A stretch of DNA of 64,000 nt from Candidatus Avelusimicrobium gallicola (GTDB taxonomy: Bacteria > Elusimicrobiota > Elusimicrobia > Elusimicrobiales > Elusimicrobiaceae). Positions 1-64,000 of this stretch are shown piece by piece (position 1 is the stretch's first letter; the number at the start of each line of letters is the position of its first letter). The position numbers were made by a program, and so were the translations under genes. The notes beneath the pieces are model-generated. The model saw only the letters and a list, made by a program, of their open reading frames with translations. It made no database searches and was not told the origin of the DNA. Where the stretch lies: assembly GCA_015062115.1 (NCBI GenBank), contig SUVG01000003.1, forward strand, positions 97,672 to 161,671, read 5' to 3'.

Positions 1-1141
1 GGTTGGGGTAATCATGCGCGTATTTATATCCGCGGTTTTTCCCGCCGGAACGCAAATGCTCCGGTACCGGGCGGTAGCGCCCTTCGCGTACTTCTTGCAA
101 CGCGGCGTTAATGGCATTGTAAGCGGAGTTGCTTTTGGGGCAACACGCCACATAAATAGCGGCATGAGCCAAGGGGATACGCACTTCGGGCATTCCCAAT
201 TCTTCCGCGGCCTGAAAAGCCGCCTGTGCAATCATCAATGCGGCAGGTTCGGCAAGGCCCACATCTTCGCTTGCACAAATTAAAATGCGCCGTGCGATAA
301 AACGCGGATCTTCGCCGCTTTCCAACATGCGCGCCAACCAATAGACGGCGGCATCGGGGTCGGAACCGCGCATAGATTTGATGAAGGCGGAAATGACATC
401 GTAGTGTTCATCTCCTTTTTTGTCGTAATTAAGATGACGGCGTTGGATACACTCTTGCGCGATTGCCAAATCAATGTGTTTTTTTCCGTCTTTACCGGGT
501 TGCGTGGTTACAAAGGCCAATTCCGCGGCATTGAGCATTTTGCGGGAATCGCCGTTGGCCTGCGTGATGAAGTATTGTGCGGCATCTTCTTGCACAATGG
601 CATTTTCCTGCTCGGCGGCTCGGGTTAAAATTTTAAGAAGATCTTGGTTTCCCAAAGCCTTAAATTCAAACACGGAAAAACGCGACAAAAGCGCGGTGTT
701 AATATAATAATAAGGGTTTTCGGTTGTAATGCCGATTAAAATAATATCCCCTCTTTCCACAGACGGAAGGAGTACATCTTGTTGGGTTTTGTTAAAGTGG
801 TGAATTTCGTCCAAAATAACGAGGGTTTTTCGGGAATCAAAACTGGGGGTGAGGGCGCGTTCCTTGGCTTCGGCTAACACTTTTTTGATGTCCGCCACTC
901 CGGCCGCCGCCGCATTGAGTTCCACCGTATAAGACTGGGTGCGCGACGCAATATAACGCGCCGTGGCTGTTTTGCCACAACCGGGCGGGCCAAAGAAAAC
1001 GGCGGATTTAATCATATCCGCTTCCAACAAGCGCCGCAACATTTTGCCCGGCCCCAACAAATGCGGTTGGCCGGCAAAGTCTTCCAGTTTTTTAGGCGCT
1101 TGGCGGGCGGCCAAGGGTAAAGAGTTTTGTTCTTCTTGCAT
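1..1141 (-). CDS. rarA: Replication-associated recombination protein A (RarA/MgsA AAA+ ATPase), C-terminally truncated by the window edge
   Basis: Manual minus-strand translation from the ATG (CAT at 1139-1141) gives MQEEQNSLPLAARQAPKKLEDFAGQPHLLGPGKMLRRLLEADMIKSAVFFGPPGCGKTATARYIA...LVILDEIHHFNKTQQDVLLPSVERGDIILIGITTENP. It shows Walker A GPPGCGKT and Walker B ILDEIHHFNK. It is absent from the ORF track because it runs off the window. Confidence 0.85.
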   Translation of the reverse strand, partial: MQEEQNSLPLAARQAPKKLEDFAGQPHLLGPGKMLRRLLEADMIKSAVFFGPPGCGKTATARYIASRTQSYTVELNAAAAGVADIKKVLAEAKERALTPSFDSRKTLVILDEIHHFNKTQQDVLLPSVERGDIILIGITTENPYYYINTALLSRFSVFEFKALGNQDLLKILTRAAEQENAIVQEDAAQYFITQANGDSRKMLNAAELAFVTTQPGKDGKKHIDLAIAQECIQRRHLNYDKKGDEHYDVISAFIKSMRGSDPDAAVYWLARMLESGEDPRFIARRILICASEDVGLAEPAALMIAQAAFQAAEELGMPEVRIPLAHAAIYVACCPKSNSAYNAINAALQEVREGRYRPVPEHLRSGGKNRGYKYAHDYPN

Positions 1142-1143
1142 GG

Positions 1144-1440
1144 TTATTTTTGCGGGGTTTCCAACGAGGTTCGCAATTTGTGTATCAGTTCGTTTACGCG
1201 CGATTCCTCTTCCAACCGTTTCCCGCCGGCGTGTTGGTTTTGTAAGTATGCTTGCGCCGCAAAGTGAAGTGCGGTGATAAGCGCTTGTTTCAGGGTATCA
1301 ATTTCCCCTTCTTCACGCAGCGTCTTCATGTGGTTTTCCACCGTGGCGGCCAAGTCCGTCAATTCCACGACGCCCAAATCTTTGGCTTCCACTTCCAGTG
1401 TAATGCGGTTTATTTCTACTTGTACAATATCTTTTGCCAT
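1144..1440 (-). CDS. zapA: Cell division protein ZapA-like (98 aa)
   Basis: The size, the N-terminal VQVEINRITLEVE...beta region followed by a long helix, and the position next to pheST and rarA fit the ZapA family. The stop lies 2 nt from the rarA start. Confidence 0.55.
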   Translation of the reverse strand: MAKDIVQVEINRITLEVEAKDLGVVELTDLAATVENHMKTLREEGEIDTLKQALITALHFAAQAYLQNQHAGGKRLEEESRVNELIHKLRTSLETPQK

Positions 1441-1582
1441 ATAAGTATTGTATCTTTTTTGAGCCGTATTATGGGAAAAACCGAAAAACTCGTTTCATTT
1501 GGCAGATTTTTTGTTAAAAATAACCGAAAAATAAGGAAATTTCCCTATACGGAGTACTCCGGAAAATACTATAATAAACTAT

Positions 1583-2623
1583 ATGACTATCCAAGAATTT
1601 CAAACTGCCTGCACTGCTATCGAGCAGGAATATAAAGACAAAATTTCCCAAGCCGCCACTTTGGCCGAAGTAGAAGATTTGCGCGTGGCCGCTTTAGGAA
1701 GAAAAGGGGCCTTGACCGAACTGTTAAAAGGCCTGAAAGATTTTTCTATTGAAGAAAAGAAACAAGCCGGCCCGCTCGGCAATGCGTTGAAAGCCGCCCT
1801 TACGGCCGCTTTAGACGAAAAAACAGCCTTTTTTGCGGAAAAAGAAATCAACGAAGAACTTAACAAAACCGAAATTGATTTGACCCTCCCCGGCTATCCC
1901 GTGGCACAAGGCCACCGTCATCCTCTTTCCGTGGCGCAAGACCGCATGACCGATGTGCTGTCCCGCTTGGGTTTTGAGTGGGCAGAAGGCCCTTGGGTGG
2001 AAGACGAAAAGCATAACTTTGATTTGCTTAATATCCCGCTTCATCACCCGGCTCGCGATGCGCAAGATACTTTTTTTGTAGATGGCAAAATGCCGCTTGT
2101 ATTGCGCACGCATACTTCCAATGTGCAAAGCCGTTACATGGAAAAACATAAACCGCCGCTGCGCATTATGGCGCCCGGCCGCGTGTTTCGCAACGACAGT
2201 TTAGATGCTACCCACAGCCCCGTTTTTCACCAAATTGAAGGGTTATATGTGGATAAAAATGTCAGCATGGCCGATTTGAAGAGCGATTTGACGGCTTTTA
2301 TGAAAGGCTTATTCGGTAACAAAGCCGAAATCCGCTTCCGCCCTTCCTTCTTTCCGTTCACGGAACCGAGTGTAGAAGTAGATGTAAAATGTGTGTTCTG
2401 CCAAGGGAAAGGTTGTAATGTGTGTAAAGGCAGCGGTTGGATTGAAATGTTGGGCGCGGGGGTCGTTCACCCCAATGTGCTGCGCAACTGCGGCATTGAC
2501 CCCGAAGAATTCAGCGGATATGCTTTCGGTTTAGGAGTGGAACGCTTGGCGATGATGATGCTTAATATCAAAGATATTCGCACCTTCTACGAAAACGATC
2601 TGCGCGTATTAAAACAATTTTAA
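1583..2623 (+). CDS. pheS: Phenylalanine--tRNA ligase alpha subunit
   Basis: The 346-aa ORF shows class II aaRS motifs (FRNDSLDATHSPVFHQIEG, GFAFGLGVERLAMM) and is followed by pheT. Confidence 0.95.
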   Translation: MTIQEFQTACTAIEQEYKDKISQAATLAEVEDLRVAALGRKGALTELLKGLKDFSIEEKKQAGPLGNALKAALTAALDEKTAFFAEKEINEELNKTEIDLTLPGYPVAQGHRHPLSVAQDRMTDVLSRLGFEWAEGPWVEDEKHNFDLLNIPLHHPARDAQDTFFVDGKMPLVLRTHTSNVQSRYMEKHKPPLRIMAPGRVFRNDSLDATHSPVFHQIEGLYVDKNVSMADLKSDLTAFMKGLFGNKAEIRFRPSFFPFTEPSVEVDVKCVFCQGKGCNVCKGSGWIEMLGAGVVHPNVLRNCGIDPEEFSGYAFGLGVERLAMMMLNIKDIRTFYENDLRVLKQF

Positions 2624-2632
2624 GGAAAAAAG

Positions 2633-5017
2633 ATGAAAATACTTTACTCTTGGTTAAAAGATTTTATTGATTTGGACTTAACACCCGAAGAACTGGTTAA
2701 AAAACTGACGGATTTGGGCATTGAAGTGGCTTCTGTGGAAACCACCGGGGCCGATTTTGAAGGTGTCCATGTGGCGCAGATTATTCAAATCGACGACCAC
2801 CCCAATTCCGATCACTTGCACTTGGTTACCTTGGACTTGGGCGGCGGCAAAACGCAACGCGTTGTTTGCGGAGCCCCCAATGTGGCCGTCGGTCAAAAAG
2901 TTCCGCTTGCTCGCGTAGGGGCGCGGTTAGGCAAAGAAGTATTAAAGCCGGCGGTTATCCGCGGAGTAGAATCCGAAGGCATGATTTGTTCTTCCGATGA
3001 ACTCGGCCTTACACAAACCCGTGCTCGCGGTATTATGGTGTTGCCGGAAGAATTGGAATTGGGAACAGATGTTTCTTCCCTTTACGGCAAGCCGGACTCT
3101 TTATTTGATTTGGAAATTACCTCCAACCGCCCCGATTTGCTTTCCCATTTAGGTGTCGCCCGCGAATTGGGCGCTCTTCTTAACAAAGAAGTAAAACTTC
3201 CCGAAATTAAAGATATTGCGGGGGAAGGGAAATCGTTGGAAGTGGAAATTCAAAATCCGGAAGGGTGCCCCCGCTATATGGGGCGTATTATCCGCGGGGT
3301 AAAAAATGCGGAATCTCCCAAGTGGATGAAGACACGCTTGGCTGCTATGGGCCTAAACCCCAAAAATGCTTTAGTCGATATTACCAACTATGTTATGTTT
3401 GAACTCGGCAACCCGCTTCATGCTTTTGATTTGCGCGAAGTGGAAGGCGGTAAAGTGATTGTTCGCAACGCTCAAGAAGGCGAAAAATTTACCGTATTGG
3501 GCGGCCGCGAATTGGAACTTACTTCCAATTGCCTGATGATTGCCGACGGAAAAAAGGCCACCGCCTTGGCGGGTATTATGGGCGGTATGGACAGCGGAAT
3601 TAAAGAAGATACGCAAGATATTTTTATTGAAGCTGCGTATTTCAATGCTCCTTCCGTTAATAAAACCGTCAAAAAGTTTGCTATTTCTTCCGATTCTTCC
3701 CAACGCTTTGAGCGCGGAACGGATATTGAAGGGGCCGCTTTGGCTATGCGCCGCGCCAGTGAGTTGTTTGTGCAAATCTGCGGCGGGGTGGCCAGCGAAA
3801 TTAACGATGTTTATCCCACTAAATACGAAAACCCCGTCGTCACTTTTTCTCCGGCGGATATCAACCGCATTTTGGGAACCCAAATTCCGGCGGAACGCCT
3901 GCAGGAAATTTTTTCGCGTTTGGCATTGGACTTTAAGGCCGAAGGCGACGCTTGGACTTTCAAAGCTCCTACGCACCGCCGCGACCTGAACCACAAATGG
4001 GACTTGGCCGAAGAGGCCGCCCGTTTTGCCGGGTACGATATGATTCCCGTCAGCGAAACGAAAGCCCGTTTGCAATTTGCCGATAACCCGAAAGGGATTG
4101 ATTTGGGCAAACGCTTTGCGCGTTCGCTTATCGGCTTTGGTTTTTGTGAATGCAAAAATATCGATTTCGTAGGTGAAAAAGAAATCAAAGCGTTTGGTTT
4201 TGATCCTAAATTCTGTATCAAAATCAAAAACGCATTGGCTCAAGGTTGGGATTATTTGCGCCCCACGTTGCTTCCCTCTTTGCTTAAAAACGTAGAAAGC
4301 AACTTGCGCTTCGGGAATAGTAATTTAGCTTTGTTTGAAACCACCAAAACCTTCCAATCTATGAAAGGTTTCCCGGTGGAAAACTACACCGTATCCGGCG
4401 TACTTACGGGTACCTTGGAGCAGGAAAAATTCTTCGGCGCAAAAGAACGCCCGATGGATTTTTATTTACTTAAAGGCCTGATGCAAGGGCTCTTTGCGGA
4501 GACGGACGGTATTACGCTTGTGCCTTCCAAAACGGTTCCCGGTTATATGCACCCCAAAATTTGTATGGATATCCAACTGGCCGGCAAAACTATCGGCTTG
4601 TTTGGTAAACTTCACCCGTTAACCTTAAAGGCTTTCGGTATTAAAACCCAAGAAGTATGGGGCTTTGAATTTGCCACCAAGCAAATTGAAAGAGGCTACT
4701 GCGCCACGGACTTCAAACCGGCCAAAGATTTAGCGGTCTTTCCGCCGTCTTTGCGTGATTTATCCGTTGTTCTCGATAAAGGCATTACCTACGCGCAAAT
4801 TACTTCCGCGTTAGATAAAACCCCTTTAGATGTGGAACTTTCTTACCGTTTGATAGACCTTTACCAAGGTGACCATTTGCCGGAAGGGAAAAAGAGCGTT
4901 ACTTTTAGTTTGGCCTTTTCCAATCCGTCCCACACCTTGAAAGATAAAGAAACGGAAGAAGCATTTAGCCGTATTGTAGAACAATTGCGCACCCAAGTAG
5001 GGGCCGAACTGAGATAA
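2633..5017 (+). CDS. pheT: Phenylalanine--tRNA ligase beta subunit
   Basis: The 794-aa ORF starts MKILYSWLKDFIDL, has a tRNA-binding domain (HPNSDHLHLVTLDLG) and B3/4 and B5 regions, and lies 10 nt after pheS. Confidence 0.95.
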   Translation: MKILYSWLKDFIDLDLTPEELVKKLTDLGIEVASVETTGADFEGVHVAQIIQIDDHPNSDHLHLVTLDLGGGKTQRVVCGAPNVAVGQKVPLARVGARLGKEVLKPAVIRGVESEGMICSSDELGLTQTRARGIMVLPEELELGTDVSSLYGKPDSLFDLEITSNRPDLLSHLGVARELGALLNKEVKLPEIKDIAGEGKSLEVEIQNPEGCPRYMGRIIRGVKNAESPKWMKTRLAAMGLNPKNALVDITNYVMFELGNPLHAFDLREVEGGKVIVRNAQEGEKFTVLGGRELELTSNCLMIADGKKATALAGIMGGMDSGIKEDTQDIFIEAAYFNAPSVNKTVKKFAISSDSSQRFERGTDIEGAALAMRRASELFVQICGGVASEINDVYPTKYENPVVTFSPADINRILGTQIPAERLQEIFSRLALDFKAEGDAWTFKAPTHRRDLNHKWDLAEEAARFAGYDMIPVSETKARLQFADNPKGIDLGKRFARSLIGFGFCECKNIDFVGEKEIKAFGFDPKFCIKIKNALAQGWDYLRPTLLPSLLKNVESNLRFGNSNLALFETTKTFQSMKGFPVENYTVSGVLTGTLEQEKFFGAKERPMDFYLLKGLMQGLFAETDGITLVPSKTVPGYMHPKICMDIQLAGKTIGLFGKLHPLTLKAFGIKTQEVWGFEFATKQIERGYCATDFKPAKDLAVFPPSLRDLSVVLDKGITYAQITSALDKTPLDVELSYRLIDLYQGDHLPEGKKSVTFSLAFSNPSHTLKDKETEEAFSRIVEQLRTQVGAELR

Positions 5018-5277
5018 TGCAAGAAAAATTAAAACAACTGGAACTTTTGGTGATGCAATCCCTCGCCCGGCAGAAAGACCTGCAGGGCGAGAATGCGTCG
5101 TTGAAGGCGCGCCTTAGAAATTTGGAAAACGGCGTGGATAAATTAAAAGAAACAGAAGCGGAACTGCGCGAGATAAAAGAGTGGAAGAAAAATGCGCAGG
5201 CGGTGCTTCGCCGTTTGTCGGGCCGGTTGGAAAAAGAAATTGCAAAAGCGCAGGAAGAAGAAAAGAAAATTGTTTAA
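5017..5277 (+). CDS. Small coiled-coil protein (ZapB-like, 86 aa), function unproven
   Basis: The sequence is heptad-rich and charged (KLKQLELLV...LKARLRNLENGVDKLKETEAELREIKEWKK). Its ATG overlaps the pheT stop (TAATG), and a terminator follows. Confidence 0.45.
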   Translation: MQEKLKQLELLVMQSLARQKDLQGENASLKARLRNLENGVDKLKETEAELREIKEWKKNAQAVLRRLSGRLEKEIAKAQEEEKKIV

Positions 5278-5301
5278 TCAAATTTCTGTTTCCTTTATTG
5301 A

Positions 5302-5324
5302 ACACGGCCTTCGGCCGTGTTTTG
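5302..5324 (+). terminator. Rho-independent terminator
   Basis: Hairpin ACACGGCC-TTCG-GGCCGTGT followed by TTT. Confidence 0.7.
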
Positions 5325-5341
5325 TATGGAAAAAAGGATAG

Positions 5342-5370
5342 TTGAAAAAGGGAATATTCCCCATTAAACT
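5342..5370 (+). promoter_or_regulatory. Sigma70-like promoter for the pilin-like gene
   Basis: TTGAAA (5342-5347), a 17-nt spacer, then TAAACT (5365-5370), about 40 nt upstream of the ATG. Confidence 0.4.
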
Positions 5371-5408
5371 ATCTAAGAAGGAAATGCTTCGCGTTTCAGG
5401 AGAAAAAT

Positions 5409-5900
5409 ATGAATAAAGGGTTTACTCTTATTGAGTTATTGGTAGTCGTGCTTATTATCGGGATATTGTCGTCAGTTGCTTTGCCGCAATATACCATGGC
5501 GGTGGAAAAAGCCCGTGCAACCGAAGTGTTTACCGTGGTGGCGGCCATGCGCAAAAATTACGAAATGTGCAATTATATGGGTGAATGTACCCAGGAAATG
5601 TACTTTGGAGACTGCGGTATGAAACCGAAGAGTGTAACGGGAAACGATAGTGATTATAACACCTTGGTCGGCAATAATTTCCAATTCGCCGCAACTCCGT
5701 TTGGTTTTGCCGCATTTTGGGATAAAAAAGTTTCCGATGTAAACTCTGCCGATTATATGTTTGCTTGGATGCCCCGAGGCGGTAGTAACGAAATAGACCA
5801 ACTTATCTGCACGAGTAATACCGATAAAGGGAAGAAGTTTTGTAAATCTCTTTGTGGTTATGAACAGTGCGATGTGGATCGTAAAACAAAATATGATTAA
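5409..5900 (+). CDS. Type IV pilin-like protein (prepilin-type N-terminal cleavage/methylation domain)
   Basis: The N-terminus is MNKG/FTLIELLVVVLIIGILSSVALPQYTMAVEKARA, with G-1, F+1 and E+5. The C-terminal domain is Cys-containing and variable. Confidence 0.85.
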   Translation: MNKGFTLIELLVVVLIIGILSSVALPQYTMAVEKARATEVFTVVAAMRKNYEMCNYMGECTQEMYFGDCGMKPKSVTGNDSDYNTLVGNNFQFAATPFGFAAFWDKKVSDVNSADYMFAWMPRGGSNEIDQLICTSNTDKGKKFCKSLCGYEQCDVDRKTKYD

Positions 5901-5904
5901 AATT

Positions 5905-5935
5905 AAAAACCCCTTGGAAAACCAAGGGGTTTTTT
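5905..5935. terminator. Bidirectional rho-independent terminator (pilin gene / murC)
   Basis: An A-run, then CCCCTTGG-AAAA-CCAAGGGG, then a T-run. Confidence 0.8.
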
Positions 5936-5949
5936 CTATGTAAACTTTC

Positions 5950-7365
5950 TTACTTTTGATAACCCATACAGCAATTTCCCAACATACAATTTTTGCAATT
6001 GTAACTTTCGTGGTTTTCTTTTAAGGTCGCCAGCAGTTTGCGGGCAAAGTCCGTAAGGGTCGGGTCGCGTGCACCGAGAACCAGCAAGATGTCCCCCGGT
6101 TGGGCGGCTGCCGCCATTTGTGCCAATAATTTTTCGCGGCAATTATCGTAACTGACGGGAACGCCTCTTCCTTTTAACTTTTCATATACCGTTCGGCAAG
6201 AAACGCCCTCGGGGATTGTTCCTCCGGGGTAATATACTTCGGTCAGCCACAAATGGTCGTTCGGGCCGATATGTTTGGCAAAACTTTCCACAAATTCATT
6301 GGTCAACAGTTTGATAGAAGCAAACGCGTGCGGCTGGTAAAAAGCCAACACTCTTTTACCGCGCAGATGCGCGGCTTCAATGGTGGCACCCAGTTTGTGC
6401 GGATTGTGGGCAAAATCGTCGATTACTTCGATTTTATCGTAACTGCCGATGCTGGCAAATCTGCGGGCGATGCCTTGGAATTTATGCAACGCTTTGGCGC
6501 AGGTTTCTAAATCTACACCCAAGTGTAAAGCGGCGGCCACGGCGGCGGTAGCATTGGCTACATTGTGCACGCCCGGTACTTGTAAACGGAAGGGTTGGCC
6601 TTTAATGGTAAAGTCCGAACCGAAACCGTCCACTTTAATTTCGCTGGGGTGGATATCCCCCAAGGAAAGCCCAAAGGTTTGGGCATTGGGAGCAATAGAG
6701 CGGAGGTTTTCTTCTTCCGCATTTACCACGGCTGTTTGGCAGTGGGAAACAAACTCCTTAAAATATCCCTGTAAAATATCAATTTCTTTATGATCTTTCT
6801 GCAGGTTGAGGCATACGCCCAAATGCGGGTGATAGTTGACGATAGAGCCGTCGCTTTCGTCGGCTTCGATTACCAGAATATCAGAATTGCCTTTATACAC
6901 ATTTCCAAAAACACCTTGTTCGTTTTGCAGGGATAAAATAGCGGCTCCCGTGATGACGGAGGGGCTGAGCCCCGCAAAGGCCAAGATGTCGTACACCATG
7001 GCAGTGGTGGTACTTTTCCCGCTCGTGCCGGATACGGCCACCGTGCGGTGTTCGGCCACATGCTTGGCCAATAATTCCGAGCGGTGCAAAGTGGGGATTC
7101 CCAGTTCTTTTGCCTTCAAAAGTTCGGGGTTATCCTGTTCGATAGCGGAAGACAAAATGACCAAATCGGTTTTTTCGTCAATGCCGCTTCCGTCTTGCGG
7201 GAAGAGTTTGATATTTAATTTTTTAAGATAATCCCAAAGGGCCATATCCGTGTACCCTTTGCTGATTAACCGGTCGGAGCCGGTTACTTCGTCTTTTCCC
7301 ATGGCGTGCAGTTGCGCAAGGGCGCTCATGCCCACGCCGCCGATTCCAATAAAATGAATTTTCAT
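5950..7365 (-). CDS. murC: UDP-N-acetylmuramate--L-alanine ligase (MurC-type Mur ligase)
   Basis: Shows IHFIGIGGVGMSALAQ, a P-loop GTSGKSTTTAM, IEADESDGS and FQGIARRF, collinear with MurC. It also has an unusual Cys-rich tail, YNCKNCMLGNCCMGYQK. Confidence 0.7.
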   Translation of the reverse strand: MKIHFIGIGGVGMSALAQLHAMGKDEVTGSDRLISKGYTDMALWDYLKKLNIKLFPQDGSGIDEKTDLVILSSAIEQDNPELLKAKELGIPTLHRSELLAKHVAEHRTVAVSGTSGKSTTTAMVYDILAFAGLSPSVITGAAILSLQNEQGVFGNVYKGNSDILVIEADESDGSIVNYHPHLGVCLNLQKDHKEIDILQGYFKEFVSHCQTAVVNAEEENLRSIAPNAQTFGLSLGDIHPSEIKVDGFGSDFTIKGQPFRLQVPGVHNVANATAAVAAALHLGVDLETCAKALHKFQGIARRFASIGSYDKIEVIDDFAHNPHKLGATIEAAHLRGKRVLAFYQPHAFASIKLLTNEFVESFAKHIGPNDHLWLTEVYYPGGTIPEGVSCRTVYEKLKGRGVPVSYDNCREKLLAQMAAAAQPGDILLVLGARDPTLTDFARKLLATLKENHESYNCKNCMLGNCCMGYQK

Positions 7366-8036
7366 TTTTTACTTTCCTTCAATCTAAATTTTGCATAGTC
7401 CGACATGGTGTAAAAACCCTTTTCGCATTTCATCAGCCAACAAGCGATATGTAAGGCCGATTGGGCAAACAAATCGCGGTTTGTGGCTTTGTGCGTAAGG
7501 GTAATTTCATCAAAAGGGGAGGTATACTGCGCCGTATGTGTGCCCACCGTTTCGCCGATGCGTTCATAAGTTACTTGTTCAAACGGAACATTAACGGCTT
7601 CAGCGATTTTTTTAGCAGTACCGCTGGGAGCATCTTTTTTGTGGATATGATGAATTTCGTGTAAATGCAAATCATATCCGGGGTACATACGCGCAGCCTG
7701 TTTTACAAGTTCTGTAAAAAAATACACGCTTAAACTGACATTGGGCGCAAAAAACACCGGTATTTTTTCTTCCTGTTGCATTTGAAATAAAAAAGTTTCC
7801 GGCAGGTTGGTCGTGCCCGTTAAAAACGGTTTGTGACGGTGTTTTGCCAAGGCAAAAGCCTCTTGCGCTCCCTGCGGGGTGGAAAAATCGATAATTACAT
7901 CAAAATCTTCTTTTACGCTTTCTCCTGTTTCGCGGGTTGCGGCTACCTCAAGCCCCAATTCCGGCTGGGCCTTAATCAAACGAATCAAGGCTTGGCCCAT
8001 TTTCCCGTTAGCACCGTTGATGAGTACTTTTTTCAT
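7362..8036 (-). CDS. dapB: 4-hydroxy-tetrahydrodipicolinate reductase
   Basis: Shows NGANGKMG (a NAD(P) motif) and HEIHHIHKKDAPSGTAKK (the DapB signature). It overlaps murC by 4 nt. Confidence 0.9.
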   Translation of the reverse strand: MKKVLINGANGKMGQALIRLIKAQPELGLEVAATRETGESVKEDFDVIIDFSTPQGAQEAFALAKHRHKPFLTGTTNLPETFLFQMQQEEKIPVFFAPNVSLSVYFFTELVKQAARMYPGYDLHLHEIHHIHKKDAPSGTAKKIAEAVNVPFEQVTYERIGETVGTHTAQYTSPFDEITLTHKATNRDLFAQSALHIACWLMKCEKGFYTMSDYAKFRLKESKK

Positions 8037-8911
8037 ACAAACTTCTCCAACAAGAGTTCTACAATTTGCCGTCCGTTCATAGCGGCACCTTTTAATAAGT
8101 TATCAAATGTAACGAAATAGTGAATCACATTGGGTTCTTCCACATCTTGGCGCAGGCGGCAAATATAGGTTTCTTCCCGGCCGCTTACTTCTTTGGGGGT
8201 GATGACTTTTTCGCTGTATTTCAAATTAGGAAAACGATTCCATAATTGTTTGACTTGTTCCAAATCAAAGGCTTCTTTTGCTTTTAAGGTAACGCCCAAA
8301 GAGTGGCTGTTTTCCACGCCCACTCTTACGGTATGGCAGTATACTTTTATATCGGGAAGTTCCATGATTTTACGCGTTTCGTACAAACCTTTAAGGTCTT
8401 CGGCCGTATGTCCGTTTTCTAACAAAGAGCCGATAAGCGGCACGCAGTTTTTTTCGTAATAAGAGCCGGGGGTGTGGAAATCGTCCAACAATTTTTTCCC
8501 GCCGCCGCTGATGGCCTGATAGGAGCAGAAAAATGCTTCCGTAAAATGATAAAAAGGTTTCAAAGGCGCCAAGCTCATCACAAGCCCGGTGGTAGTGCAG
8601 TTCGGGCTGGCAATAAGAGGGGTCTTTTGCGTAATGGCATGCGGGTTGATTTCCGGGATAACGAGCGGTACTCCCTCTGTCATGCGGAACTCGGAAGACA
8701 TATCCACCATAAATTTTACGCGGTCTTTAATTTTCGGTGCCAATTCGCGGCTAACCGGGTTATCTGTGCACAAAACGGCAATATCAAGCGGAGTGATTTC
8801 GTCGTTTCTTCCGAAAGTTTTAATTTCAAAAGGGGTTTTGATTTTTTTGAGTTCGGACAGCATATTCTGCCCGACCATTCCGTTAATACCAATAATTCCT
8901 ACGGTTTTCAT
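8033..8911 (-). CDS. asd: Aspartate-semialdehyde dehydrogenase (short form, 292 aa)
   Basis: Shows GINGMVGQ, the active site SPNCTTTG, SYQAISGGG and DNLLKGAA. It overlaps dapB by 4 nt. Confidence 0.8.
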   Translation of the reverse strand: MKTVGIIGINGMVGQNMLSELKKIKTPFEIKTFGRNDEITPLDIAVLCTDNPVSRELAPKIKDRVKFMVDMSSEFRMTEGVPLVIPEINPHAITQKTPLIASPNCTTTGLVMSLAPLKPFYHFTEAFFCSYQAISGGGKKLLDDFHTPGSYYEKNCVPLIGSLLENGHTAEDLKGLYETRKIMELPDIKVYCHTVRVGVENSHSLGVTLKAKEAFDLEQVKQLWNRFPNLKYSEKVITPKEVSGREETYICRLRQDVEEPNVIHYFVTFDNLLKGAAMNGRQIVELLLEKFV

Positions 8912-8920
8912 AATGTATCC

Positions 8921-9808
8921 TTATTTAATAAATAAACTGGAGTCTGCCGCTTGAAGCAAGCGGTCTATTTTTGTTTTATTATCGGCGGAAATTTCACCCA
9001 GCGGCAAGCGAACGGTGTCCGTGCCGAAGCCGATTTTAGACAACATATATTTTACGCAAGTGGGGTTTGTTTCCAGGTAGCAGGCTTTAATCAAAGGATA
9101 AATTTGCGCAAAAATCTTAAAAGATTCGGCCGTTTTTCCTTCTTGGAATAAATTGTAAATTTTTACAAAAGCCGGAGCAAACACATTGGCCGCCGCACTG
9201 ATAATACCCGAAGCATTGATAGCCAGATATTCGGGGAACAAATCGTCGTTCCCGCACAAATAACTGACGCGGTTGGAATACTTAACGGCCGTATCGGTTA
9301 CATGGGCCATATCGTAATCGGATTCTTTAATGCCCGCAATTTGCGGCACTTCGGCAAGTAAGTCGGCCAATACGCCGGTTGAAATTTTTAAGCCTGTTCT
9401 CCCCGGGATATGATACAAAATTACCGGAGTTCCCAAAGAGGCGGCCTGCTTAAAATGTTGAATAAGACCCGAAGCGTTCGGCTTGTTATAGTAAGGCGTT
9501 ACCACCAATACTCCGTCCGGACGGAAGGCCTGGCTCATGCGGATATTTTCTAAAGTGGAGTTGGTGGCGTTTGTTCCCGCGCCGATAATAATTTTCACGC
9601 GGTTTTGGACGCGTTCCGTGCAAAAATGCAGTAATTCTTTTTTTTCTTCCGTCGATAAAGTGGGGGTTTCTGCCGTGGTGCCCAAAAGCACCAAGCCATG
9701 CACGCCGGCTGCTAACTGCGCATCTAATAAGCGCCCTAAAGCGGAATAATCGATGGCGCCTTCGCGGGTCATCGGTGTAACAAGTGCGGTGAAAACTCCT
9801 TTGAACAT
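8921..9808 (-). CDS. dapA: 4-hydroxy-tetrahydrodipicolinate synthase
   Basis: The start was reassigned to the internal ATG at 9808 (MFKGVFTALVTPMTREGAIDY), which is preceded by GGAGGAT. The 55 upstream codons of the track ORF look spurious. The sequence fits the DapA family throughout (GTTAETPTLS, YNKP). Confidence 0.9.
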   Translation of the reverse strand: MFKGVFTALVTPMTREGAIDYSALGRLLDAQLAAGVHGLVLLGTTAETPTLSTEEKKELLHFCTERVQNRVKIIIGAGTNATNSTLENIRMSQAFRPDGVLVVTPYYNKPNASGLIQHFKQAASLGTPVILYHIPGRTGLKISTGVLADLLAEVPQIAGIKESDYDMAHVTDTAVKYSNRVSYLCGNDDLFPEYLAINASGIISAAANVFAPAFVKIYNLFQEGKTAESFKIFAQIYPLIKACYLETNPTCVKYMLSKIGFGTDTVRLPLGEISADNKTKIDRLLQAADSSLFIK

Positions 9809-9898
9809 ATATCCTCCAAAACAGAAATGGGAACAATCATATTTTATCAATTTAATTGCTATAATGAAGTAATCTTTTGTGTGTGAGGATTTGAATTT

Positions 9899-11080
9899 AT
9901 GGCTGAAAACGAAAACGAAAAAAATCAAACGGCAGATACTTCTACCAGCCTGCCGAAAGAACAATGGGAGCAAAAGATGTTAGAAAACGAGAAAACGGCT
10001 ACCCTTGTTTCCGATATTAAAAAAGAAGAAACAACCGAAGAAAAAAAAGAAGAAAAACCTGTAAAAGAAAAAGCCGAAGGGAAGAAAATTTCTCTCCCGG
10101 GTTTATGGCCTTCTTTACTTCTGTTAACTTTTATTATTTCTACTTGTTGCGGTCTTTTTCTTTCGGTTCGCCCGGTTCCTGCTTGCACGCAAGAGAAAGA
10201 TAAAACTTCTCAAGAAGAAAGTGCCGAAGAATCTTTGGTTAGCGGGGCTCTCTCTTCCAAATCTTCCAAGCCCGGCATTGCCTGGATTCGCGTAAGAGGC
10301 ATCATCGCGCAAGACAATAATTCGGGACCTTTCTCCCGTCCCAGCGGCGCAAGTGCCATTGCCAAAAAAATTCGTGAAGCGGCGGATGCAAAAAATGTAA
10401 AAGCCATCGTGTTGGATATTAACTCTCCCGGCGGAACGGTTGCTTCCGTACAAAACATTTACAGCGAAATTTTGAAAGCCAAGGAAAAAGGTAAAAAGGT
10501 AGTAGCCCTGTTCCGCGATGTGGCGGCTTCCGGCGGGTTCTACATTGCCATGGCGGCGGATAAAATCGTGGCGGAACCCGGCACGATTACCGGCTCTGTG
10601 GGTGTGATTATGCAAACAAGCAATGTAGAAGGTTTGTTTGAAAAAATCGGTGTAAAAGTAACGCCTATTACTTCGGGCAAATACAAAGACATGGGCTCTG
10701 CTTACCGTCCGATGAGCGATGCCGAAAAAGCCATTTTACAAGATATGGTGGACGATACCTATTCTCAATTCTTCGCGGCGGTAAAAGCCGGTCGCCCCGA
10801 AGTAAAGGAAGAAGATTTGAAGGAATATACGGACGGCCGCATTTTCACCGGTCAACGCGCGTATAATTTGGGCTTTATTGACCAATTGGGCGGGGAAGAA
10901 GAAGCCCGCAAATTGGCAGGGGAATTGGCCGGTTTGAAAGACCCCAAAATCCTTTCGCAAAGAGGCGACGGTATTAAGGAATTGATTTTCTCCTTCGGTT
11001 CCAAAATGGAAAACAAATCGTTGGATAAACAACTGCAAAACTTAACCACGCCCAGCGTCTCCTATTTGTGGGTAAACTAA
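9899..11080 (+). CDS. sppA: Signal peptide peptidase SppA (36K type) with a charged N-terminal extension
   Basis: Shows SPGGTVASVQNIY...AASGGFYIAMAADKIVAEPGTITGSVGV. The N-terminus has a Glu/Lys-rich stretch of about 65 aa followed by one TM segment. Confidence 0.85.
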   Translation: MAENENEKNQTADTSTSLPKEQWEQKMLENEKTATLVSDIKKEETTEEKKEEKPVKEKAEGKKISLPGLWPSLLLLTFIISTCCGLFLSVRPVPACTQEKDKTSQEESAEESLVSGALSSKSSKPGIAWIRVRGIIAQDNNSGPFSRPSGASAIAKKIREAADAKNVKAIVLDINSPGGTVASVQNIYSEILKAKEKGKKVVALFRDVAASGGFYIAMAADKIVAEPGTITGSVGVIMQTSNVEGLFEKIGVKVTPITSGKYKDMGSAYRPMSDAEKAILQDMVDDTYSQFFAAVKAGRPEVKEEDLKEYTDGRIFTGQRAYNLGFIDQLGGEEEARKLAGELAGLKDPKILSQRGDGIKELIFSFGSKMENKSLDKQLQNLTTPSVSYLWVN

Positions 11081-11089
11081 GAGGCCGTT

Positions 11090-11653
11090 ATGGAACTCAT
11101 TAAAATTTATTTTCAATATGTAAAAGACCCTTCCTCCGCGCTTAAAGCCTTGTTGGAAAAACGCTCTTTTCTGTGGGCTTGTTCCGGCTATTTTGCGGCT
11201 ACTTTGGGTTGGGTGCTTTTCTTCAATATCGGGGATAGCGTGATAGTTCCCGTGCTGTTGTTAAAACTGTTGGTTGTTTTTCTGGCGGAATTAACGGCGG
11301 GATATTTTATCGCTTCTCTGTGCGGGCTTTATTTAGATTTTTGCCGCGTTAAATCTTCTCCTGCAGAATTATTTGTGTTGATCGGTTCTGCCGGATTTAT
11401 TAAAGGCCTCTTGATTGCTTTTGCGCTTATTTCGGCAGCCTTGCCTTGGGCAAAACTCGGTTTTTTGGCCGTATTTGCTCTGGTGTTTGTATTCGCTTTG
11501 CAATTGGGATATCTTACGCGCGCGCTTACCCGCGTGTATGATTTAAGAATCGGCCGTGCATTGGGTGCGTGGTTGTTCGGGTTTGTGCCTGTTATTTCGG
11601 TAGGGGTGCTACTTGTTGCGTTTTTGATATGGGGCATAGCCCTGTTAGCATAA
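11090..11653 (+). CDS. Polytopic membrane protein (Yip1-like?), function unknown
   Basis: The 187-aa ORF has about 5 hydrophobic segments. I recognise no catalytic motif. Confidence 0.4.
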   Translation: MELIKIYFQYVKDPSSALKALLEKRSFLWACSGYFAATLGWVLFFNIGDSVIVPVLLLKLLVVFLAELTAGYFIASLCGLYLDFCRVKSSPAELFVLIGSAGFIKGLLIAFALISAALPWAKLGFLAVFALVFVFALQLGYLTRALTRVYDLRIGRALGAWLFGFVPVISVGVLLVAFLIWGIALLA

Positions 11654-11659
11654 AAATTC

Positions 11660-11686
11660 AGCCCCGCGAAAAGCGGGGCTTTTTTA
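11660..11686 (+). terminator. Rho-independent terminator
   Basis: GCCCCGC-GAAAA-GCGGGGC followed by TTTTTT. Confidence 0.8.
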
Positions 11687-11704
11687 TGCGCCGATAATAA
11701 GTCC

Positions 11705-11736
11705 AAAAAAAAGCACACCTTATGAAAGAGGTGTGC
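11705..11736 (-). terminator. Rho-independent terminator downstream of tRNA-Cys
   Basis: On the minus strand: GCACACCT-loop-AGGTGTGC followed by TTTTTTTT. Confidence 0.7.
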
Positions 11737-11754
11737 CGAATATAAAAAATTAAA

Positions 11755-11826
11755 AGGTGCGGGCGGGAATCGAACCCACGAATATCAGTTTTGCAGACTG
11801 ACGCCTTACCACTTGGCCACCGCACC
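11755..11826 (-). tRNA. tRNA-Cys (GCA)
   Basis: The reverse complement GGTGCGGTGGCCAAGTGGTAAGGCGTCAGTCTGCAAAACTGATATTCGTGGGTTCGATTCCCGCCCGCACC folds as a cloverleaf. The anticodon loop is CU-GCA-AA and the T-loop is GGTTCGATTCC. Confidence 0.9.
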
Positions 11827-11859
11827 GTTTCTAAAAGTTCCGCTCACCGGAACATAATT

Positions 11860-11868
11860 ATTATAGCA
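11860..11868 (-). promoter_or_regulatory. Extended -10 promoter element (TGCTATAAT) for tRNA-Cys
   Basis: The minus strand reads TGCTATAAT about 35 nt upstream of the tRNA 5' end. Confidence 0.45.
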
Positions 11869-11915
11869 AAAAAAATAAGTTTTAGGAAGTATAAAATTTT
11901 TTTCTAAATTGGGTC

Positions 11916-11943
11916 TTGAAATTTTTGGGTTTGTGCTTATACT
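11916..11943 (+). promoter_or_regulatory. Sigma70-like promoter of an orphan transcription unit
   Basis: TTGAAA (11916-11921), a 16-nt spacer, then TATACT (11938-11943). Confidence 0.4.
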
Positions 11944-11949
11944 AGCCAT

Positions 11950-12052
11950 ATGGGAGTGCCACAACAGCCCGTTTTAGGGTACGCCTCTTGTAGGGGACTC
12001 GGCCTCCCACCTTTTTGAACCGGCGCGTATGGGCGTGCCGGTTTCTTGTTTG
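11950..12052 (+). ncRNA. Candidate small RNA (about 100 nt), unknown family
   Basis: The region is bounded by the promoter above and by a terminator hairpin AACCGGCGCG-TATG-GGCGTGCCGGTT plus a T-rich tail (12018-12052). There is an internal GGGAG...CTCCC stem. The only ORF has 22 codons and no SD. Confidence 0.3.
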
Positions 12053-12164
12053 TATTTCCTCAATTATGCTATAATATGTATAGTAAAGTTTTACCGGTTC
12101 AAACGAATTTGCCCTGGGTAGTCCTTATTATTTTCATAAAAAACTTTTCCCTTTGTAATTTTTT

Positions 12165-12173
12165 TGATATAAT
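12165..12173 (+). promoter_or_regulatory. Extended -10 promoter (TGATATAAT) for the tRNA-Gly/Thr/Thr-tuf unit
   Basis: TGATATAAT ends 15 nt upstream of the tRNA-Gly 5' end. A second TGCTATAAT lies at 12067-12075. Confidence 0.45.
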
Positions 12174-12188
12174 AAAGTACTGTCTCTT

Positions 12189-12259
12189 GCGGGCGTAGTT
12201 CAATGGTAGAACACTAGCCTTCCAAGCTTGATACGTGGGTTCGATTCCCATCGCCCGCT
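12189..12259 (+). tRNA. tRNA-Gly (UCC)
   Basis: GCGGGCGTAGTTCAATGGTAGAAC...CCTTCCAAG...GGTTCGATTCCCATCGCCCGC. The anticodon loop is CU-UCC-AA. Confidence 0.9.
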
Positions 12260-12283
12260 TGGAGAGACAATAAAACCCTTTTT

Positions 12284-12356
12284 GCTGGGGTAGCTCAGTA
12301 GGTAGAGCATTTCCATGGTAAGGAAAAGGTCGTGGGTTCGATTCCCACTCCCAGCT
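12284..12356 (+). tRNA. tRNA-Thr (GGU), copy 1
   Basis: GCTGGGGTAGCTCAGTAGGTAGAGCATTTCCATGGTAAGGAAAAGGTCGTGGGTTCGATTCCCACTCCCAGC. The anticodon loop is AU-GGU-AA. Confidence 0.9.
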
Positions 12357-12402
12357 TATAAATTTGAAAAGAAATGTCTTTATCAACCGATGAAGGCGAA
12401 AT

Positions 12403-12475
12403 GCTGGGGTAGCTCAGTAGGTAGAGCATCTCCATGGTAAGGAGAAGGTCGTGGGTTCGATTCCCACTCCCAGCT
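12403..12475 (+). tRNA. tRNA-Thr (GGU), copy 2
   Basis: Identical to copy 1 except for one compensated base pair in the anticodon stem (TCTCC/GGAGA versus TTTCC/GGAAA). Confidence 0.9.
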
Positions 12476-12528
12476 TATTTTTAAAAACTAAACAACGCAG
12501 TAAAAACTAAAACAGGAGAACTAAATAA

Positions 12529-13719
12529 ATGGCAAAGGAAAAATTTTCCCGCAGCAAACCGCACGTAAACGTCGGTACCATTGGTCACGTAGACCACGGT
12601 AAGACCACGCTTACCACCGCTATTACGAAAGTATTGGCCAAAGAAGGTAAAGCCAAAGCTATGGCTTACACCGACATCGCTAAAGGCGGTGTAGTGCGCG
12701 ACGCTTCCAAAATCGTAACGGTAGCCGTATCTCACGTAGAATACGAATCTGACAACCGTCACTATGCTCACATTGACTGCCCCGGCCACGCTGACTACAT
12801 TAAAAACATGATCACCGGTGCCGCCCAAATGGACGGTGCTATCTTGGTAGTCTCCGCCGTTGACGGCCCGATGCCGCAAACCCGCGAACACGTACTTTTG
12901 GCCAAACAAGTAAACGTACCGAAACTCGTAGTCTTCCTCAACAAAGTAGACTTGGTTGACGATGCTGACTTGTTGGACTTAGTAGAAGAAGAAATCCGCG
13001 ATTTGCTCGGCAAATACGAATTTGACAGAGATAACACCCCGATCGTGCGCGGTTCCGCTTTGAAAGCGATCGAAGGTGATTCCAGCGAATTGGGCGAACC
13101 CTGCATCAAAAGACTTATGGACGCCTTGGATACCTGGATTCCTGAACCGGAACGCGATACGGAAAAACCGTTCTTGATGGCTGTGGAAGACGTGTTCTCC
13201 ATCACTGGCCGCGGTACGGTAGCCACCGGTAGAATTGAACGCGGTGTTGTACACGTGGGCGATCAATTGGAAATCATCGGTTTCCGCGATACCCTCAACA
13301 CTGTAGCCACCGGTATTGAAATGTTCCGCAAACTCTTAGACGAAGGTATGGCTGGCGATAACGTGGGTATCTTGCTCCGCGGTATCGACAAGAACCAAGT
13401 AGAAAGAGGCCAAGTATTGGCTGCTCCGAAATCTGTAACTCCGCACAAACACTTTGTGGGCCAAGTCTACATCTTGAAAAAAGAAGAAGGCGGCCGCCAC
13501 ACTCCGTTGGCCAAAGGTTACAAACCGCAATTCTACTTGAGAACCACCGACGTAACGGGTGAACTCTCCTTCAACCAAGACATGATTATGCCCGGCGATA
13601 ATGCTGAAATCGAAGTTAAACTCATTACGCCTGTGGCCATGGAAGAAGGCTTGCGCTTTGCTATCCGCGAAGGCGGTCATACGGTAGGCGCCGGCGTTGT
13701 CACCAAAATTATTGAGTAG
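12529..13719 (+). CDS. tuf: Elongation factor Tu
   Basis: Shows [37 protein letters not shown] and NKVD. Confidence 0.98.
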
Positions 13720-13829
13720 TAAAACTGTTTAGTTTACTGTGGCGGGGGCATTCTAACCAATGCCCCCGCGGATATCGTAAACTGGCAATATTTTAGGGGT
13801 CGCTTGGCCCCATATTAAGGATACTTAAG

Positions 13830-13988
13830 ATGGCAAGTGAAAGAATTACGATCGCGCTGATTTGCACCGAATGCAAAAACAAAAATTACTACCAAGTGCG
13901 CGGTAAAAAGAAAGAATATAAATTGGAACTCAACAAATTCTGCAAAAAATGCGGAAAGAGTACCACTCATAAAGAAGGCAAAGCCTAA
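13830..13988 (+). CDS. rpmG: 50S ribosomal protein L33 (52 aa; below the ORF-track size cut-off)
   Basis: Manual translation gives MASERITIALICTECKNKNYYQVRGKKKEYKLELNKFCKKCGKSTTHKEGKA. It has the CxxC...CxxC zinc ribbon and sits in the canonical tuf-rpmG-secE position. Confidence 0.9.
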   Translation: MASERITIALICTECKNKNYYQVRGKKKEYKLELNKFCKKCGKSTTHKEGKA

Positions 13989-13998
13989 GATTTTTTGT

Positions 13999-14073
13999 GG
14001 GAGCGTCGGTTAACTGGTAAACCACCGGTCTCCAAAACCGGGACTGAAGGTTCGAGTCCTTCCGCTCCTGCCA
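13999..14073 (+). tRNA. tRNA-Trp (CCA), 3' CCA encoded
   Basis: GGGAGCGTCGGTTAACTGGTAAACCACCGGTCTCCAAAACCGGGACTGAAGGTTCGAGTCCTTCCGCTCCTGCCA. The anticodon loop is CU-CCA-AA. Confidence 0.88.
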
Positions 14074-14103
14074 GGTTTTATACCAAGGAAAACGGAAATT
14101 TCT

Positions 14104-14292
14104 ATGAACAAAGCAATCAATTTTCTTAAACAATCGGTAGGCGAATTAAGAAAATCCACCTGGCTTTCCAGACAAGAAGTGGTGCAATCCACTATTCTGG
14201 TGGCGATTGTTGTAGCGCTCGTATCTGCTTATGTAAGCGTTATTGATTTCGGCCTGACCAAAGTGTTGGGTTTTGTAGTCGGAGGGCGCTAA
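14104..14292 (+). CDS. secE: Preprotein translocase subunit SecE
   Basis: A 62-aa single-TM protein (ELRKSTWLSRQEVVQSTILV) in the conserved position before nusG. Confidence 0.85.
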   Translation: MNKAINFLKQSVGELRKSTWLSRQEVVQSTILVAIVVALVSAYVSVIDFGLTKVLGFVVGGR

Positions 14293-14825
14293 TGTCTGAA
14301 GAAAAAGCCTGGTATATCGTGCATACCCAAACGGGGCACGAAGATAAAGTAAGAGAAAAAATCCAACTGAACGTGGAAATCCAAGGGTTTGGAGACCGCG
14401 TTTTTAATGTGTTGGTTCCCACCGAAGAAGTCGTTGAAGTAAAACAAAACAAGAAAATTTTGCGTAAACGGAAATTTTTCCCGGGATATGTGCTGGTAGA
14501 AATGAACATGACCAGCGAAGCCTATTGGTTTATTAAAAGTGTTACGGGTGTAACCGGTTTCTTAGGTGATCCCAACCCGGTGCCGCTTCCGGAAGAGGAA
14601 ATTGCCGGCATTGTGGAACTTACGGATAATACCTCCGGTAAGCCCAAACATGTGGTTCAATTTGAACGCGGCGAAAGCGTCCGCATTACCGAAGGGCCCT
14701 TCAAACACTTTATCGGTGTAGTGGAAGAAGTCAACGAACAAAAGAACAAATTGAAAGTAATGGTTACGGTTTTCGACCGTGCCACCCCCGTAGAAGTGGA
14801 CTTCCTCCAAGTAGAAAAGAACTAG
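14292..14825 (+). CDS. nusG: Transcription termination/antitermination factor NusG
   Basis: Shows [14 protein letters not shown] (the NGN domain) and a C-terminal KOW ([21 protein letters not shown]). Its ATG overlaps the secE stop. Confidence 0.95.
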
Positions 14826-14868
14826 ATTTTACCGCAGTAAGCAGTAAAAAATATGGAGTAACAAAAAA

Positions 14869-15303
14869 ATGGCAAAAGAGAAAAAAATTAAAGGTTACAT
14901 CAAATTGCAGATTCCTGCTGGCGCTGCCAACCCGGCCCCGCCCGTAGGCCCGGCCTTGGGTCAACATGGTGTAAACATCATGGAATTCTGCAAACAATTC
15001 AACGCCAAAACGGCTAAATTGGAAAAAGGTATTAAGATTCCGGTCGTCATCACTGTTTATGAAGATCGCTCTTTCTCCTTCATCACCAAAATGCCGCCTA
15101 TGGCTGTGCTGATTATCAAGGAACTCGGCCTTGCGAAAGGTTCCGGTGCTCCGCACAAAGATAAAGTCGGCAAGATCACCCAAGCCCAATGTGAAAAAAT
15201 CGCGGCTCAAAAATTGCCCGATTTGAACACCAAAGATGTTAAGCAAGCCGCCGAAATGGTAAAAGGTACTTGCAAAAGCATGGGCGTGGAAGTAGTAAAA
15301 TAA
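14869..15303 (+). CDS. rplK: 50S ribosomal protein L11
   Basis: Shows [34 protein letters not shown]. Confidence 0.97.
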
Positions 15304-15354
15304 ATTTGAAAACAGGGAGGGCGAAAGCCCGTTACCACCTAAGGAGTTTTTAAG

Positions 15355-16029
15355 ATGGGAAAAAGAATGGAAGCAGCCGTAAAGGCTTACGATAAATCCA
15401 AAGTTTACACGTTGGAAGAAGGTGCCCAAATCGTTAAAGATAACGCGAAAGCCAAATTTGACGAAACCATCGAAATCCACGTGAAACTTGGTATCGATAC
15501 CAAAAAAGCGGATCAACAAGTCCGCACCACCGTTGCGTTGCCGCACGGTACGGGTAAAACCAAACGCATCGCCGTTATCGCCAAAGGCGAACACGCTCAG
15601 GAAGCCGAAAAAGCCGGTGCCGATCGCGTGGGCGGAGATGATATTGTGGAAGAAGTGCTCAAAGGCAAAATCGACTTTGATGTGCTCGTCGCCACTCCGG
15701 ACACCATGAAAGATTTGGCCAAAGCCGCCAAAATCTTGGGGCCCCGCGGCCTTATGCCGAACCCGAAAAGCGGAACCGTTACCTTCGACTTAGCCAACAC
15801 GATCAAAGCCTTGAAAGCCGGTCGGATTGAGTTCAAAGCCGATGCGTATGGTATCGTACATGCCGTCATTGGTAAAGCCTCTTTTGACACTGTCAAATTG
15901 GCCGAAAATGCAAAAGCCGTTATGGACACCATTCTTCGCGTAAAACCCAGCACCTCTAAAGGGCTTTATGTAAGAAGCATTGCCTTGAGCTCCACCATGG
16001 GGCCTGGCGTATTTGTTACTCACAAATAG
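15355..16029 (+). CDS. rplA: 50S ribosomal protein L1
   Basis: A 224-aa ORF with typical L1 sequence (FDETIEIHVKLGID, LGPRGLMPNPKSGTV). Confidence 0.97.
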   Translation: MGKRMEAAVKAYDKSKVYTLEEGAQIVKDNAKAKFDETIEIHVKLGIDTKKADQQVRTTVALPHGTGKTKRIAVIAKGEHAQEAEKAGADRVGGDDIVEEVLKGKIDFDVLVATPDTMKDLAKAAKILGPRGLMPNPKSGTVTFDLANTIKALKAGRIEFKADAYGIVHAVIGKASFDTVKLAENAKAVMDTILRVKPSTSKGLYVRSIALSSTMGPGVFVTHK

Positions 16030-16046
16030 TCTTTCTCTTTTGCAAC

Positions 16047-16079
16047 GAAAAACCCCCACTCTTACGAGCGGGGGTTTTT
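16047..16079. terminator. Bidirectional rho-independent terminator shared by rplA and the convergent yrbL-like gene
   Basis: AAAAA-CCCCCACTC-TTA-CGAGCGGGGG-TTTTT. The stop codon of the minus-strand gene (TAA, 16062-16064) lies in the loop. Confidence 0.8.
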
Positions 16080-16736
16080 AATTTGTTCATAAACCCAAGG
16101 TTCTATGTCTTGTTCCGTATTAAATAGGGAAGCGAGTTTGGGATTGTTCTTTAAGAAAAAGATAGTTTTTCTTAAAATTTTTTTCCGTCCCCACCAAGCA
16201 ATATATTGTGCAATATTAATGGCATCCGTGCTCCCTAAACCGTCCACAAATATCAATTTGCTTCCTTTTTGCGTGCGTTTTATCAACAAGTTTACCATTT
16301 GCAAATCGCAAGGGATAATATTGTAACGGTAAATATAACAAAAAAAATCTTTCAAAAGTTGTAAAACCGCTGCTTTTACTTTTTTATCCGTGACATCAGC
16401 ATCTTTTAGATATTGGTAGAGGGTGGGAGAAGGGGTCCCATCTTCATTCAACACCCTTTCTTGTAAAAAACAATGATATTCCGGTGTCCGTATTTCTTGA
16501 AAAAAATGAGGTAGATGCGTAAAAGGGACTTTTTTGTTTGCCAAAAATTTAAAATAATTAATTTCCCTGCGTGTTTGTTTATCAAAATTATCCTTGCTTA
16601 TTTTTAATACTACTGTTGGATTATTAGGCAAGAAAAAACACAAGCGCTCCGTTCCTCTTCCGATTAAAAAAGGTTCGGAAAAAGATTTAACGGATACTTG
16701 TTGTAAAAAAGATAAGGCTTCCTGCAATAATGACAT
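16062..16736 (-). CDS. YrbL-family protein-kinase-like fold protein
   Basis: Shows FLIGRGTERLCFFLPNNPTVVLKI...RREINYFKFL...IIPCDLQMVNLLI...LIFVDGLG. This matches the GxGxxR / K / E / D-x-x-x-x-N / D-G layout of the YrbL (PhoP-regulon) kinase-like family. The gene is visibly A+T-rich. Confidence 0.6.
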   Translation of the reverse strand: MSLLQEALSFLQQVSVKSFSEPFLIGRGTERLCFFLPNNPTVVLKISKDNFDKQTRREINYFKFLANKKVPFTHLPHFFQEIRTPEYHCFLQERVLNEDGTPSPTLYQYLKDADVTDKKVKAAVLQLLKDFFCYIYRYNIIPCDLQMVNLLIKRTQKGSKLIFVDGLGSTDAINIAQYIAWWGRKKILRKTIFFLKNNPKLASLFNTEQDIEPWVYEQIKNPRS

Positions 16737-16833
16737 TAAAACCTCTTAGAAAATACTATAGAATCCCACATTAAGAGAATGAGGTAAGGCTTAACATTTC
16801 TATTATAACAAAATAAAATTGCTACAATAAACT

Positions 16834-17826
16834 ATGCGACAAAAAATAATTTCTTTTTTGACTCTTTGTTTGCTGGCCCTTCCTTTGGCGGGGCAAGTGA
16901 GTGTTATTTCTGTTACGGACGAGGACAAGCACTCCCGCAAAGAAGATTTTTACCATACTTTTGAGTATTATATCCTGCCTCTAAAGGGAGAGGATAGCAC
17001 TGCCGGTAAATGCCAGGCCACCCGTATCGGGCGGCGTTGGTTTGCCACGGCGGCGCACTGTGTGGAGAAAGCCTGTAAACAAGGCTGTACGATTCGCATG
17101 GATTTACTTGAGCAACCCGTTTCGGCCTTTGCCGAGGTTGTGCATACTCTCAAAAAGCCGGCGGTTTTTATACATCCGGCTTATACTTCTTCCCGATTTG
17201 TAAAGGATGACTTTGCCCTTATCCGCTTGGATTTGGACCGCACTTCACTTACCTATTACCGCCGTCCTACAGCCAAGCGGGCTTATAATTTGGCCATTTA
17301 TCCCGCCCAATTTAATGCCTTTTTGGAGCGCAACAAAAAGGCGGCCAGTCAGTGGCATCGTATCAAAAGTCCTTCGTTTCCTTCTCTTGTTTTGTTTGAT
17401 GAAGGGAATTATCTGCTCGACCGCAAACTGTCCGTCATTTCTATTTTTGACGGGAAACGCGATATCAAGAAAAACCCATACCCCGTACACTATGTTAAAA
17501 AATTGGGTTTTGCGTACACGCAGAATTTCGGTATTCGCAAAGGTATGAGCGGATCGGGCGTGATGACCAATACAGGGGAACTGGTAGGTATGATTTCGGC
17601 CAATGTGACGGTTTCTTCCAAGCAGGGCGAACAAGAAAAAGTGTCGGAGTTTTTTATGTTCCCTGTTTTTAATAAAAATATTTCATCGTTTATGGAAGAA
17701 ACGATGGGAAGCGATTTTTATAAATTGGATTGGAAAGATTGTTATCCTTCTTTTGTTCACAAGTCCCGCCGAAACTATGCGGATATTATTTCGGTTGTGG
17801 AACAGTCTAATTTGAAAAGCCGATAA
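16834..17826 (+). CDS. Secreted trypsin-fold (S1 family) serine protease
   Basis: It has a signal peptide (MRQKIISFLTLCLLALPLAGQ) and a catalytic-triad context: WFATAAHC (His), DFALIRLD (Asp), KGMSGSGVM (Ser). Confidence 0.7.
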   Translation: MRQKIISFLTLCLLALPLAGQVSVISVTDEDKHSRKEDFYHTFEYYILPLKGEDSTAGKCQATRIGRRWFATAAHCVEKACKQGCTIRMDLLEQPVSAFAEVVHTLKKPAVFIHPAYTSSRFVKDDFALIRLDLDRTSLTYYRRPTAKRAYNLAIYPAQFNAFLERNKKAASQWHRIKSPSFPSLVLFDEGNYLLDRKLSVISIFDGKRDIKKNPYPVHYVKKLGFAYTQNFGIRKGMSGSGVMTNTGELVGMISANVTVSSKQGEQEKVSEFFMFPVFNKNISSFMEETMGSDFYKLDWKDCYPSFVHKSRRNYADIISVVEQSNLKSR

Positions 17827-17858
17827 AAAACCCCGGGGATTTTCCCCGGGGTTTTTTT
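17825..17858. terminator. Bidirectional rho-independent terminator (protease / obg)
   Basis: AAAAAA-CCCCGGGG-ATTTT-CCCCGGGG-TTTTTTT. Confidence 0.8.
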
Positions 17859-19260
17859 ATTCTTCTTCTGTTTCGTCTAAAGAATCTTTTTTAGCCTGTC
17901 TGCGGGCTTTGCGTTTGGCTAAGCGCTCGGCCTTGGTGGTGCGCCGTTTATATCCGGCGTGTTCGGGCGTGGTGGGGGCTTCTTCGTCAAAGTCTCCGTT
18001 CCACTCAAATTCCCGTCCGCCTACAATCAGCGTATCTCCGTTTTCCACTCCGTATTTTAAGAGGGCTTTTTCCAGGCCGATTTTCTTAAAAATGCCGCGT
18101 AAACGGGCCACGGCTTCCGGTTGGCTGAAGTTCGTCATGGCGATAAATTCCACAATCTTTTTGCCGGAGATATGGATAATATCTTCCTCGTCGCGGGAAA
18201 TGGTAAAAATGGGTTCTATTTTGTGGGTAACGGCTGTTTTTTCTTCTACCACGGGCATTTCCACTGGGGTAGTAGCCAAAATTTTTACCACTTCATCAAG
18301 CACTTTGTTGATGCCCTCGCCGGTAGCGGCGGACATTAACAGTACTTTTTGCTTTTTGAATTTCTTTTTAATGGTTTCGTAGGCTTTTTGGGCAGCCGGC
18401 AAGTCCATTTTATTAACAACAATAATGCGCGGTTTTTCAAACAGTTTTTTATCGAAGGTTTTTAATTCCTTTTCGATTACTTTTACAGATTTTTCCGCAC
18501 TCATGCCGTCGAACCCATCGGGATCTACCAAATGGAGAAGCACGCGGGTGCGTTCAATGTGTTTAAGAAACTGATACCCAAGGCCTTTCCCTTCGCTGGC
18601 CCCTTCAATGATGCCGGGAATATCCGCCGTAGCAAAACTGATGCCTTTGTGAAGGGTAATACCCAAGTTCGGGTTTAAGGTTGTAAAAGGATAGTCCGCA
18701 ATACGCGGGCGTGCGGCAGAAATGCGACTTAAAAAGGTACTTTTGCCTGCGTTGGGAAAACCGACCAAGCCCAAATCTGCCAATACTTTTAATTCCAAAA
18801 TAAGCGTTACTTCTTCGCCGGGTTGTCCGTTTTCGGCGATGTGCGGAGCGGTATTATTGCGGGTTTTGAAAGATTGATTCCCTCTTCCGCCCATACCGCC
18901 GCGCGCTACCAAAAATTCTTGCCCGGGGTGGGTTAAGTCGGCAATGATTTGGCCGTCTCTTTTTACAATCGTTCCGCAAGGGACGAGAATATATCTATCC
19001 TCTCCGGCGCGGCCTGTTTTATTATAAGTGCCGCCTTTTTCGCCGTTTTGGGCTTCGATGTGCGGGTTGTAGGCAAGTTCCAATAAAGTGGTCAGGTTCG
19101 GCTCGGCTTTCAAAATAACATCGCCGCCTTTACCGCCGCAACCGCCGTTCGGGCCGCCGAATTCAATAAATTTTTCACGGCGGAAGGAAAGGCACCCGTC
19201 TCCGCCTTTTCCTGCGGTAATGTAGATTTTAACACGGTCTAAAAAACTTCCGGATTGCAT
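17857..19260 (-). CDS. obg: GTPase Obg/CgtA with a C-terminal OCT-like domain and a basic/acidic tail
   Basis: Shows FLDRVKIYITAGKGGDGCLSFRREKF..GGPNGGCGGKGGDV (the Obg fold) and a G domain with GFPNAGKST, DIPG and NKMD. Confidence 0.95.
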   Translation of the reverse strand: MQSGSFLDRVKIYITAGKGGDGCLSFRREKFIEFGGPNGGCGGKGGDVILKAEPNLTTLLELAYNPHIEAQNGEKGGTYNKTGRAGEDRYILVPCGTIVKRDGQIIADLTHPGQEFLVARGGMGGRGNQSFKTRNNTAPHIAENGQPGEEVTLILELKVLADLGLVGFPNAGKSTFLSRISAARPRIADYPFTTLNPNLGITLHKGISFATADIPGIIEGASEGKGLGYQFLKHIERTRVLLHLVDPDGFDGMSAEKSVKVIEKELKTFDKKLFEKPRIIVVNKMDLPAAQKAYETIKKKFKKQKVLLMSAATGEGINKVLDEVVKILATTPVEMPVVEEKTAVTHKIEPIFTISRDEEDIIHISGKKIVEFIAMTNFSQPEAVARLRGIFKKIGLEKALLKYGVENGDTLIVGGREFEWNGDFDEEAPTTPEHAGYKRRTTKAERLAKRKARRQAKKDSLDETEEE

Positions 19261-19283
19261 AAATAGAATTCCTTATTTGAAAA

Positions 19284-19439
19284 TCAAATTTTTTCGTCAG
19301 CTATTTCTTGGGCTAACAATTTTTTGGACAAACTGCGTTTGGCCTTCGTTCGCGCTCTTTTTACTTTGGTGCGGGCGGCGGACTTGGTGCAAGTGTAAAG
19401 CCACTCATCTTGTTTTACATGCAGTTCGTCTTTCTTCAT
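19284..19439 (-). CDS. Hypothetical small basic protein (51 aa)
   Basis: Manual translation gives MKKDELHVKQDEWLYTCTKSAARTKVKRARTKAKRSLSKKLLAQEIADEKI. TGCTACAAT lies 6 nt upstream of the ATG and there is no SD. I recognise no family. Confidence 0.25.
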   Translation of the reverse strand: MKKDELHVKQDEWLYTCTKSAARTKVKRARTKAKRSLSKKLLAQEIADEKI

Positions 19440-19493
19440 ACTTTAATTGTAGCAAACGGGCGGAATTTTGCCATTTCCTTTTTGGGTACACCA

Positions 19494-19528
19494 CAAAAAA
19501 AGCGGCAGGATTGCTCCTGCCGCTTTTT
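19494..19528. terminator. Bidirectional rho-independent terminator downstream of rpmA
   Basis: An A-run, then AGCGGCAGGA-TTGC-TCCTGCCGCT, then a T-run. Confidence 0.8.
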
Positions 19529-19542
19529 AAACTGTGAAGCTT

Positions 19543-19887
19543 TTATTTGTCCGCTTTGGCCGTTTTGGCTTTGGCAGGAGTTTTTTTAGCAGCGGCTTTT
19601 TTGGCCGGAGCTTTGGCTTCTTTGGTTTCCGCAACTTTGGGGTACACGGAAATTTGTTGTTTGCCTCTTCTTACCCATTCAAAGGTAACAATACCCGACA
19701 CGCGGGCGAAAAGGCTGTCGTCGCTGCTTCTGGAAACGTTGGTACCAGGCAAGAATTTGGTACCGCGTTGGCGGACGATGATTTCCCCAGCATTTACAAA
19801 CTGGGAGCCATAGCGTTTAATGCCTAAACGTTGGCCGTGGCTGTCTCTTCCGTTGGAGGAAGAACCTTGAGCTTTTGTATGTGCCAT
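19543..19887 (-). CDS. rpmA: 50S ribosomal protein L27 with a Lys/Ala-rich C-terminal extension
   Basis: Shows [27 protein letters not shown]...; the tail is [29 protein letters not shown]. Confidence 0.95.
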
Positions 19888-19902
19888 AGTTTAGTCTCCC
19901 AA

Positions 19903-20211
19903 TTAGAACTGGATATCCGTGATTTTAATTTGCGTTAAATCCTGTCTGTGGCCGATGGTTCTTTCGTAACCTTTTTTCGGTCTTTTTTTGAAGACGCGGA
20001 TTTTGGGACCTCTCAAATGTTTTACCACTTGAGCGGTGACCTTAGCCGTGTTAGCGGCTTTGGTATCTGCCGAGGTACCTTCTTCGTTAGCGGCCCAGAG
20101 AACTTTAAGTTCTACATTGGCACCGACTTCCGCTTCCAGTTTTTCAACCTGCAGATCTTGACCGGGTTTCACCCAGTACTGTTTTCCACCAGTTTCAATG
20201 ATTGCGTACAT
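19903..20211 (-). CDS. rplU: 50S ribosomal protein L21
   Basis: The start was reassigned to the ATG at 20211 (MYAIIETGGKQYWVKPGQDL). The 12 upstream codons of the track ORF are not L21-like. Confidence 0.93.
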   Translation of the reverse strand: MYAIIETGGKQYWVKPGQDLQVEKLEAEVGANVELKVLWAANEEGTSADTKAANTAKVTAQVVKHLRGPKIRVFKKRPKKGYERTIGHRQDLTQIKITDIQF

Positions 20212-20304
20212 AAGTTTATTATACCAAATAAAGAGACAACACCCCACACCCGTTCCCTTTCGGGCCGGGTGGAAGAGTGCAACTCTCCCTTAATTTGTAC
20301 ATAT

Positions 20305-20313
20305 ATTATAGCA
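20305..20313 (-). promoter_or_regulatory. Extended -10 promoter (TGCTATAAT) for rplU-rpmA
   Basis: The minus strand reads TGCTATAAT about 95 nt upstream of the rplU ATG. Confidence 0.45.
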
Positions 20314-20397
20314 TAAAAAAGCCCGCAGCGGGAGCCAATGTGCAGGGGAGGCCTAAAATTTCATAAAATATAACAAATAGAAATTTTATTTGGAATT

Positions 20398-21516
20398 ATG
20401 CCTACTAAGATGAAAGAAGATTATTATCAAACCCTTGGGGTGGAACGAAACGCCAGTGAAGCGGAAATAAAATCCGCCTTCCGCCGCCAAGCCATGAAAT
20501 ACCACCCGGATCGCAACCCCGGTAATAAAGAAGCGGAAGAGCAATTCAAAAAAGTAAATGAAGCTTTTTCCGTTCTTTCTGACCCGCAAAAAAAACAAAT
20601 GTACGACCAATACGGCCACGAAGGCATGAACGGCGCCGGCGGTTTCGGCGGGTTTAATGCGGGGGGCTTTGGCGATATCAACGATATTTTCGGCTCAGTT
20701 TTCGGGGATATTTTCGGCGGAGGTTTCGGTGGGGCCCGTGCCCGCGGTGGGGCTCCCCGCGCACAACGCGGTGAAGATTTGAAAATGGATGTAACCCTTA
20801 CCTTGGAAGAAGCCTTTATGGGCAAAGAAGTTCCCGTAGAATATACCCGCTTGGATAACTGCTCCGAGTGCGACGGTACCGGGGCCGCTCCGGGAAGCGC
20901 TCGCAAGACTTGCCGTTCTTGTAACGGGACGGGCACGGTTACCTATTCCCAAGGATTTTTCAGCATGCGTCAAGTCTGCCCCGATTGCGGAGGCCGCGGG
21001 AGCGTGGTGGAAAAACCGTGTTCGGCCTGTCGCGGAAGCGGCACCAAACGCGTGAAGGAAAATATTACGGTAAAAATTCCTTCCGGGGTACGCAGCGGAA
21101 TTACGCTGCGCGTATCTAACGGCGGGGATATCGGTACGAACGGCGGCGGCTTTGGCGATTTGTATGTGGAAGTGCGCGTAAAAGAACATAAAATTTTCCG
21201 ACGGGAAGGGGATAATTTGGCCCTGGATGCGCAGATTTCCTACCCGCAGGCTGTATTAGGCGGGAGCATTAAAGTTCCCACGATTGAAGGTAAAGAAGTG
21301 GAACTTGATATCCCGAAAGGCACCCAGTTCGGCTCCGTGCTTAAAATGCAAGGTAACGGTATGCCGAAATTGGGCAAAAAAGGTTTTGGTGATTTGCTTG
21401 TGAATATTCAAATCGAGGTTCCCAAAAAGCCGACGGCACGCCAAAAAGAACTGCTGGAAGAACTTGCCAAAGAAACCGGCGGTAAAAAAAGTTTTTTCAA
21501 AGAGTTATTTTCTTAA
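20398..21516 (+). CDS. dnaJ: Molecular chaperone DnaJ
   Basis: It has a J domain (YHPDRNPG), a G/F-rich region, and four CxxCxGxG zinc motifs ([32 protein letters not shown]). Confidence 0.97.
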
Positions 21517-21549
21517 AAACTTTTATTATCTTTCTCTTGACGGACCGCC
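21454..21549 (+). repeat. Direct repeat copy A: the last 20 codons plus stop of dnaJ, and the 24-mer TTATCTTTCTCTTGACGGACCGCC
   Basis: 21454-21516 encodes [20 protein letters not shown]. 21526-21549 is identical to 22899-22922. Confidence 0.85.
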
Positions 21550-21690
21550 AAGAATAAAAGAAACATACATTTACAATGTTTATTAGACAAAGAAACAAGC
21601 GACTTGTTAAAAGATTTTGCCGCTACACACGGCACTAGCAAAAATGAAGTAGTGATCCAAGCTATAAGAAAATTTATAAATGAGTATTAA
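21541..21690 (+). pseudogene. Ribbon-helix-helix (CopG/Arc/MetJ-like) domain frame lacking a canonical start codon
   Basis: The open frame after the TGA at 21538 reads RTAKNKRNIHLQCLLDKETSDLLKDFAATHGTSKNEVVIQAIRKFINEY*. It follows a strand-helix-helix pattern. There is no ATG, GTG or TTG upstream of the predicted strand. Confidence 0.4.
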
Positions 21691-21738
21691 ACCGTTTTTT
21701 ACCGGTACTTAAATTAAGGAAATAACAAAATAGAAACT

Positions 21739-21912
21739 ATGAAAAATTTAATATCTTGGATTTCTGGCGGTATAGTTATAGCGATTTTTTTAGGCCTTAT
21801 TATAAACGAATTATATAGGATAACTGATGACAAGAAAAAGACCAGCAAAGAAAAGGTGATACTTATTTTGGTTGTTATGGTTTGTATTTTATTTACTTTT
21901 TTTTGGAAGTAA
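21739..21912 (+). CDS. Small two-TM membrane protein (57 aa)
   Basis: Manual translation gives MKNLISWISGGIVIAIFLGLIINELYRITDDKKKTSKEKVILILVVMVCILFTFFWK. It is below the ORF-track cut-off. Confidence 0.4.
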   Translation: MKNLISWISGGIVIAIFLGLIINELYRITDDKKKTSKEKVILILVVMVCILFTFFWK

Positions 21913-21970
21913 TGTGTTAGGATATAGAAAATGCGAGAAGTACAAAAATTAAAATAGTTAGTGTTAAAGT

Positions 21971-22186
21971 ATGATAGAAGATCTTTTTAACTTTATAGAT
22001 GAACTATACGCAAGTAATAACGGGGTTAAAGTATTTTGTGCTAACATTATTCTTTTGATTTTATCCCTTATAGAGGTGGTTATTGCATATTTCCTATTAA
22101 AGACAATAGGAACTCCCATTTTGAGAATTATTGTTTTGGTTTTTTTTGCTTTTCTTATTTGGAAAACAACTGGGAAAAAAAGATAA
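21971..22186 (+). CDS. Small two-TM membrane protein (71 aa) with a basic tail
   Basis: MIEDLFNFIDELY...ANIILLILSLIEVVIAYFLL...ILRIIVLVFFAFLIWKTTGKKR. Confidence 0.45.
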   Translation: MIEDLFNFIDELYASNNGVKVFCANIILLILSLIEVVIAYFLLKTIGTPILRIIVLVFFAFLIWKTTGKKR

Positions 22187-22198
22187 ATAAAAATAACT

Positions 22199-22384
22199 AT
22201 GAAAGATTTTTTAGAAGATATGAAAGGTTTTTTATTTGGCCTAGGGGTTTTGGCTATTTATGTAATATGCCTTGCTATTATTGACCAACTCCCAAGACTT
22301 ATTATAGCAATATGGCCTATAATTTTTATCGGCTTGATATTTGCTCCTTTATTTTTGAAAGACGAAAAGAAAGATAAAAAGTAG
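22199..22384 (+). CDS. Small two-TM membrane protein (61 aa) with a Lys-rich tail
   Basis: MKDFLEDMKGFLFGLGVLAIYVICLAII...LIIAIWPIIFIGLIFAPLFLKDEKKDKK. Confidence 0.45.
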   Translation: MKDFLEDMKGFLFGLGVLAIYVICLAIIDQLPRLIIAIWPIIFIGLIFAPLFLKDEKKDKK

Positions 22385-22664
22385 GAAATAAAACAGATAT
22401 AGCCTATTACGGGCTAAATTAAATAAAAGACCCAGTAAATGAAGTTAAATAAAGTTAAGATCCCGCCAATGTGTGGGGCCTTTTTTTGTGCATACCCCCC
22501 GCCCCCCTAATTTATCTAAATAATATCTAAACTTACTGATACAAAAGAAGCCCGGAAAAGTCTTGTTTATGATGTAAATTTGCTTTGGAATACAAGTATA
22601 AGATTTAAGAACGGGGATAAGATCCGCTTATTAGGTAAAACAAACGAAAAAGAATTATACAGCC

Positions 22665-22853
22665 GTGGCTTTGCCACAATACAGCAAGTCGGTAAATAAA
22701 TCTCGTGCCGCACAGGCACTCCCTGTTATCAAGTCTTTAATGCAAGCCGTGGAAGTTTATTTTATGGCTAATGGGACTGCCCCCGAAAGTTTGGAAGAGC
22801 TGGCTAAAGAAACGGGCGGTAAAAAAAGTTTCTTTAAAGAACTTTTTTCCTGA
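22665..22853 (+). pseudogene. Chimeric remnant: a 5'-truncated type IV pilin-like fragment fused in frame to a displaced copy of the dnaJ C-terminus
   Basis: AVALPQYSKSVNKSRAAQALPVIKSLMQAVEVYFMANGTAPES aligns with residues of about 22-65 of the intact pilins (AVALPQYTRAVEKSRATQAM..VYYLANGTYA), but the FTLIELLVV leader is missing. The remainder, [20 protein letters not shown], equals the dnaJ end. Confidence 0.7.
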
Positions 22854-22922
22854 AAATCAAAAAGTTTTTAAAACGGCGTTTTAGGACGCCGTTTTTTGTT
22901 ATCTTTCTCTTGACGGACCGCC
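22791..22922 (+). repeat. Direct repeat copy B: the dnaJ-tail coding sequence (synonymously diverged), a terminator, and an identical 24-mer
   Basis: 22791-22853 versus 21454-21516: I count 12 mismatches in 63 nt, all synonymous (stop TGA versus TAA). The 24-mer at 22899-22922 is exact. Confidence 0.85.
22873..22897 (+). terminator. Rho-independent terminator after the displaced dnaJ tail
   Basis: ACGGCGT-TTTAGG-ACGCCGT followed by TTTTT. It is absent from copy A. Confidence 0.75.
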
Positions 22923-22969
22923 CCTATATAAAGCACAATACAAATATATGCTTTTTAGAGGGGAAAATT

Positions 22970-23677
22970 ATGAAACGCAGTTTACTTCTTTTAGCCGTTT
23001 GTGCCTTGTCTTCTGCCGTCTATGCGCAGAGCGGGGCGGAACAATATACGCGCGAGCAGGTGTTGGAAGTTTTTTCCAATTATAATCCTGTCGTGCTGGA
23101 AAACGCCAAAAACAACGAGAATTACGAAGCCGTTTTGGAAGCCTTCATTTCTTCTTACGATAAACCGGTTACGGCGCAAAACCGCTTTGAACTTATTGCC
23201 GTAGCACGCAACTTCGATAATTCCTTACTGCTTCGCCTGTGGGAAAATTCCTATAAAGAAACCTTGTCCATGGGTTCCTATGCCGGGACGAATATTTCCG
23301 CGCAAAAGCAAACAGCCCGCCAAGATTTGCTCCTTATTTTCGGAAGAATCTGGGCCAACTCCGTCCAACTTCGCGAAATGCAACTGCAGGAAGCAAAAGA
23401 AACCTTAAAGAAAACTCGCAAAGACAAAACGATTTCCAAATCGCTTAAACAGGAAAAAACGGATTTTCTGAAAGATGAAATTGCCGACCTGAAAAGCGAA
23501 ATAAAAGCCCTTCGCAAAAATCCGGGTGAGCAAATCCAGCAAATTACGGATAGTTATATGGCTCAACTGGAGCAGGAAGTGGCCGCTGCTTTTTCTTCCC
23601 GCAAAACCGAGGAAGAATCCTCTCAAACGGAAAACTTGCAAGTAAAAACCAACCACAAAAAACCCGTTGCCAAATAA
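22970..23677 (+). CDS. Secreted coiled-coil protein, function unknown (235 aa)
   Basis: The start was reassigned to the ATG at 22970 (MKRSLLLLAVCALSSAVYAQSG signal peptide), preceded by GAGGGGA. The C-terminal half is charged and heptad-like. Confidence 0.6.
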   Translation: MKRSLLLLAVCALSSAVYAQSGAEQYTREQVLEVFSNYNPVVLENAKNNENYEAVLEAFISSYDKPVTAQNRFELIAVARNFDNSLLLRLWENSYKETLSMGSYAGTNISAQKQTARQDLLLIFGRIWANSVQLREMQLQEAKETLKKTRKDKTISKSLKQEKTDFLKDEIADLKSEIKALRKNPGEQIQQITDSYMAQLEQEVAAAFSSRKTEEESSQTENLQVKTNHKKPVAK

Positions 23678-23738
23678 AATAGGTTTTGTTTTTCACTCGT
23701 AGTTTTACCCTATTTTATTTTTGAGGATTGTATTTATT

Positions 23739-26333
23739 ATGATAAGAACTGCTATAGACAAAATTTTTGGAACCAAAAGCGAACGCGACCTAAAAAAAAT
23801 TCAACATTATGTAGATTCGGCCAATAAATTTACAGCCGAATTTGAACCTCTTACAGACGAACAATTAAAAGCCAAAACCCAAGAATTCAAAAACCGCTTG
23901 CAAGCCGGTGAAACGCTAAACGATATTTTGCCGGAAGCCTTTGCCGTGGTGCGCTTGGCGGCCCAACGCGTAATCGGGCTTCGCCCGTATGATGTACAAA
24001 TGCTGGGCGGTATTGTGCTTCACCAAGGGAAAATTTCCGAAATGGGCACCGGGGAAGGGAAAACCTTGGTTGCCGTGTTGCCCTCTTACCTAAATGCCCT
24101 TACCGGCAAAGGTGTACATGTGGTAACGGTGAACGACTACCTCGCCCGCCGCGATCGCCAATGGATGGGCCCTATTCACGAATTTCTGGGCCTTACCGTC
24201 GGTTATATTAACCACGATATGAACAGTGCAGAACGCCGCGAAATGTATGCCAAAGATATTACCTATGTTACTAACAATGAATTGGGTTTTGATTACCTGC
24301 GCGATAACATGGTAGTGTCTCGGGAAGAACGCGTGCTTCGCCCGCTTAACTACTGTATCGTGGACGAAGTGGACTCTATTTTAATCGACGAGGCCCGCAC
24401 CCCGCTTATTATTTCCGGCCCGTCCGACCAAAGCACCGACAAATACTATGTGGTCAACCGTTTGATTCCTGCTTTGAAGATTCGTTTAATTACAGAAAAA
24501 GACGAAGTCCGCGCCAAATACGAAGGCGTTAAGTTGGAAGACGGCGTGGATGCGGTTATCGACGAAAAAGCCCACACGGCTACACTTACCGATACAGGTA
24601 TTGCCAAGGCAGAAAAATTTTTGAACGTTCCCAACCTCTACAATGATGTGGAATCGGAATGGGTACACCACATTAACCAAGCCTTGCGCGCGCATCACTT
24701 GTACGAACGCGATGTGGATTATGTGGTAAAAGATGGGGAAGTGGTAATCGTGGACGAATTTACCGGTCGCTTGATGCCGGGCCGCCGCTGGAGTGACGGT
24801 TTGCACCAAGCCGTGGAAGCCAAAGAAGGGTTACAAATTAAAGAAGAAAACCAAACCCTGGCCACCATTACTTTCCAAAACTTCTTTAAGTTATACAACA
24901 AACTTTCCGGTATGACGGGTACCGCCATGACGGAAGCCAACGAATTTTGGCAAATCTATAAATTAGATGTGGTGGAAATCCGCCCGAATCGTCCTTCTAA
25001 ACGCAAAGATTTTTCGGACTTGGTTTACCTGAGTGAACGCGAAAAGTTTGCCGCCATTGTGGACGAGGTGGAAACCTTGTGGAAACAAGGGGCTCCCGTC
25101 TTGGTGGGCACGCGCTCTATTGAAAAGTCGGAAAAACTGAGCCATATGCTCCGCGCAAAAGGGATTCCCCATAAAGTATTAAACGCCAAATATCACGAAA
25201 TGGAAGCCCAAATCATCAGCCAAGCCGGGCGTAAAGGAGCGGTAACTATCGCTACCAACATGGCCGGGCGCGGTACGGATATTGTGCTGGGCGGCAACCC
25301 GGCCGACCCGAAGGAGCAGGAAGAAGTCGTCAATTTGGGGGGGCTTCATGTAATCGGTAGCGAACGCCACGAATCTCGCCGTATTGATAATCAATTGCGC
25401 GGCCGTTGTGCGCGCCAAGGAGACCCCGGTTGCTCCCGTTTCTATATTTCGTTGGACGATGAATTGATGCGTTTGTTTGCCAACACTACCAAAATTGCCT
25501 CTATTTTAAGCACTATGGGTATGAAGGAAGGCGAAGCGATTGAATCTCGCTTGATGACCCGTCAAATTGAAGGGGCCCAACGCATGGTGGAAGGACGCAA
25601 CTTCGATATCCGCAAACAACTGCTGGACTACGATAAAGTAATGAACCAGCAACGCACGGCTATCTACGGATTGCGTAATGCCATTTTAGACGGCGAAAAT
25701 ATGACTGAAAAGTCCGTCCAAATGATGGAAGAAGTGATAGACGATTTGGTAGAACAATACTATCACCCGTCTCATCCGCAACGCTCGGACTTTGATACCC
25801 TAAACATCAACTTGCGCAATTTCTTCCCGGCGGAATTTGCCTATACGGCTGAAAATGTGGGCCGTAAGTCGCAAGAGGCTTTGGCCGATGAAATTATCGC
25901 CAAAGTAAAAGATTTATACCAAGAACGCGTGCGTTATTTTACCGAACAAGGCATCAATTTCTCCGAAATCGAAAGAATGCTGTTGTTGCAATTGTTGGAT
26001 AGCGCATGGAAACAAAACTTGTACGAACTTGACCAACTGCAAAGCAGTGTCAGCCTGCGCGGTTATGCTCAAAAAGACCCGTTGATTGAATACCAAAAAG
26101 AATCGTACAAACTCTACTCTTCTATGTTAAATCGCGTGCGCGATTTGATGGTAAGTTATATTTTCCGCCTCCAGTTGCCTCCCCGCCGCACCGCGGCCGA
26201 ACGGGCGCAAGAGGCCGCCGCCAAAAACCCGGACAATAAAGGTAAGCCGCTTACCAAAACCATTGGCCGTAACGACCCTTGTCCGTGCGGAAGCGGGAAA
26301 AAGTATAAAAAATGCTGTGGAGCAAATTTATGA
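23739..26333 (+). CDS. secA: Preprotein translocase ATPase SecA
   Basis: Shows MIRTAIDKIFGTKSERDLKK, Walker A MGTGEGKTLV, DEVDSILIDEARTPLIISG, and the C-terminal zinc motif CPCGSGKKYKKCCG. The TTG at 23721 in the track is a less likely start. Confidence 0.97.
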   Translation: MIRTAIDKIFGTKSERDLKKIQHYVDSANKFTAEFEPLTDEQLKAKTQEFKNRLQAGETLNDILPEAFAVVRLAAQRVIGLRPYDVQMLGGIVLHQGKISEMGTGEGKTLVAVLPSYLNALTGKGVHVVTVNDYLARRDRQWMGPIHEFLGLTVGYINHDMNSAERREMYAKDITYVTNNELGFDYLRDNMVVSREERVLRPLNYCIVDEVDSILIDEARTPLIISGPSDQSTDKYYVVNRLIPALKIRLITEKDEVRAKYEGVKLEDGVDAVIDEKAHTATLTDTGIAKAEKFLNVPNLYNDVESEWVHHINQALRAHHLYERDVDYVVKDGEVVIVDEFTGRLMPGRRWSDGLHQAVEAKEGLQIKEENQTLATITFQNFFKLYNKLSGMTGTAMTEANEFWQIYKLDVVEIRPNRPSKRKDFSDLVYLSEREKFAAIVDEVETLWKQGAPVLVGTRSIEKSEKLSHMLRAKGIPHKVLNAKYHEMEAQIISQAGRKGAVTIATNMAGRGTDIVLGGNPADPKEQEEVVNLGGLHVIGSERHESRRIDNQLRGRCARQGDPGCSRFYISLDDELMRLFANTTKIASILSTMGMKEGEAIESRLMTRQIEGAQRMVEGRNFDIRKQLLDYDKVMNQQRTAIYGLRNAILDGENMTEKSVQMMEEVIDDLVEQYYHPSHPQRSDFDTLNINLRNFFPAEFAYTAENVGRKSQEALADEIIAKVKDLYQERVRYFTEQGINFSEIERMLLLQLLDSAWKQNLYELDQLQSSVSLRGYAQKDPLIEYQKESYKLYSSMLNRVRDLMVSYIFRLQLPPRRTAAERAQEAAAKNPDNKGKPLTKTIGRNDPCPCGSGKKYKKCCGANL

Positions 26334-26749
26334 AAAATAAAATAAAAGCAGTCTTATACTTGTTAAGTGCGGTGGGTGTACTCGCTTTGGTGCCCGTATT
26401 CCTTTCCAAAGATGCTCCGATTGAGGTGGTTATCCCCAGTTTGAGTTTGCAGGAAATGAACGCCCAGGAAGCCAAACAAAAAGAACAAGCTACCCGTGCC
26501 GTAGTGCGTCGTATGTATCGTTGCGAAGTGGACGAAGATTGCATCATCGTGGACAAAGACCCGTGCGGTTGTTGGGCCGGCCCGTCCGGCGTAACGGCTA
26601 TCAATGTGGGATATACGCTTGAGTTCAATAAAATGAACGAAAAATCTTTGGCTAAAGCATGCCCGGATACGGCCCCCTCTACGGAAAAAGAATGTAGCCC
26701 TTCCGCTCATGCCGTTTGCAAATCAAAAGTTTGCCGCATTGCCTATTAG
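26330..26749 (+). CDS. Membrane-anchored or secreted Cys-rich protein, function unknown (139 aa)
   Basis: Its ATG overlaps the secA stop (ATGA). It starts MKNKIKAVLYLLSAVGVLALVPVFL and has a C-terminal domain with 8 Cys (CEVDEDC...PCGC...ACP...EC...VCKSKVC). Confidence 0.55.
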   Translation: MKNKIKAVLYLLSAVGVLALVPVFLSKDAPIEVVIPSLSLQEMNAQEAKQKEQATRAVVRRMYRCEVDEDCIIVDKDPCGCWAGPSGVTAINVGYTLEFNKMNEKSLAKACPDTAPSTEKECSPSAHAVCKSKVCRIAY

Positions 26750-26757
26750 TTTAAGAT

Positions 26758-28386
26758 ATGCGTCCGTTTCGCCAACGAATTTCCGACCAGGATAAACAGT
26801 CCAAAACGCCCTTTTCCGTTCATATGAAAAAATTCTTGCGAACGGTAGGGCGTTGGCTGTTTTTGTTGTTGTGTGCGTTGGGAACGGCTGCGTTGGTGGT
26901 AGTAAGTTATCCCAAATACTCCCACTCCTTTTTGGCTTGGTTGGCACTTGCGCCGTTTGTATGGGGGATTACCAAAACCCGTGGCTTTTGGTCTTCCTTT
27001 TTTTATAGTTGGCTCACCGGTATCCTTTTCAATGCCGGTGTTTTTTATTGGATTTATTACACCTGCTTACACGGAGGGGGGCTCTCCCAAGGATTATCTT
27101 TGGCCGCTTGGTTAGGGCTCAGCGGCCTTTTGGCATTACAGTTCGCTTGCTTCGGCGGCAGTTGTTTTTATTTAAGAAATTCCAAAGGATATTTCCCTCT
27201 TCTTGCGGCTTGCGGTTTTGTTACTTGGGAGTGGTTACACCAACTTCTTGCGTTTTATGGGTTGGGGTTTCCGTGGCTTATGTTGGGTTACACTCAATGG
27301 AACGCTCCGGAGTTTATCCAACTGGCCTCTTTTACCGGGGTTTATGGTGTTAGTTTTATAGTAGCGTTTACCGGGGCCAGTATCGGTTGGGCTTTTGCCG
27401 AACCCAGTATCAAGCGGGCTACGACGCATATGCTCTTGGCTGCCGCCGTCTTTTTGGGAACTTTCATGTACGGGCATTTCTCCCTTCCCGATGAAAAAGA
27501 CCCGTCCTCCCGCCAATCTTTGTTAAGCCTTTCAACCGCGGTGTTGCAACCTAATATCGACCAATACAAAAAATGGAACGAAACTTTTGAAAAAGAAATT
27601 TTGGATACCATTACCTCCATGGGTAACGAATTGGAAGGCAAGGGCGTAATGCTTGCCGTTTGGCCGGAAAGCACCGTTCCCGGAACCTTGACGGAAGAGA
27701 AATATAAGCAGTTATTTGCGGGTATTTCTGCCCGTTCCGGAGCCCACCAATTGATAGGTTCCAATATCCCGCAGGCTACTTGGCAGTATGTGGGAAGTTA
27801 TTTGATGAGCCCCGAACAAGAAAAACTGCAGGATTACCGCAAGGTAAAACTGGTTCCTTTCGGGGAATATATCCCGCTGGAAGATTTTGTTAAATCTCTT
27901 TTTCCCGATGTGGCTATTTTGGGTGAACTCGGCTCCTTTACGCCCGGAAATCGCGAGCAAAATTTATTGAATTTGGCCGGCGTTCCCTTGGGTTCTACCA
28001 TTTGTTACGAATCTATTTTCCCGCAGTTGTGGTTAGCGCAAAACCGCCAAGGGGCTAAGTTATTTGTAAACTCCACTAACGATGCTTGGTTTTTTGATAC
28101 GGCCGCTCCGTATCAGCATTTGGCGGTAAATGTTTTACGCGCGGCAGAGACGAGCCGCCCGGTCTTGCGCGCGGCGAATACGGGCTTTTCCGCCGTGATA
28201 GATTCTTATGGCCGTATTACGCAGAAAACGGATCTTTTTACGAGGGATACTTTGTTTGCATCCGTCCCGCTTTCTACGGGAGATTCGGTTAATTTTTACA
28301 CCCAATGGGGGGAGTGGTTTGCCTGGGTGTGTGCGATTTTATATTTTACTTTGTTAATCTCTTTAATGGTTTTTTTCTATGAATAA
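26758..28386 (+). CDS. lnt: Apolipoprotein N-acyltransferase
   Basis: It has a polytopic N-terminal domain plus a CN-hydrolase domain ([14 protein letters not shown]). An alternative start lies at 26824 (MKKFLRTVG). Confidence 0.9.
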
Positions 28387-29497
28387 TATTGAATTCAAAG
28401 ATGTAGAACAAAAAGTAGCGGAGCTGGCCGCCCGCGTTGCCAAAATTGAAACGATTGATGATATCCCCGGTAAAAAAGCAGAACTTGCCAAGCTGGAAAA
28501 AGAATCTGCCGACCCTTCTTTTTGGAACGATACCAAAAAAGCAAAAGAGGTCAGCCGGCAAATCGATTTTTTGAAAACCGCCATAGAAACCTTTTATGCG
28601 CTTCGCAAAAAAACGGACGATGACCAGGCTCTTTTTGAACTCTGCAAAGAAATGCAGGACGAAAGCGAACTGGCCGCGTTAGCGGAATCTTTGCAGGAAA
28701 CGGAACGACAGGTGGAAAAGAAGGAAGGCGAAATCCGTTTGTCGGAACCGAACGACAAATTAAATGCTATTTTAACGATTCACGCCGGAGCGGGCGGGAC
28801 GGAATCTTGCGATTGGGCACAGATGCTCGTGCGTATGTACACGCGCTGGGCCGAACAACACGGTTTCAACTTTTCCGTGCTGGACGCACAACCCGGTGAT
28901 GAAGCCGGCATCAAAACTTTATCCGCCATGGTGGAAGGGCCCTTTGCGTATGGCTATTTGAAAGGCGAAAACGGCGTTCACCGTTTGGTGCGCGTTTCTC
29001 CTTTTGATGCCAATGCCCGCCGCCACACTTCGTTTGCTTCGTGCGATGTTTTGCCGGACATTGATGAAGATATTAATATTGAAATTCCGGAAAAGGATAT
29101 TCAGTTGGAAACTTCCCGTGCCGGCGGCCACGGCGGCCAAAACGTAAACAAAGTGGAATCGGCCGTGCGTTTGTTGCATATTCCCACGGGGATAGTGGTT
29201 TCCTGCCGCATTGAGCGCAGCCAGTTGCAAAACCGTCAAACGGCTATGAAGATGCTAAAGGCCAAACTCTACGAAATGGAAATGGATAAAAAGCGCAGTG
29301 AAGCCGAAAAACGCTACGGTCAAAAAGGGGAAATCGCATGGGGGCATCAAATCCGTTCGTATGTGTTTATGCCTTATCAGTTGGTGAAAGATTTGCGCAG
29401 CGGGCATGAAACTTCCCAAATCAACGCCGTAATGGACGGAGATTTGGATCCGTTCATTTTTGCCTTTTTGAATCACGAAGCCGAAAATAAAAAATAA
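28379..29497 (+). CDS. prfB: Peptide chain release factor 2 (uninterrupted reading frame)
   Basis: It has the SPF tripeptide ([15 protein letters not shown]) and the GGQ motif ([18 protein letters not shown]). A full-length N-terminus is present in a single frame. Confidence 0.93.
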
Positions 29498-30603
29498 TGA
29501 AAACCGGTCTTTATATTCATCTCCCGTTCTGCAAGCAGAAATGCAATTATTGTGATTTCGCTTCTTTTGCAGGGCGGGAATTTTTAATAGACAATTACCT
29601 TTCCGCCCTGGAAAAAGAGGCCGCGCTTTCTCCCGTGTCCCGATTCGAAACGCTGTATGTGGGCGGCGGTACCCCCAGTGTTCTTTCCGTAGAACAACTC
29701 GAACGCCTGTGTTCCGTTTTAACTAAAAAATTCGGCCCCGTTTCTTCCTTCGAAGAAAGCACCTGCGAGGCCAACCCCGAAAGTTTAACTCCCGAAAAAA
29801 TTGCCGTACTGAAAAAAGCGGGTTTTAACCGCCTTAGTATGGGGCTGCAAAGTTTTAATGATAAAGAACTTAAAACCTTGGGGCGCGTGCATGATGCGGC
29901 CACTTTTTTAACAGCCTATCAAAATGCGCGAAGCGGCGGCTTTGAAAACATAAATGTAGATTTAATTGCAGGCTTGCCCGGCCAAACTTTAGAAAGTTTT
30001 AAGGCAAGTTTGCAGAGGCTTATTTCTTTGCAGCCCGAGCATATTTCCGTATATGGATTGCAAATAGAAGAAGGCACTCCCTTTTTTGAGCGGGGGATCG
30101 TGTGCGACCAACTTTTAATGCGCCAAATGCTGGAAGAAACGCGCCTGCGTTTGCAAGGGTTGGGATATCATCATTACGAAATTTCCAATTTTGCCCTGCC
30201 GGGTAAAGAAGCCCGCCACAATACCCATTATTGGCAGTATGGCGAATATATCGGCCTGGGCAGTTCGGCGGCTTCGTATCATGCGGGAGTGCGCTTTCAA
30301 AACACGGCAGATTTGCAGGAATATATCCGCCGGATAGAAAGCGGGCAAAGCCCCGTTTCTTTTCGCGAAAAGTTAGAAGGAAAAGAAAAAGAAGGCGAAA
30401 AACTGATGTTGGCTTTTCGCCGGTTAGACGGGGTGGAGTTATCCGCCGAGCAACAAGTATTTTTTGGTAAAGAAATAGAAAAACATCTCAAAAGCGGCCT
30501 TCTCTTGCAGGAGGGTAAAAAGGTAAAATTAAGTAATGAGGGGCTGTTTTTGGCAAACGAAGTTTTTTGCAGTTTCGTTGCCCCGTTTGATGAGGACGCA
30601 TGA
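29497..30603 (+). CDS. hemW: Radical SAM heme chaperone HemW (HemN-like, oxygen-independent coproporphyrinogen oxidase family)
   Basis: Shows LYIHLPFCKQKCNYCDF (the CxxxCxxC motif), GGGTPS, and a HemN_C-like end. Confidence 0.85.
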   Translation: MKTGLYIHLPFCKQKCNYCDFASFAGREFLIDNYLSALEKEAALSPVSRFETLYVGGGTPSVLSVEQLERLCSVLTKKFGPVSSFEESTCEANPESLTPEKIAVLKKAGFNRLSMGLQSFNDKELKTLGRVHDAATFLTAYQNARSGGFENINVDLIAGLPGQTLESFKASLQRLISLQPEHISVYGLQIEEGTPFFERGIVCDQLLMRQMLEETRLRLQGLGYHHYEISNFALPGKEARHNTHYWQYGEYIGLGSSAASYHAGVRFQNTADLQEYIRRIESGQSPVSFREKLEGKEKEGEKLMLAFRRLDGVELSAEQQVFFGKEIEKHLKSGLLLQEGKKVKLSNEGLFLANEVFCSFVAPFDEDA

Positions 30604-31325
30604 ACTTAACTCCCGTTAGTACCGAAGTTTTTTCTCCGCGCCAAAACTTAGCGGACTTTATTGTTCGTTATATTCCGTCCGTGGAAGAAGGGTGCGTGTT
30701 GGCGGTGGCGTCCAAACTGTTTGCTCTTTGGAAAGGCGAAATTTTGCCTTATCAAAACACAACTCAAAAAGAAGATTTGATTTTGCGCGAAAGTACCCAC
30801 GCGCTAAAAACACCGCTTGCCTGGTTTACCGTTAAAGACGGCATGGTGATGACCAACGCGGGGATAGATGAGTCCAATGCCGATGGGAAATTATTACTCT
30901 TGCCGAAGGATATGTATGCGTTGGCGCAGGAACTCCGCCAAGAGCTGCAAACCCGTTGGGGCGTAAAAAATCTAGGTGTTTTGGTAACCGACAGTATGAT
31001 TTTGCCCCTGCGTGCAGGCGTAGTGGCGGCGGCGGTGGCGTATGCGGGTTTTAAGGGCGTGAAAGATTTGCGCGGACAGCCCGATATTTACGGCAAACCG
31101 CTGGAAGTAACTTTAGTAAATGTGGCCGATTCTTTGGCAACGGCGGCCGCTTTGTGTATGGGGGAAGGAAATAACAAAACCCCTCTTTGCTTGATTCAAA
31201 ACGCACCTGCGGAATTTACGGACAAAACAAACGAAACGGAAATAAAATATCCCGTGGAAAACGATTTATATACCCCGCTTTTTCAGGCGGTGGGATTTAT
31301 AAAAAAAGGAGACAAAAAAGCATGA
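30600..31325 (+). CDS. F420-0:gamma-glutamyl ligase (CofE)-family protein, probable folate/cofactor gamma-glutamate ligase
   Basis: Shows [54 protein letters not shown] and [15 protein letters not shown]. Confidence 0.65.
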
Positions 31326-31783
31326 AAAATATGATTGGTGAATTTAAAAAGTTCATCATGCGCGGCAATGTGATTGATATGGCTGTAGGTATCATCATCG
31401 GCGGCGCATTTACCAAAATTGTAAACTCCATGGTGGCCGATATTATGATGCCGCCGTTGGGGTTGTTGATGGGGAAAGTAGATTTTTCCAACTGGTTCGT
31501 AGTCATTAAACAAGGTGCTACCGAAGGCCCGTACGCTTCCTTGTCGGCGGCTCAAGCGGCCGGTGCTACCACCTTGAATATCGGCACCTTTTTGAACGCC
31601 GTTATCAGTTTTATCATCGTAGCGTTTTGTATTTTCCTTCTCATCAAAGGTATTAACAAATTAAACGCTCCGAAAAAAGAAGAAGCCCCCGCTGTTCCCA
31701 CCACGAAGAAATGCCCCTTCTGCTGCAGCGAAATTGCGATTGAAGCCACCCGTTGCGCGCATTGTACTTCGGAACTCAAATAA
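31322..31783 (+). CDS. mscL: Large-conductance mechanosensitive channel MscL with a C-terminal CxxC...CxxC tail
   Basis: The start was reassigned to the ATG at 31322 (an ATGA overlap with the upstream gene). Shows [47 protein letters not shown]. The tail reads [25 protein letters not shown]. Confidence 0.9.
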
Positions 31784-31809
31784 TAGTTTGTACCAAACTG
31801 TTTTTTACG

Positions 31810-31845
31810 CCCCGATTCTTTTTGAATCGGGGTTTTGTTTTTTGG
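31810..31845 (+). terminator. Rho-independent terminator ending the secA...mscL string
   Basis: CCCCGATTC-TTTTT-GAATCGGGG followed by TTTTGTTTTTT. Confidence 0.8.
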
Positions 31846-31876
31846 GCCGTAAAAGAAGGGGTTTCTCGACGAGAGC

Positions 31877-31904
31877 TTGACCCGTTTTTTTTTTTTCTTA
31901 CAAT
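31877..31904 (+). promoter_or_regulatory. Sigma70-like promoter for the pilin-like gene
   Basis: TTGACC (31877-31882), a 16-nt spacer, then TACAAT (31899-31904). Confidence 0.5.
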
Positions 31905-31976
31905 GTACCTAATCGGCAGGCAGGAAGAATTGTAGTGTTGTTTGTTTGCCGTAAACCTGTTTATAAGAGGTTTTGT

Positions 31977-32555
31977 ATGAAAAAGGGTTTTACTTTGATA
32001 GAACTTTTAGTTGTAGTGTTAATCATCGGTATCTTGTCTTCCGTCGCATTTCCTATGTACGAAAAAGCGGTATGGAAGGCCCGGGCCGCTATTTTACAAA
32101 CGGCAGTAAAAAATTTGGCCGATGCCCAGGAACGCTTCTATTTAGCAAACGGATATTATGCGCTATCTTTTGACGAGTTGGATATTTCCATGAATTCCTT
32201 ATCACCTAAAACCTTTCCTAATGTTTGGATGATGTTTTACGCTTTGAAACAACCCCAGGATGGAGCCGCTTTTGGAAATGATGATTTTACTGTAGGTATT
32301 GCCGTTAGAGAAGGGACATACCGCAACAGCATGGTATGGTCGGTCGGATGGTTCAACAGAGGCCCCTACAAAATTCTCAACAGGGGAACAGGCTTTGCCT
32401 TTGCTCACGAAGATTATCGCATGGGAACCCGTCCTATGAAAACGATGCTTTGTTCGGAAGATGGGTTTGTGCAAGATAGGGGATATTTTTGCAAACGGGT
32501 GATGGGAGGAGAAGAACTCGGTAAGTTTCAGGATAGCTACCTTTATTCCCTTTAG
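31977..32555 (+). CDS. Type IV pilin-like protein (prepilin-type N-terminal domain)
   Basis: The start was reassigned to the ATG at 31977 after AAGAGG. Shows MKKG/FTLIELLVVVLIIGILSSVAFPMYEKAVWKARA. Confidence 0.85.
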   Translation: MKKGFTLIELLVVVLIIGILSSVAFPMYEKAVWKARAAILQTAVKNLADAQERFYLANGYYALSFDELDISMNSLSPKTFPNVWMMFYALKQPQDGAAFGNDDFTVGIAVREGTYRNSMVWSVGWFNRGPYKILNRGTGFAFAHEDYRMGTRPMKTMLCSEDGFVQDRGYFCKRVMGGEELGKFQDSYLYSL

Positions 32556-32584
32556 AAAAAACCCCGCAAAAAGCGGGGTTTTTA
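32556..32584. terminator. Bidirectional rho-independent terminator (pilin gene / mnmA)
   Basis: AAAAA-ACCCCGC-AAAAA-GCGGGGT-TTTT. Confidence 0.8.
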
Positions 32585-32607
32585 TTTCTCTGTTTGCTTC
32601 AATTTTA

Positions 32608-33687
32608 CTACAAAATCACTCCACCGCCCAACACAATATCGCCCTGGTATAACACGGCGCTTTGCCCGGCGGTAACGGACATTTGTTCTTCTTCAAATTC
32701 AGCCTGTAATTTCCCGTCCGTCACGCGCACTCGCGCTTTGGCGGGATAGTGCAAGTTGCGAATTTTTATTTCACACTCAAATTCTTCCGCCGGCGGATAT
32801 CCTGCCACCCAAGTAAGGTCGTCCGCCGTGAGTTGTTTGGAATACAAGGCTTCCTTCGGGCCGATAATCACTTGGTTTTTGGCGGCATCAATGCCTACCA
32901 CATACATCGGCACGGGAAACCCGCTGATGCCGAGCCCTTTGCGCTTGCCGATAGTGTAACCCCAAATGCCGTTGTGGCGGGCAACCACTTTCCCGTCTTG
33001 CGTAACCATATCTCCGGGTTTGTTGGGGAAGTTTAACAAATCGTTATAATCGCCGCAGTAAAAGTCCTGGCTGTCTTCTTTATCCGCCACGGAAAGCCCC
33101 GCTTGGCGCGCGATTTCGCGTATTTCCGCCTTCTGCATACCACCCAACGGGAAAAGCGCGCAGGATAGTTGTTTTTGGCCCAAACGATGCAGGAAATAAC
33201 TTTGGTCGCGGGCGATTTCCACCCCTTTTTTAAGCAAATAGGTATCGGTGGCAGCATCATGCACAATTTGGGCATAGTGCCCTGTGGCAAATTTATCAAA
33301 TAAAATGCCTTGTTTGGCGGCCGCGGCGGGAAGTACACCGAATTTGATTTGGCTATTGCAACGCACGCACGGGTTGGGGGTGCGCCCTCGGGCGTATTCG
33401 TCGCGGAAATTATCCAACACTACTTGGCGGTAAGTTTCGCGGCAGTCCACGGCCATGTGTTCAATGCCCAGTTTATCGGCAATGGCTTTAATTTCGCTCA
33501 TATCTTCTTTTTCGGGAGATAAACAGGCGTTTTTTTGATAAATTCCTTGCGGAACGGGGAGGGAAGGATCCCAAATTTGCATGGTAGCCCCGATCACGCG
33601 GTAGCCCTGCTGTTGCAAAATAACGGCCGCGGCGGCGGAATCTACCCCGCCGGAAAGGCCTACTAAAACGGTCTCTTTTTCCATCAT
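32608..33687 (-). CDS. mnmA: tRNA 2-thiouridine(34) synthase (tRNA-specific 2-thiouridylase)
   Basis: Shows the PP-loop VLVGLSGGVDSAAAA, RTPNPCVRCN, and DQSYFL. Confidence 0.93.
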   Translation of the reverse strand: MMEKETVLVGLSGGVDSAAAAVILQQQGYRVIGATMQIWDPSLPVPQGIYQKNACLSPEKEDMSEIKAIADKLGIEHMAVDCRETYRQVVLDNFRDEYARGRTPNPCVRCNSQIKFGVLPAAAAKQGILFDKFATGHYAQIVHDAATDTYLLKKGVEIARDQSYFLHRLGQKQLSCALFPLGGMQKAEIREIARQAGLSVADKEDSQDFYCGDYNDLLNFPNKPGDMVTQDGKVVARHNGIWGYTIGKRKGLGISGFPVPMYVVGIDAAKNQVIIGPKEALYSKQLTADDLTWVAGYPPAEEFECEIKIRNLHYPAKARVRVTDGKLQAEFEEEQMSVTAGQSAVLYQGDIVLGGGVIL

Positions 33688-33775
33688 AACCTCGTTGATA
33701 AAAAATTGTACTTAAGGTTGAAAGCCAAAAGGACACTATATTGTAGTATTTTTGCTTGCCGTACGGACAGATAAA

Positions 33776-33803
33776 GAAAAACCCCGAAGTTTTCGGGGTT
33801 TTT
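33776..33803 (-). terminator. Rho-independent terminator of the glc-like/HD-GYP operon
   Basis: The minus strand reads AACCCCGAA-AAC-TTCGGGGTT followed by TTTC. Confidence 0.75.
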
Positions 33804-34989
33804 AAGAAGGTTTTTGTTCCGTTACATCAGCCGTTTGGTTTTCCGGCTGGTTAACGGAAATGTGCGCGTAGAGTTTGCGTACGGAAGGATAAATCTTTTT
33901 GAAGGCCGCCACGCATCTGGGGTCGAACGACTTGCCCGACTCTCCTAAAATATAGGCGTAGGCATCGTCCGTTTTCCACGCTTTTTTATACACGCGGAAC
34001 ACGCACAACGCATCAAACACATCGGCTACGGTAATAATACGGGCTTCTATCGGTATTTCTTCTTCTTTTAAGCCTTTGGGATAGCCGGCACCGTTCCATT
34101 TTTCGTGGTGATACAGGCTCATCTTGTGGGCAATTTTTAATACCTTGGAGTGGGCCCCTTCCAAAATGCGCCCGCCGTAAACGGTGTGCGATTTCATAAT
34201 TTCAAATTCTTCGGGGGTCAGTTTCCCGGGTTTTAACAAAATGTTATCCGCCAGGGCCACTTTGCCGATATCATGGAGCGGGCTGGCGTTTTTAATCAGT
34301 TCCGCATCTTTTTTGCTCATACCCAAGGCAAGCGCCAAGAGGTAAGAAATAATGCTGATATTTTTTAAGTGGGCGCGTGTGTCTTGCTGGTCGCGGTATT
34401 CCGCGGTAACGGCCAAGCGGTAAATGGTTTCCAATTGCGCGACATGGACATCTTGGTAAAGTTTGGCAATTTCAATGGCACTGCCGGCTAAAGTAGCGAG
34501 CAACAATAAAATGCCTTCGTCTTTTTTATCAAAGGGGGTTCCGTCAGATTTATTGGCCACCTGAAAAACACCCAACACTTTTCCGGAGTTATTTTTCAGC
34601 GGAACGGCCAACATGGTGTGGGTGCGGAAATCGGTTACCATGTCCACATCCATGGAAAAACGGGGGTCTTCGTAGGCATTGGCCAGGTTGATGGTTTCCC
34701 CGGTGCGCGCTACCATGGAGATAGCACCGCTCCCGTTAAGAGGCACACGAATTTCCGTATGTTCCAATCCGCGCCCTTGGGCGATTTTGGACCATAATTC
34801 GTTCTTTTCCACATCTTTGAGGTAAATGGTGCAGCGGCCGACATCGAGCATAGCGGTAATTTGCTGGGCAATAATATCCAGCAGTTTATCTAACCGCAAT
34901 TCACTGGAAATACGCGTACCGAATTCTACCAACAGGTTTAATTTTTCTTCGGCAGAAAGTTTGGTGCTTTCCGGCTTAAAAGTATGCAT
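33802..34989 (-). CDS. GAF-domain sensor fused to an HD-GYP phosphohydrolase (putative c-di-GMP phosphodiesterase)
   Basis: It has an N-terminal GAF-like region (CTIYLKDVEKNELWSKI...LAVPLKN..GKVLGVFQVANK). The C-terminal part shows PLHDIGKVAL...HHEKWNGAGYPKGL...ITVADVFDAL. Confidence 0.85.
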   Translation of the reverse strand: MHTFKPESTKLSAEEKLNLLVEFGTRISSELRLDKLLDIIAQQITAMLDVGRCTIYLKDVEKNELWSKIAQGRGLEHTEIRVPLNGSGAISMVARTGETINLANAYEDPRFSMDVDMVTDFRTHTMLAVPLKNNSGKVLGVFQVANKSDGTPFDKKDEGILLLLATLAGSAIEIAKLYQDVHVAQLETIYRLAVTAEYRDQQDTRAHLKNISIISYLLALALGMSKKDAELIKNASPLHDIGKVALADNILLKPGKLTPEEFEIMKSHTVYGGRILEGAHSKVLKIAHKMSLYHHEKWNGAGYPKGLKEEEIPIEARIITVADVFDALCVFRVYKKAWKTDDAYAYILGESGKSFDPRCVAAFKKIYPSVRKLYAHISVNQPENQTADVTEQKPS

Positions 34990-34993
34990 GTCG

Positions 34994-36295
34994 TTACCCG
35001 TTTAAGCGTATGATATGTTCGGCCTTGGCGGACGGAAAAAACTTTTTGAGGCGGTAGTCCAATTCCAAAGCGGACAGCCCGGATAATGTAAACACAGTCC
35101 CTGTCTGTGTTCGGGCGACCGTACGCACGGCGCTTAGTGCGATTTTTTCATGCAACTCCAATTTAGCCAATGCGTACCCGAACGCGGGTATGTCCGCGTC
35201 CGTATAAGAACACTCTACAAAATTTTTTCTAAAAAGTGTTTTTAATATTGCTTCGCTTTTCTGCGCGGGGATACTTTCCCGAGTGAAAAGAGCCGACGGT
35301 TCCAACCGCACGGGAGTAGCGAAAGTTTTGGTTTGTAGCGGTTTTTTCGGTAATAATTCGGCCGCAAATGTAATTTTTTTAGCAAAGGCGGTGGCTTTTT
35401 TTTGCCAAAATTTATTGCCGGCAAACAGTTGAGGTGCTTTTTGTAAAAAATTATATACATCTATGCTATCGGTAATCAGGGGGAGTTTGGCTTTTTCCGT
35501 TTTTAAGTGGCGTACGATTAAACGGCGCACCGCCTTTTTGCTTTGGCGCAAATCTCCGTACACATATTCAAAAAGACCCGAGGACATATTGTGCCATAGA
35601 ATTGTTCTTTCGCCTGCTGTTTTCAGCACGGACAGGGCCAACTGCGGCATAAAAAATTCGGCTTCCAAAGAAGGCAGATAAATTTTTTTGGGTGTACCTT
35701 CCGCAGGAGGAAGTTCTTTTAATAATTTTTTAAGAGAAGGAATTTTTTTCGGCAGCAGTTCGTCTGCGTAGGTTACCCAGTTTAGGCTTTTGAGTCGCAA
35801 GATTCCGCTTGCGCGTAATAAACCGATAAATCCAATCTTGCGCAACACAAGGCCCGTGCGCAAAAGACTCCCGAAAAGTGAAGGAGCGGCACTCCTTAAA
35901 TGAAGAATTGCCTGTAACGGGCGGGGTAATACTCTTTTTTGTAATGCGCGCCGCATTTCCAAGATATGTTCTGCGGTGGGAATTTTCCCCGCGCAGGCCT
36001 GTGTGCATCTTCCGCAAAGCAGGCACGAATCTACCGATTGTAAGAGAAGATCCCGGTTGGCGGTAAGTTTCAGTTTCCCTTCTGCCAGTAACCGCAACGC
36101 CTGGTTGCGCCCGCGCGGGGAAAAAGTTTCTTGATGAAAGATTTGATAAGTGGGGCAGGCTTGTTGGCAACTGCCACAACGCGTGCAGTAGGCGGAAGAA
36201 TCATACACGCTTCTTTCTCCGAAAGCGGTGTGCAGTTCGGTTAAATGGCGTTTAGGGTGCAGGGGGTCTATTTGTGGGGTATAAAACTCAGGCAT
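34994..36295 (-). CDS. GlcF-like (Fe-S)-binding subunit with two 4Fe-4S ferredoxin motifs
   Basis: Shows CTRCGSCQQACP and CLLCGRCTQACAGKIP. The C-terminal stretch of about 300 aa contains only one Cys, so the CCG-motif cysteines are not evident. Confidence 0.6.
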   Translation of the reverse strand: MPEFYTPQIDPLHPKRHLTELHTAFGERSVYDSSAYCTRCGSCQQACPTYQIFHQETFSPRGRNQALRLLAEGKLKLTANRDLLLQSVDSCLLCGRCTQACAGKIPTAEHILEMRRALQKRVLPRPLQAILHLRSAAPSLFGSLLRTGLVLRKIGFIGLLRASGILRLKSLNWVTYADELLPKKIPSLKKLLKELPPAEGTPKKIYLPSLEAEFFMPQLALSVLKTAGERTILWHNMSSGLFEYVYGDLRQSKKAVRRLIVRHLKTEKAKLPLITDSIDVYNFLQKAPQLFAGNKFWQKKATAFAKKITFAAELLPKKPLQTKTFATPVRLEPSALFTRESIPAQKSEAILKTLFRKNFVECSYTDADIPAFGYALAKLELHEKIALSAVRTVARTQTGTVFTLSGLSALELDYRLKKFFPSAKAEHIIRLNG

Positions 36296-38282
36296 GGGGC
36301 TCCTCCTGCAATGCAGGGAATAAGTCTTCCGGGTCTAATTGATGTTTTAGTTTTTTCCACAGAAGATTTGATTTTGCGAGGACAAAAGGTTTTTCCTGCG
36401 GAATTTCTTGCGGGGTGGCATAAACCTTAAAGGTGATTTGGGTAACCAGGCCCAGCGTTCCCTGTGCGCCCGCAAATAAGCGCGTTAGGTTGTACCCGGC
36501 GGCGTTTTTCATTAGTTTCCCGCCGTATCGTGCGAAAGAGCCGTCCGGCAAAATGGCTTCCAACCCTATCGCCTGGGAATAAAACACGGGAAAACAACCC
36601 GAAGAAAACAGCCCGCCCAAAGTCCCTTCTCCCGAGGGGAGCTTCGCATGGACTTGCCTGTCTTGCAAGGCTTTTTTAAGTTCGCTTAATTTTACGCCTG
36701 CCTGTGCGGTGACGGTATAGTTTCGGGTATCAATTTCTAAAATTTTGTCCAAGGTTTTTGCGGATACCAAGTTGTGCGCTTGTGTTTGTAGGCGCGTGTT
36801 GGCTCCCACTATGGAGGAAGGGAGCCTGCCTTCTCTGCGTTTTCGTATTTTGTCGGCCAAATGTTTTACTTCGGCCGTAAGTTCTGTCTGCTCGCGCGAT
36901 TTTTCGGTATATCCAAAGGGGATAATTTTAAGGGGGTTGGATAGTTTTTCCGGGTCTATGGCTTGTTTGATGCGGGCCATCAGAGTAAGGGTCGGCTCTT
37001 CGTACTGATAAGACATAACGGCGCGTTTTTCCACCCCTACGCCATGCTCGCCGGATACGGTACCCCCGAAATCTACACAAGTTTGCAAAATTTGTTTTAA
37101 CGCATGAGCTACTTGTTTAGTTTGCAGTTTGTTACGTTCATCGAAAATAATTTGCGGATGAAAATTTCCGTCTCCCGCGTGAAAAAGCAAACTGGCGGAA
37201 AGTTGGTGTTCTTGTAAAATTTGACGCACTTTTTTAAGTGCCGCAGGCAGTTCGCTGCGCGGGACGGTGCCGTCTCCCACTGCCACATTGGGGGCTAAAC
37301 GCGCCATGGCGGCATAAGCGGCACGGCGGCCGGCCCATAAGCGTTGGCGTTCCTCGTCCGTTTTGGCCGTTATAAATTGAGTGGCCCCGTTTTGACGGCA
37401 GATTTCTTCCAGTATTTTTTCTTGCGTTTCTATTTGAAAAGGGTTTCCGTCCAGTTCCAAAATCAGCAGTGCGTCCGCTTCTTTGGGATATCCTGCTTTG
37501 GAAAAATCTTCTACCGCGTGGATAGTGGTTTTATCTAATGCTTCTACGCAACGCGGAATAATGCCCCGGGCGGTTAGGTCGGTTACGGTTTGCACACTGC
37601 TTTCCAAGGAAGTAAAAGTGGCTAAAAAAGTTTTAATATAAGCGGACGCAGGCAGAATTTTTACTTTTAAGCGGGTGATCAGGCCCAGGGTTCCTTCGCT
37701 CCCGGCAAGCAGACCCAAAAAATCCGGGCCGCCGTTTTCCCGCGAAAGGTGCACGGTTTCTCCGCCGGGTAAAACCACTTCGGCTTCCAGCACATGGTCT
37801 AAAGTGCCGCCGTATTTCATACACCGCGCGCCGCTTGCGTTTTGGGCAAGGTTTCCTCCCAGCGTGCAGACGCGCTCGCTGGCCGGGTCGGGAGCGTAAA
37901 AAAAGCCCAGTTTTTCCAGTTCCCGTTGCAAGTCCCCCGTAATCACGCCGGGTTCCACGATAGCAAACCCTTCTTGTGTGTTGATTTGCAAAATTTTGTT
38001 AAGCGCACACAGATTAAGAATTACCCCTCCGTGCAAAGTACTGCATCCGCCGGCATGGTTGGTGGCGGCGGCGCGGGGGACAAACGGAATTTTATGTTGA
38101 TAAAGGGTGCGCAATAAATTGGGGATAATTTCCGCCCGTTGCACTAAAATCAACCCGTCCGGGCGTGTGCGGGAGAGGGAACAATCGTACGCGTGCAACA
38201 GCAAAGAAGCCTCGTCCGTAAGGACATTTTCTTTTCCGGCAATCTTTTTTAAGGCTTCCAGGGCGTGGGGGGGTATTTTCAT
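36288..38282 (-). CDS. FAD-linked oxidase, GlcD-like domain fused to a GlcE-like second FAD-binding domain (664 aa)
   Basis: The N-terminal 460 aa or so are GlcD/D-lactate dehydrogenase-like (PRAAATNHAGG, a PCMH FAD fold, a C-terminal oxidase domain ending SGEHGVG). The C-terminal 200 aa or so repeat a PCMH-type FAD-binding fold (IVGANTRL...ILPDGSFARYGGKLMKNAAGYNLTRLFAGAQGTLG). It overlaps the downstream Fe-S gene by 8 nt. Confidence 0.7.
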   Translation of the reverse strand: MKIPPHALEALKKIAGKENVLTDEASLLLHAYDCSLSRTRPDGLILVQRAEIIPNLLRTLYQHKIPFVPRAAATNHAGGCSTLHGGVILNLCALNKILQINTQEGFAIVEPGVITGDLQRELEKLGFFYAPDPASERVCTLGGNLAQNASGARCMKYGGTLDHVLEAEVVLPGGETVHLSRENGGPDFLGLLAGSEGTLGLITRLKVKILPASAYIKTFLATFTSLESSVQTVTDLTARGIIPRCVEALDKTTIHAVEDFSKAGYPKEADALLILELDGNPFQIETQEKILEEICRQNGATQFITAKTDEERQRLWAGRRAAYAAMARLAPNVAVGDGTVPRSELPAALKKVRQILQEHQLSASLLFHAGDGNFHPQIIFDERNKLQTKQVAHALKQILQTCVDFGGTVSGEHGVGVEKRAVMSYQYEEPTLTLMARIKQAIDPEKLSNPLKIIPFGYTEKSREQTELTAEVKHLADKIRKRREGRLPSSIVGANTRLQTQAHNLVSAKTLDKILEIDTRNYTVTAQAGVKLSELKKALQDRQVHAKLPSGEGTLGGLFSSGCFPVFYSQAIGLEAILPDGSFARYGGKLMKNAAGYNLTRLFAGAQGTLGLVTQITFKVYATPQEIPQEKPFVLAKSNLLWKKLKHQLDPEDLFPALQEEPHA

Positions 38283-38346
38283 AAATTGTTTGTCAGGTAA
38301 AACTTTTTGTATATTATTATTATATTATTTGTGTTAGGTTAAAATC

Positions 38347-39156
38347 ATGCACAAACAAAAGCAAGGGAAAAGGTTGGTTGTAGTAGGAGATGTGCACGGA
38401 CAGTTTGAACCGTTTGTAAAAATCTTGCGCCATGCGGGATTGATAGACGAGGAAAACAACTGGCTGGGTACGCACGACCGCTTACTGCAAATGGGTGATA
38501 TTTTTGACCGCGGGCCTTTTTCCCGTAAAGTAGATGATTTGTTAGATAATCTGCAGAAACAGGCTTCTATGACGGACGGGGAAGTAATCCGTTTGGTGGG
38601 GAACCACGAGTTGGAACTTTTGCTTTCCAATTTTATTATTTCCGGTTTTAACAAAGAAGAAGCCAAATTTATGCGCGATAAATTAAGCCAACAAGTGCTG
38701 GACGGCGCTTGGAAGGCGGCTTATGCGTATAAAGGGTTTTTGTTTACGCACGCCGGGGTAACACGCAAACTCTTTAAGATTTTTCAAATGCAATTGGACG
38801 AAGCCACCGAAACCAATGTGGCGGTTCTTATCAATTTAATTTTCAAAGAATCTATTAAACACCAATTTTTTAAGCACCCTATTTTCAATATCAGCATCAG
38901 CCGCAAAGGGCCGGATAAATTCGGCGGAATTTTTTGGGAAGATTTGGAAGATTTGGTAAAGTCTTATCCCAAAAGCCCGCTGGTGCAAGTGGTGGGGCAT
39001 ACGCAAGTGGATAGAATTATTTTGGACAGAAGTGCCAATATTATTCCTGTAGATGTGGGCCTGCACCGCAAACTTCAATACTTGGTAATTACGGACGACG
39101 GCGTTCCGCACATTGTAGATGTTCCGGAAGAGAAGGAAAAATCTTCCGCGGAATAA
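38347..39156 (+). CDS. PPP-family metallophosphoesterase (Ser/Thr phosphatase-like)
   Basis: Shows GDVHGQ, GDIFDRGP and GNHE signatures in the canonical order. Confidence 0.75.
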   Translation: MHKQKQGKRLVVVGDVHGQFEPFVKILRHAGLIDEENNWLGTHDRLLQMGDIFDRGPFSRKVDDLLDNLQKQASMTDGEVIRLVGNHELELLLSNFIISGFNKEEAKFMRDKLSQQVLDGAWKAAYAYKGFLFTHAGVTRKLFKIFQMQLDEATETNVAVLINLIFKESIKHQFFKHPIFNISISRKGPDKFGGIFWEDLEDLVKSYPKSPLVQVVGHTQVDRIILDRSANIIPVDVGLHRKLQYLVITDDGVPHIVDVPEEKEKSSAE

Positions 39157-39176
39157 AAAACGGTAAGGAGATAAAG

Positions 39177-39653
39177 GTGAAAAAAGGTTTTACTTTAATA
39201 GAACTATTGGTAGTCGTTTTAATTATCGGGATCTTGTCTGCGGTGGCGCTCCCGCAATACACCAGAGCAGTAGAAAAGAGCCGTGCCACCCAAGCCATGA
39301 CATTGGTCAAAGCCATTGCGGATGCGCAAAAGGTTTATTACTTGGCAAACGGCACTTATGCTACCAAATTTGAAGATTTGGATATCAGTATGCCGTGGAC
39401 TGAAACCGGAAATTCCGTTGCGTACGGGGACTTTCGGTACTATGCTCTTCTCAGCGCATCTCCCCGTTATTATATCCAGGCCACTTATATCAAAGATTCT
39501 TCCGCGGGTTGGTTGATAAACTATTATTTAGATACGAAAACCTTAGCCTGTGTTACCCCTAAATCTAACACGAAGGGGAATCACTTTTGTAAGGGGTTCT
39601 CTTCGGTTATTGTTCCATGTGCTACTTCCGGTTATAATTGCTATGTGATTTAA
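39177..39653 (+). CDS. Type IV pilin-like protein (prepilin-type N-terminal domain)
   Basis: It has a GTG start after AAGGAG. Shows (M)KKG/FTLIELLVVVLIIGILSAVALPQYTRAVEKSRA. It starts 20 nt after the phosphatase gene. Confidence 0.85.
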   Translation: MKKGFTLIELLVVVLIIGILSAVALPQYTRAVEKSRATQAMTLVKAIADAQKVYYLANGTYATKFEDLDISMPWTETGNSVAYGDFRYYALLSASPRYYIQATYIKDSSAGWLINYYLDTKTLACVTPKSNTKGNHFCKGFSSVIVPCATSGYNCYVI

Positions 39654-39667
39654 CTTGTTATTTAATT

Positions 39668-39697
39668 AAAAAACCCCCGCTTATTGCGGGGGTTTTG
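39668..39697. terminator. Bidirectional rho-independent terminator (pilin gene / lepA)
   Basis: AAAAAA-CCCCCGC-TTATT-GCGGGGG-TTTT. Confidence 0.8.
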
Positions 39698-39708
39698 TTT
39701 GTGTCTTT

Positions 39709-41538
39709 CTATTCTTCATCAATCTTTAACATGGCAACGAACGCTTCCTGCGGAATGTTCAAACTGCCGATGCTCTTCATGCGCTTTTTTCCTTCTTTTT
39801 GTTTTTCAAGCAGTTTACGCTTGCGGGAAATATCGCCCCCGTAACACTTGGCAATAACGTCTTTGCGGAAGGCGGGGATTGTTTCGCGCGCGATTACTTT
39901 GCCGTTAATGGCGGCTTGCACGGCCACTTCAAACTGTTGGCGGCCGATGAGTTCTTTTAGTTTGGCACACAGGGCACGGCCCATGGTTTGGGCTTTTTCT
40001 TTATGTACCACAACGGAAAGCGCATCTACGGGCGAGCCGTGGAGTAAAATTTCCATTAGCACCACATCGGAACTTCTAAACCCGGCTACTTCGTAATCAA
40101 AGGAAGCATACCCTTTGGAAACAGATTTGAGTTTATTGTAAAAATCAATTACCATTTCGCCCATGGGCATTTCGTATTTGATAATCACGCGCTGATTGGA
40201 TAAGTGATCCATATTCATAAACACACCGCGTTTTTCCTTCAGCAGTGTCATCACGCCGTCCATAAATTCCACGGGCGTAACAATTGTGATGTGGATAACC
40301 GGTTCTTTGATATCAATGATATCGCCGTGCGGCGGGAAGTTGGCAGGGTTATCAATAATCTTATATCCGGGATCGTCGGGGGCGTCCGGCAGAGCGGAAA
40401 GTTCCTGCGGGTGCGATTTGCGCGGAGTAAATTTAACGTGATACACCACGTTGGGGCTGGTGGCAATCAGCGATAAGTTAAACTCGCGTTCCAATCTTTC
40501 TTTTACGATTTCAATGTGCAAAATTCCCATGAAACCCAAACGGAAACCAAAACCCAAGGCTTTGGAAGTTTCGCTTTGGTAATGGAAGGAAGAATCGGAT
40601 AAATTTAATTTTTCCAAGGCTTTTCTTAAAAGCGGAAAATCGGTCGTTTCCACGGGGAAGATGCTGGCAAACACAACGGGTTTGGCATCTTCGTAGCCGG
40701 GGAGCGGGTCTTGCGCGGGGCGTTCGGCCAAGGTGACGGTATCCCCTACTTTTACTTGGTGAATATCTTTGATGCCTGCTACCAAATAACCTACTTCCCC
40801 TGCGGAAAGTTTATCGCATTTGTGGAGTTGTTTGGGGGTCATAAACCCGATTTCTTCCGTTTTGTAAGTGGCGCCGGAAGACATAAACTGAATCGTCTGC
40901 CCCGGTTTAACAGTGCCGTCCACTAAGCGGATATACATAATAACCCCGCGGAAGGGGTCGTAATAAGAATCAAAAATCAGGGCGCGAAGCGGAGCGGTGC
41001 TATCGCCTTGCGGAGCAGGCACATCAGCGATAATGCGGTCTAGCAAATGTTCTATCCCCATACCTGTTTTGGCGCTTACGCGTTCGGCTTCCACCGGTTC
41101 GTGCAAAATGTCCCACAGTTGTTCTTCCGAAGCATCTGCATCAGATTGGGATAAATCCACCTTGTTCATAACGGGGATAATGTGAAGGCCTAAACTTTGG
41201 GCCAAATGGGCATGCGCTACGGTTTGGGCTTCCACCCCTTGCGAGGCGTCCACCAAGAGGAGAACCCCTTCGCAGGCACGCAAGGAACGGGCCACTTCGT
41301 ACGAAAAATCTACGTGGCCGGGAGTGTCAATTAGGTTTAGGATATAATCTTTATACTGAATACGCACCGCTTTGGCTTTAATGGTAATGCCGCGCTCGCG
41401 CTCTAAATCCATGCCGTCTAATAATTGCGCTTGCATTTTGCGCTTGGGAACGGTGCCGGTATCTTCTAAAATACGGTCGGAAAGGGTTGTTTTGCCGTGG
41501 TCAATATGGGCCACGATGGAAAAGTTACGAATCTTCAT
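39709..41538 (-). CDS. lepA: Translation elongation factor 4 (LepA)
   Basis: Shows IRNFSIVAHIDHGKTTLSDR, DTPGHVDF, NKVD, and the LepA C-terminal domain. Confidence 0.97.
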   Translation of the reverse strand: MKIRNFSIVAHIDHGKTTLSDRILEDTGTVPKRKMQAQLLDGMDLERERGITIKAKAVRIQYKDYILNLIDTPGHVDFSYEVARSLRACEGVLLLVDASQGVEAQTVAHAHLAQSLGLHIIPVMNKVDLSQSDADASEEQLWDILHEPVEAERVSAKTGMGIEHLLDRIIADVPAPQGDSTAPLRALIFDSYYDPFRGVIMYIRLVDGTVKPGQTIQFMSSGATYKTEEIGFMTPKQLHKCDKLSAGEVGYLVAGIKDIHQVKVGDTVTLAERPAQDPLPGYEDAKPVVFASIFPVETTDFPLLRKALEKLNLSDSSFHYQSETSKALGFGFRLGFMGILHIEIVKERLEREFNLSLIATSPNVVYHVKFTPRKSHPQELSALPDAPDDPGYKIIDNPANFPPHGDIIDIKEPVIHITIVTPVEFMDGVMTLLKEKRGVFMNMDHLSNQRVIIKYEMPMGEMVIDFYNKLKSVSKGYASFDYEVAGFRSSDVVLMEILLHGSPVDALSVVVHKEKAQTMGRALCAKLKELIGRQQFEVAVQAAINGKVIARETIPAFRKDVIAKCYGGDISRKRKLLEKQKEGKKRMKSIGSLNIPQEAFVAMLKIDEE

Positions 41539-43267
41539 GTTTGTCGTTCTGCTCTATTAAATTACGGATTTCTTCCGAACTGCCCATGAGGAGTGCCGCT
41601 TGGGCCAGGTCGGAACATTGTTCAAAATTGGAATTGCGGATTACATTTTTAACACGCAAATACATACGCGGTGTAACGGAAAGTGCGTCCACCCCTAAAC
41701 CCAGCAATAAAGCAAGCATGCGCGTATCGGAGGCTAATTCCCCGCAGATGCTCACTTCTTTACCGCGATTGTGTGCTGTTTGAATAATGTGGCTGAGTGT
41801 TCTGCCTACTGCCGGGTGGCAGGAGTCGTACATGTGGGCCACTTCTTGGTTGACGCGATCTACCGCTATTAAATATTGTATCAAGTCATTAGTGCCAATG
41901 GAAATAAAATCGAGTTCGCCTATCATGCCGTCCAACGCAATGGCGGCGGCGGGAACTTCAATCATAGCACCCAAAGCAATTTTGTTAATAGGCTTTTTGC
42001 CTTGTTGTTCAAACTCGGCCAGGACTTGATTGAAAGCTTTGCGTACATGGCGTACTTCTTCCACGGAAGAAACCATGGGAATCATAATGCGCACTTGGGC
42101 CGGTACGGCACAAGCGGTGCGTACAATGGCACGCAACTGCGTAAACAAAAGTTCCGGGTTTTTTAAGAATAAGCGAATCCCGCGGCAACCCATAAAGGGG
42201 TTGTCGTCTTGGTCAAATTCGTCTAACGGAAAATCGGGCATTTTATCGGCGCCGAGGTCTGCCAAACGGATTGTGGCCGGGCGCATATCAAAACGCTTAA
42301 AGACGGATAAATAAATTTGGTATTGTTCTTCCTCGGTTGGCGGAACAGGCGTGTTCATGAACAAAAACTCGGTACGCAAAAGGCCCAACCCGTCCGTAAT
42401 TAAGCGTTTATTTTCTTTATTATCGGTACGGGGATCGTAATTGACATAGAGTTTTACTCTCCGCCCGTCCTGTGTAACTACGGGCAAGTGGTTGATTGTT
42501 TTTAAGAGAGATTCCGTCTTTTTGATTTCGCGCTGAATTTTTCGGTAATTAGCCAGGGTGTAACGGTCGGGATTGATGACCAGTAGCCCGTTTTCCCCGT
42601 CAATAATCAGGGTGTCTCCGGCGCGGACTTCTTTGGAAGCGGTAGAAAGCCCCACCACGGCAGGCAAATTTAAACTTTGCGCCAAAAGAGCCGTGTGGCT
42701 TGTTTTCCCGCCGACATCGGTGCAGAAACCGATTACTTGGTTTTCTTGCAGGTTAATCGTGTCGGAAGGGTAGAGGTTATGGGCTACAAGTAAGGAATTT
42801 TTTTGAATAGAGGCCAAAAATTCCCGCTTGCCTCCGTCTAAATTATTTACCAAACGCTTGCCGACGTCAAAAATATCGTTTCGGCGTTCTTTGAAAAAGG
42901 GGTCTTTGATTTTATCAAATCCGGCGGCCAGTTCCTGCAGGGTAATAAATAAGGCCGCTTGGGCGGAAAGATATTCCCCTTGTATTTTTTTGCATACGCT
43001 TTCGCGAAGGGCAGGGTCTTGCAGGATAAGTTTATGGGTGGACATTAAGTTGGCATATTCGGCCCCTAATTCGGTGAGGACTTTTTGTTCGCACTCGTCC
43101 AACTCTTCCAGCGTTTTTTGCATGGCGGAATTAAGTTTTTCAATTTCCGCCGGGATTTGGGCCGCATCAACATACTGGCGGGTAAGCGCAAATTTTTCAC
43201 CCGGCATCAAAACGGCAGGGCCGATGGCTACTCCGGGGCTGGCGGCAATCCCTTTTAATACCAACAT
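41525..43267 (-). CDS. ptsI: Phosphoenolpyruvate-protein phosphotransferase (PTS Enzyme I)
   Basis: Shows GIAASPGVAIG, GGKTSHTALLAQSLNLPAVVG (active His), and SIGTNDLIQY. It overlaps lepA by 14 nt. Confidence 0.95.
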   Translation of the reverse strand: MLVLKGIAASPGVAIGPAVLMPGEKFALTRQYVDAAQIPAEIEKLNSAMQKTLEELDECEQKVLTELGAEYANLMSTHKLILQDPALRESVCKKIQGEYLSAQAALFITLQELAAGFDKIKDPFFKERRNDIFDVGKRLVNNLDGGKREFLASIQKNSLLVAHNLYPSDTINLQENQVIGFCTDVGGKTSHTALLAQSLNLPAVVGLSTASKEVRAGDTLIIDGENGLLVINPDRYTLANYRKIQREIKKTESLLKTINHLPVVTQDGRRVKLYVNYDPRTDNKENKRLITDGLGLLRTEFLFMNTPVPPTEEEQYQIYLSVFKRFDMRPATIRLADLGADKMPDFPLDEFDQDDNPFMGCRGIRLFLKNPELLFTQLRAIVRTACAVPAQVRIMIPMVSSVEEVRHVRKAFNQVLAEFEQQGKKPINKIALGAMIEVPAAAIALDGMIGELDFISIGTNDLIQYLIAVDRVNQEVAHMYDSCHPAVGRTLSHIIQTAHNRGKEVSICGELASDTRMLALLLGLGVDALSVTPRMYLRVKNVIRNSNFEQCSDLAQAALLMGSSEEIRNLIEQNDKHEDS

Positions 43268-43269
43268 AA

Positions 43270-43539
43270 TTAAAATTCCTCGTTAAATTTATTATCAAAA
43301 AGTTGTTTGATAGCGTCGAAGGCTTGCTGTTCGTCTTCCCCTTCCGTGGTAAGGCGAAGCGTAGAGCCGAATTCGGCCGCCAACATCATAACACCCATGA
43401 TGCTTTTGGCATTTACGCGCACGGAGTCTTTTTCCAACAGCACTTCGCATGTAAACCCGGCGGCGGTTTGGGAAATCAGCGCAGCAGGGCGGGCATGGAG
43501 TCCTAAGCGGTTTGTAATTTTTAAGTCTTGTTGGATCAC
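43270..43539 (-). CDS. ptsH: Phosphocarrier protein HPr
   Basis: The start was reassigned to the GTG at 43539, 6 nt after AGGAGA. Shows (M)IQQDLKITNRLGLHARPAA (His15) and NAKSIMGVM (Ser46). Confidence 0.9.
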   Translation of the reverse strand: MIQQDLKITNRLGLHARPAALISQTAAGFTCEVLLEKDSVRVNAKSIMGVMMLAAEFGSTLRLTTEGEDEQQAFDAIKQLFDNKFNEEF

Positions 43540-43553
43540 GGTTTTTCTCCTGT

Positions 43554-44378
43554 TTATAAATAACACACAATGTTAAATACTACCACTGCCGCCAAATACA
43601 AGTACATGTTCGGCAAGCGTAGTTTGCGCGTAATAAAACTGATAACGACAAAGAATAATACAATCGTAGCACGGGTAAAGAAGTGAACATCTATTAAAGA
43701 CGAAAAATCTTTTACATAGTGATAGGCTCCCAATAAAAGCATACCGCTTGCAAGCACCAAGCCCGTGCGCTTGGCATAATAAATGGTTTTGTTCCAGTCA
43801 AAGCAAGTCAGCCCGTAGCAGGTGCTCTCGTCCGAGCGGAAACTGAGCGAAAGCCCGCGCCATTTAACAAAAAGAGCAATTGTGTTGAACGATAAAAAAG
43901 CCGCGAGGCCGGCAATCAGTACGCACCAGGGGGAAGGGGCGGATAAATCGTCAATTTCAAAAAAGTTAATTCCGCAGGCCAGTAAAATAAATAAAGCCAG
44001 TAACAGCGTCAGCGGTTTTAAGGTTCCCCAAAAAAGCCTGTCCCCGATAGAGGCCGTAGTAATGGAAAGACCGCGTTTGATGCCGGCCCACGAGGTTACT
44101 TTTTCCTTAAAATCGGTAAGAGATTTGGCGTGTGCCACTTCCGTTTCCTGCTGGGCAAGCGCACCAAAGCAGAAGGAAGCCATTACCGGTTGCGTGTTGA
44201 AATTTTCCAAATAGCGGTTCAAAACGGAGGGGAGTGCTTCCCGGTCGTCTTTATAAAGTTGTTTCAAAAACGGCAACATAACAAATACCAAGCCGATGTT
44301 TTGGTATTTCATGTAGTTCCACCCGGTCTGTAAAAAGAAGGAGCGGAGAAACATATTTAACTGTAGCGTAAATTTCAT
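43554..44378 (-). CDS. PTS mannose/fructose/sorbose-family EIID component
   Basis: Shows FLRSFFLQTGWNYMKYQNIGLVFVMLP, typical of EIID-Man, and is polytopic. Confidence 0.8.
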   Translation of the reverse strand: MKFTLQLNMFLRSFFLQTGWNYMKYQNIGLVFVMLPFLKQLYKDDREALPSVLNRYLENFNTQPVMASFCFGALAQQETEVAHAKSLTDFKEKVTSWAGIKRGLSITTASIGDRLFWGTLKPLTLLLALFILLACGINFFEIDDLSAPSPWCVLIAGLAAFLSFNTIALFVKWRGLSLSFRSDESTCYGLTCFDWNKTIYYAKRTGLVLASGMLLLGAYHYVKDFSSLIDVHFFTRATIVLFFVVISFITRKLRLPNMYLYLAAVVVFNIVCYL

Positions 44379-44384
44379 AAGCCG

Positions 44385-44990
44385 TTATTTGAATTTCAGT
44401 CCAAAAGTGGGTACCAAGGTGGCCAGTCCGATCCAAGGTACAGCCATGTAGGCAAACCTACAGGCGAAATGTGCTTTAAGCGGAATAAGCGGCATTAAAA
44501 ATACCATAAACTTTCCGCAGACAAGCACAAAAAGAAAAATCAAAATAAAGTTGATTAAAAACGACGAACCGAGTGAAAAACCCACCGTACGATTGATAGC
44601 GTTTGGATTTTGCAAGATTTGCTGTTCCCAATACACAAGCCACTTAAAACGTTTTTTGCGCATAAATTTTTCGGCGACGGAAAATAAAATGGCCATCAGC
44701 ACCCCGAAGAAAAACGCAAAATAAAGTTCCACCCCCATGGCTTTTAGAGCCAGGGTAACCGCACAACACACCACCGCGCTGGGAGGCAAAATCCCGCCCA
44801 AGGGGTTCACATCGGAAAAAATAAGTTCCGTAAAAATTCCTACCTGAAGCCCGGCCAGCAAGTCTCCGGTCAAGAGCCCCAAAAGCGGGCCTGCAATAAT
44901 ACCGCGCGAGAAGGTTAACTGGAAAGCGTAAGTGGTATCCAATTCCAGTAAAGCGGCCACGGCAACCAGGGTAAAAATTTCCGGGGTCAT
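44385..44990 (-). CDS. PTS mannose/fructose/sorbose-family EIIC component (short, 201 aa)
   Basis: It is polytopic, sits between EIIB and EIID, and shows ALLELDTTYAFQLTFSRGIIAGPLLG. Confidence 0.7.
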   Translation of the reverse strand: MTPEIFTLVAVAALLELDTTYAFQLTFSRGIIAGPLLGLLTGDLLAGLQVGIFTELIFSDVNPLGGILPPSAVVCCAVTLALKAMGVELYFAFFFGVLMAILFSVAEKFMRKKRFKWLVYWEQQILQNPNAINRTVGFSLGSSFLINFILIFLFVLVCGKFMVFLMPLIPLKAHFACRFAYMAVPWIGLATLVPTFGLKFK

Positions 44991-45454
44991 AAAAGGGCCT
45001 CGCTGATAGAAATGGAAGTGGAATTTGGCACGGCGCGTGTTTCAACTGCAATGCCTAAATCGCGGATAATTTTTAGCAGGCGTTTGTCTTCGTCGTCCAA
45101 GAACACATTGTCTGCCAATTTTTGGGCCCCTTCCTTAAAGTGCATTCCGCCGATGTTAAGTGATTTGATTTGCAAACCGTTTGCAATCATTTCTTTGGCT
45201 TCCTGCAAATCGGCCATTAAAAGGAAAATTCTTTTTTTGGAAGAGGCAATGTAGCGCGCGGCGGATACAAAATCTAAGATAGACAAATCATATTCGTACG
45301 GAAGGCTTAAGCGCAAAAGACCGCGATTCAAGCACGTTTCCTTCCCCTTGTGGCAAGGAATCAGCACTTCGTCAACGGTTAATTCCGGTAGCCAAGCCTG
45401 TACGATTTGGCCGTGGATTAAGCGGTCGTCTACCCGCGCGAAAATAATAGGCAT
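44987..45454 (-). CDS. PTS mannose/sorbose-type EIIB component
   Basis: Shows IIFARVDDRLIHGQIVQAW (His phosphorylation site). Confidence 0.88.
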   Translation of the reverse strand: MPIIFARVDDRLIHGQIVQAWLPELTVDEVLIPCHKGKETCLNRGLLRLSLPYEYDLSILDFVSAARYIASSKKRIFLLMADLQEAKEMIANGLQIKSLNIGGMHFKEGAQKLADNVFLDDEDKRLLKIIRDLGIAVETRAVPNSTSISISEALL

Positions 45455-45861
45455 TAAAATCCTTTGATTAAAAGTTCCGTTGCATTGATAACGGCGCGTT
45501 TGCCGTCTGCTTCGATTTTTTCCGCCAGTTCCTTGGCCGAAAGTTTTTTGCGGCTGTTAATAGCCGTTAAGAGCATGCTTAAATTCAACCCCGTGATAAC
45601 ATGGCAGTTGGAAAAATCTTTGCTGGCCGTAAGCGAAATATTGGTGGCGCTTCCGCCGAAGATATCCGTTAAAATAAGGGCGCCGTCTTCACAGGCAACT
45701 AATGTTTCTTTTAAGCGCGCCGCTTCTTTTTCGACAGAAGAAGCCGCCGTTACGGTAAAAGTGGCAAATCCTTCTTCGGAAGGCTTGCCGATGATTTGTC
45801 CGGCCGTTTCCAACATTTGTTGGGCTAAATTTCCATGCGTAACCAAAATAATTTTTACCAT
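45454..45861 (-). CDS. PTS mannose-type EIIA component
   Basis: Shows MVKIILVTHGNLAQQMLETAGQIIG (His10 context). Confidence 0.85.
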   Translation of the reverse strand: MVKIILVTHGNLAQQMLETAGQIIGKPSEEGFATFTVTAASSVEKEAARLKETLVACEDGALILTDIFGGSATNISLTASKDFSNCHVITGLNLSMLLTAINSRKKLSAKELAEKIEADGKRAVINATELLIKGF

Positions 45862-45863
45862 AA

Positions 45864-46721
45864 TTAAATTCCTATATCCCTGTGAAATTCCGAGGCGCTT
45901 AACCCCTGTTTATTTAAGTATTCCGCCAGTGCATGGGCCATAAACACACTGCGGTGATGCCCGCCCGTGCAACCCATGGCAATCGTCAAATAACTTTTCC
46001 CTTCTTTGATGTATTGAGGAATCAGGTATTTGATGAAATCGGCGAATTTTCCGGCAAATTCATGCGATTGCTTGAAGGACATGATGTAATCTTGCACTTC
46101 TTTTTCCAGCCCTGTTTTTTCTTTTAATTCTGCAATGTAATACGGGTTGGGCAAAAAGCGGACATCCATTACGATGTCGCAATCTTTGGGAATCCCGTGC
46201 TTGAACCCGAAAGACATTACGGAAATCTGCATATCTCCGGCGCGCGCAATACCTAACAAACCGGATAATTTTTCTTTTAGTTCTCCCAATTTAAGAGAAG
46301 AAGTATCAATTACTTTATCGGCAATTGATTTAATGGGAATCAACAATTCCCGCTCGTGCGCGATAGCGGCCGCTAATTTCTTTTGAATCGGGTGACGATG
46401 TTTGGTTTCGGAAAAGCGGCGAATCAGGCACTCTTCGGAGGCGTCCAAAAATACTACTTTTACCGTAAAATCGTCCTTCACCAAAGCATCTAACAACTTG
46501 GGCACTTCGCGCAATCTGTCGCCTTCGCGCACATCTACGCCCAGTGCAACATTTTGCATGGTGTCGGTGGTTTTTACATAATCGATAAAATTGCCGAAAA
46601 GAGCCAAGGGCAAATTATCCACACAGTTAAAACCCAAGTCGCCGAACATTTTAAGTGCTTGGGATTTTCCTGCCCCGCTCATACCGGTGATAATAAAAAC
46701 TCTTCTTTTATTGTTTTCCAT
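45864..46721 (-). CDS. rapZ: RNase adapter protein RapZ (P-loop NTPase YvcJ/YhbJ family)
   Basis: Shows [31 protein letters not shown] and the C-terminal [10 protein letters not shown]. Confidence 0.92.
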
Positions 46722-47688
46722 TTTTATCCCCGGTTCCTTTTTTCATTTTATCCAAAATCTTTTGGCTGAATTCCTTGGCGGAAAAAATACCTTGGCTTTT
46801 TAACTGTTGGTTCAGGGAAGCCACTTCAATAAGTACTGCCAAGTTGCGCCCGGGGGTAACGGGCAACCCCAGCGAAGGAATTTCTACCCCTAAAATGTTA
46901 GTCGTTTTTTGCTCTACTCCCAAGCGGTCTAAGGGTTGTTTGGACGGAGAGGTAAGTACTACTTCCATATCTATTTTGGCTTCGTCAAGCGTAGAGCCTA
47001 CGCCAAACAGAAGCGGTACGTCCAAAATACCTAAACCTCTTACTTCCATGTAATGTCTTAACATGGTAGGGCAGGAGCCGACCAAAAAACGGCCACGGCT
47101 TTTTTGAATTTCCACCACATCGTCGGCCACCAAAATATGGCCGCGTTTGATAAGTTCCAGTGCACATTCGCTTTTGCCGATGCCGGACTCTCCGCGAATC
47201 AGCACCCCGATTCCGCTTACATCTACCATTACCCCGTGCACATGGGTAACGGGCGCCAGTTTTTCGTCTAAAAATCGGGAAAATTCCGCCACGAAAGCGG
47301 CCGATTCCATAGCCGTTTTCAGCACCGGCACATCAGCCCCCAAACAGGCTTTTCTGATCGCGGGTAGCGGGTCTAAATCGGCGGTCATAATAACACAGGG
47401 CACATTTCCTTCGCTTAACATTTTGGAAACATTGGCCCGCAAGCGCGCTTTGTTTTCTTTTTGGCAGAAGGCATGTTCTCCCCGGCCGAAAACCTGCACC
47501 GAATTAGCACGAAAATTATCCAAATGCCCGCCGAGCGCCAGGCCGGGGCGGTTGACACTGCCCAGCGTAATCTCGCGGTGGATATATCTTTTTCCGCAGA
47601 CTAACTCCAGGTTAAGCCTCTTAACCTGGAGTAGTTCTGCTACCGTAATGGATTTGGTAAATTCCATTTCAGCCCCGTCTTGTGTCAT
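46708..47688 (-). CDS. hprK: HPr kinase/phosphorylase
   Basis: Shows [40 protein letters not shown]. Confidence 0.93.
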
Positions 47689-48239
47689 TATTTCTTTTTG
47701 ATGGGTTTAATCAGGCCGTAGGTGCCGTCCAAGCGTTTGAAAATCAAGTTGATTTGCTTGGAATCTTCGTCTAAGAACATCCAGAAGGAATAACCCAGGC
47801 GTTCCATTTCGTAAGCGGCATCTTCCGGATTCATGGGAGATACTTCCACTTGTTTGATGACGGAGAATTTAACATCGTTTTGCTGAATCATAATATGTTC
47901 GGCAAAAGTGCTCAAGTCCGCTTCTTTTACGGATTTTTTGCTTACTTTGCGGGCTTTGGCTTTATTTTTAATTTTCTTGGCTTGCGCTTCGGCTTTTACG
48001 GCAGCGGCGTCAATGGCTTTGTAAAGGTTGCTTTCCACGGCGCTGGCGCTGATGGTGGTTTTGGCACCGGTGTGCAAAATGATTTCCGCTTTTTGGTTGA
48101 TTTTCTTTTCTACCGAAATAAGCACTTGGGCGGAAACAATGTTATCGAAAAAGTTTTCCACTTTGCTTACGCGGGTATTGATATATTCTTTGATAGCCGG
48201 CGTTAATTTGATGTTTTTAGCCGTAATTTTAATATCCAT
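47688..48239 (-). CDS. hpf: Ribosome hibernation promoting factor (long HPF)
   Basis: Shows MDIKITAKNIKLTPAIKEYINTRVSKVENFF plus a C-terminal dimerisation domain (RLGYSFWMFLDEDSKQINLIFKRLDGTYGLI). Confidence 0.9.
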   Translation of the reverse strand: MDIKITAKNIKLTPAIKEYINTRVSKVENFFDNIVSAQVLISVEKKINQKAEIILHTGAKTTISASAVESNLYKAIDAAAVKAEAQAKKIKNKAKARKVSKKSVKEADLSTFAEHIMIQQNDVKFSVIKQVEVSPMNPEDAAYEMERLGYSFWMFLDEDSKQINLIFKRLDGTYGLIKPIKKK

Positions 48240-48283
48240 AAATTCCTCCGTTTAGTGGTTGCGAGAGAGTCCCCCGTAGAGTT

Positions 48284-48312
48284 ATTAAACCATTAAAAAT
48301 GCCGTCTGTCAA
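48284..48312 (-). promoter_or_regulatory. Sigma70-like promoter for the hpf...lepA operon
   Basis: The minus strand reads TTGACA (48307-48312), a 17-nt spacer, then TTTAAT (48284-48289), about 45 nt upstream of the hpf ATG. Confidence 0.5.
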
Positions 48313-48313
48313 T

Positions 48314-48327
48314 CGTTCGCGCGAACG
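48314..48327. promoter_or_regulatory. Perfect 14-bp palindrome abutting the -35 element (candidate operator)
   Basis: CGTTCGCGCGAACG is self-complementary and lies 1 nt upstream of the TTGACA. Confidence 0.3.
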
Positions 48328-48693
48328 CGCGCAAGGGGGAGAAAAAAGCCGCCGTAAAGTTTAGGGCGGAAACAGGCAGGAAAAAGAGAAAGAATTATTT
48401 GATAATGCCTCCAAGACCGTCGAATACTGTTAGTCTAGGCGCTTTTTACGGAAAATCAAGCCCAAAGAAAAAGACTAATTCTAAAATTTTGTTATCATAT
48501 AGTTAGGTTAGGTTTTTCTCTGGGAGAAAAGGTCTTTTAACCTGTAAAGCATGTAAAATTCTTCACGGTTGTATAAGAAGCCTCTTACCTCGTTTTTTGC
48601 TTCCTCGTTTTGCTTCTTTTGCTGGTGACGGCGTTTTTCGGGAAAACGCGCGGTTGGTTTTGTGTGCACAAACCAAAAGAAAAGGAGCCTGAG

Positions 48694-49653
48694 ATGAAAG
48701 TGTTGGATATTTGTTTTGCTGCAGACGATAACTATGCCCCATACATGGGTGTTGCATTGGCTTCGGTGTTATCTTTCAAAAAAGCAGATGAATTTTGCCG
48801 TTTTCATATTTTAGATGACGGCATCGGTGCCGAGAACAAACAGAAGTTGTCTTCTCTGCAAAATTATTACAGTAATTTCAGTGTTTCTTATTATCCTATA
48901 GACAGGGCCACTCTATCCCGCTTTCCCGTAGTCAATACGCATTTAAGCCACACGGCTTATGCCCGTTTATTTATGGGGAGTTTACTGCCAACGAATATAT
49001 CCCGCTTGATTTATTTAGATTGTGATGTTTTTGTGCGTAAATCTCTTTACAATTTGTTTTCGGTTGATTTGGGAAATAATCTGTTGGGCGGGGTGGAAGA
49101 TTTCGGTGTAATGAATCTCGCCCGCCAAAACAAACATTCTTGGCCGTGGCATGAGTATTCCTACATCAACTCGGGGGTGCTGCTTGTGGATTTGGCGCGT
49201 TGGCGCAAAGAAAACGCAGAACAGCAACTGCTTGCTTATTTGCAGAATCCTCCTGCTCCTTTACAGTTTGAGGACCAAGATGCCATCAACTTTGTTTTTC
49301 GTAAGCAAATCAAAATTCTTTCTTGCAAATGGAACGGACAAATGTATTGGCTAACTTATGCTTGGAACAAATATCCGGAAATAAAAAAGTACCGCAACCT
49401 GCTTAACACCTGTTCCGTGGTGCATTATGCCAGCCCTGCTAAACCATGGGTGCGTTATTGCGGTAAACATAAAACTACTTTGGAATATCAAATTTTTATG
49501 GCAAAAACGCCGTGGAAAGATTGTTTCCAAAAAATTTCCACACCTGCCTTATGCAAAAGAATTTTTAAGTATTGGGTTAAACATCCCTTTTTCTTTTTGA
49601 AGCGAAAGTTTTATCAAAATTTTCGCTATGAAGGGGCTTGCCTTTTCCGCTAA
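48694..49653 (+). CDS. Glycosyltransferase family 8 (LPS/LOS alpha-glycosyltransferase-like)
   Basis: The start was reassigned to the ATG at 48694 after AAAGGAG. Shows MKVLDICFAADDNYAPYMGVALASVL, YARLF, and YLDCDVFV (the DxD motif). Confidence 0.8.
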   Translation: MKVLDICFAADDNYAPYMGVALASVLSFKKADEFCRFHILDDGIGAENKQKLSSLQNYYSNFSVSYYPIDRATLSRFPVVNTHLSHTAYARLFMGSLLPTNISRLIYLDCDVFVRKSLYNLFSVDLGNNLLGGVEDFGVMNLARQNKHSWPWHEYSYINSGVLLVDLARWRKENAEQQLLAYLQNPPAPLQFEDQDAINFVFRKQIKILSCKWNGQMYWLTYAWNKYPEIKKYRNLLNTCSVVHYASPAKPWVRYCGKHKTTLEYQIFMAKTPWKDCFQKISTPALCKRIFKYWVKHPFFFLKRKFYQNFRYEGACLFR

Positions 49654-49818
49654 TTCGCAAATTTCCACTTATTAAAAAATAAAAACTCCCCCTTTTCGGG
49701 TTTTTCTTTTCCGATAAAACCATTTTGCCCGGGAAGGTGCTGATATCTTACTTTGTGTTTTCATCGGGAGGCCTGATGACTTTAGCCACTATAGAAAAAT
49801 GTTTGGCCGGTCCCACGC

Positions 49819-49989
49819 GTGACAAAATCAGTGTATGCATGGCAACCGGGTGCTACGCAAAACGAAGAACTGGTAAACGCGGTAAAAAAAGCGGCTGCTC
49901 AGCGCAATTTTGATGTAAACCTTACTGCGCTTGTGCAAGCATTTCCTTTTTTGAAGGAAGATTATAAAGGGAAAACTTTTATCGTCTAA
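49819..49989 (+). CDS. Hypothetical small protein or gene remnant (56 codons from a GTG)
   Basis: The frame reads VTKSVYAWQPGATQNEELVNAVKKAAAQRNFDVNLTALVQAFPFLKEDYKGKTFIV* and is followed by a strong terminator. There is no ATG, no clear SD, and no family I recognise. Confidence 0.2.
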   Translation: MTKSVYAWQPGATQNEELVNAVKKAAAQRNFDVNLTALVQAFPFLKEDYKGKTFIV

Positions 49990-50020
49990 AAAGTGTGAAA
50001 GGTTAAATCTTTTTGGGGAA

Positions 50021-50047
50021 GGGGTTGGCTTGGCCGGCCCCTTTTTT
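50021..50047 (+). terminator. Rho-independent terminator
   Basis: GGGGTTGGC-TTG-GCCGGCCCC followed by TTTTTT. Confidence 0.75.
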
Positions 50048-50183
50048 GTCGATTAAAATAATGAGGAAGATAGCAGTTAGAAAAACAGGAGGCGCAAAAC
50101 GCGGAGGCATAGCGTGATGTTGTACAATGCGAGTTGCGCCTCTTGTGCGTCAGGTTAAACCCTGCGCAAAAATTTTGCGTTTA

Positions 50184-50219
50184 GAAAAAAACAAACACCC
50201 CGCAAAAATGCGGGGTGTT
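50184..50219 (-). terminator. Rho-independent terminator of the 74-aa gene
   Basis: The minus strand reads ACACCCCGC-loop-GCGGGGTGT followed by a T-rich run. Confidence 0.8.
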
Positions 50220-50231
50220 AAATTTTGTTGA

Positions 50232-50456
50232 TTATTTGGCGTTAACCATTTTGGCTCTGGAGATATCACCTTTCTTGTCCAAGAAATAGAGATATCCTTT
50301 TTCTTTTTTAATGCCGCATTTTTCAACTTTTTTCGGTTTGCCGCCTTTTTTGCCGCCTCTGGCCATTTGCACGCGAGCGATGTCGCCGTCTTTGTCAATG
50401 TAGTAGAGGAAGCCGTCTTCGCGGTCCATACCAACTTTAAGTACTTTTTCTGCCAT
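50232..50456 (-). CDS. Small basic protein with two internal repeats of about 25 aa, function unknown (74 aa)
   Basis: It has a GGAGG SD 8 nt upstream. The repeats are EDGFLYYIDKDGDIARVQM and EKGYLYFLDKKGDISRAKM, joined by a GGKKGGKPKK linker. Confidence 0.65.
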   Translation of the reverse strand: MAEKVLKVGMDREDGFLYYIDKDGDIARVQMARGGKKGGKPKKVEKCGIKKEKGYLYFLDKKGDISRAKMVNAK

Positions 50457-50656
50457 TTGGATAATCCTCCTTTTAAGGAAAACGTCTTACCCCAAAAGTC
50501 TAATAAAAAATTCCACACTTTGCAAGCGGTTTTTTCGTCGGGCCTTCCTCGGGTTGTTTTTTGCCCGTACGCGTAAGGGTCTCAAAAAACACCTTTCTCT
50601 ATATATATTGTATAGGGAAATGGTATAATCAAAGTATATCTACCCAAGGGGACATT

Positions 50657-53600
50657 ATGTATCTAAAAGCGATTGAAATTACTGGTTTTAAATCTTTTGC
50701 GGATAAATCCCGCCTGGACTTTGAACCCGGCATCACCTGTGTGGTGGGCCCGAACGGTTGCGGAAAATCAAACGTGATTGACTCCGTGCGTTGGGCAATC
50801 GGGGAAATGAGTTGGAAGTCCCTTCGTTCTTCTTCCATGGTAGATATTATTTTTAACGGTACCGCAAAAAGAGCCCCCTTAAATATGGCGCAAGTGAGCA
50901 TGGTGTTTGATAACTCCTCCCGCCAACTCCCCTTAGATTTTAATGAAATTACCGTTACCCGTAAAATTTTCCGCTCCGGAGAAAGCGAGTATTATTTGAA
51001 TAAAGTTCAATGCCGCTTGCGCGATATCCGCGATTTATTTTTGGATACCGGTATCGGCGGAGAAGGATATGCTATTATCGACCAGGGGGGGGTGGAAAGC
51101 GTACTTTCCGCCTCGGCCGAACAACGCCGTGAAATGTTTGAAGAAGTGGCCGGCGTATCCAAATATAAGTCTAAACGGGAAGAATGTATCAAGCGTTTGG
51201 AACGCGTAGATTTGGACTTGGCACGCCTTGCCGACACGGTGGCCCTTATCGGCGAACAAATTAAAAAGTTGGACAGCGAAGCCAAAAAAGCACGCTTATA
51301 TCAAAAATATCGCGAAGAATTAAAGGAAAGCGAAATCGCCATTTCCGTGTGTTCTATTAAAGAGGCTGACGGGCTTATCGCCAAACATACGGGCGAATTG
51401 GAACCGATTGTCCGCCGGCAACAAGATTTAGAAAACCGCATTTCCGCGCAGGAAGGCGCGTGTGCGGCTTTGGACTTAAATTTAACGCATAAACAAAAAG
51501 AAGCGGCCGAATTTAACGAAAAAATTTCTGCCAGCAAATATCAGGTAGGTTTATTGGAAGGTGCCATTAAAAACTGCGATAACTTAAGCGCGGAATTAAC
51601 GGCCCAAGTGGCGGCTTCGGGTGCGGAATCTCAACGCGGGCAAAACCGCTTGCAGGAATTGGCCCCCGCCATCGCCCGCTTAAAAGAACAACTGGCTGCC
51701 GTATCGGCTGAACTTACCCCGTTGCAGGAAAATTACAACGCGCAAACGGCCAGTGCACAAAAATTGGAAACCGATTTAAGAAATGCCGAAAGCGAACTTC
51801 AACGCGCTTCGGGCGAACTGATGAGTTTGGTGCAAAAACAGATGGAAGTGTCCAACCGTATTTCGTTGGAAGAATCTTCCGTCGCCCGTGAAAACGAAGA
51901 TTTAATTGTTGCCGAAAAAACGAGCCAAGCACAACAAGAAGGATTGGTCGGTTTAGAGCAAGCCCTAAAAGAAATTGCTTCCCGCGTGGAAGGCGCCAAG
52001 TCGGCGGTGGAAAATGCCCGCCGCGAAATTTCCGGGGGGGAAGAAACCCTTAAAAATTTACAGCAAGAGCGTTCTTCGTTGAACGAAAAACTCTCTACCG
52101 TTAAATCGGCCCGTGCCGCCTTGCAAGCCAAGTTGGAAATGATTCAAACCCAAGGGAAAAACGACCCTTATTGGGTAGGCGCGCAAGCCGTATTAAAAAG
52201 CAGTATTCCCGGTATCAAAGGCACGTTGAGAAAGGCCCTTAAATATCCCGCGTCTTTGGGTGTGGCGGTAGAAGAGGCTTTCGGTAAATACTTAGATGCC
52301 GTTTTGTGTGAAAATGAAAAAGCCGTACAGGAATCTTTGGCCTTGTTAAAACAAAACGGAAAAGCTCGCGCTAAATTTATTATTCTTTCCCAAGTTCCCT
52401 CCGCCAAAGAACAAGGCGGAACCCTGAAGGAACAACTTTCCTATCCGGCCGAATTGGGCGATTTAATCAACTTCGTTATCGGCGGATATGAATACAAAGA
52501 CGGCTCTGTAAAAGGAGCGTTCTTCGTGGGAGGCGGTGCCGAAGGAGTGCGCGCCCCCGAAGCCTATTGGGGGGAAGAAGAAACCGTCCGGGCGGAAATG
52601 CAAACCAAAACCGAGGAAGAAGAAACCCTTTCCAAACAAATCATTTCCAACTACGAAGCCTTGACCCAAGCCGATAATGCCTTAAAACAAATGCGTAGTA
52701 AAATGCAGGAAACGGCCTTGGCTTTGAATACCGTACAAAACGAATATGCCAATAAAGAACGCGAAATAGCGGCTACCAAACAAACCTTGGAACGGGCCTT
52801 TGCGCGCAAACAGGAAATCACTTTGCGGGTAGATAATCGCCGTAAAAATGTAGAAAATTTAAGACAACAATTGGAAGAATTAAAAACCCGTCATGCGCAA
52901 GCGCAAACCCGCGCCGAAGAAGTAAAAAAATCGCAGGAAAGTTTGCGTGCCCAAGCCGAAACGGTAAAAAGTGCGTTAAACGATGCAAGTGCCAAACTCT
53001 ACGAAATCCGCATTAAAAAGAACAATGTGGAATTAGATTTGAAATCAACCGAGTTTGAATTTAACAGCCTTACCGAAAACGAAGGCAAACGCAACGAACA
53101 GATAGCCTCTTCCAACCTGCGCCTTAAGAGTTTGGCTGACGAAAAACTTTCTACCCAAGCCAAACTTTCTTCCGAGCGAGACGCGCTTGCTCAGTTGGAA
53201 CTGGCCGAACATAAAATGCGCGAAGAATTGGAAATGCTCAAGAAAGATTTTAACGAAAAAAACGCTTCGTTAAATGCTTCCAAAAAAGAATTTTCCGATT
53301 TAACCATTAAAAAGAACGATTTGGAAAACGCCCTTTCCAACGCGCGCCGCCAACGCACCACGGTAGTGAACAACTTGTTTGAAAGTTGGAACATCACTCC
53401 TGATGAAGCCCAAATGCACTATGGTGAAAAAACGGTGGATTACGAGCGCGTAAAAATGATGCGTAAACGTATCGAAAACATGGGCGCCGTCAATATGACC
53501 GCGCCGGAAGAATACGATGCGTTAACCGAGCGCAATACTTTCCTGCGTTCTCAAATTGCGGATTTGGAAAGTGCCAAAAAAGATTTGAAATCCGCCATTA

Positions 53601-54130
53601 ACAAAATCAACCAAACCACGCGCGAAAACTTCAAATATACTTTCGAACAAGTGCGTATGCACTTTAAGAACATTTATCAAACTCTTTTCCGCGGCGGCGA
53701 GTGCGATTTGGTACTTACCCAACCGGACAATCTATTGGAAACCGGCATCGAAATTTTTGCCCAACCTCCGGGTAAAAAACTGTTGAACATTACTTCCATG
53801 TCGGGTGGCGAAAAAACTTTAACGGCCATGTCGCTGTTGTTTGCGTTCTTTACGCACAACCCGTCTCCGTTCTGTATTATGGACGAAGCCGATGCCGCGT
53901 TGGACGAAGCCAATGTAGAACGCTATGTGAACTTAATTAAAGAGTTTTCCAAAACCACGCAATTTATTGTGGTAACGCACAACAAACGCACGATGGAATC
54001 GGCGCGTATGCTCTACGGTATTACCATGGAAGAAAGCGGGGTGTCCAAAGTAATGTCGGTCAACTTGGAAGACCGCAACCCCGAAGAAGTAAAAAAGAAA
54101 TATGCCATTGAAGCCTTGGCGGAGGAATAA
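50657..54130 (+). CDS. smc: Chromosome partition protein Smc
   Basis: The start was reassigned to the ATG at 50657 (MYLKAIEITGFKSFADKSRLDFEPGITCVVGPNGCGKSNV). It has long coiled coils, a hinge, and the C-terminal LSGGEKTLTA / FCIMDEADAALD. Confidence 0.95.
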   Translation: MYLKAIEITGFKSFADKSRLDFEPGITCVVGPNGCGKSNVIDSVRWAIGEMSWKSLRSSSMVDIIFNGTAKRAPLNMAQVSMVFDNSSRQLPLDFNEITVTRKIFRSGESEYYLNKVQCRLRDIRDLFLDTGIGGEGYAIIDQGGVESVLSASAEQRREMFEEVAGVSKYKSKREECIKRLERVDLDLARLADTVALIGEQIKKLDSEAKKARLYQKYREELKESEIAISVCSIKEADGLIAKHTGELEPIVRRQQDLENRISAQEGACAALDLNLTHKQKEAAEFNEKISASKYQVGLLEGAIKNCDNLSAELTAQVAASGAESQRGQNRLQELAPAIARLKEQLAAVSAELTPLQENYNAQTASAQKLETDLRNAESELQRASGELMSLVQKQMEVSNRISLEESSVARENEDLIVAEKTSQAQQEGLVGLEQALKEIASRVEGAKSAVENARREISGGEETLKNLQQERSSLNEKLSTVKSARAALQAKLEMIQTQGKNDPYWVGAQAVLKSSIPGIKGTLRKALKYPASLGVAVEEAFGKYLDAVLCENEKAVQESLALLKQNGKARAKFIILSQVPSAKEQGGTLKEQLSYPAELGDLINFVIGGYEYKDGSVKGAFFVGGGAEGVRAPEAYWGEEETVRAEMQTKTEEEETLSKQIISNYEALTQADNALKQMRSKMQETALALNTVQNEYANKEREIAATKQTLERAFARKQEITLRVDNRRKNVENLRQQLEELKTRHAQAQTRAEEVKKSQESLRAQAETVKSALNDASAKLYEIRIKKNNVELDLKSTEFEFNSLTENEGKRNEQIASSNLRLKSLADEKLSTQAKLSSERDALAQLELAEHKMREELEMLKKDFNEKNASLNASKKEFSDLTIKKNDLENALSNARRQRTTVVNNLFESWNITPDEAQMHYGEKTVDYERVKMMRKRIENMGAVNMTAPEEYDALTERNTFLRSQIADLESAKKDLKSAINKINQTTRENFKYTFEQVRMHFKNIYQTLFRGGECDLVLTQPDNLLETGIEIFAQPPGKKLLNITSMSGGEKTLTAMSLLFAFFTHNPSPFCIMDEADAALDEANVERYVNLIKEFSKTTQFIVVTHNKRTMESARMLYGITMEESGVSKVMSVNLEDRNPEEVKKKYAIEALAEE

Positions 54131-54868
54131 GTGAAAGTAGGTGTTTTTTCTGATGTTCACGGAAACTTGGAAGCGTTAGAGGCTTGTTTGAAGCGTCTAA
54201 AGCAGGAAGGGGCGCAATCTTATATTTTCTGCGGGGATTTAATCGGCTATGGCCCGGATCCCGAAAAGTGCGTTCGCAAAGTGATGAATTTGCCTCTAAT
54301 CGGTTGTGTCATGGGCAATCATGATGCTGTATTTGCTCAACCGGAAATCGAAGGATTCTTCAACCATGACGCCCAACAGGCCCTTGCCCTTACAAAAAGC
54401 CAATTAAGCGAAAAAACGATTCGTTTTTTGACGGGGCTTCCTTCTATCCAACAAAAGCCCGGCTATGCGGTGGTGCACGGCACGCCGAAAGACCCGATTA
54501 AAGAATACTTTTCCAGTTGTTCCCAATTTCGCACCACATACGATTTGTGGCAAGGCCAGGTTTGCTTTGTGGGGCATATCCATCTTCCCTTCTACATGAA
54601 AGGCAACGAAAAAGGCTGTTCTATTTACTTAAATAAGCGTACCGATGCCACCGTGCGCCTGCACGAAAAAAACCGCTATATTATCAACCCGGGTGCCGTC
54701 GGCAAGCCTCGCGATAACGATTCCCGCGCTTCCTTCGGCATTTGGGATACCGAAGAAAAAACCTTCCGTTTTCTGCGCCACGAGTACGATTTCAAGCCCA
54801 CTCAAGAAAAAATGGCCGACTTAAAATTCCCTTCTTTTTTGATAGACAGTTTATCTTTGGGATTATAA
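54131..54868 (+). CDS. Metallophosphoesterase (YfcE/MJ0936-type phosphodiesterase family)
   Basis: It has a GTG start immediately after the smc stop. Shows VFSDVHGN, CGDLIGYGP, GNHD and GHIH. Confidence 0.75.
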   Translation: MKVGVFSDVHGNLEALEACLKRLKQEGAQSYIFCGDLIGYGPDPEKCVRKVMNLPLIGCVMGNHDAVFAQPEIEGFFNHDAQQALALTKSQLSEKTIRFLTGLPSIQQKPGYAVVHGTPKDPIKEYFSSCSQFRTTYDLWQGQVCFVGHIHLPFYMKGNEKGCSIYLNKRTDATVRLHEKNRYIINPGAVGKPRDNDSRASFGIWDTEEKTFRFLRHEYDFKPTQEKMADLKFPSFLIDSLSLGL

Positions 54869-54898
54869 AAAAACCGCTCCGGAAGGGGCGGTTTTTTT
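54867..54898. terminator. Bidirectional rho-independent terminator
   Basis: AAAAAA-ACCGCTCC-GGAA-GGGGCGGT-TTTTTT. Confidence 0.8.
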
Positions 54899-56165
54899 AA
54901 GAGAGTTTTTTGTATTTATCCCACAGGAACGAAAGGGCTGTCCCCGCGGCTATACAAAGCACAAATTCAAACGGCGCGCGAAAGCGTGCGTATGCCCCCG
55001 AGAAAACCGAACCGATTGCCCAAAAATAGAGAGAATAAGTGAATAGAAAGAAAGCGGTTTTGCGTTCCTTTTTCCACAAAATCCAAAAACCGATAGCGCA
55101 AAAAAGAATCAGCAGACAAACTTGTCCTTCTGCTACAAGAAAGAGAAAGAAGGAAGGTTTTTCGGCATGGAATAACTGTTGCAGGTGGGCGTTGTTGGCT
55201 CCCAAAAGGGTTTTAGTCAGCCACCAGGGGGCACGGGATAATTTGTAGAAGAAACTTTCCCGAATAAGCGGTTTCGCCAGTTCTTTATAAAGCCGTACTT
55301 GTTCACGCGGAGGGAGGGAGGAAAAACCGGGAGGCAATGCCAGTTCCAATCGATGGCGGGCTTCCAATACGGGCAAATTAAATTTTTTAGCGATATAGTC
55401 TTCGTTCCATATGTAGAGATTATAGGCACCCACACCGGTAAAGCCCTTATAGCCTGCTACACGGGCGTTTCTAAAATGCCAGGCCCCAATGCTTAAGAAA
55501 AGCGGTAAAACAAAAAATAAGGATATTTTGAGAAAGGAAAAGCGGATCAGTTTAGCGGCGCGAAAAACTAAAAAAAGAACCGCGGCAAAAAACATAAAAT
55601 AGTAGGTTGCCGGGCGTACATAAACGGCGCCGGCCAAAAACAAAGAAGCGCCTAATAAATCTGCACTTCGCGGATTGGTTAAAAAGCGAACCGCCAAAAA
55701 GACGAACCAAGCAAGTAAAAATACGCAAAGTATTTCCGTCAAAACGGCAAACGAAAGGGAAAAATACAGTACGCTTCCCGCACAAAAAACACTTGCCCAC
55801 CGCGCGGCATTTACGCCGGATAATAAGCGAGTTGTTAGATAAACGGGAATCAAAAGAAAAAGAGAAAGCAAATTTTGCGCGGCGGCTATGGCCCAAGTCA
55901 TATTTCCGGTGAGGGTTTGGATAAGGGCTAAAAAGAAGGGATAGCCCGGCGTACGCAGCAACATGGGGGTAGCGGAAACAGCTTCCCACATTTGCCCATA
56001 TGCCAGCCAAGTTTGGGCGGGATATACGTAGCCGACAGAGTCCGGAAATGCCAAAATATTTTCTCCGGCCGGGTGAAAGAAAAACAAAAATACAAAGGCT
56101 AATGCTTTGAATATGGCCAGGGTTGCGAAAATATACCAAAAAATTTTATCTCGATACCAACGCAT
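54897..56165 (-). CDS. Polytopic membrane protein, GT-C-fold (ArnT/PMT_2-like) glycosyltransferase candidate
   Basis: The start was reassigned to the ATG at 56165 (MRWYRDKIFWYIF). It has about 11-12 TM segments and shows DSVGYVYPA...RTPGYPFFLA in the first loop region. The upstream part of the track ORF is the translated tRNA-Ala. Confidence 0.45.
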   Translation of the reverse strand: MRWYRDKIFWYIFATLAIFKALAFVFLFFFHPAGENILAFPDSVGYVYPAQTWLAYGQMWEAVSATPMLLRTPGYPFFLALIQTLTGNMTWAIAAAQNLLSLFLLIPVYLTTRLLSGVNAARWASVFCAGSVLYFSLSFAVLTEILCVFLLAWFVFLAVRFLTNPRSADLLGASLFLAGAVYVRPATYYFMFFAAVLFLVFRAAKLIRFSFLKISLFFVLPLFLSIGAWHFRNARVAGYKGFTGVGAYNLYIWNEDYIAKKFNLPVLEARHRLELALPPGFSSLPPREQVRLYKELAKPLIRESFFYKLSRAPWWLTKTLLGANNAHLQQLFHAEKPSFFLFLVAEGQVCLLILFCAIGFWILWKKERKTAFFLFTYSLYFWAIGSVFSGAYARFRAPFEFVLCIAAGTALSFLWDKYKKLS

Positions 56166-56225
56166 ACAAGTATTGTATGAAATTTTAGAAGGGTTCCCAT
56201 TTGTTTTTTGTGTAAAACCGGGCAA

Positions 56226-56250
56226 TAAAAAACCCACCTTTCGGTGGGTT
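56226..56250 (-). terminator. Rho-independent terminator after tRNA-Ala
   Basis: The minus strand reads ACCCACC-GAAA-GGTGGGT followed by TTTTTT. Confidence 0.7.
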
Positions 56251-56264
56251 CTATAATTAAAAAA

Positions 56265-56340
56265 TGGTGGACCTGACAAGGATCGAACTTGCGACCTCCT
56301 GCATGCCATGCAGGCGCTCTCCCAGCTGAGCTACAGGCCC
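56265..56340 (-). tRNA. tRNA-Ala (GGC), 3' CCA encoded
   Basis: The reverse complement is GGGCCTGTAGCTCAGCTGGGAGAGCGCCTGCATGGCATGCAGGAGGTCGCAAGTTCGATCCTTGTCAGGTCCACCA. The G3:U70 identity pair is present and the anticodon loop is AU-GGC-AU. Confidence 0.9.
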
Positions 56341-56455
56341 TTAATGACTACATATATATTATAACAGTTTTCAAAAAAATACGCAACAATTTTTTGTTGC
56401 GTATTAAATTTTTTAAGTAAGGGCTCCCGTAAAGAGAGCCCTTAAAACTTTTTGA

Positions 56456-59400
56456 TTAGAATTCGAAGGAGATGTTTACTTCTCCGCCGAATCCTCTGCG
56501 GTTACCCAGTTGCCCGTAAGCGGTGAATACCGTGCGCAAGGGCAAGAAGGAATCGTTGTTTTGATAGGCCAAAGAAATTTGACCGCGGCCGCTCATGCCT
56601 TTTAAGGAAGCATCGCTGTTTTTGTTTCCGTCGATTTCTACGGAAGATTCGCCGTCAAATTCGTAAATACCCATCGCGCCCAAGGAGGGAATTAAACCGC
56701 CCCAGTTAATGTTGGAGAGGGTGTAATCCGCACCGAAGCGCAAGTTGAGGCTTTGCATGGTGTCAAAGGTAACTTTTTGACCCAAGTTATCCGTGATGTC
56801 GTCTTCTCCTTTGCGCAACCAGTTGATGTTGGCAAAGAGGTCTAAGTCTTGCATCAAAGATTCCACAAAGCCGGCAGAAGCACCATAATACATGCCTTTG
56901 CTGTCGAAGGAAGAAATCAAGGAAGCGGATTCAAAATCCATATCCATATAGCCCGCTTCTAAAGAGGCTTCCAAGCGGCCCGTTTCGCTGTAGCGGTAAG
57001 AAGTCATGAGTCCGCCGCCAAATACATTGGCCGAACCGGTTACTTTAATCGGGTAGGTTTCGTAAGAACCGTTGGAGTATTTGGCAAAGAAACCACCCAA
57101 CCATTCTTCGTTAAATTTCTTCCAGGCACCCACTTGCACGAGGGCGGAGTCCAAGTCAAAACCGCTGCCCGTTTCGTAGCGGGTGTGGTGATAAGCCCCG
57201 TTGAGGAAGGTGCTGAATTCGTTGTCGCTCTTCCAGGCATCGGTCACGGAGTGCGTAAGGAGTTCTCCCCCTTCGCTGGCCAAGGCCAAGCCGACGAGCG
57301 GCAACTGACCGTACACTTCCATGTTGGCTTTATCTTTTTTACCGGTTAAAGTCCACTCGACCGTATTTCCGGTGCCTTTGGTCGGGGACAAATCGAAGGT
57401 GTAAACACCCAAGCGGTTGTTGTTTAAGGAAATGCCGTTATCGGTCAAGTCTACGATTTTCGCACCTTGTTCGATGTCGGTAAGGTCTTTGGTGGTTTGA
57501 GTGGTAACAACCGTTTTGGAAGCTTCTTGCATGGCGCCGGGGGCCAAATTCATTTTGGCATAGACGCCTTCAAAATCGAAGTTCAAGTCGGTGTCAAAGT
57601 CGGCATTGATCGTCCAAATATTTTTGAAGTTTTGGAATTGATCCATGCTGTTAAAAGTACTTTTCACACGGTCAAAAACAAGTTCGTTGGTGGAAGCGTA
57701 GTAACCGTTGCTGCCCCCGTAAAGAACAGAGGTCGGCGTCAAGGTTACGTTTCCGCGCAAGATAACTTTGTTATTTTTGGTGTGCATATTTTTTTCTTTT
57801 AATTCTGCACCGTACACATACCCGCCATAGATGGTACCGTCAAAGCTGGTATTGTCTAACACAATAGTGTTGTTGGAAGCGGAGTAAATGTCATCAATTT
57901 TTTCGGCAGTTTGCGGTTCGCCGTTTTCCGTTTTTTGTTGCCATACCCCGCCTTCATCTTTTTCCCAACTGACGGTTGTACTATTGGTAGTTAAGCCGGT
58001 TTTAACAACGGTTTCTACGGTAGGTTTGGAAGGATCCTCTTCGTTGGGAGTAATAACTTCGTAATCTACTTCCACGATGTAGGCCGACATACCACCGATG
58101 ATATTGCCTTCAAAAGAACCGTTTTTAAGAAGGATATTATTTCCGTCGCTGTTCGTACCGGCTACGGCTAATTCTTGGGCTTCAGGGGCTTCTTCTCCTG
58201 TTCCTGTTTGAGAGGAATAGTACATGGACGCCCCACCGAACATCAAGCCTTTATCATCGGGAAGATAAAGAAGTTGAGCAGCGGATAAATCAGCAGAATT
58301 TAACAAGCCGGACATAAACACTTTGGAGGAATTTCCAAGAGTGAGGGTGGAGTCTTGAATATTGATTTGGTTTCCGTTTGCGGTACCCACCAAGTTCAAA
58401 GAACCACCGATTTCCCGCAAGTTTCCCGTCATTTTGTTCAAGGTAAGTTTGCTGTTTTCTACGAGGGCAAGCACCGGGTTGCCGGAGTCAGCCGAAGTGG
58501 CCATGCCCATGTTAACGGCATAAACGGCATTGTTGGTTCCGGTAGCAAAAGTGGAATTATCCAAGGTTAAAGAGTTGCCGGACGCATTGATAGATCGGGA
58601 ATCTACCGCAGCGGCACTGTTAATTGTACTGTTTCTAACGATAACGGAGTTGTTGTTAACATGTACGACGGAGGTATCCGCATCTCGTACCCCGTGGTTA
58701 TCGGCTACGCCGAGCACGGTGTTAACAGTGGAGTTTTCAATGATAACTTTGTTGTTGTCGGCATAACTGGAGCCGGCGGCGCCGGCAACCGTTCCGTTTA
58801 CGGTAGAACCAGTTACATACACGGTGTTGTTGTTGGCTTTTGAATCTAAAGCCCCCTCGATTTCCGCTAAATCTTCGAGGGTCAATTGGTCGTCCACCAT
58901 ACCGCCGTACACATTTCCTTCGATTACGGAACCGTTGGTGATATTAACCGTGTTGTTGTTGGCAGAGCCTTTGGAATATTCGGAATAACCGCCATATACG
59001 TTTCCGCCGATGGTAGCATTTTCTCCACCAGAAGTTGTAAAAGAATATTCTTTTACAGTAACACCATCTACATTAACAGTGTTATTGTTGGCGGAACCGT
59101 ATTCCATACGCAGTTGCGGGTCGCGCAAAACAGCGCTACCGCCGTAAGCATCACGGCCCGTTAAAGTGGTACCCTTAATGGTCAGCGTGTTTTGGCTGGC
59201 TTCTGCGTTAAGTGCGGCACCCCCGGCAACATAAGCACCAAGAGAGGCACGGGAAGGGTTGTAAGCCTGTTCCGCCGCCGTAGCATCGGAAATGCTGATG
59301 TTTTTGCCGTCAACCGTTAATGTGTTGCCGGTTGCGTTCCCTTCAAAAGATCCTCCGCCTACAATGGCTAAAGGATTGTTGGTGTTGGTATCATCTGTAA

Positions 59401-59515
59401 TGGTGCGGTTTTGCCCTTCTACTGCATCAGGTTGCCAGTTAGAATCCAAGTCTTGGGCGGCAAAAAGCGAAACAGATGACAGCAAACAAAAAACTGCCAA
59501 GAGAAGTTTCTTCAT
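56456..59515 (-). CDS. Autotransporter (type Va) outer-membrane protein with a repetitive beta-helical passenger
   Basis: It has a signal peptide (MKKLLLAVFCLLSSVSLFAAQD) and about 11 passenger repeats of the type (S/K)ANNNTV-x-V-x-G-S-x-V. The C-terminal 280 aa or so have alternating beta-strand character and end ...GFGGEVNISFEF, with a terminal Phe. Confidence 0.8.
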   Translation of the reverse strand: MKKLLLAVFCLLSSVSLFAAQDLDSNWQPDAVEGQNRTITDDTNTNNPLAIVGGGSFEGNATGNTLTVDGKNISISDATAAEQAYNPSRASLGAYVAGGAALNAEASQNTLTIKGTTLTGRDAYGGSAVLRDPQLRMEYGSANNNTVNVDGVTVKEYSFTTSGGENATIGGNVYGGYSEYSKGSANNNTVNITNGSVIEGNVYGGMVDDQLTLEDLAEIEGALDSKANNNTVYVTGSTVNGTVAGAAGSSYADNNKVIIENSTVNTVLGVADNHGVRDADTSVVHVNNNSVIVRNSTINSAAAVDSRSINASGNSLTLDNSTFATGTNNAVYAVNMGMATSADSGNPVLALVENSKLTLNKMTGNLREIGGSLNLVGTANGNQINIQDSTLTLGNSSKVFMSGLLNSADLSAAQLLYLPDDKGLMFGGASMYYSSQTGTGEEAPEAQELAVAGTNSDGNNILLKNGSFEGNIIGGMSAYIVEVDYEVITPNEEDPSKPTVETVVKTGLTTNSTTVSWEKDEGGVWQQKTENGEPQTAEKIDDIYSASNNTIVLDNTSFDGTIYGGYVYGAELKEKNMHTKNNKVILRGNVTLTPTSVLYGGSNGYYASTNELVFDRVKSTFNSMDQFQNFKNIWTINADFDTDLNFDFEGVYAKMNLAPGAMQEASKTVVTTQTTKDLTDIEQGAKIVDLTDNGISLNNNRLGVYTFDLSPTKGTGNTVEWTLTGKKDKANMEVYGQLPLVGLALASEGGELLTHSVTDAWKSDNEFSTFLNGAYHHTRYETGSGFDLDSALVQVGAWKKFNEEWLGGFFAKYSNGSYETYPIKVTGSANVFGGGLMTSYRYSETGRLEASLEAGYMDMDFESASLISSFDSKGMYYGASAGFVESLMQDLDLFANINWLRKGEDDITDNLGQKVTFDTMQSLNLRFGADYTLSNINWGGLIPSLGAMGIYEFDGESSVEIDGNKNSDASLKGMSGRGQISLAYQNNDSFLPLRTVFTAYGQLGNRRGFGGEVNISFEF

Positions 59516-59645
59516 TATTCCTCCGGTTGTAGAATTAAAAATCTATATACAACCATTATACAGAATTTAGCGCAAAATGGAAGAAATTTTTAAGAGGAAA
59601 ACAGACCCCTGGGCCCAAGGGTAAAATTTAGGTATAATACCAACT

Positions 59646-60359
59646 ATGCAGAACAGATATTTAGACGGCACTTATTTGGCCCAAAATCCCGGTTGGCACA
59701 CGCAGGACGGATTTTGGAAACTGACCCATGTAAAACGCGCCCTCAAACGCGCACAATTGCCGGATATTATCGAAACCGTGTGCGACATCGGTTGCGGCAG
59801 CGGCGAATTGCTGCGCCGATGGGCCGAAGAAGAACCCGGTGTTTCTTTTTGGGGATATGAACCTTCCCCGCAAGCCTTTGGGCTTTGTCTGCAAAAAAAA
59901 CCGGACAATGTGGAGTTTGTCCTTTCGGCTACTCCGGAAAAAGGAAAAACCTTTGATTTGGCTCTGGCTTTAGATGTGTTGGAGCATGTGCCCAATCCGC
60001 AAGAATTGTTGGAAACCTTAAAACAATCGGCTCCGCGAATTATTCTTCATGTTCCGTTAGAAAAGAATTTGCGGACTTTTCTGTCCCCTTCTTTGCTGGA
60101 GCGCGAACGGCGCATGGTGGGGCATTTACATTTCTATACTTGGTTTTCTTTGAAGAAATTACTGCAAGATTCCGGATTACGGGTGGTGGGAAAGCATTAT
60201 ACGCATAAATACTTGGAACGCCCGCCCGTTTTGAAAAATGTTCGCAGTCAAGTGGGTATGTTTATCCGCAAAACGGTTCATTTTTTATTACCGCGTTCTT
60301 GGGCCGCGTTGACTGTCGGCGGATATAGTGTGATGCTCGTGCTGGAGCGGGAAGATTAG
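59646..60359 (+). CDS. Class I SAM-dependent methyltransferase
   Basis: Motif I is [12 protein letters not shown] and the post-I/II region is [12 protein letters not shown]. Confidence 0.75.
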
Positions 60360-61186
60360 CCGCGGTACAACTCGCGCAGTAATTTTATTTCCCGTGCGTA
60401 TCCTTCCAATTCATTTGGTGTTTCCAAACAAAAAGGTAAGTTTCTTAAGGCAGGGTGATTGATAACGCGGGCCATGGTGTCCGTGCCGATTTGTCCTCCG
60501 CCGATGACAGCATGGCGGTCTTTATGTGCCCCGCGGGGGTTTAGGCTGTCGTTTAAGTGTACGGCTTTGAGAAGCGAAAGACCGATTTGTTTATCAAATT
60601 CGTTTAAGGTTCCGTCCAGCGTTGCCAACGAGTAGCCGGCATCGTGGATATGGCAAGTATCCAAACACACACCCATTTTTTCACTTAATTTTACCCCGTC
60701 TAAAATTCGTTTAATCTCATCAAACGAACGGCCGATTTCGCTTCCTTTTCCGGCCATGGTTTCCAAAAGAACAGTGGTGTGCTGGTCTTTGGTTAAAATT
60801 TCATTAAGAAGTTCGATAATTAGTTCTGTTCCTTTTTCAATCCCTTGGCCTACATGACTGCCGGGGTGAAAATTGTATAAGTTGCCGGGCACATATTCCA
60901 TGCGTTTCAAATCGTCTGCCATGGTTTGCAGGGCAAATTCTCTTGTTTTGGGGTCGGCAGAAGCAGGGTTTAAGGTATAAGGGGCGTGGGCTACAATCGG
61001 GCCGAACTGATGCTCTTTTAATAGCGTGCACAAATTGGCGGCGTCCTGCGGGTCTATTTCTTTGGCTTGGCTGCCGCGCGGGTTGCGCGTGAAAAACTGA
61101 AAAGTGTTAGCCCCAATGGATAGAGCCGTTTTCCCCATGGCTTCAAACCCTTTGGAACTGGATAAGTGACACCCGATATAGAACAT
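60356..61186 (-). CDS. nfo: Deoxyribonuclease IV (endonuclease IV)
   Basis: Shows [13 protein letters not shown]...[32 protein letters not shown] and HLNDS. Confidence 0.88.
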
Positions 61187-61187
61187 A

Positions 61188-62231
61188 TTATTTACCGCCT
61201 GCGCGTTTAATATCAGCGGCTAATTGTTCGGCATCTTCTTGGCGGGTAGCCCAACTGCTGCAGATGCGGACAATGGTGCGGTTTTTATCTGCCGCGCCGA
61301 AGTGAGCAAAAGCGTATTGCACTTCCAATTTTTTTAGGGCTTCGTTCGGCAGGAGGAAAAATTGCTGATTGGTGGGGGAATCGTTTAACGGTTCCCACCC
61401 GGCATCTAAACAGGCCTTGCGGATAAACAGGGCCGTTTCGTTGGCATGTTTAGCTAAAGAAAAATACAGGCCGTTTTCAAAAAGGGCTAAAAACTGTAAT
61501 CCCAGCACTCTGCCTTTGGCAAGCATTGCACCTTTCTGTTTCATAAAATAACGGAAATCTTTTTGGAGTTTCGGGTTGGGAATAACCACCGCTTCCCCTA
61601 AAAGAGCCCCTAATTTGGTGCCGCCGATATAAAAGGCATCGCAACAGGCGGCAATATCGGCAAGAGAAAGGTCGTTCTGTGGGGAGGCTAAACCGTAGCC
61701 TAAGCGGGCCCCGTCTATAAACAGGTAAAGGTTATTGGCATCGCAAACGCGGCGAATAGCGGAAAGTTCTGCTTTGGAATAGAGCGTTCCGTATTCCGTG
61801 GGGAAAGAAAGGTACACCAGTTTCGGTTGGGGGGCAAATTCGGGGTTGTCGTCCTGCCAATGTTCTTGGCAAAGGCGATCGATTTGTTCGGCAGTAATTT
61901 TGCCGTCTTTGGCCGGCGCGGTAAGCACGCGGTGCCCGGTGGCTTCGATGGCCCCGGTTTCATGCACATTGATATGGCCCGAATCTGCCGAAATAACGCA
62001 TTGATACGGGCGCAACATCGCCGCGATAACGGTTAAATTGGTTTGGGTTCCTCCGCACAAAAAGTGAACTTCGCTTTGCGGGGCCGCGCAGAGGTTTTTG
62101 ATTAACTCCGCCGCTTGATGGCAAAAAATATCTTGCCCGTAGCCGGGGGCTTGTTCCAAATTGGTTTGAGCCAACTTTTCTAAAATGGAAGGGTGTGCGC
62201 CTTCGCTGTAATCGCAATTAAATCGAATCAT
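61188..62231 (-). CDS. Threonine aldolase-family PLP enzyme (low-specificity L-threonine aldolase-like)
   Basis: Shows [28 protein letters not shown] and YIGGTKLG (PLP Lys context). Confidence 0.65.
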
Positions 62232-62304
62232 AGAAACCTCGCTTGCAAGGTAGTGTTATCCCTATTATAACTTTTTAAGTCTTTTTTCGTCCTAAATGTT
62301 GGAG

Positions 62305-63765
62305 TTAAAAAAGGGAGTTTTTTTCTTGGTCTAAAAGAGGGGCGGAGGGCTCTTCTTTCAGGCGGTTTTTCAAGGTTTTTTCGTGTTTAACGGAAAGATT
62401 TTCCAAATTAACAGCCGATTTGATGATGCCTTTTTGTCCCGTTAAAGTGGTTTCCGCGTCTTGATATGCCCCTTGGAGTTTGGCAATTCTGTCGCGGATA
62501 TCGTCCATTTTTTTAGTAAACAAATCTACCCGGTGGTGCATTTCGCTCCCCACTTTCAAGATTTCGTCCAACATTTGGTTGGTTTTTTCCATGCGCCACA
62601 GTTGTTCTACAATTTGCATCACCGCAAACAGGTTCGACGCCGTAACAAGCGCAATGCTTTTGTTTTTGGCGTAGGTGTTTAAGGTCGGGTCTTTTTGTAA
62701 AGCCATAAAAAAAGCATGTTCGTTAGGAATAAACATAAACACAAAATCTAACCCGTTTTTGTGGAGTAAAGTTTTGTAGTTTTTACCGGAGAGATTATCA
62801 ATATTGGCTTTAATGGCTGTTACCAAATCTTTCAGGTGTTGTTCTTTTTCTGCTTCATCGGTGGCAGTAGCCCAACGGGTGTAACTGTTGAGGGTCATTT
62901 TGGAATCAATTACAAAATGACGATTATTAGGTAAATGAATCACAAAATCGGGCAGTTGGCGGGTGTTGTCTTCCGTTTTGAAAAACACTTGTTTATCGTA
63001 ATCTTCCCCTTCTTTTAATCCTGCGGACGCAAGGACATTTTCCAAAATAAGTTCTCCCCAGCAACCTTGTTGTTTGGGGCTTTTCAGGGCCGTGGCCAGG
63101 TCGGCTGCTTCTTTGGAAAGATTTTCGTTTAATTCAATGGTTTTATTGAGTACATTTTGTAAATCGCCGTGTCGGGTGGCGCTTTCGGTGCGGAAATCTC
63201 CCAACTGTTTGGTAAACTCCACCATTTTTTCTTTAATGGGGCTGAAAATATCGGCGTTTTTGGTAACGAGTTCATTGCGTTGTTCTTTCAAGGATTCGGC
63301 GGCAAGTTGCTTGAAGGCTGCTTGGGATTTTTCTTGTAATGCGGCAAATTTACTTTCTTGTTCCTGCATAAGTTTGCTGATATTTTCTTTATGTTCGGCC
63401 TGCATTTTTTCCAAAGCATCTTTGCGTTCGGTTACTTTTACTTTTTCCTGTTCGGCTTGCTGAAGGGCGGATTGGGTGTTCTCCAGTTTTTGTTGAAGAG
63501 AAACAATTTCTTTTTTTTGTTCGTCGGTAGTTTTTTCCAATTCGGCAACGCGCCCGACGGCTTGCTGGCTGGCAATAAGCGAGTGTTGCGTTTCTTGTAA
63601 TTTGGCAGAGAGTTCTTTGTTCTCGGCGGAAAGTTCTTCAAATTTTTTAAGTTTGAAGGAATCTTCCGGCTTGGCAGACGGTTTAAGAAACCAAACGGCT
63701 AATCCGGCAAGAACTCCACCGGCAAGAGTGGCTAAAATAACGGAAAGAAAAAAAGTAGTATTCAT
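62305..63765 (-). CDS. rmuC: DNA recombination protein RmuC
   Basis: It has an N-terminal TM segment, a long coiled coil, and a C-terminal RmuC nuclease-like region (PDFVIHLPNNRHFVIDSKMTLNSY, DFVFMFIPNE). Confidence 0.88.
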   Translation of the reverse strand: MNTTFFLSVILATLAGGVLAGLAVWFLKPSAKPEDSFKLKKFEELSAENKELSAKLQETQHSLIASQQAVGRVAELEKTTDEQKKEIVSLQQKLENTQSALQQAEQEKVKVTERKDALEKMQAEHKENISKLMQEQESKFAALQEKSQAAFKQLAAESLKEQRNELVTKNADIFSPIKEKMVEFTKQLGDFRTESATRHGDLQNVLNKTIELNENLSKEAADLATALKSPKQQGCWGELILENVLASAGLKEGEDYDKQVFFKTEDNTRQLPDFVIHLPNNRHFVIDSKMTLNSYTRWATATDEAEKEQHLKDLVTAIKANIDNLSGKNYKTLLHKNGLDFVFMFIPNEHAFFMALQKDPTLNTYAKNKSIALVTASNLFAVMQIVEQLWRMEKTNQMLDEILKVGSEMHHRVDLFTKKMDDIRDRIAKLQGAYQDAETTLTGQKGIIKSAVNLENLSVKHEKTLKNRLKEEPSAPLLDQEKNSLF

Positions 63766-63833
63766 AAAAGTCTCCTTGTTTCTTTATTAAAGCAAAAAGG
63801 CAAAAGAGTTTACAAATGGGTTTATCATAAAAT

Positions 63834-63858
63834 AAAAAACACCCTTTCGGGTGTTTTT
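63834..63858. terminator. Bidirectional rho-independent terminator
   Basis: AAAAAA-CACCC-TTTC-GGGTG-TTTTT. Confidence 0.75.
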
Positions 63859-63903
63859 AAATGGTGCCCAGTATAGAGTTTGCCTTCCGGTCATTTTGCT
63901 AAC

Positions 63904-64000
63904 TCAAAATGCCTGCAGGCCGGACTCGCGGTTTTTGCCTTTCGCCGTAAGGAACCATATTATCGGCTCAAACAAAAACATCGCTCCGTCTTTCAAATCC
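63904..64000 (-). CDS. 3' end of an unidentified CDS entering from beyond the window
   Basis: The minus-strand frame is open to the window edge: ...DLKDGAMFLFEPIIWFLTAKGKNRESGLQAF*. A terminator lies about 50 nt downstream. With only 31 codons, no family call is possible. Confidence 0.3.
   Translation of the reverse strand, partial: DLKDGAMFLFEPIIWFLTAKGKNRESGLQAF

Follow-up and report, generated by a model that had tools for sequence, protein, structure and literature searches.

A 1373-nt unit that duplicates the 3' end of dnaJ lies between dnaJ and the gene of a 235-aa signal-peptide protein in some strains only of the gut Elusimicrobium. We consider this duplication, with a probability of roughly 0.55, to be the footprint of recombination-driven transfer into the spacer between these two genes and not an attL/attR pair made by a recombinase. 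In the stretch of DNA analysed (64 kb in length, referred to here as the window) the unit occupies positions 21550–22922 and is composed of an A+T-rich cassette, a 138-nt piece of a pilin gene, 108 nt of the dnaJ end and terminator of a sister species, and a 24-mer. The species to which the window belongs is termed species A and the sister species, represented by contig L020, species B; all features described are on the forward strand.

The duplicated dnaJ end

The dnaJ gene of the window (20398–21516) is intact and is the resident allele of species A, with the Pfam domains DnaJ, DnaJ_CXXCXGXG, and DnaJ_C as read on the identical DnaJ protein of contigs L001–L010. As a set these contigs share 98.9–99.8% identity with the window across 20300–21527. 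The gene differs from the dnaJ of L003, L001, and L008 by 1–12 nt, and from that of L020 by 175 nt. As the first-pass annotation had reported, the last 20 codons and the stop codon (21454–21516) recur at 22791–22853 and specify the same peptide. Alignment of the two 63-nt tails gave 12 differences in 11 codons, all of which are synonymous, including TAA versus TGA, as had been counted by eye; among 200,000 random sets of 12 substitutions, none kept the peptide unchanged. The possibility of an assembly artefact, raised in the same annotation, was also checked and the duplication is real, its junctions recurring in other contigs. The left junction is present in five JGI contigs (L011, L012, L015, L017, L019) and an ENA contig (L016) and the right junction in L011 and L012, with 100% identity to the window over the aligned stretch for L011, L016, and L017 and at least 99.9% for the other junction contigs.

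The expected empty site was found, and the unit is a real insertion: nine contigs with identical DnaJ read from dnaJ through a terminator and the 24-mer into the 235-aa gene. Downstream of the unit, the resident promoter and 5' UTR (22923–22969) and the 235-aa gene (22970–23677) are ~99% identical to the empty-site strains, the foreign tail being excluded from this comparison. Upstream of it, the proximal tail (21454–21516, ending in TAA) shows no differences from six of the empty-site contigs (L001–L005 and L007), one from L010, two from L009, and three from L006. These alignments identify the tail attached to dnaJ as the resident allele, from which 35 nt with the terminator have been deleted. 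Only the start of the resident 3' UTR (21517–21525) is retained, the native terminator segment being missing at 21525/21526 when compared to L003 (7117–7190), and neither pattern scan nor folding detected a terminator between the dnaJ stop codon and the insert. It had been suggested that an integrating element supplied dnaJ with a replacement 3' end. This is contradicted by the origin of the two tails, the proximal one being resident and the same as in empty-site strains and the distal one foreign. An integrative element would have displaced the native end distally and left its own attached to the gene; here it is the distal tail which matches species B (131/132 nt). Since the first nucleotide of the insert follows the 24-mer and lies 33 nt beyond the stop codon, dnaJ was never interrupted by it.

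Origin of the distal tail and its terminator

The 131/132 match to L020 extends over positions 7057–7188 of that contig, which include its true dnaJ end, and takes in the distal tail (22791–22853), the terminator, and the 24-mer. Both tails therefore evolved as functional dnaJ ends, as had been proposed. They are shown by alignment to be orthologues from two species, their synonymous divergence being orthologous divergence; the differences are synonymous because each tail has been under purifying selection as a real dnaJ end in its own species. The flanks of L020 are less similar to the window, at 86% identity on the dnaJ side and 80% beyond the insert. The distal tail is a fragment of the sister species' dnaJ, probably brought in by recombination, and not a displaced native end. 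Mosaic A/B tail alleles are found in empty-site strains L006 and L008, indicating that recombination does occur in the dnaJ-end region, and L009 differs at two of the mosaic positions, one of them being B-like.

The sister-species 3' UTR (22854–22898) is identical to that of L020 and contains an intrinsic terminator at 22870–22895 (−14.5 kcal/mol, z −3.6), in agreement with the earlier observation that only the distal copy keeps one. The native terminator of the empty site folds at −16.0 kcal/mol (z −6.2), and TTTTAT direct repeats bound the 35-nt segment that the window lacks. The loss is plain from the alignment, and the event behind it would have been a later slippage deletion between these repeats, removing the hairpin of the resident terminator upstream of the insert. 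With this terminator lost, transcription from dnaJ and the duplicated −35-like 24-mer would now read into the co-oriented genes of the cassette.

A second dnaJ tail was not found in any other species among 77 related dnaJ loci. The idea of dnaJ 3' ends as a general integration hotspot in the family was rejected on this ground, and is also countered by the dnaJ/235-aa/secA synteny, which is found only in species A and B.

The 24-mer and the conserved promoter block

Each tail is followed by the identical 24-mer TTATCTTTCTCTTGACGGACCGCC (21526–21549 and 22899–22922), as first described, which contains a TTGACG −35-like hexamer and is also found at the empty site of L002–L007, L009, and L010. Exactly two copies exist in the window even with three mismatches allowed, where shuffled sequences give an expectation of 0. 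The repeat ends at 21549 and 22922. A longer repeat, running past the 24-mer into a diverged promoter copy, was considered and rejected, as the similarity is at chance level for A+T-rich sequence and is matched by 39% of random 70-mers of the insert. At the distal copy the hexamer forms part of a promoter-like TTGACG-18-CACAAT at 22910–22939.

No exact identity is longer than the 24-mer. It opens a 62-nt block which has a single mismatch between species A and B and is nearly invariant although the flanking genes are only 80–86% identical. The switch from species-B-like to species-A-like sequence falls inside this block, within 22899–22958, as would be expected of an anchor in homology-facilitated illegitimate recombination (HFIR; de Vries and Wackernagel 2002 and Prudhomme et al. 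2002, as cited in PMC5361080; PMC3240628). Position 22919 is C, as in species A, and A in L020. The flanking repeats are hybrids of the kind which Campbell-type integration leaves, the proximal one consisting of the resident tail and the 24-mer and the distal one of the foreign tail and terminator and a 24-mer with the resident-type base at 22919. The two 24-mers also form an exact direct repeat at both ends of the unit, as an att core would.

The cassette and the pilin fragment

The DNA between the repeats is A+T-rich, as noted before, with 25–30% GC compared to ~46% in the window. Most of it is a 1.1-kb cassette (21550–22659, 29% GC) considered foreign on account of its composition and the absence of homologues, which encodes an Arc-like ribbon-helix-helix ORF and three small membrane proteins and is probably derived from a mobile element. 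The ribbon-helix-helix frame (Arc/CopG-like, 21541–21690) is open from 21541 with no ATG, GTG, or TTG start. It matches phrog_3887 (transcriptional regulator, 2e-5) and an Arc-like repressor (1e-4), with weak antitoxin-type ribbon-helix-helix matches in Pfam and NCBIfam; a search for its homologues found none. The ORF list and hydropathy analysis indicate proteins of 57 aa (21739–21912), 71 aa (21971–22186), and 61 aa (22199–22384), each with two hydrophobic segments, the first and last being orphans. The three had nothing above threshold in PADLOC, NCBIfam, or Pfam, and the suggestion that they are paralogues of each other was discarded as there was no significant similarity between them. The sole homologue of the 71-aa protein is P0002 (74% protein and 86% DNA identity, the latter including 40 nt upstream), encoded on the A+T-rich contig L100 where its neighbours are an HTH_17 excisionase-like gene and a tyrosine integrase. 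When 1.84 billion representative proteins were searched in full with HMMER, the 71-aa protein matched only itself, and a protein-based search for its loci in viral and metagenome contigs gave 0 confirmed. A terminator-like hairpin with a T-run closes the cassette operon (22461–22486) but is weak (z −0.7, no better than shuffles).

The cassette had no homologue at the 77 related dnaJ loci or in the remainder of the window, nor in phage or plasmid collections (BLASTN in distant mode), and an exact 32-mer scan of metagenome_contigs and viral_contigs for it gave 0 matches. Rfam gave nothing significant over 20000–24000. No recombinase was found in the 64-kb window, in keeping with the earlier statement, and relatives of the L100 tyrosine integrase (one query) were found neither there nor in the 77 dnaJ loci.

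The cassette is followed by an internal fragment of a type IV pilin (N_methyl) gene (22660–22798, approximately codons 24–69), which is without its 5' and 3' ends. When compared to the full-length pilin genes of L008 and L102, it is 97% identical over 22660–22806 and 99% (130/131) over 22660–22790, and it has a private Ser codon, AGC. The host has type IV pilin-like genes, which are in themselves no sign of competence. When the window, L020, L003, L008, and L018 are aligned, the point at which the pilin fragment was illegitimately joined to the foreign dnaJ tail falls at TTTGGAAGA (22790–22798), a microhomology of 9 nt with species-B dnaJ and 7 nt with species-A dnaJ. The 9 nt that the pilin gene has in common with species-B dnaJ coincide exactly with the joint, as in HFIR. 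The joint creates a 62-aa chimeric ORF (22665–22853), an in-frame fusion of the pilin fragment to the C-terminal 20 aa of DnaJ that is probably non-functional. The cassette and pilin fragment meet at 2 nt (CA) and the 24-mer and cassette are joined blunt; such microhomology and blunt joints are marks of illegitimate recombination. The insert, in which gene fragments had been noted earlier, is a patchwork of truncated pieces, joined blunt or at microhomology.

Variant contigs

Several metagenome contigs carry related arrangements. L018 has the same pilin::dnaJ joint as the window followed by a resident-type tail and terminator, and a single att crossover at a fixed site would not be expected to yield both forms. 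Homology-driven exchange, or conversion reaching as far as the homology does, can produce the L018 form; under a fixed crossover, the difference from the window might also be due to gene conversion at a later time. L008 has an insertion of its own in the same spacer, where a complete pilin module lies at the opposite edge of the 24-mer.

A circle or tandem junction, which the first-pass annotation had recommended looking for, exists in the assembled metagenome contig L014. It consists of the 1373-nt unit in exactly rotated (circularly permuted) form, self-closed with a 65-nt overlap, and would represent either a circle or a tandem copy, both of which give the same contig.

L013 and L101, in which the cassette is joined to the complete 3' end of a pilin gene and to an acyl-CoA dehydrogenase gene, were considered as the ancestral site, and this was rejected as the simplest reading, their pilin gene being a hybrid. 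Its 5' part is the window-type fragment with the private Ser codon, and it joins through an 80-nt identical stretch a 3' part that is an allele of the native metG-pilin-ACAD locus of the same samples. Both contigs would be a secondary recombinant, an inversion, or an assembly chimera.

Proposed origin and alternative explanations

We propose that a crossover within the 24-mer brought the unit into the species-A chromosome or completed it there. This may have taken place by single-crossover (Campbell-type) integration of a circular or tandem copy, or by HFIR anchored in the 62-nt promoter block; by either route, a 24-mer would come to lie on each side and the foreign dnaJ tail would be left stranded downstream. 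A number of observations count against such a footprint. An identity of 24 nt is at the lower limit for a RecA-type crossover, and a species-B genome carrying the unit was not found. One pilin::dnaJ joint with two tail alleles needs an extra conversion or a second independent joint. L014 would also imply abundant exchange between 24-mers, or a multi-copy circle or array, in that sample, which would be more readily explained by a site-specific system or by selected amplification than by homologous exchange, a rare event. Precedents exist for both routes, single-crossover integration with duplications of 109–950 bp and HFIR having both been documented (PMC3240628), and HFIR has been put forward as a model for displaced 3' ends (PMC5361080).

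An unlikely alternative is an integrative element, decayed or non-autonomous, that resembles a cis-mobilisable element (CIME). The 24-mer would be its att core and the flanking 24-mers attL and attR, a tyrosine or serine recombinase encoded elsewhere would move the 1373-nt unit, and the sister dnaJ tail would be an attP arm from a former host. Exact 24-nt direct repeats do bound the unit, L014 has the permuted form expected of an excised circle, and the cargo resembles phage or mobile-element accessory genes (the Arc-like repressor and small membrane proteins), its only homologue being found beside the tyrosine integrase of L100. In L008, moreover, another insertion, independent of the first, borders on this 24-mer. 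However, no relative of this integrase was found in the window or in any of the 77 dnaJ loci, the 24-mer has by eye no obvious inverted-repeat core and is found at no other place, and the dnaJ-tail duplication is found in no other species. The interior is built of truncated fragments with microhomology at their joints, one of them from a host pilin gene, and a resident tail in the distal position, as in L018, is not predicted by a fixed crossover in the 24-mer. The original description of the locus as an att-like scar holds for the insertion, the empty site, and the flanking direct repeats, and is not supported for a classical attL/attR pair given the tail origin, the patchwork, and L018; the accompanying proposal of a decayed element or a cassette mobilised in trans is still a candidate, yet not the best-supported reading.

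It is very doubtful that the unit is a recombinase-free 1.37-kb cassette kept as a circle or amplifiable tandem array, re-entering the chromosome by host homologous recombination; the promoter block and the dnaJ tail which it had captured would act as its homology address and let it pass between sister species. L014, the closed 1373-nt rotation, has no link to chromosomal flanks in its assembly, and sister samples of its project assemble the chromosomal left junction instead. Species-B flanking DNA is carried inside a species-A genome, and Campbell crossovers at the right and left homology ends would give the forms of the window and of L018, respectively. Against this, no replication gene or recognisable origin is present, L014 is the sole contig of its kind, and it has the species-A form of the 24-mer (ACCGCC) and may derive from a chromosomal copy by unequal exchange. 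A more active form of the idea is somewhat easier to entertain, though still quite improbable: a recombinase-free hitch-hiker would cycle between chromosomal and circular or tandem forms by 24-mer exchange and cross species through its homology address, the loss of the terminator plugging its membrane-protein genes into dnaJ (heat-shock) transcription.

A local tandem duplication of the dnaJ end with divergence in place, or misassembly of a repeat, could in principle give direct repeats around 1.3 kb but is already refuted by the comparisons made here, the distal copy being 131/132 identical to another species' dnaJ end, a non-functional copy not being expected to gather synonymous changes alone, and the arrangement recurring at 99.9–100% identity in JGI, ENA, and NCBI assemblies.

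Comparison with known systems

The locus resembles HFIR in that DNA moved between related species is fixed beside a conserved anchor (here the 62-nt promoter block) with its other end at the 9-nt TTTGGAAGA. It differs in that the segment homologous to the recipient is duplicated, not deleted, and that at least three non-homologous joints are present, requiring more than one event. With Campbell-type integration it shares a homologous segment as direct repeats around the insert and the circularly permuted form (L014), and alternative crossover positions would give the window-type and L018-type arrangements. The exact identity here is, however, only 24 nt, within ~132 nt at 80%, and no replicon or selectable function is visible in the circle.

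Integrative elements in gene 3' ends and their decayed derivatives, such as the CIMEs of the ICESt1/ICESt3 family of Streptococcus thermophilus, are a further comparison. There, as here, an insert confined to certain strains lies between two copies of the 3' end of a gene, with exact short direct repeats at both ends, no recombinase inside, and a possible circular form. At this locus, however, the gene-attached copy is resident, the insert starts past the stop codon, host gene fragments are present at microhomologies, and no cognate integrase or parent element was found. Integron gene cassettes are likewise small (the unit here being ~1.4 kb), recombinase-less, possibly circular, and located just downstream of a promoter-like element, but the present unit comprises four reading frames and gene fragments and forms no array, and an attC-like imperfect palindrome was found neither in a repeat search of 19000–25000 nor in the Rfam scan of 20000–24000. 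An IntI or attI was likewise not seen in the region, the one integrase query having matched nothing in the window. In the C-terminal displacement of Rhs/T6SS effector loci (PMC5361080 and references therein), incoming DNA is also anchored in a conserved region and a readable 3' end is stranded downstream; that displaced end is resident and functionally tied to an immunity gene, whereas the stranded end here is foreign and without apparent function.

Implications

The locus is a legible natural record of foreign DNA fixed between essential genes, probably without a dedicated recombinase. All of its joints can be read (the 9-nt microhomology, the blunt joint, and the crossover in a 24-nt island of identity), and public metagenomes hold the empty site, the sister-species donor allele, and a number of forms that are intermediate or derived. 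For annotators it is a caution that a protein-identical, synonymously diverged duplication of a gene end may be an orthologous fragment from another species and not an att site. If the circular or tandem form is abundant and regulated, the locus could serve as a model of how cassettes move by a homology address in a gut phylum that is uncultured; failing this, it would be an ordinary strain-specific scar of horizontal gene transfer, though an instructive one.

The Duplicated dnaJ End and the Resident Copy

The dnaJ gene (20398–21516, + strand) is followed by a second copy of its 3′ end, with the proximal, dnaJ-attached tail (21454–21516) and the distal tail (22791–22853) both encoding the same 20 residues and a stop codon. 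Direct comparison of the copies bore out the first-pass annotation, which had judged all differences between them to be synonymous: 12 of the 63 nt differ, affecting 11 codons and including TAA versus TGA, and when 12 substitutions were placed at random, not one of 200,000 simulations left the peptide unchanged. The exact 24-mer TTATCTTTCTCTTGACGGACCGCC, previously noted behind each tail, was found in exactly two copies in the 64 kb (starting at 21526 and 22899; expectation from shuffling, 0). Beyond this repeat the copies resemble each other no more than expected by chance for A+T-rich sequence, so it ends at 21549/22922. It was also correct that only the distal copy keeps an intrinsic terminator (22870–22895, −14.5 kcal/mol, z −3.6), none being found by terminator scan and folding between the dnaJ stop and the start of the insert, and that the intervening DNA is A+T-rich (25–30% GC versus 46% for the window).

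A lookup of the exact DnaJ protein gave many contigs from other gut metagenomes and MAGs. Nine contigs (L001–L007, L009, and L010) have dnaJ, a spacer of ~116 nt, the gene of a 235-aa signal-peptide protein (22970–23677 in the window) and secA; the empty site exists and the insertion is real. The order within this spacer is dnaJ stop, AAACTTTTAT, a strong native terminator (−16.0 kcal/mol, z −6.2), the 24-mer and CCTATATAAAG. The proximal tail of the window is the same as in six of these strains (L001–L005 and L007) and differs by 1–3 nt in L006, L009, and L010; the dnaJ-attached copy is therefore the resident one, with the whole gene differing from that of L003 by 1 nt. The sole change at the proximal copy is the absence of 35 nt containing the native terminator; these are flanked by a pair of direct TTTTAT repeats, as is typical of slippage. 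The 1373-nt insert (21550–22922) starts behind the 24-mer, 33 nt beyond the dnaJ stop, and dnaJ itself was never interrupted. Of the att-like scar first proposed, what holds is that DNA was inserted at a site that is empty in other strains; the replacement 3′ end supplied by an element does not hold, since the attached copy is the resident allele and the insert lies past the stop. The locus does not resemble a classical att scar.

The left junction was found again in the JGI contigs L011, L012, L015, L017, and L019 and the ENA contig L016, and the right junction in L011 and L012, which together with others have the same arrangement as the window. Over the aligned stretch, identity to the window is 100% for L011, L016, and L017 and at least 99.9% for the remaining contigs.

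Source of the Distal Copy

A DnaJ scan of the GTDB species representatives gave 77 Elusimicrobiaceae loci, among them L020, which represents a sister species (species B; the species of the window is species A) and whose site is empty. The dnaJ tail, terminator and 24-mer of L020 match window positions 22791–22922 at 131 of 132 nt, so the distal tail is the orthologous dnaJ end from another species, which is also why the differences between the tails are exclusively synonymous. The earlier suggestion that both tails evolved as working dnaJ ends was hence confirmed, the distal tail being the true dnaJ end of L020. Between L020 and the window, nucleotide identity is 84% for dnaJ, 86% for the dnaJ-side flank (16782–21519) and 80% for the downstream flank (22776–28852), with protein identities of 98% for DnaJ and 69% for the 235-aa protein. 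A second dnaJ tail was not found in any other species among the 77 loci. Synteny of dnaJ, the 235-aa gene and secA is limited to species A and B, and is broken directly after dnaJ in the other ~75 Elusimicrobiaceae species (L021–L096).

To the right of the insert, species-A sequence resumes within 22899–22958. Here lies a 62-nt promoter block (window 22899–22960; L003 7164–7225; L020 7165–7226) comprising the 24-mer as its first 24 nt, the −10 element and the 5′ UTR region of the 235-aa gene, with one mismatch between species A and B. This block is nearly invariant although the proteins of the flanking genes are only 69–98% identical between the two species. It appears to be an unusually conserved regulatory element, and it is the best available site for inter-species homologous crossover. 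The last 63 nt of dnaJ in the empty-site strains L006 (7057–7119) and L008 are mosaics of species-A and species-B synonymous variants, and the tail of L009 differs at two of the variant positions, one of these being B-like. These tails indicate recurrent recombination within a short segment at the dnaJ end.

Composition of the Inserted Unit

The larger part of the unit is an A+T-rich cassette (21550–22659). It holds a weak terminator-like hairpin and three small ORFs (57, 71, and 61 aa), all of which encode proteins with two hydrophobic segments. An Arc/CopG-like ribbon-helix-helix frame (21541–21690; phrog_3887, 2e-5) lacks an ATG, GTG or TTG start codon; it either lost its 5′ end at the junction of 24-mer and cassette or uses a rare start (e.g., ATA at 21565). 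The frame stays open up to the 24-mer. No homolog of the cassette was found in the 77 related loci, the remaining window, phage and plasmid collections or two contig collections. NCBI lists the 71-aa protein, annotated as hypothetical, from an Elusimicrobium sp. MAG, and among 1.84 billion representative proteins it matches nothing but itself. Its only known relative (74% protein and 86% DNA identity) is on L100 (1–3093; Logan SRR29277958; 33% GC), a contig with a partial tyrosine integrase, an HTH_17 excisionase-like gene, small membrane proteins and a lipoprotein, which is probably a piece of an integrative element. As this relative adjoins the integrase and the excisionase-like gene, a mobile-element origin of the cargo is hinted at. 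No homolog of the L100 integrase was found in the 64-kb window or at any of the 77 dnaJ loci, and the reported lack of a recombinase in the window is upheld to the extent of this one query protein.

The cassette meets, at 22660 and with CA alone in common, an internal fragment of a type IV pilin gene (138 nt, approximately codons 24–69) which also lacks its 5′ end. This fragment is 97% identical to the pilin genes of L008 and L102 over 22660–22806, and 99% (130/131) over 22660–22790 alone. It is fused in frame to the distal dnaJ tail, giving a chimeric ORF of 62 aa (22665–22853). The joint (22790–22798) is TTTGGAAGA, 9 nt common to the pilin gene and species-B dnaJ, of which species-A dnaJ has 7 nt.

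Related Forms of the Locus

A circle-or-tandem junction is present in L014 (1–1438; JGI 3300018494, Ga0187911_10474157), a rotation of 21550–22922 over 1373 nt with no mismatches. Its first 65 nt equal its last 65 nt, giving a closed 1373-nt cycle unlinked to chromosomal flanks, and it stems either from a circle that was excised or from a tandem array of two or more copies. In sister samples the chromosomal junction was assembled instead. The 24-mer of L014 has the species-A form, and for this reason the contig probably derived from the chromosomal copy by exchange between the two 24-mers.

In L018 (sample ERZ28436052), the cassette and pilin fragment are followed by TGGAAGA, a resident-type tail, the native terminator, the 24-mer and the 235-aa gene; the illegitimate pilin::dnaJ joint is as in the window with a different tail allele. 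In the ENA contigs L013 (1–1840) and L101 (1–912), from ERZ27248314 and ERZ27248436, the cassette and pilin fragment run on into the entire 3′ part of a pilin gene, followed by an acyl-CoA dehydrogenase (ACAD) gene. Their pilin is a hybrid, the 5′ part being the window-type fragment with a private Ser codon and the 3′ part the allele at the native metG-pilin-ACAD locus of the same samples. These contigs may be secondary recombinants, reflect an inversion, or be assembly chimeras formed through an 80-nt identical stretch; a chromosomal rearrangement would have used the 80–138 nt of pilin homology.

L008 (7120–8000; GCA_045645445.1, JAZRIU010000001.1), with an identical DnaJ, has a separate insertion between the dnaJ terminator and the left edge of the 24-mer. 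This module, a promoter and a complete 170-aa type IV pilin gene, is 89% identical to the metG-pilin-ACAD copy. The insertion is independent of that in the window and in the same spacer (21517–22970 in the window); as it lies at the other edge of the 24-mer, the spacer took at least two independent insertions, one per edge.

Origin of the Unit

The unit is a patchwork with internal joints that are blunt or at microhomologies, it carries sister-species DNA within a species-A genome, and its borders are the only long exact identity of the region, with the resident tail on its upstream side. The pilin::dnaJ joint would have arisen by illegitimate recombination with species-B DNA, and a crossover in the 24-mer/promoter block would then have fixed the unit in species A. 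This may have occurred by a Campbell-type single crossover with a circular or tandem copy of the unit, or by homology-facilitated illegitimate recombination (HFIR) with the promoter block as anchor. Both HFIR and single-crossover integration duplicating 109–950 bp are documented (PMC3240628), and HFIR has been put forward as a model for how 3′ gene ends become stranded in T6SS and Rhs loci (PMC5361080). The stranded dnaJ end of the window, with HFIR as one candidate route, is comparable to these. Afterwards, the window lineage may have lost the native terminator by slippage, whereas the L018 form could reflect a crossover or heteroduplex extending to the left end of the homology (TGGAAGA), or gene conversion from a terminator-bearing proximal copy. 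Given that no terminator follows dnaJ and that a −35-like 24-mer copy lies ahead of the cassette, its co-oriented genes are probably transcribed by read-through from dnaJ.

A decayed or trans-mobilized integrative element whose att core is the 24-mer would account for the exact repeats, the closed contig L014, the tie of the cargo to an integrase-bearing element and the second insertion at the same 24-mer. However, we consider it unlikely: dnaJ has its resident allele, the interior is a patchwork, the L018 form exists, and no integrase was found in the window or the 77 dnaJ loci searched with that of L100. Less probable again is a recombinase-free circle or amplifiable cassette that propagates itself with captured homology as its address. 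In-place duplication and assembly artefact are refuted, the former by the match of the distal copy to species B and the latter by the recurrence of the junctions in JGI and ENA contigs at 99.9–100% identity. The locus is best read as the outcome of recombination-mediated acquisition with hitch-hiking of orthologous DNA, and the one thing out of the ordinary is L014, the circularly permuted contig.

Follow-up and report, generated by a model that had tools for sequence, protein, structure and literature searches.

A strain-variable, A+T-rich islet between dnaJ and a conserved exported-protein gene of Candidatus Avelusimicrobium gallicola, with a start-less ribbon-helix-helix frame and three small membrane-protein frames as its cargo

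Phage 21 and e14 reportedly integrate into icd, whereby a synonymously diverged 3' end of the gene is duplicated. Class II holins, e.g., S of phage 21, are small proteins in which two hydrophobic helices are followed by a charged C-terminal tail. Minimal mobile elements were defined for Neisseria (Saunders and Snyder 2002; the definition is used here as given in PMC3082526). Here we present an annotation of a small islet in the genome of Candidatus Avelusimicrobium gallicola (GCA_015062115.1), together with a comparison to these systems and an assessment of the explanations that can be offered for it. The names borne by members of its DnaJ 90% cluster place the organism in or near Candidatus Avelusimicrobium. 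The window, i.e., the whole stretch of DNA analyzed, comprises 64,000 nt of contig SUVG01000003.1, and all positions refer to it. The features of the locus are as follows (RHH: ribbon-helix-helix; TM1 to TM3: the three small membrane-protein ORFs).

20398-21516, plus strand: dnaJ, 372 aa, conserved left flank (ORF; identical products match Pfam DnaJ, DnaJ_C and DnaJ_CXXCXGXG)
21455-21519, plus strand: dnaJ tail copy 1, the native allele, identical to the tail of the empty-site strains
21520-21525, no strand: site of a 35-nt deletion relative to 10 empty-site contigs, with loss of the native dnaJ terminator AAAAACGGCACTTTCGGGTGCCGTTTTT and bounded by TTTTATT direct repeats
21526-21549, plus strand: 24-mer copy 1 (TTATCTTTCTCTTGACGGACCGCC), left junction of the A+T-rich segment, belonging to the conserved promoter region of the downstream gene
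21541-21690, plus strand: start-less RHH frame RTAKNKRNIHLQCLLDKETSDLLKDFAATHGTSKNEVVIQAIRKFINEY, stop codon TAA at 21688-21690
21739-21912, plus strand: TM1, 57-aa ORFan with two hydrophobic helices and a central Lys-rich loop
21971-22186, plus strand: TM2, 71-aa ORFan; N-terminal helix acidic, core hydrophobic, tail basic
22199-22384, plus strand: TM3, 61-aa ORFan; two hydrophobic helices, tail KDEKKDKK
22461-22490, plus strand: terminator-like hairpin with a T-run, closing the four-frame unit
22654-22798, plus strand: pilin fragment, 5'-truncated (by comparison with the genome's own C1 pilin gene)
22792-22856, plus strand: dnaJ tail copy 2, a diverged allele with 12 nt differences in 11 codons, all synonymous
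22870-22895, plus strand: terminator 2, belonging to the diverged allele; its stem changes against the native terminator are compensatory
22899-22922, plus strand: 24-mer copy 2, right junction; native promoter and downstream gene come next
22970-23677, plus strand: gene for a 235-aa exported protein, conserved right flank (ORF)

The A+T-rich segment (21550 to about 22653, about 1.1 kb) carries the RHH frame and the three mini-ORFs. The GC content of the insert is 27-32%, compared with about 46% in the genome; along the sequence it drops from about 46-50% to 25-32% between 21550 and about 22650. The stop codon of dnaJ is the TAA at 21514-21516, and a further in-frame stop, the TGA at 21538-21540, lies within the 24-mer. 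This 24-mer occurs twice in the 1.44-Mb genome, both times at the islet, and was not found in 30 relatives. The islet contains no recombinase; the genome encodes five tyrosine recombinases (PF00589), the nearest of which is 45 kb distant. Neither a lysin nor a phage gene was found in the islet or its flanks. A promoter of the cassette's own is not evident, and a consensus scan of the cassette yielded no promoter-like site on the minus strand, where an antisense RNA of the kind paired with small membrane toxins of type I or type V (Hok, TisB, GhoT) might have been expected. Within the cassette Rfam had no match; its weak hits, all below threshold, fell only on the region of terminator 2.

An exact look-up of the DnaJ protein led to contigs from other samples that encode an identical DnaJ, and all 10 of those listed show the empty arrangement of dnaJ, terminator, 24-mer and downstream gene. 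In these contigs the spacer between dnaJ and the 235-aa gene measures 115 nt and consists of tail 1, terminator AAAAACGGCACTTTCGGGTGCCGTTTTT, 24-mer and promoter. Because their flanks diverge from the window by only about 1%, the empty-site contigs are regarded as coming from conspecific strains. The islet itself was found by exact look-ups of TM3 and TM1 on about 11 short contigs of metagenomes; the samples with the islet are 3300018475, 3300018494, 3300018495, 3300018878, 3300024269, 3300029705 and 3300032167 of JGI and ERZ27248314, ERZ27248436, ERZ27248446 and ERZ28436052 of ENA. These are essentially 100% identical to the window, the exceptions being one SNP in the dnaJ flank of contig L018, one in contig L036 and one base in a repeat copy of contig L020. 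The islet DNA was not found in the genomes of 24 congeneric species, and exact-pattern scans of metagenome DNA for the left junction and for tail 2 returned 0 matches, a count in which near-identical records may be masked. A previous sequence-only reading of this DNA overlooked that the cassette is the cargo of a strain-variable mosaic insertion, which most conspecific strains lack.

The right part of the islet consists of pieces with a different history. The pilin fragment lies between the third ORF and tail copy 2 and continues in frame into the tail at TGGAAGA. Its first approximately 57 coding nt show 17 nt differences and 1 amino-acid change relative to the C1 pilin gene, which it matches at 100% identity over its last 77 nt. 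The two dnaJ tails (21455-21519 and 22792-22856) share 83% identity. Because the differences are almost only synonymous, the pilin fragment, tail 2 and terminator 2 are attributed to functional genes of a diverged relative; judged by these substitutions, the pilin fragment and tail 2 appear to have evolved inside working genes of that relative and to have been imported along with the islet. In a sister lineage (L045, L046), tail and terminator are of a third allele, yet 24-mer and promoter are nearly unchanged. Conservation of promoter DNA can thus account for the identity of the two 24-mers at the islet, and a function as attachment site is not required. Since the native dnaJ terminator was deleted, transcription of dnaJ could run on into the cassette.

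Regarding its architecture, the locus resembles phage 21 and e14 at icd in that the 3' end of a protein-coding gene is doubled around an insert, with the same residues encoded and silent differences between the copies. Unlike these elements, the islet is only 1.37 kb in size and has neither an integrase nor a prophage; moreover, the arrangement is opposite to that of phage 21, the copy attached to dnaJ being the native allele and the displaced copy the foreign one. With the minimal mobile elements of Neisseria it shares conserved flanks (dnaJ and the 235-aa gene), a cassette that is present or absent depending on the strain, the lack of a recombinase, and mosaic flank alleles as expected from homologous recombination between strains. 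It differs from them in that the flanking homology is duplicated, with dnaJ tail and 24-mer on both sides, which is the footprint of a Campbell-type event and is untypical of a clean cassette swap. Measured against the definition of these elements, 10 contigs are empty and about 11 are filled, alternative tail alleles adjoin the same islet, and incorporation would have been homologous. Phage morons and genomic islets are similar in being compact, terminator-ended units with deviating G+C content and strain-specific presence. The islet differs from these in that it lies outside any prophage and shows no evident promoter.

Several metagenome contigs show variant arrangements of the locus. The two ends of contig L020 (JGI 3300018494, 1438 nt) are identical over 65 nt. 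In this contig the series of pilin fragment, tail 2, terminator 2 and 24-mer runs directly into the left end of the A+T-rich segment, an order that would represent a circle or a tandem copy of 1373 bp, closed at the 24-mer. This is a single contig of low coverage, and it could also stem from a tandem duplication or from the mixing of two strain arrangements. It is the only unusual lead at the locus. Contig L039 covers the right part of the islet, from which it differs at a few bases, and has tail 1 and terminator 1 on the right, not tail 2. In two contigs (L019 and L023) the islet's pilin fragment is joined to the remainder of the C1 pilin gene, and two others (L037 and L038) show the reciprocal join of the pilin 5' end to the dnaJ tail. 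These four fit either real recombination over the identical stretch of 77-142 nt or assembly chimeras formed there. Taken together, the variant contigs point to a recombination-prone locus whose state may change by homologous exchange.

The RHH frame opens directly at the junction between the 24-mer and the A+T-rich segment, in the frame of dnaJ and two stops apart from it (TAA at 21514, TGA at 21538). Coordinates and translations given for it by the sequence-only reading are correct, and the sequence also confirms the claim that no ATG, GTG or TTG occurs between the TGA at 21538 and the predicted strand. The first TTG, at 21604, is located inside helix 1. The sole start of translation table 11 ahead of the strand is an ATA at 21565, which is not preceded by a Shine-Dalgarno (SD)-like motif and would yield a product of 41 aa (MHLQCLL...). 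Read-through of dnaJ into the RHH frame was rejected, as two stops (TAA and TGA) intervene. An alternative genetic code was likewise rejected, as tail 2, the islet's diverged allele of the dnaJ tail, uses TGA as its stop codon. The start problem falls precisely on the insertion junction, which the sequence-only reading also overlooked. On the simplest reading, the first codons of the gene were cut off there. The RHH protein would then be either dead or weakly made from the ATA.

The proposed RHH layout was supported. Arc-like and transcriptional-regulator families of PHROG match the frame with E-values of 2e-5 to 2e-4, and the single-sequence AF2 model (pLDDT 79.8) has an extended N-terminus followed by helices at residues 17-29 and 34-48. 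The best Foldseek matches of this model in the PDB were nearly all RHH proteins (MazE-mt10, ParG, VapB, TacA, CopA, PutA, CopG and Arc), with an rmsd of 0.5-1.4 Å over about 34 columns and probabilities of 0.8-0.93; their E-values were above 0.4, which is not significant at so short a query length. All Pfam and NCBIfam matches remained below the curated cut-offs, the best Pfam match being PF07704 (18.3 bits vs a cut-off of 28.3), followed by VapB and FitA-like families (12-13 bits), and the NCBIfam match being RelB-like (17.6 vs a cut-off of 50). A word-indexed search of 5.8 billion clusters revealed no close relative of the frame, 400 genomes of the phylum likewise yielded no match, no match from phages or plasmids went below E 0.2, and a sequence search of the PDB gave no match. 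As a prediction from model and profiles, the RHH fold assignment stands; membership in a named family does not. With 41-49 aa and a strand-helix-helix layout, the frame resembles the repressors Arc, Mnt and CopG and the RHH antitoxins VapB, MazE-mt10, TacA and ParG, but unlike these it has no canonical start and no toxin partner, and its family scores are below the cut-offs. For the three downstream products, Pfam, NCBIfam and PADLOC showed no recognized toxin fold of the kind that stands next to the antitoxin in type II toxin-antitoxin systems.

TM1, TM2 and TM3 were found where the sequence-only reading had placed them, each as an ATG-initiated ORF whose product has two hydrophobic stretches as well as a loop or tail rich in Lys. 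They have the same orientation as the RHH frame, with 58 nt between TM1 and TM2 and 12 nt between TM2 and TM3. A 21-nt tandem duplication in TM3 gives rise to two Met codons, M1 and M8. Two findings indicate that the four frames are more than chance occurrences: at least three same-strand ATG-ORFs of at least 50 aa arose in only about 1% of shuffles of the 1246-nt insert, and the purine contents of the four frames at the three codon positions (R1/R2/R3 0.66/0.42/0.49) show the periodicity of host genes such as dnaJ and secA. An SD-like motif at -16 to -5 precedes none of the four frames (0/4), compared with about 55% of long host ORFs.

In searches for relatives, TM1 and TM3 matched only themselves among 5.8 billion clusters (word-indexed search), and TM2 only itself in a full phmmer search of 1.84 billion representatives. 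No relatives of the three were found on viral contigs, and a scan of genome contigs with TM1 was likewise empty. The peptides were considered as possible paralogs; this was rejected, as no significant pairwise similarity was found among them, nor a paralog elsewhere in the genome. In agreement with the sequence-only reading, no family can be assigned to any of them: Pfam, NCBIfam, PADLOC and PHROG yielded composition-driven transmembrane matches only and no match to a toxin, lysin, holin or defense family. The sole PADLOC match was weak (E 0.003) and fell on a transmembrane stretch, and the best match to a PHROG holin family (E 0.051) was obtained for TM1 only. The same reading had noted that no lysin, enzyme or toxin domain accompanies the peptides, and the cassette indeed encodes no partner enzyme. 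The single-sequence AF2 model of TM2 is one generic long helix and thus uninformative. The two-TM appearance says little by itself, as T-rich DNA easily gives hydrophobic ORFs. TM2 and TM3 resemble class II holins in length (about 60-70 aa), two hydrophobic helices and a charged C-terminal tail, and TM3 also in its two nearby Met codons; the islet differs from holin loci in lacking an endolysin, a spanin and a prophage context. The sequence-only reading had named a lack of conservation of the peptides in relatives as a count against the module; no relative was found to conserve them, the only copies being 100% identical to those of the window, so that purifying selection on TM1-TM3 cannot be demonstrated and, by this criterion, the case for a functional module is weak. 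The donor of the A+T-rich cassette was sought by DNA and protein searches in collections of phages, plasmids and viral contigs, which gave no match or, for phages and plasmids, E-values of at least 0.2.

The sequence-only reading had taken the four frames for a candidate uncharacterized membrane-effector module, possibly of toxin-antitoxin, abortive-infection or holin type. In its working form, the RHH protein, made from the ATA at 21565, would repress the operon, and the peptides would damage or guard the membrane, in a toxin-antitoxin, abortive-infection or superinfection-exclusion role. The predicted RHH fold is complete from the beta-strand on, initiation at the ATA would give an N-terminus of the typical RHH pattern M-x-L-x-x-L-L-D-x-E, the four co-oriented frames are followed by a terminator, and many type II antitoxins are among the best Foldseek matches. 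Beyond this fold the module finds no support: the absence of a canonical start and of SD-like motifs, the lack of toxin, lysin or defense families, the lack of a homologous module in any genome or metagenome searched, and the absence of the unit from most conspecific strains make this an unlikely explanation, and nothing links the peptides to toxin-antitoxin, abortive-infection or holin systems. At the other extreme, the mini-ORFs might have opened by chance in A+T-rich DNA that is inert, and the RHH frame alone would be the remains of a real gene. Such frames would be without homologs and SD motifs, as TM1-TM3 are, their hydrophobicity would be expected from T-rich second codon positions, and the generic helix modeled for TM2 agrees with this. 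However, frames of 57-71 codons are rare at 30% GC, three on one strand having a chance of about 0.01, the purine periodicity matches that of real genes, and the frames are tightly spaced, share the orientation of the RHH frame and are directly followed by the terminator, so that chance frames are an improbable explanation.

A site-specific origin would assign the 24-mer the role of an att core, with the 1373-bp unit (21550-22922) excised as a circle by a tyrosine recombinase of the genome acting in trans. Two identical 24-mers, absent elsewhere in the genome, bracket the unit, the junction in L020 is exactly as a circle or tandem copy predicts, and five PF00589 recombinases are available. None of these is encoded in the unit, however, and the distance of the nearest, the occurrence of the 24-mer as conserved promoter DNA in the empty-site strains and the sister lineage, the other tail allele in L039, which fits varying homologous crossovers better than a fixed core, and the other possible origins of L020 render a small integrative element quite improbable. 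Distinctly improbable, too, is a bolder version in which the same 1373-bp unit would be a recombinase-less circular mobile cassette that has captured host DNA (dnaJ tail, terminator and promoter 24-mer) as a homology arm, enters and leaves the chromosomes of related strains by Campbell-type events and carries peptides of benefit to the host, e.g., in phage exclusion. An inovirus remnant was rejected, as PF05707 (Zot) was unmatched in the whole genome and no coat-protein match was found in PHROG. An integron cassette and a Xer/dif module were set aside by eye, the 24-mer being neither palindromic nor GTTRRRY-like.

The explanation that we consider probable is that an approximately 1.1-kb foreign A+T-rich segment within a strain-variable mosaic islet, a fragment of a donor element that was spread by homologous recombination, carries the RHH frame and the mini-ORFs as cargo. 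The A+T-rich segment would be a fragment of an unsampled phage or plasmid, in which the gene for a small repressor of Arc/CopG type would have headed an operon that continued with three small inner-membrane proteins, each spanning the membrane twice, and ended at a terminator. Illegitimate recombination may have captured this segment between the promoter 24-mer and a fragment of the pilin gene, the left junction removing the first codons of the repressor gene. Homologous recombination between strains would then have spread or rearranged the islet, along with the dnaJ-tail and pilin pieces of a relative. In the present host, TM1-TM3 would be transcribed only via read-through from dnaJ or from a weak remnant of the duplicated promoter. 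They are probably genuine genes of the donor; by analogy in size, topology and charge they may be likened to immunity, exclusion or holin-like accessory proteins, and their role in the present host is probably marginal.

The cassette is not recognizable as a toxin, lysis or defense system. The islet is an ordinary strain-specific ORFan islet and does not amount to evidence for a new effector system. If TM1-TM3 prove to be active, they would represent a new family of small membrane proteins, and this from a gut phylum that has been little studied. With the terminator removed by the insertion, the foreign genes would now sit in a heat-shock transcript. More instructive than the peptides is the structure of the locus: a very small islet without a recombinase in a 1.4-Mb genome, whose flanks record the capture of host fragments and repeated homologous exchange between lineages.

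The native dnaJ terminator is kept in 10 of 10 empty-site strains and is missing from every island-bearing contig; in the island-bearing arrangement no terminator now separates dnaJ from the cassette. The corresponding deletion is listed below, together with a duplication in TM3, the 61-aa ORFan of the islet, and a recombinase gene located outside the window in the same genome (G000).

Sequence features of the islet and of a further A+T-rich cluster
Window 21520-21525: 35-nt deletion of the dnaJ terminator, flanked by TTTTATT direct repeats
Window 22198-22234: TM3 5' end with a 21-nt tandem duplication (copies TATGAAAGATTTTTTA and TATGAAAGGTTTTTTA)
G000:C7:165033-165473: tyrosine recombinase, inside the C7 A+T-rich cluster

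The duplication yields two Met-Lys starts seven codons apart, a pairing that is superficially similar to the dual-start motif of holins. Further along the islet, the tract at window 22495-22507 reads C6-G-C6, and L039, a variant islet contig, has T-C6-G-C5 there; because the coverage of L039 is only 1.7, this difference may be a sequencing error, or it may be tract variation.

Contig L020 (JGI 3300018494; 1438 nt), whose two ends share an identical 65 nt, corresponds to window 22736-22922 joined to 21550-22800, and the 1373-bp islet unit is thereby closed, as a circle or a tandem, exactly at the 24-mer found at both islet junctions. L020 may derive from a circle that was excised, from a unit duplicated in tandem, or from a mixture of two strain arrangements. 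Additional A+T-rich islands are located outside the window at G000:C7:162300-178900, which starts just beyond the window end, and at C8:108200-114700.

The last 77 nt of the islet pilin fragment (22722-22798) match the contig C1 pilin gene (G000:C1:17068-17144) with 100% identity, and the approximately 57 nt ahead of them show 17 differences from that gene, mostly silent. Both reciprocal joins occur among the variant contigs L019, L023, L037 and L038: in one the islet is fused to the 3' end of the pilin gene, and in the other the pilin 5' end is fused to the dnaJ tail. These joins could reflect a true inversion or recombination polymorphism, or else assembly chimeras.

In the related lineage represented by L040, the 680-nt gap between dnaJ and the pilin gene is occupied by three copies (65-82% identical) of a G+C-rich repeat of approximately 71 nt (L040:4221-4636). 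Because some congeners (L040 and L014, the latter from genome G021) carry a pilin-like gene immediately or closely downstream of dnaJ, pilin genes are recurrent neighbours of the dnaJ 3' region in the genus.
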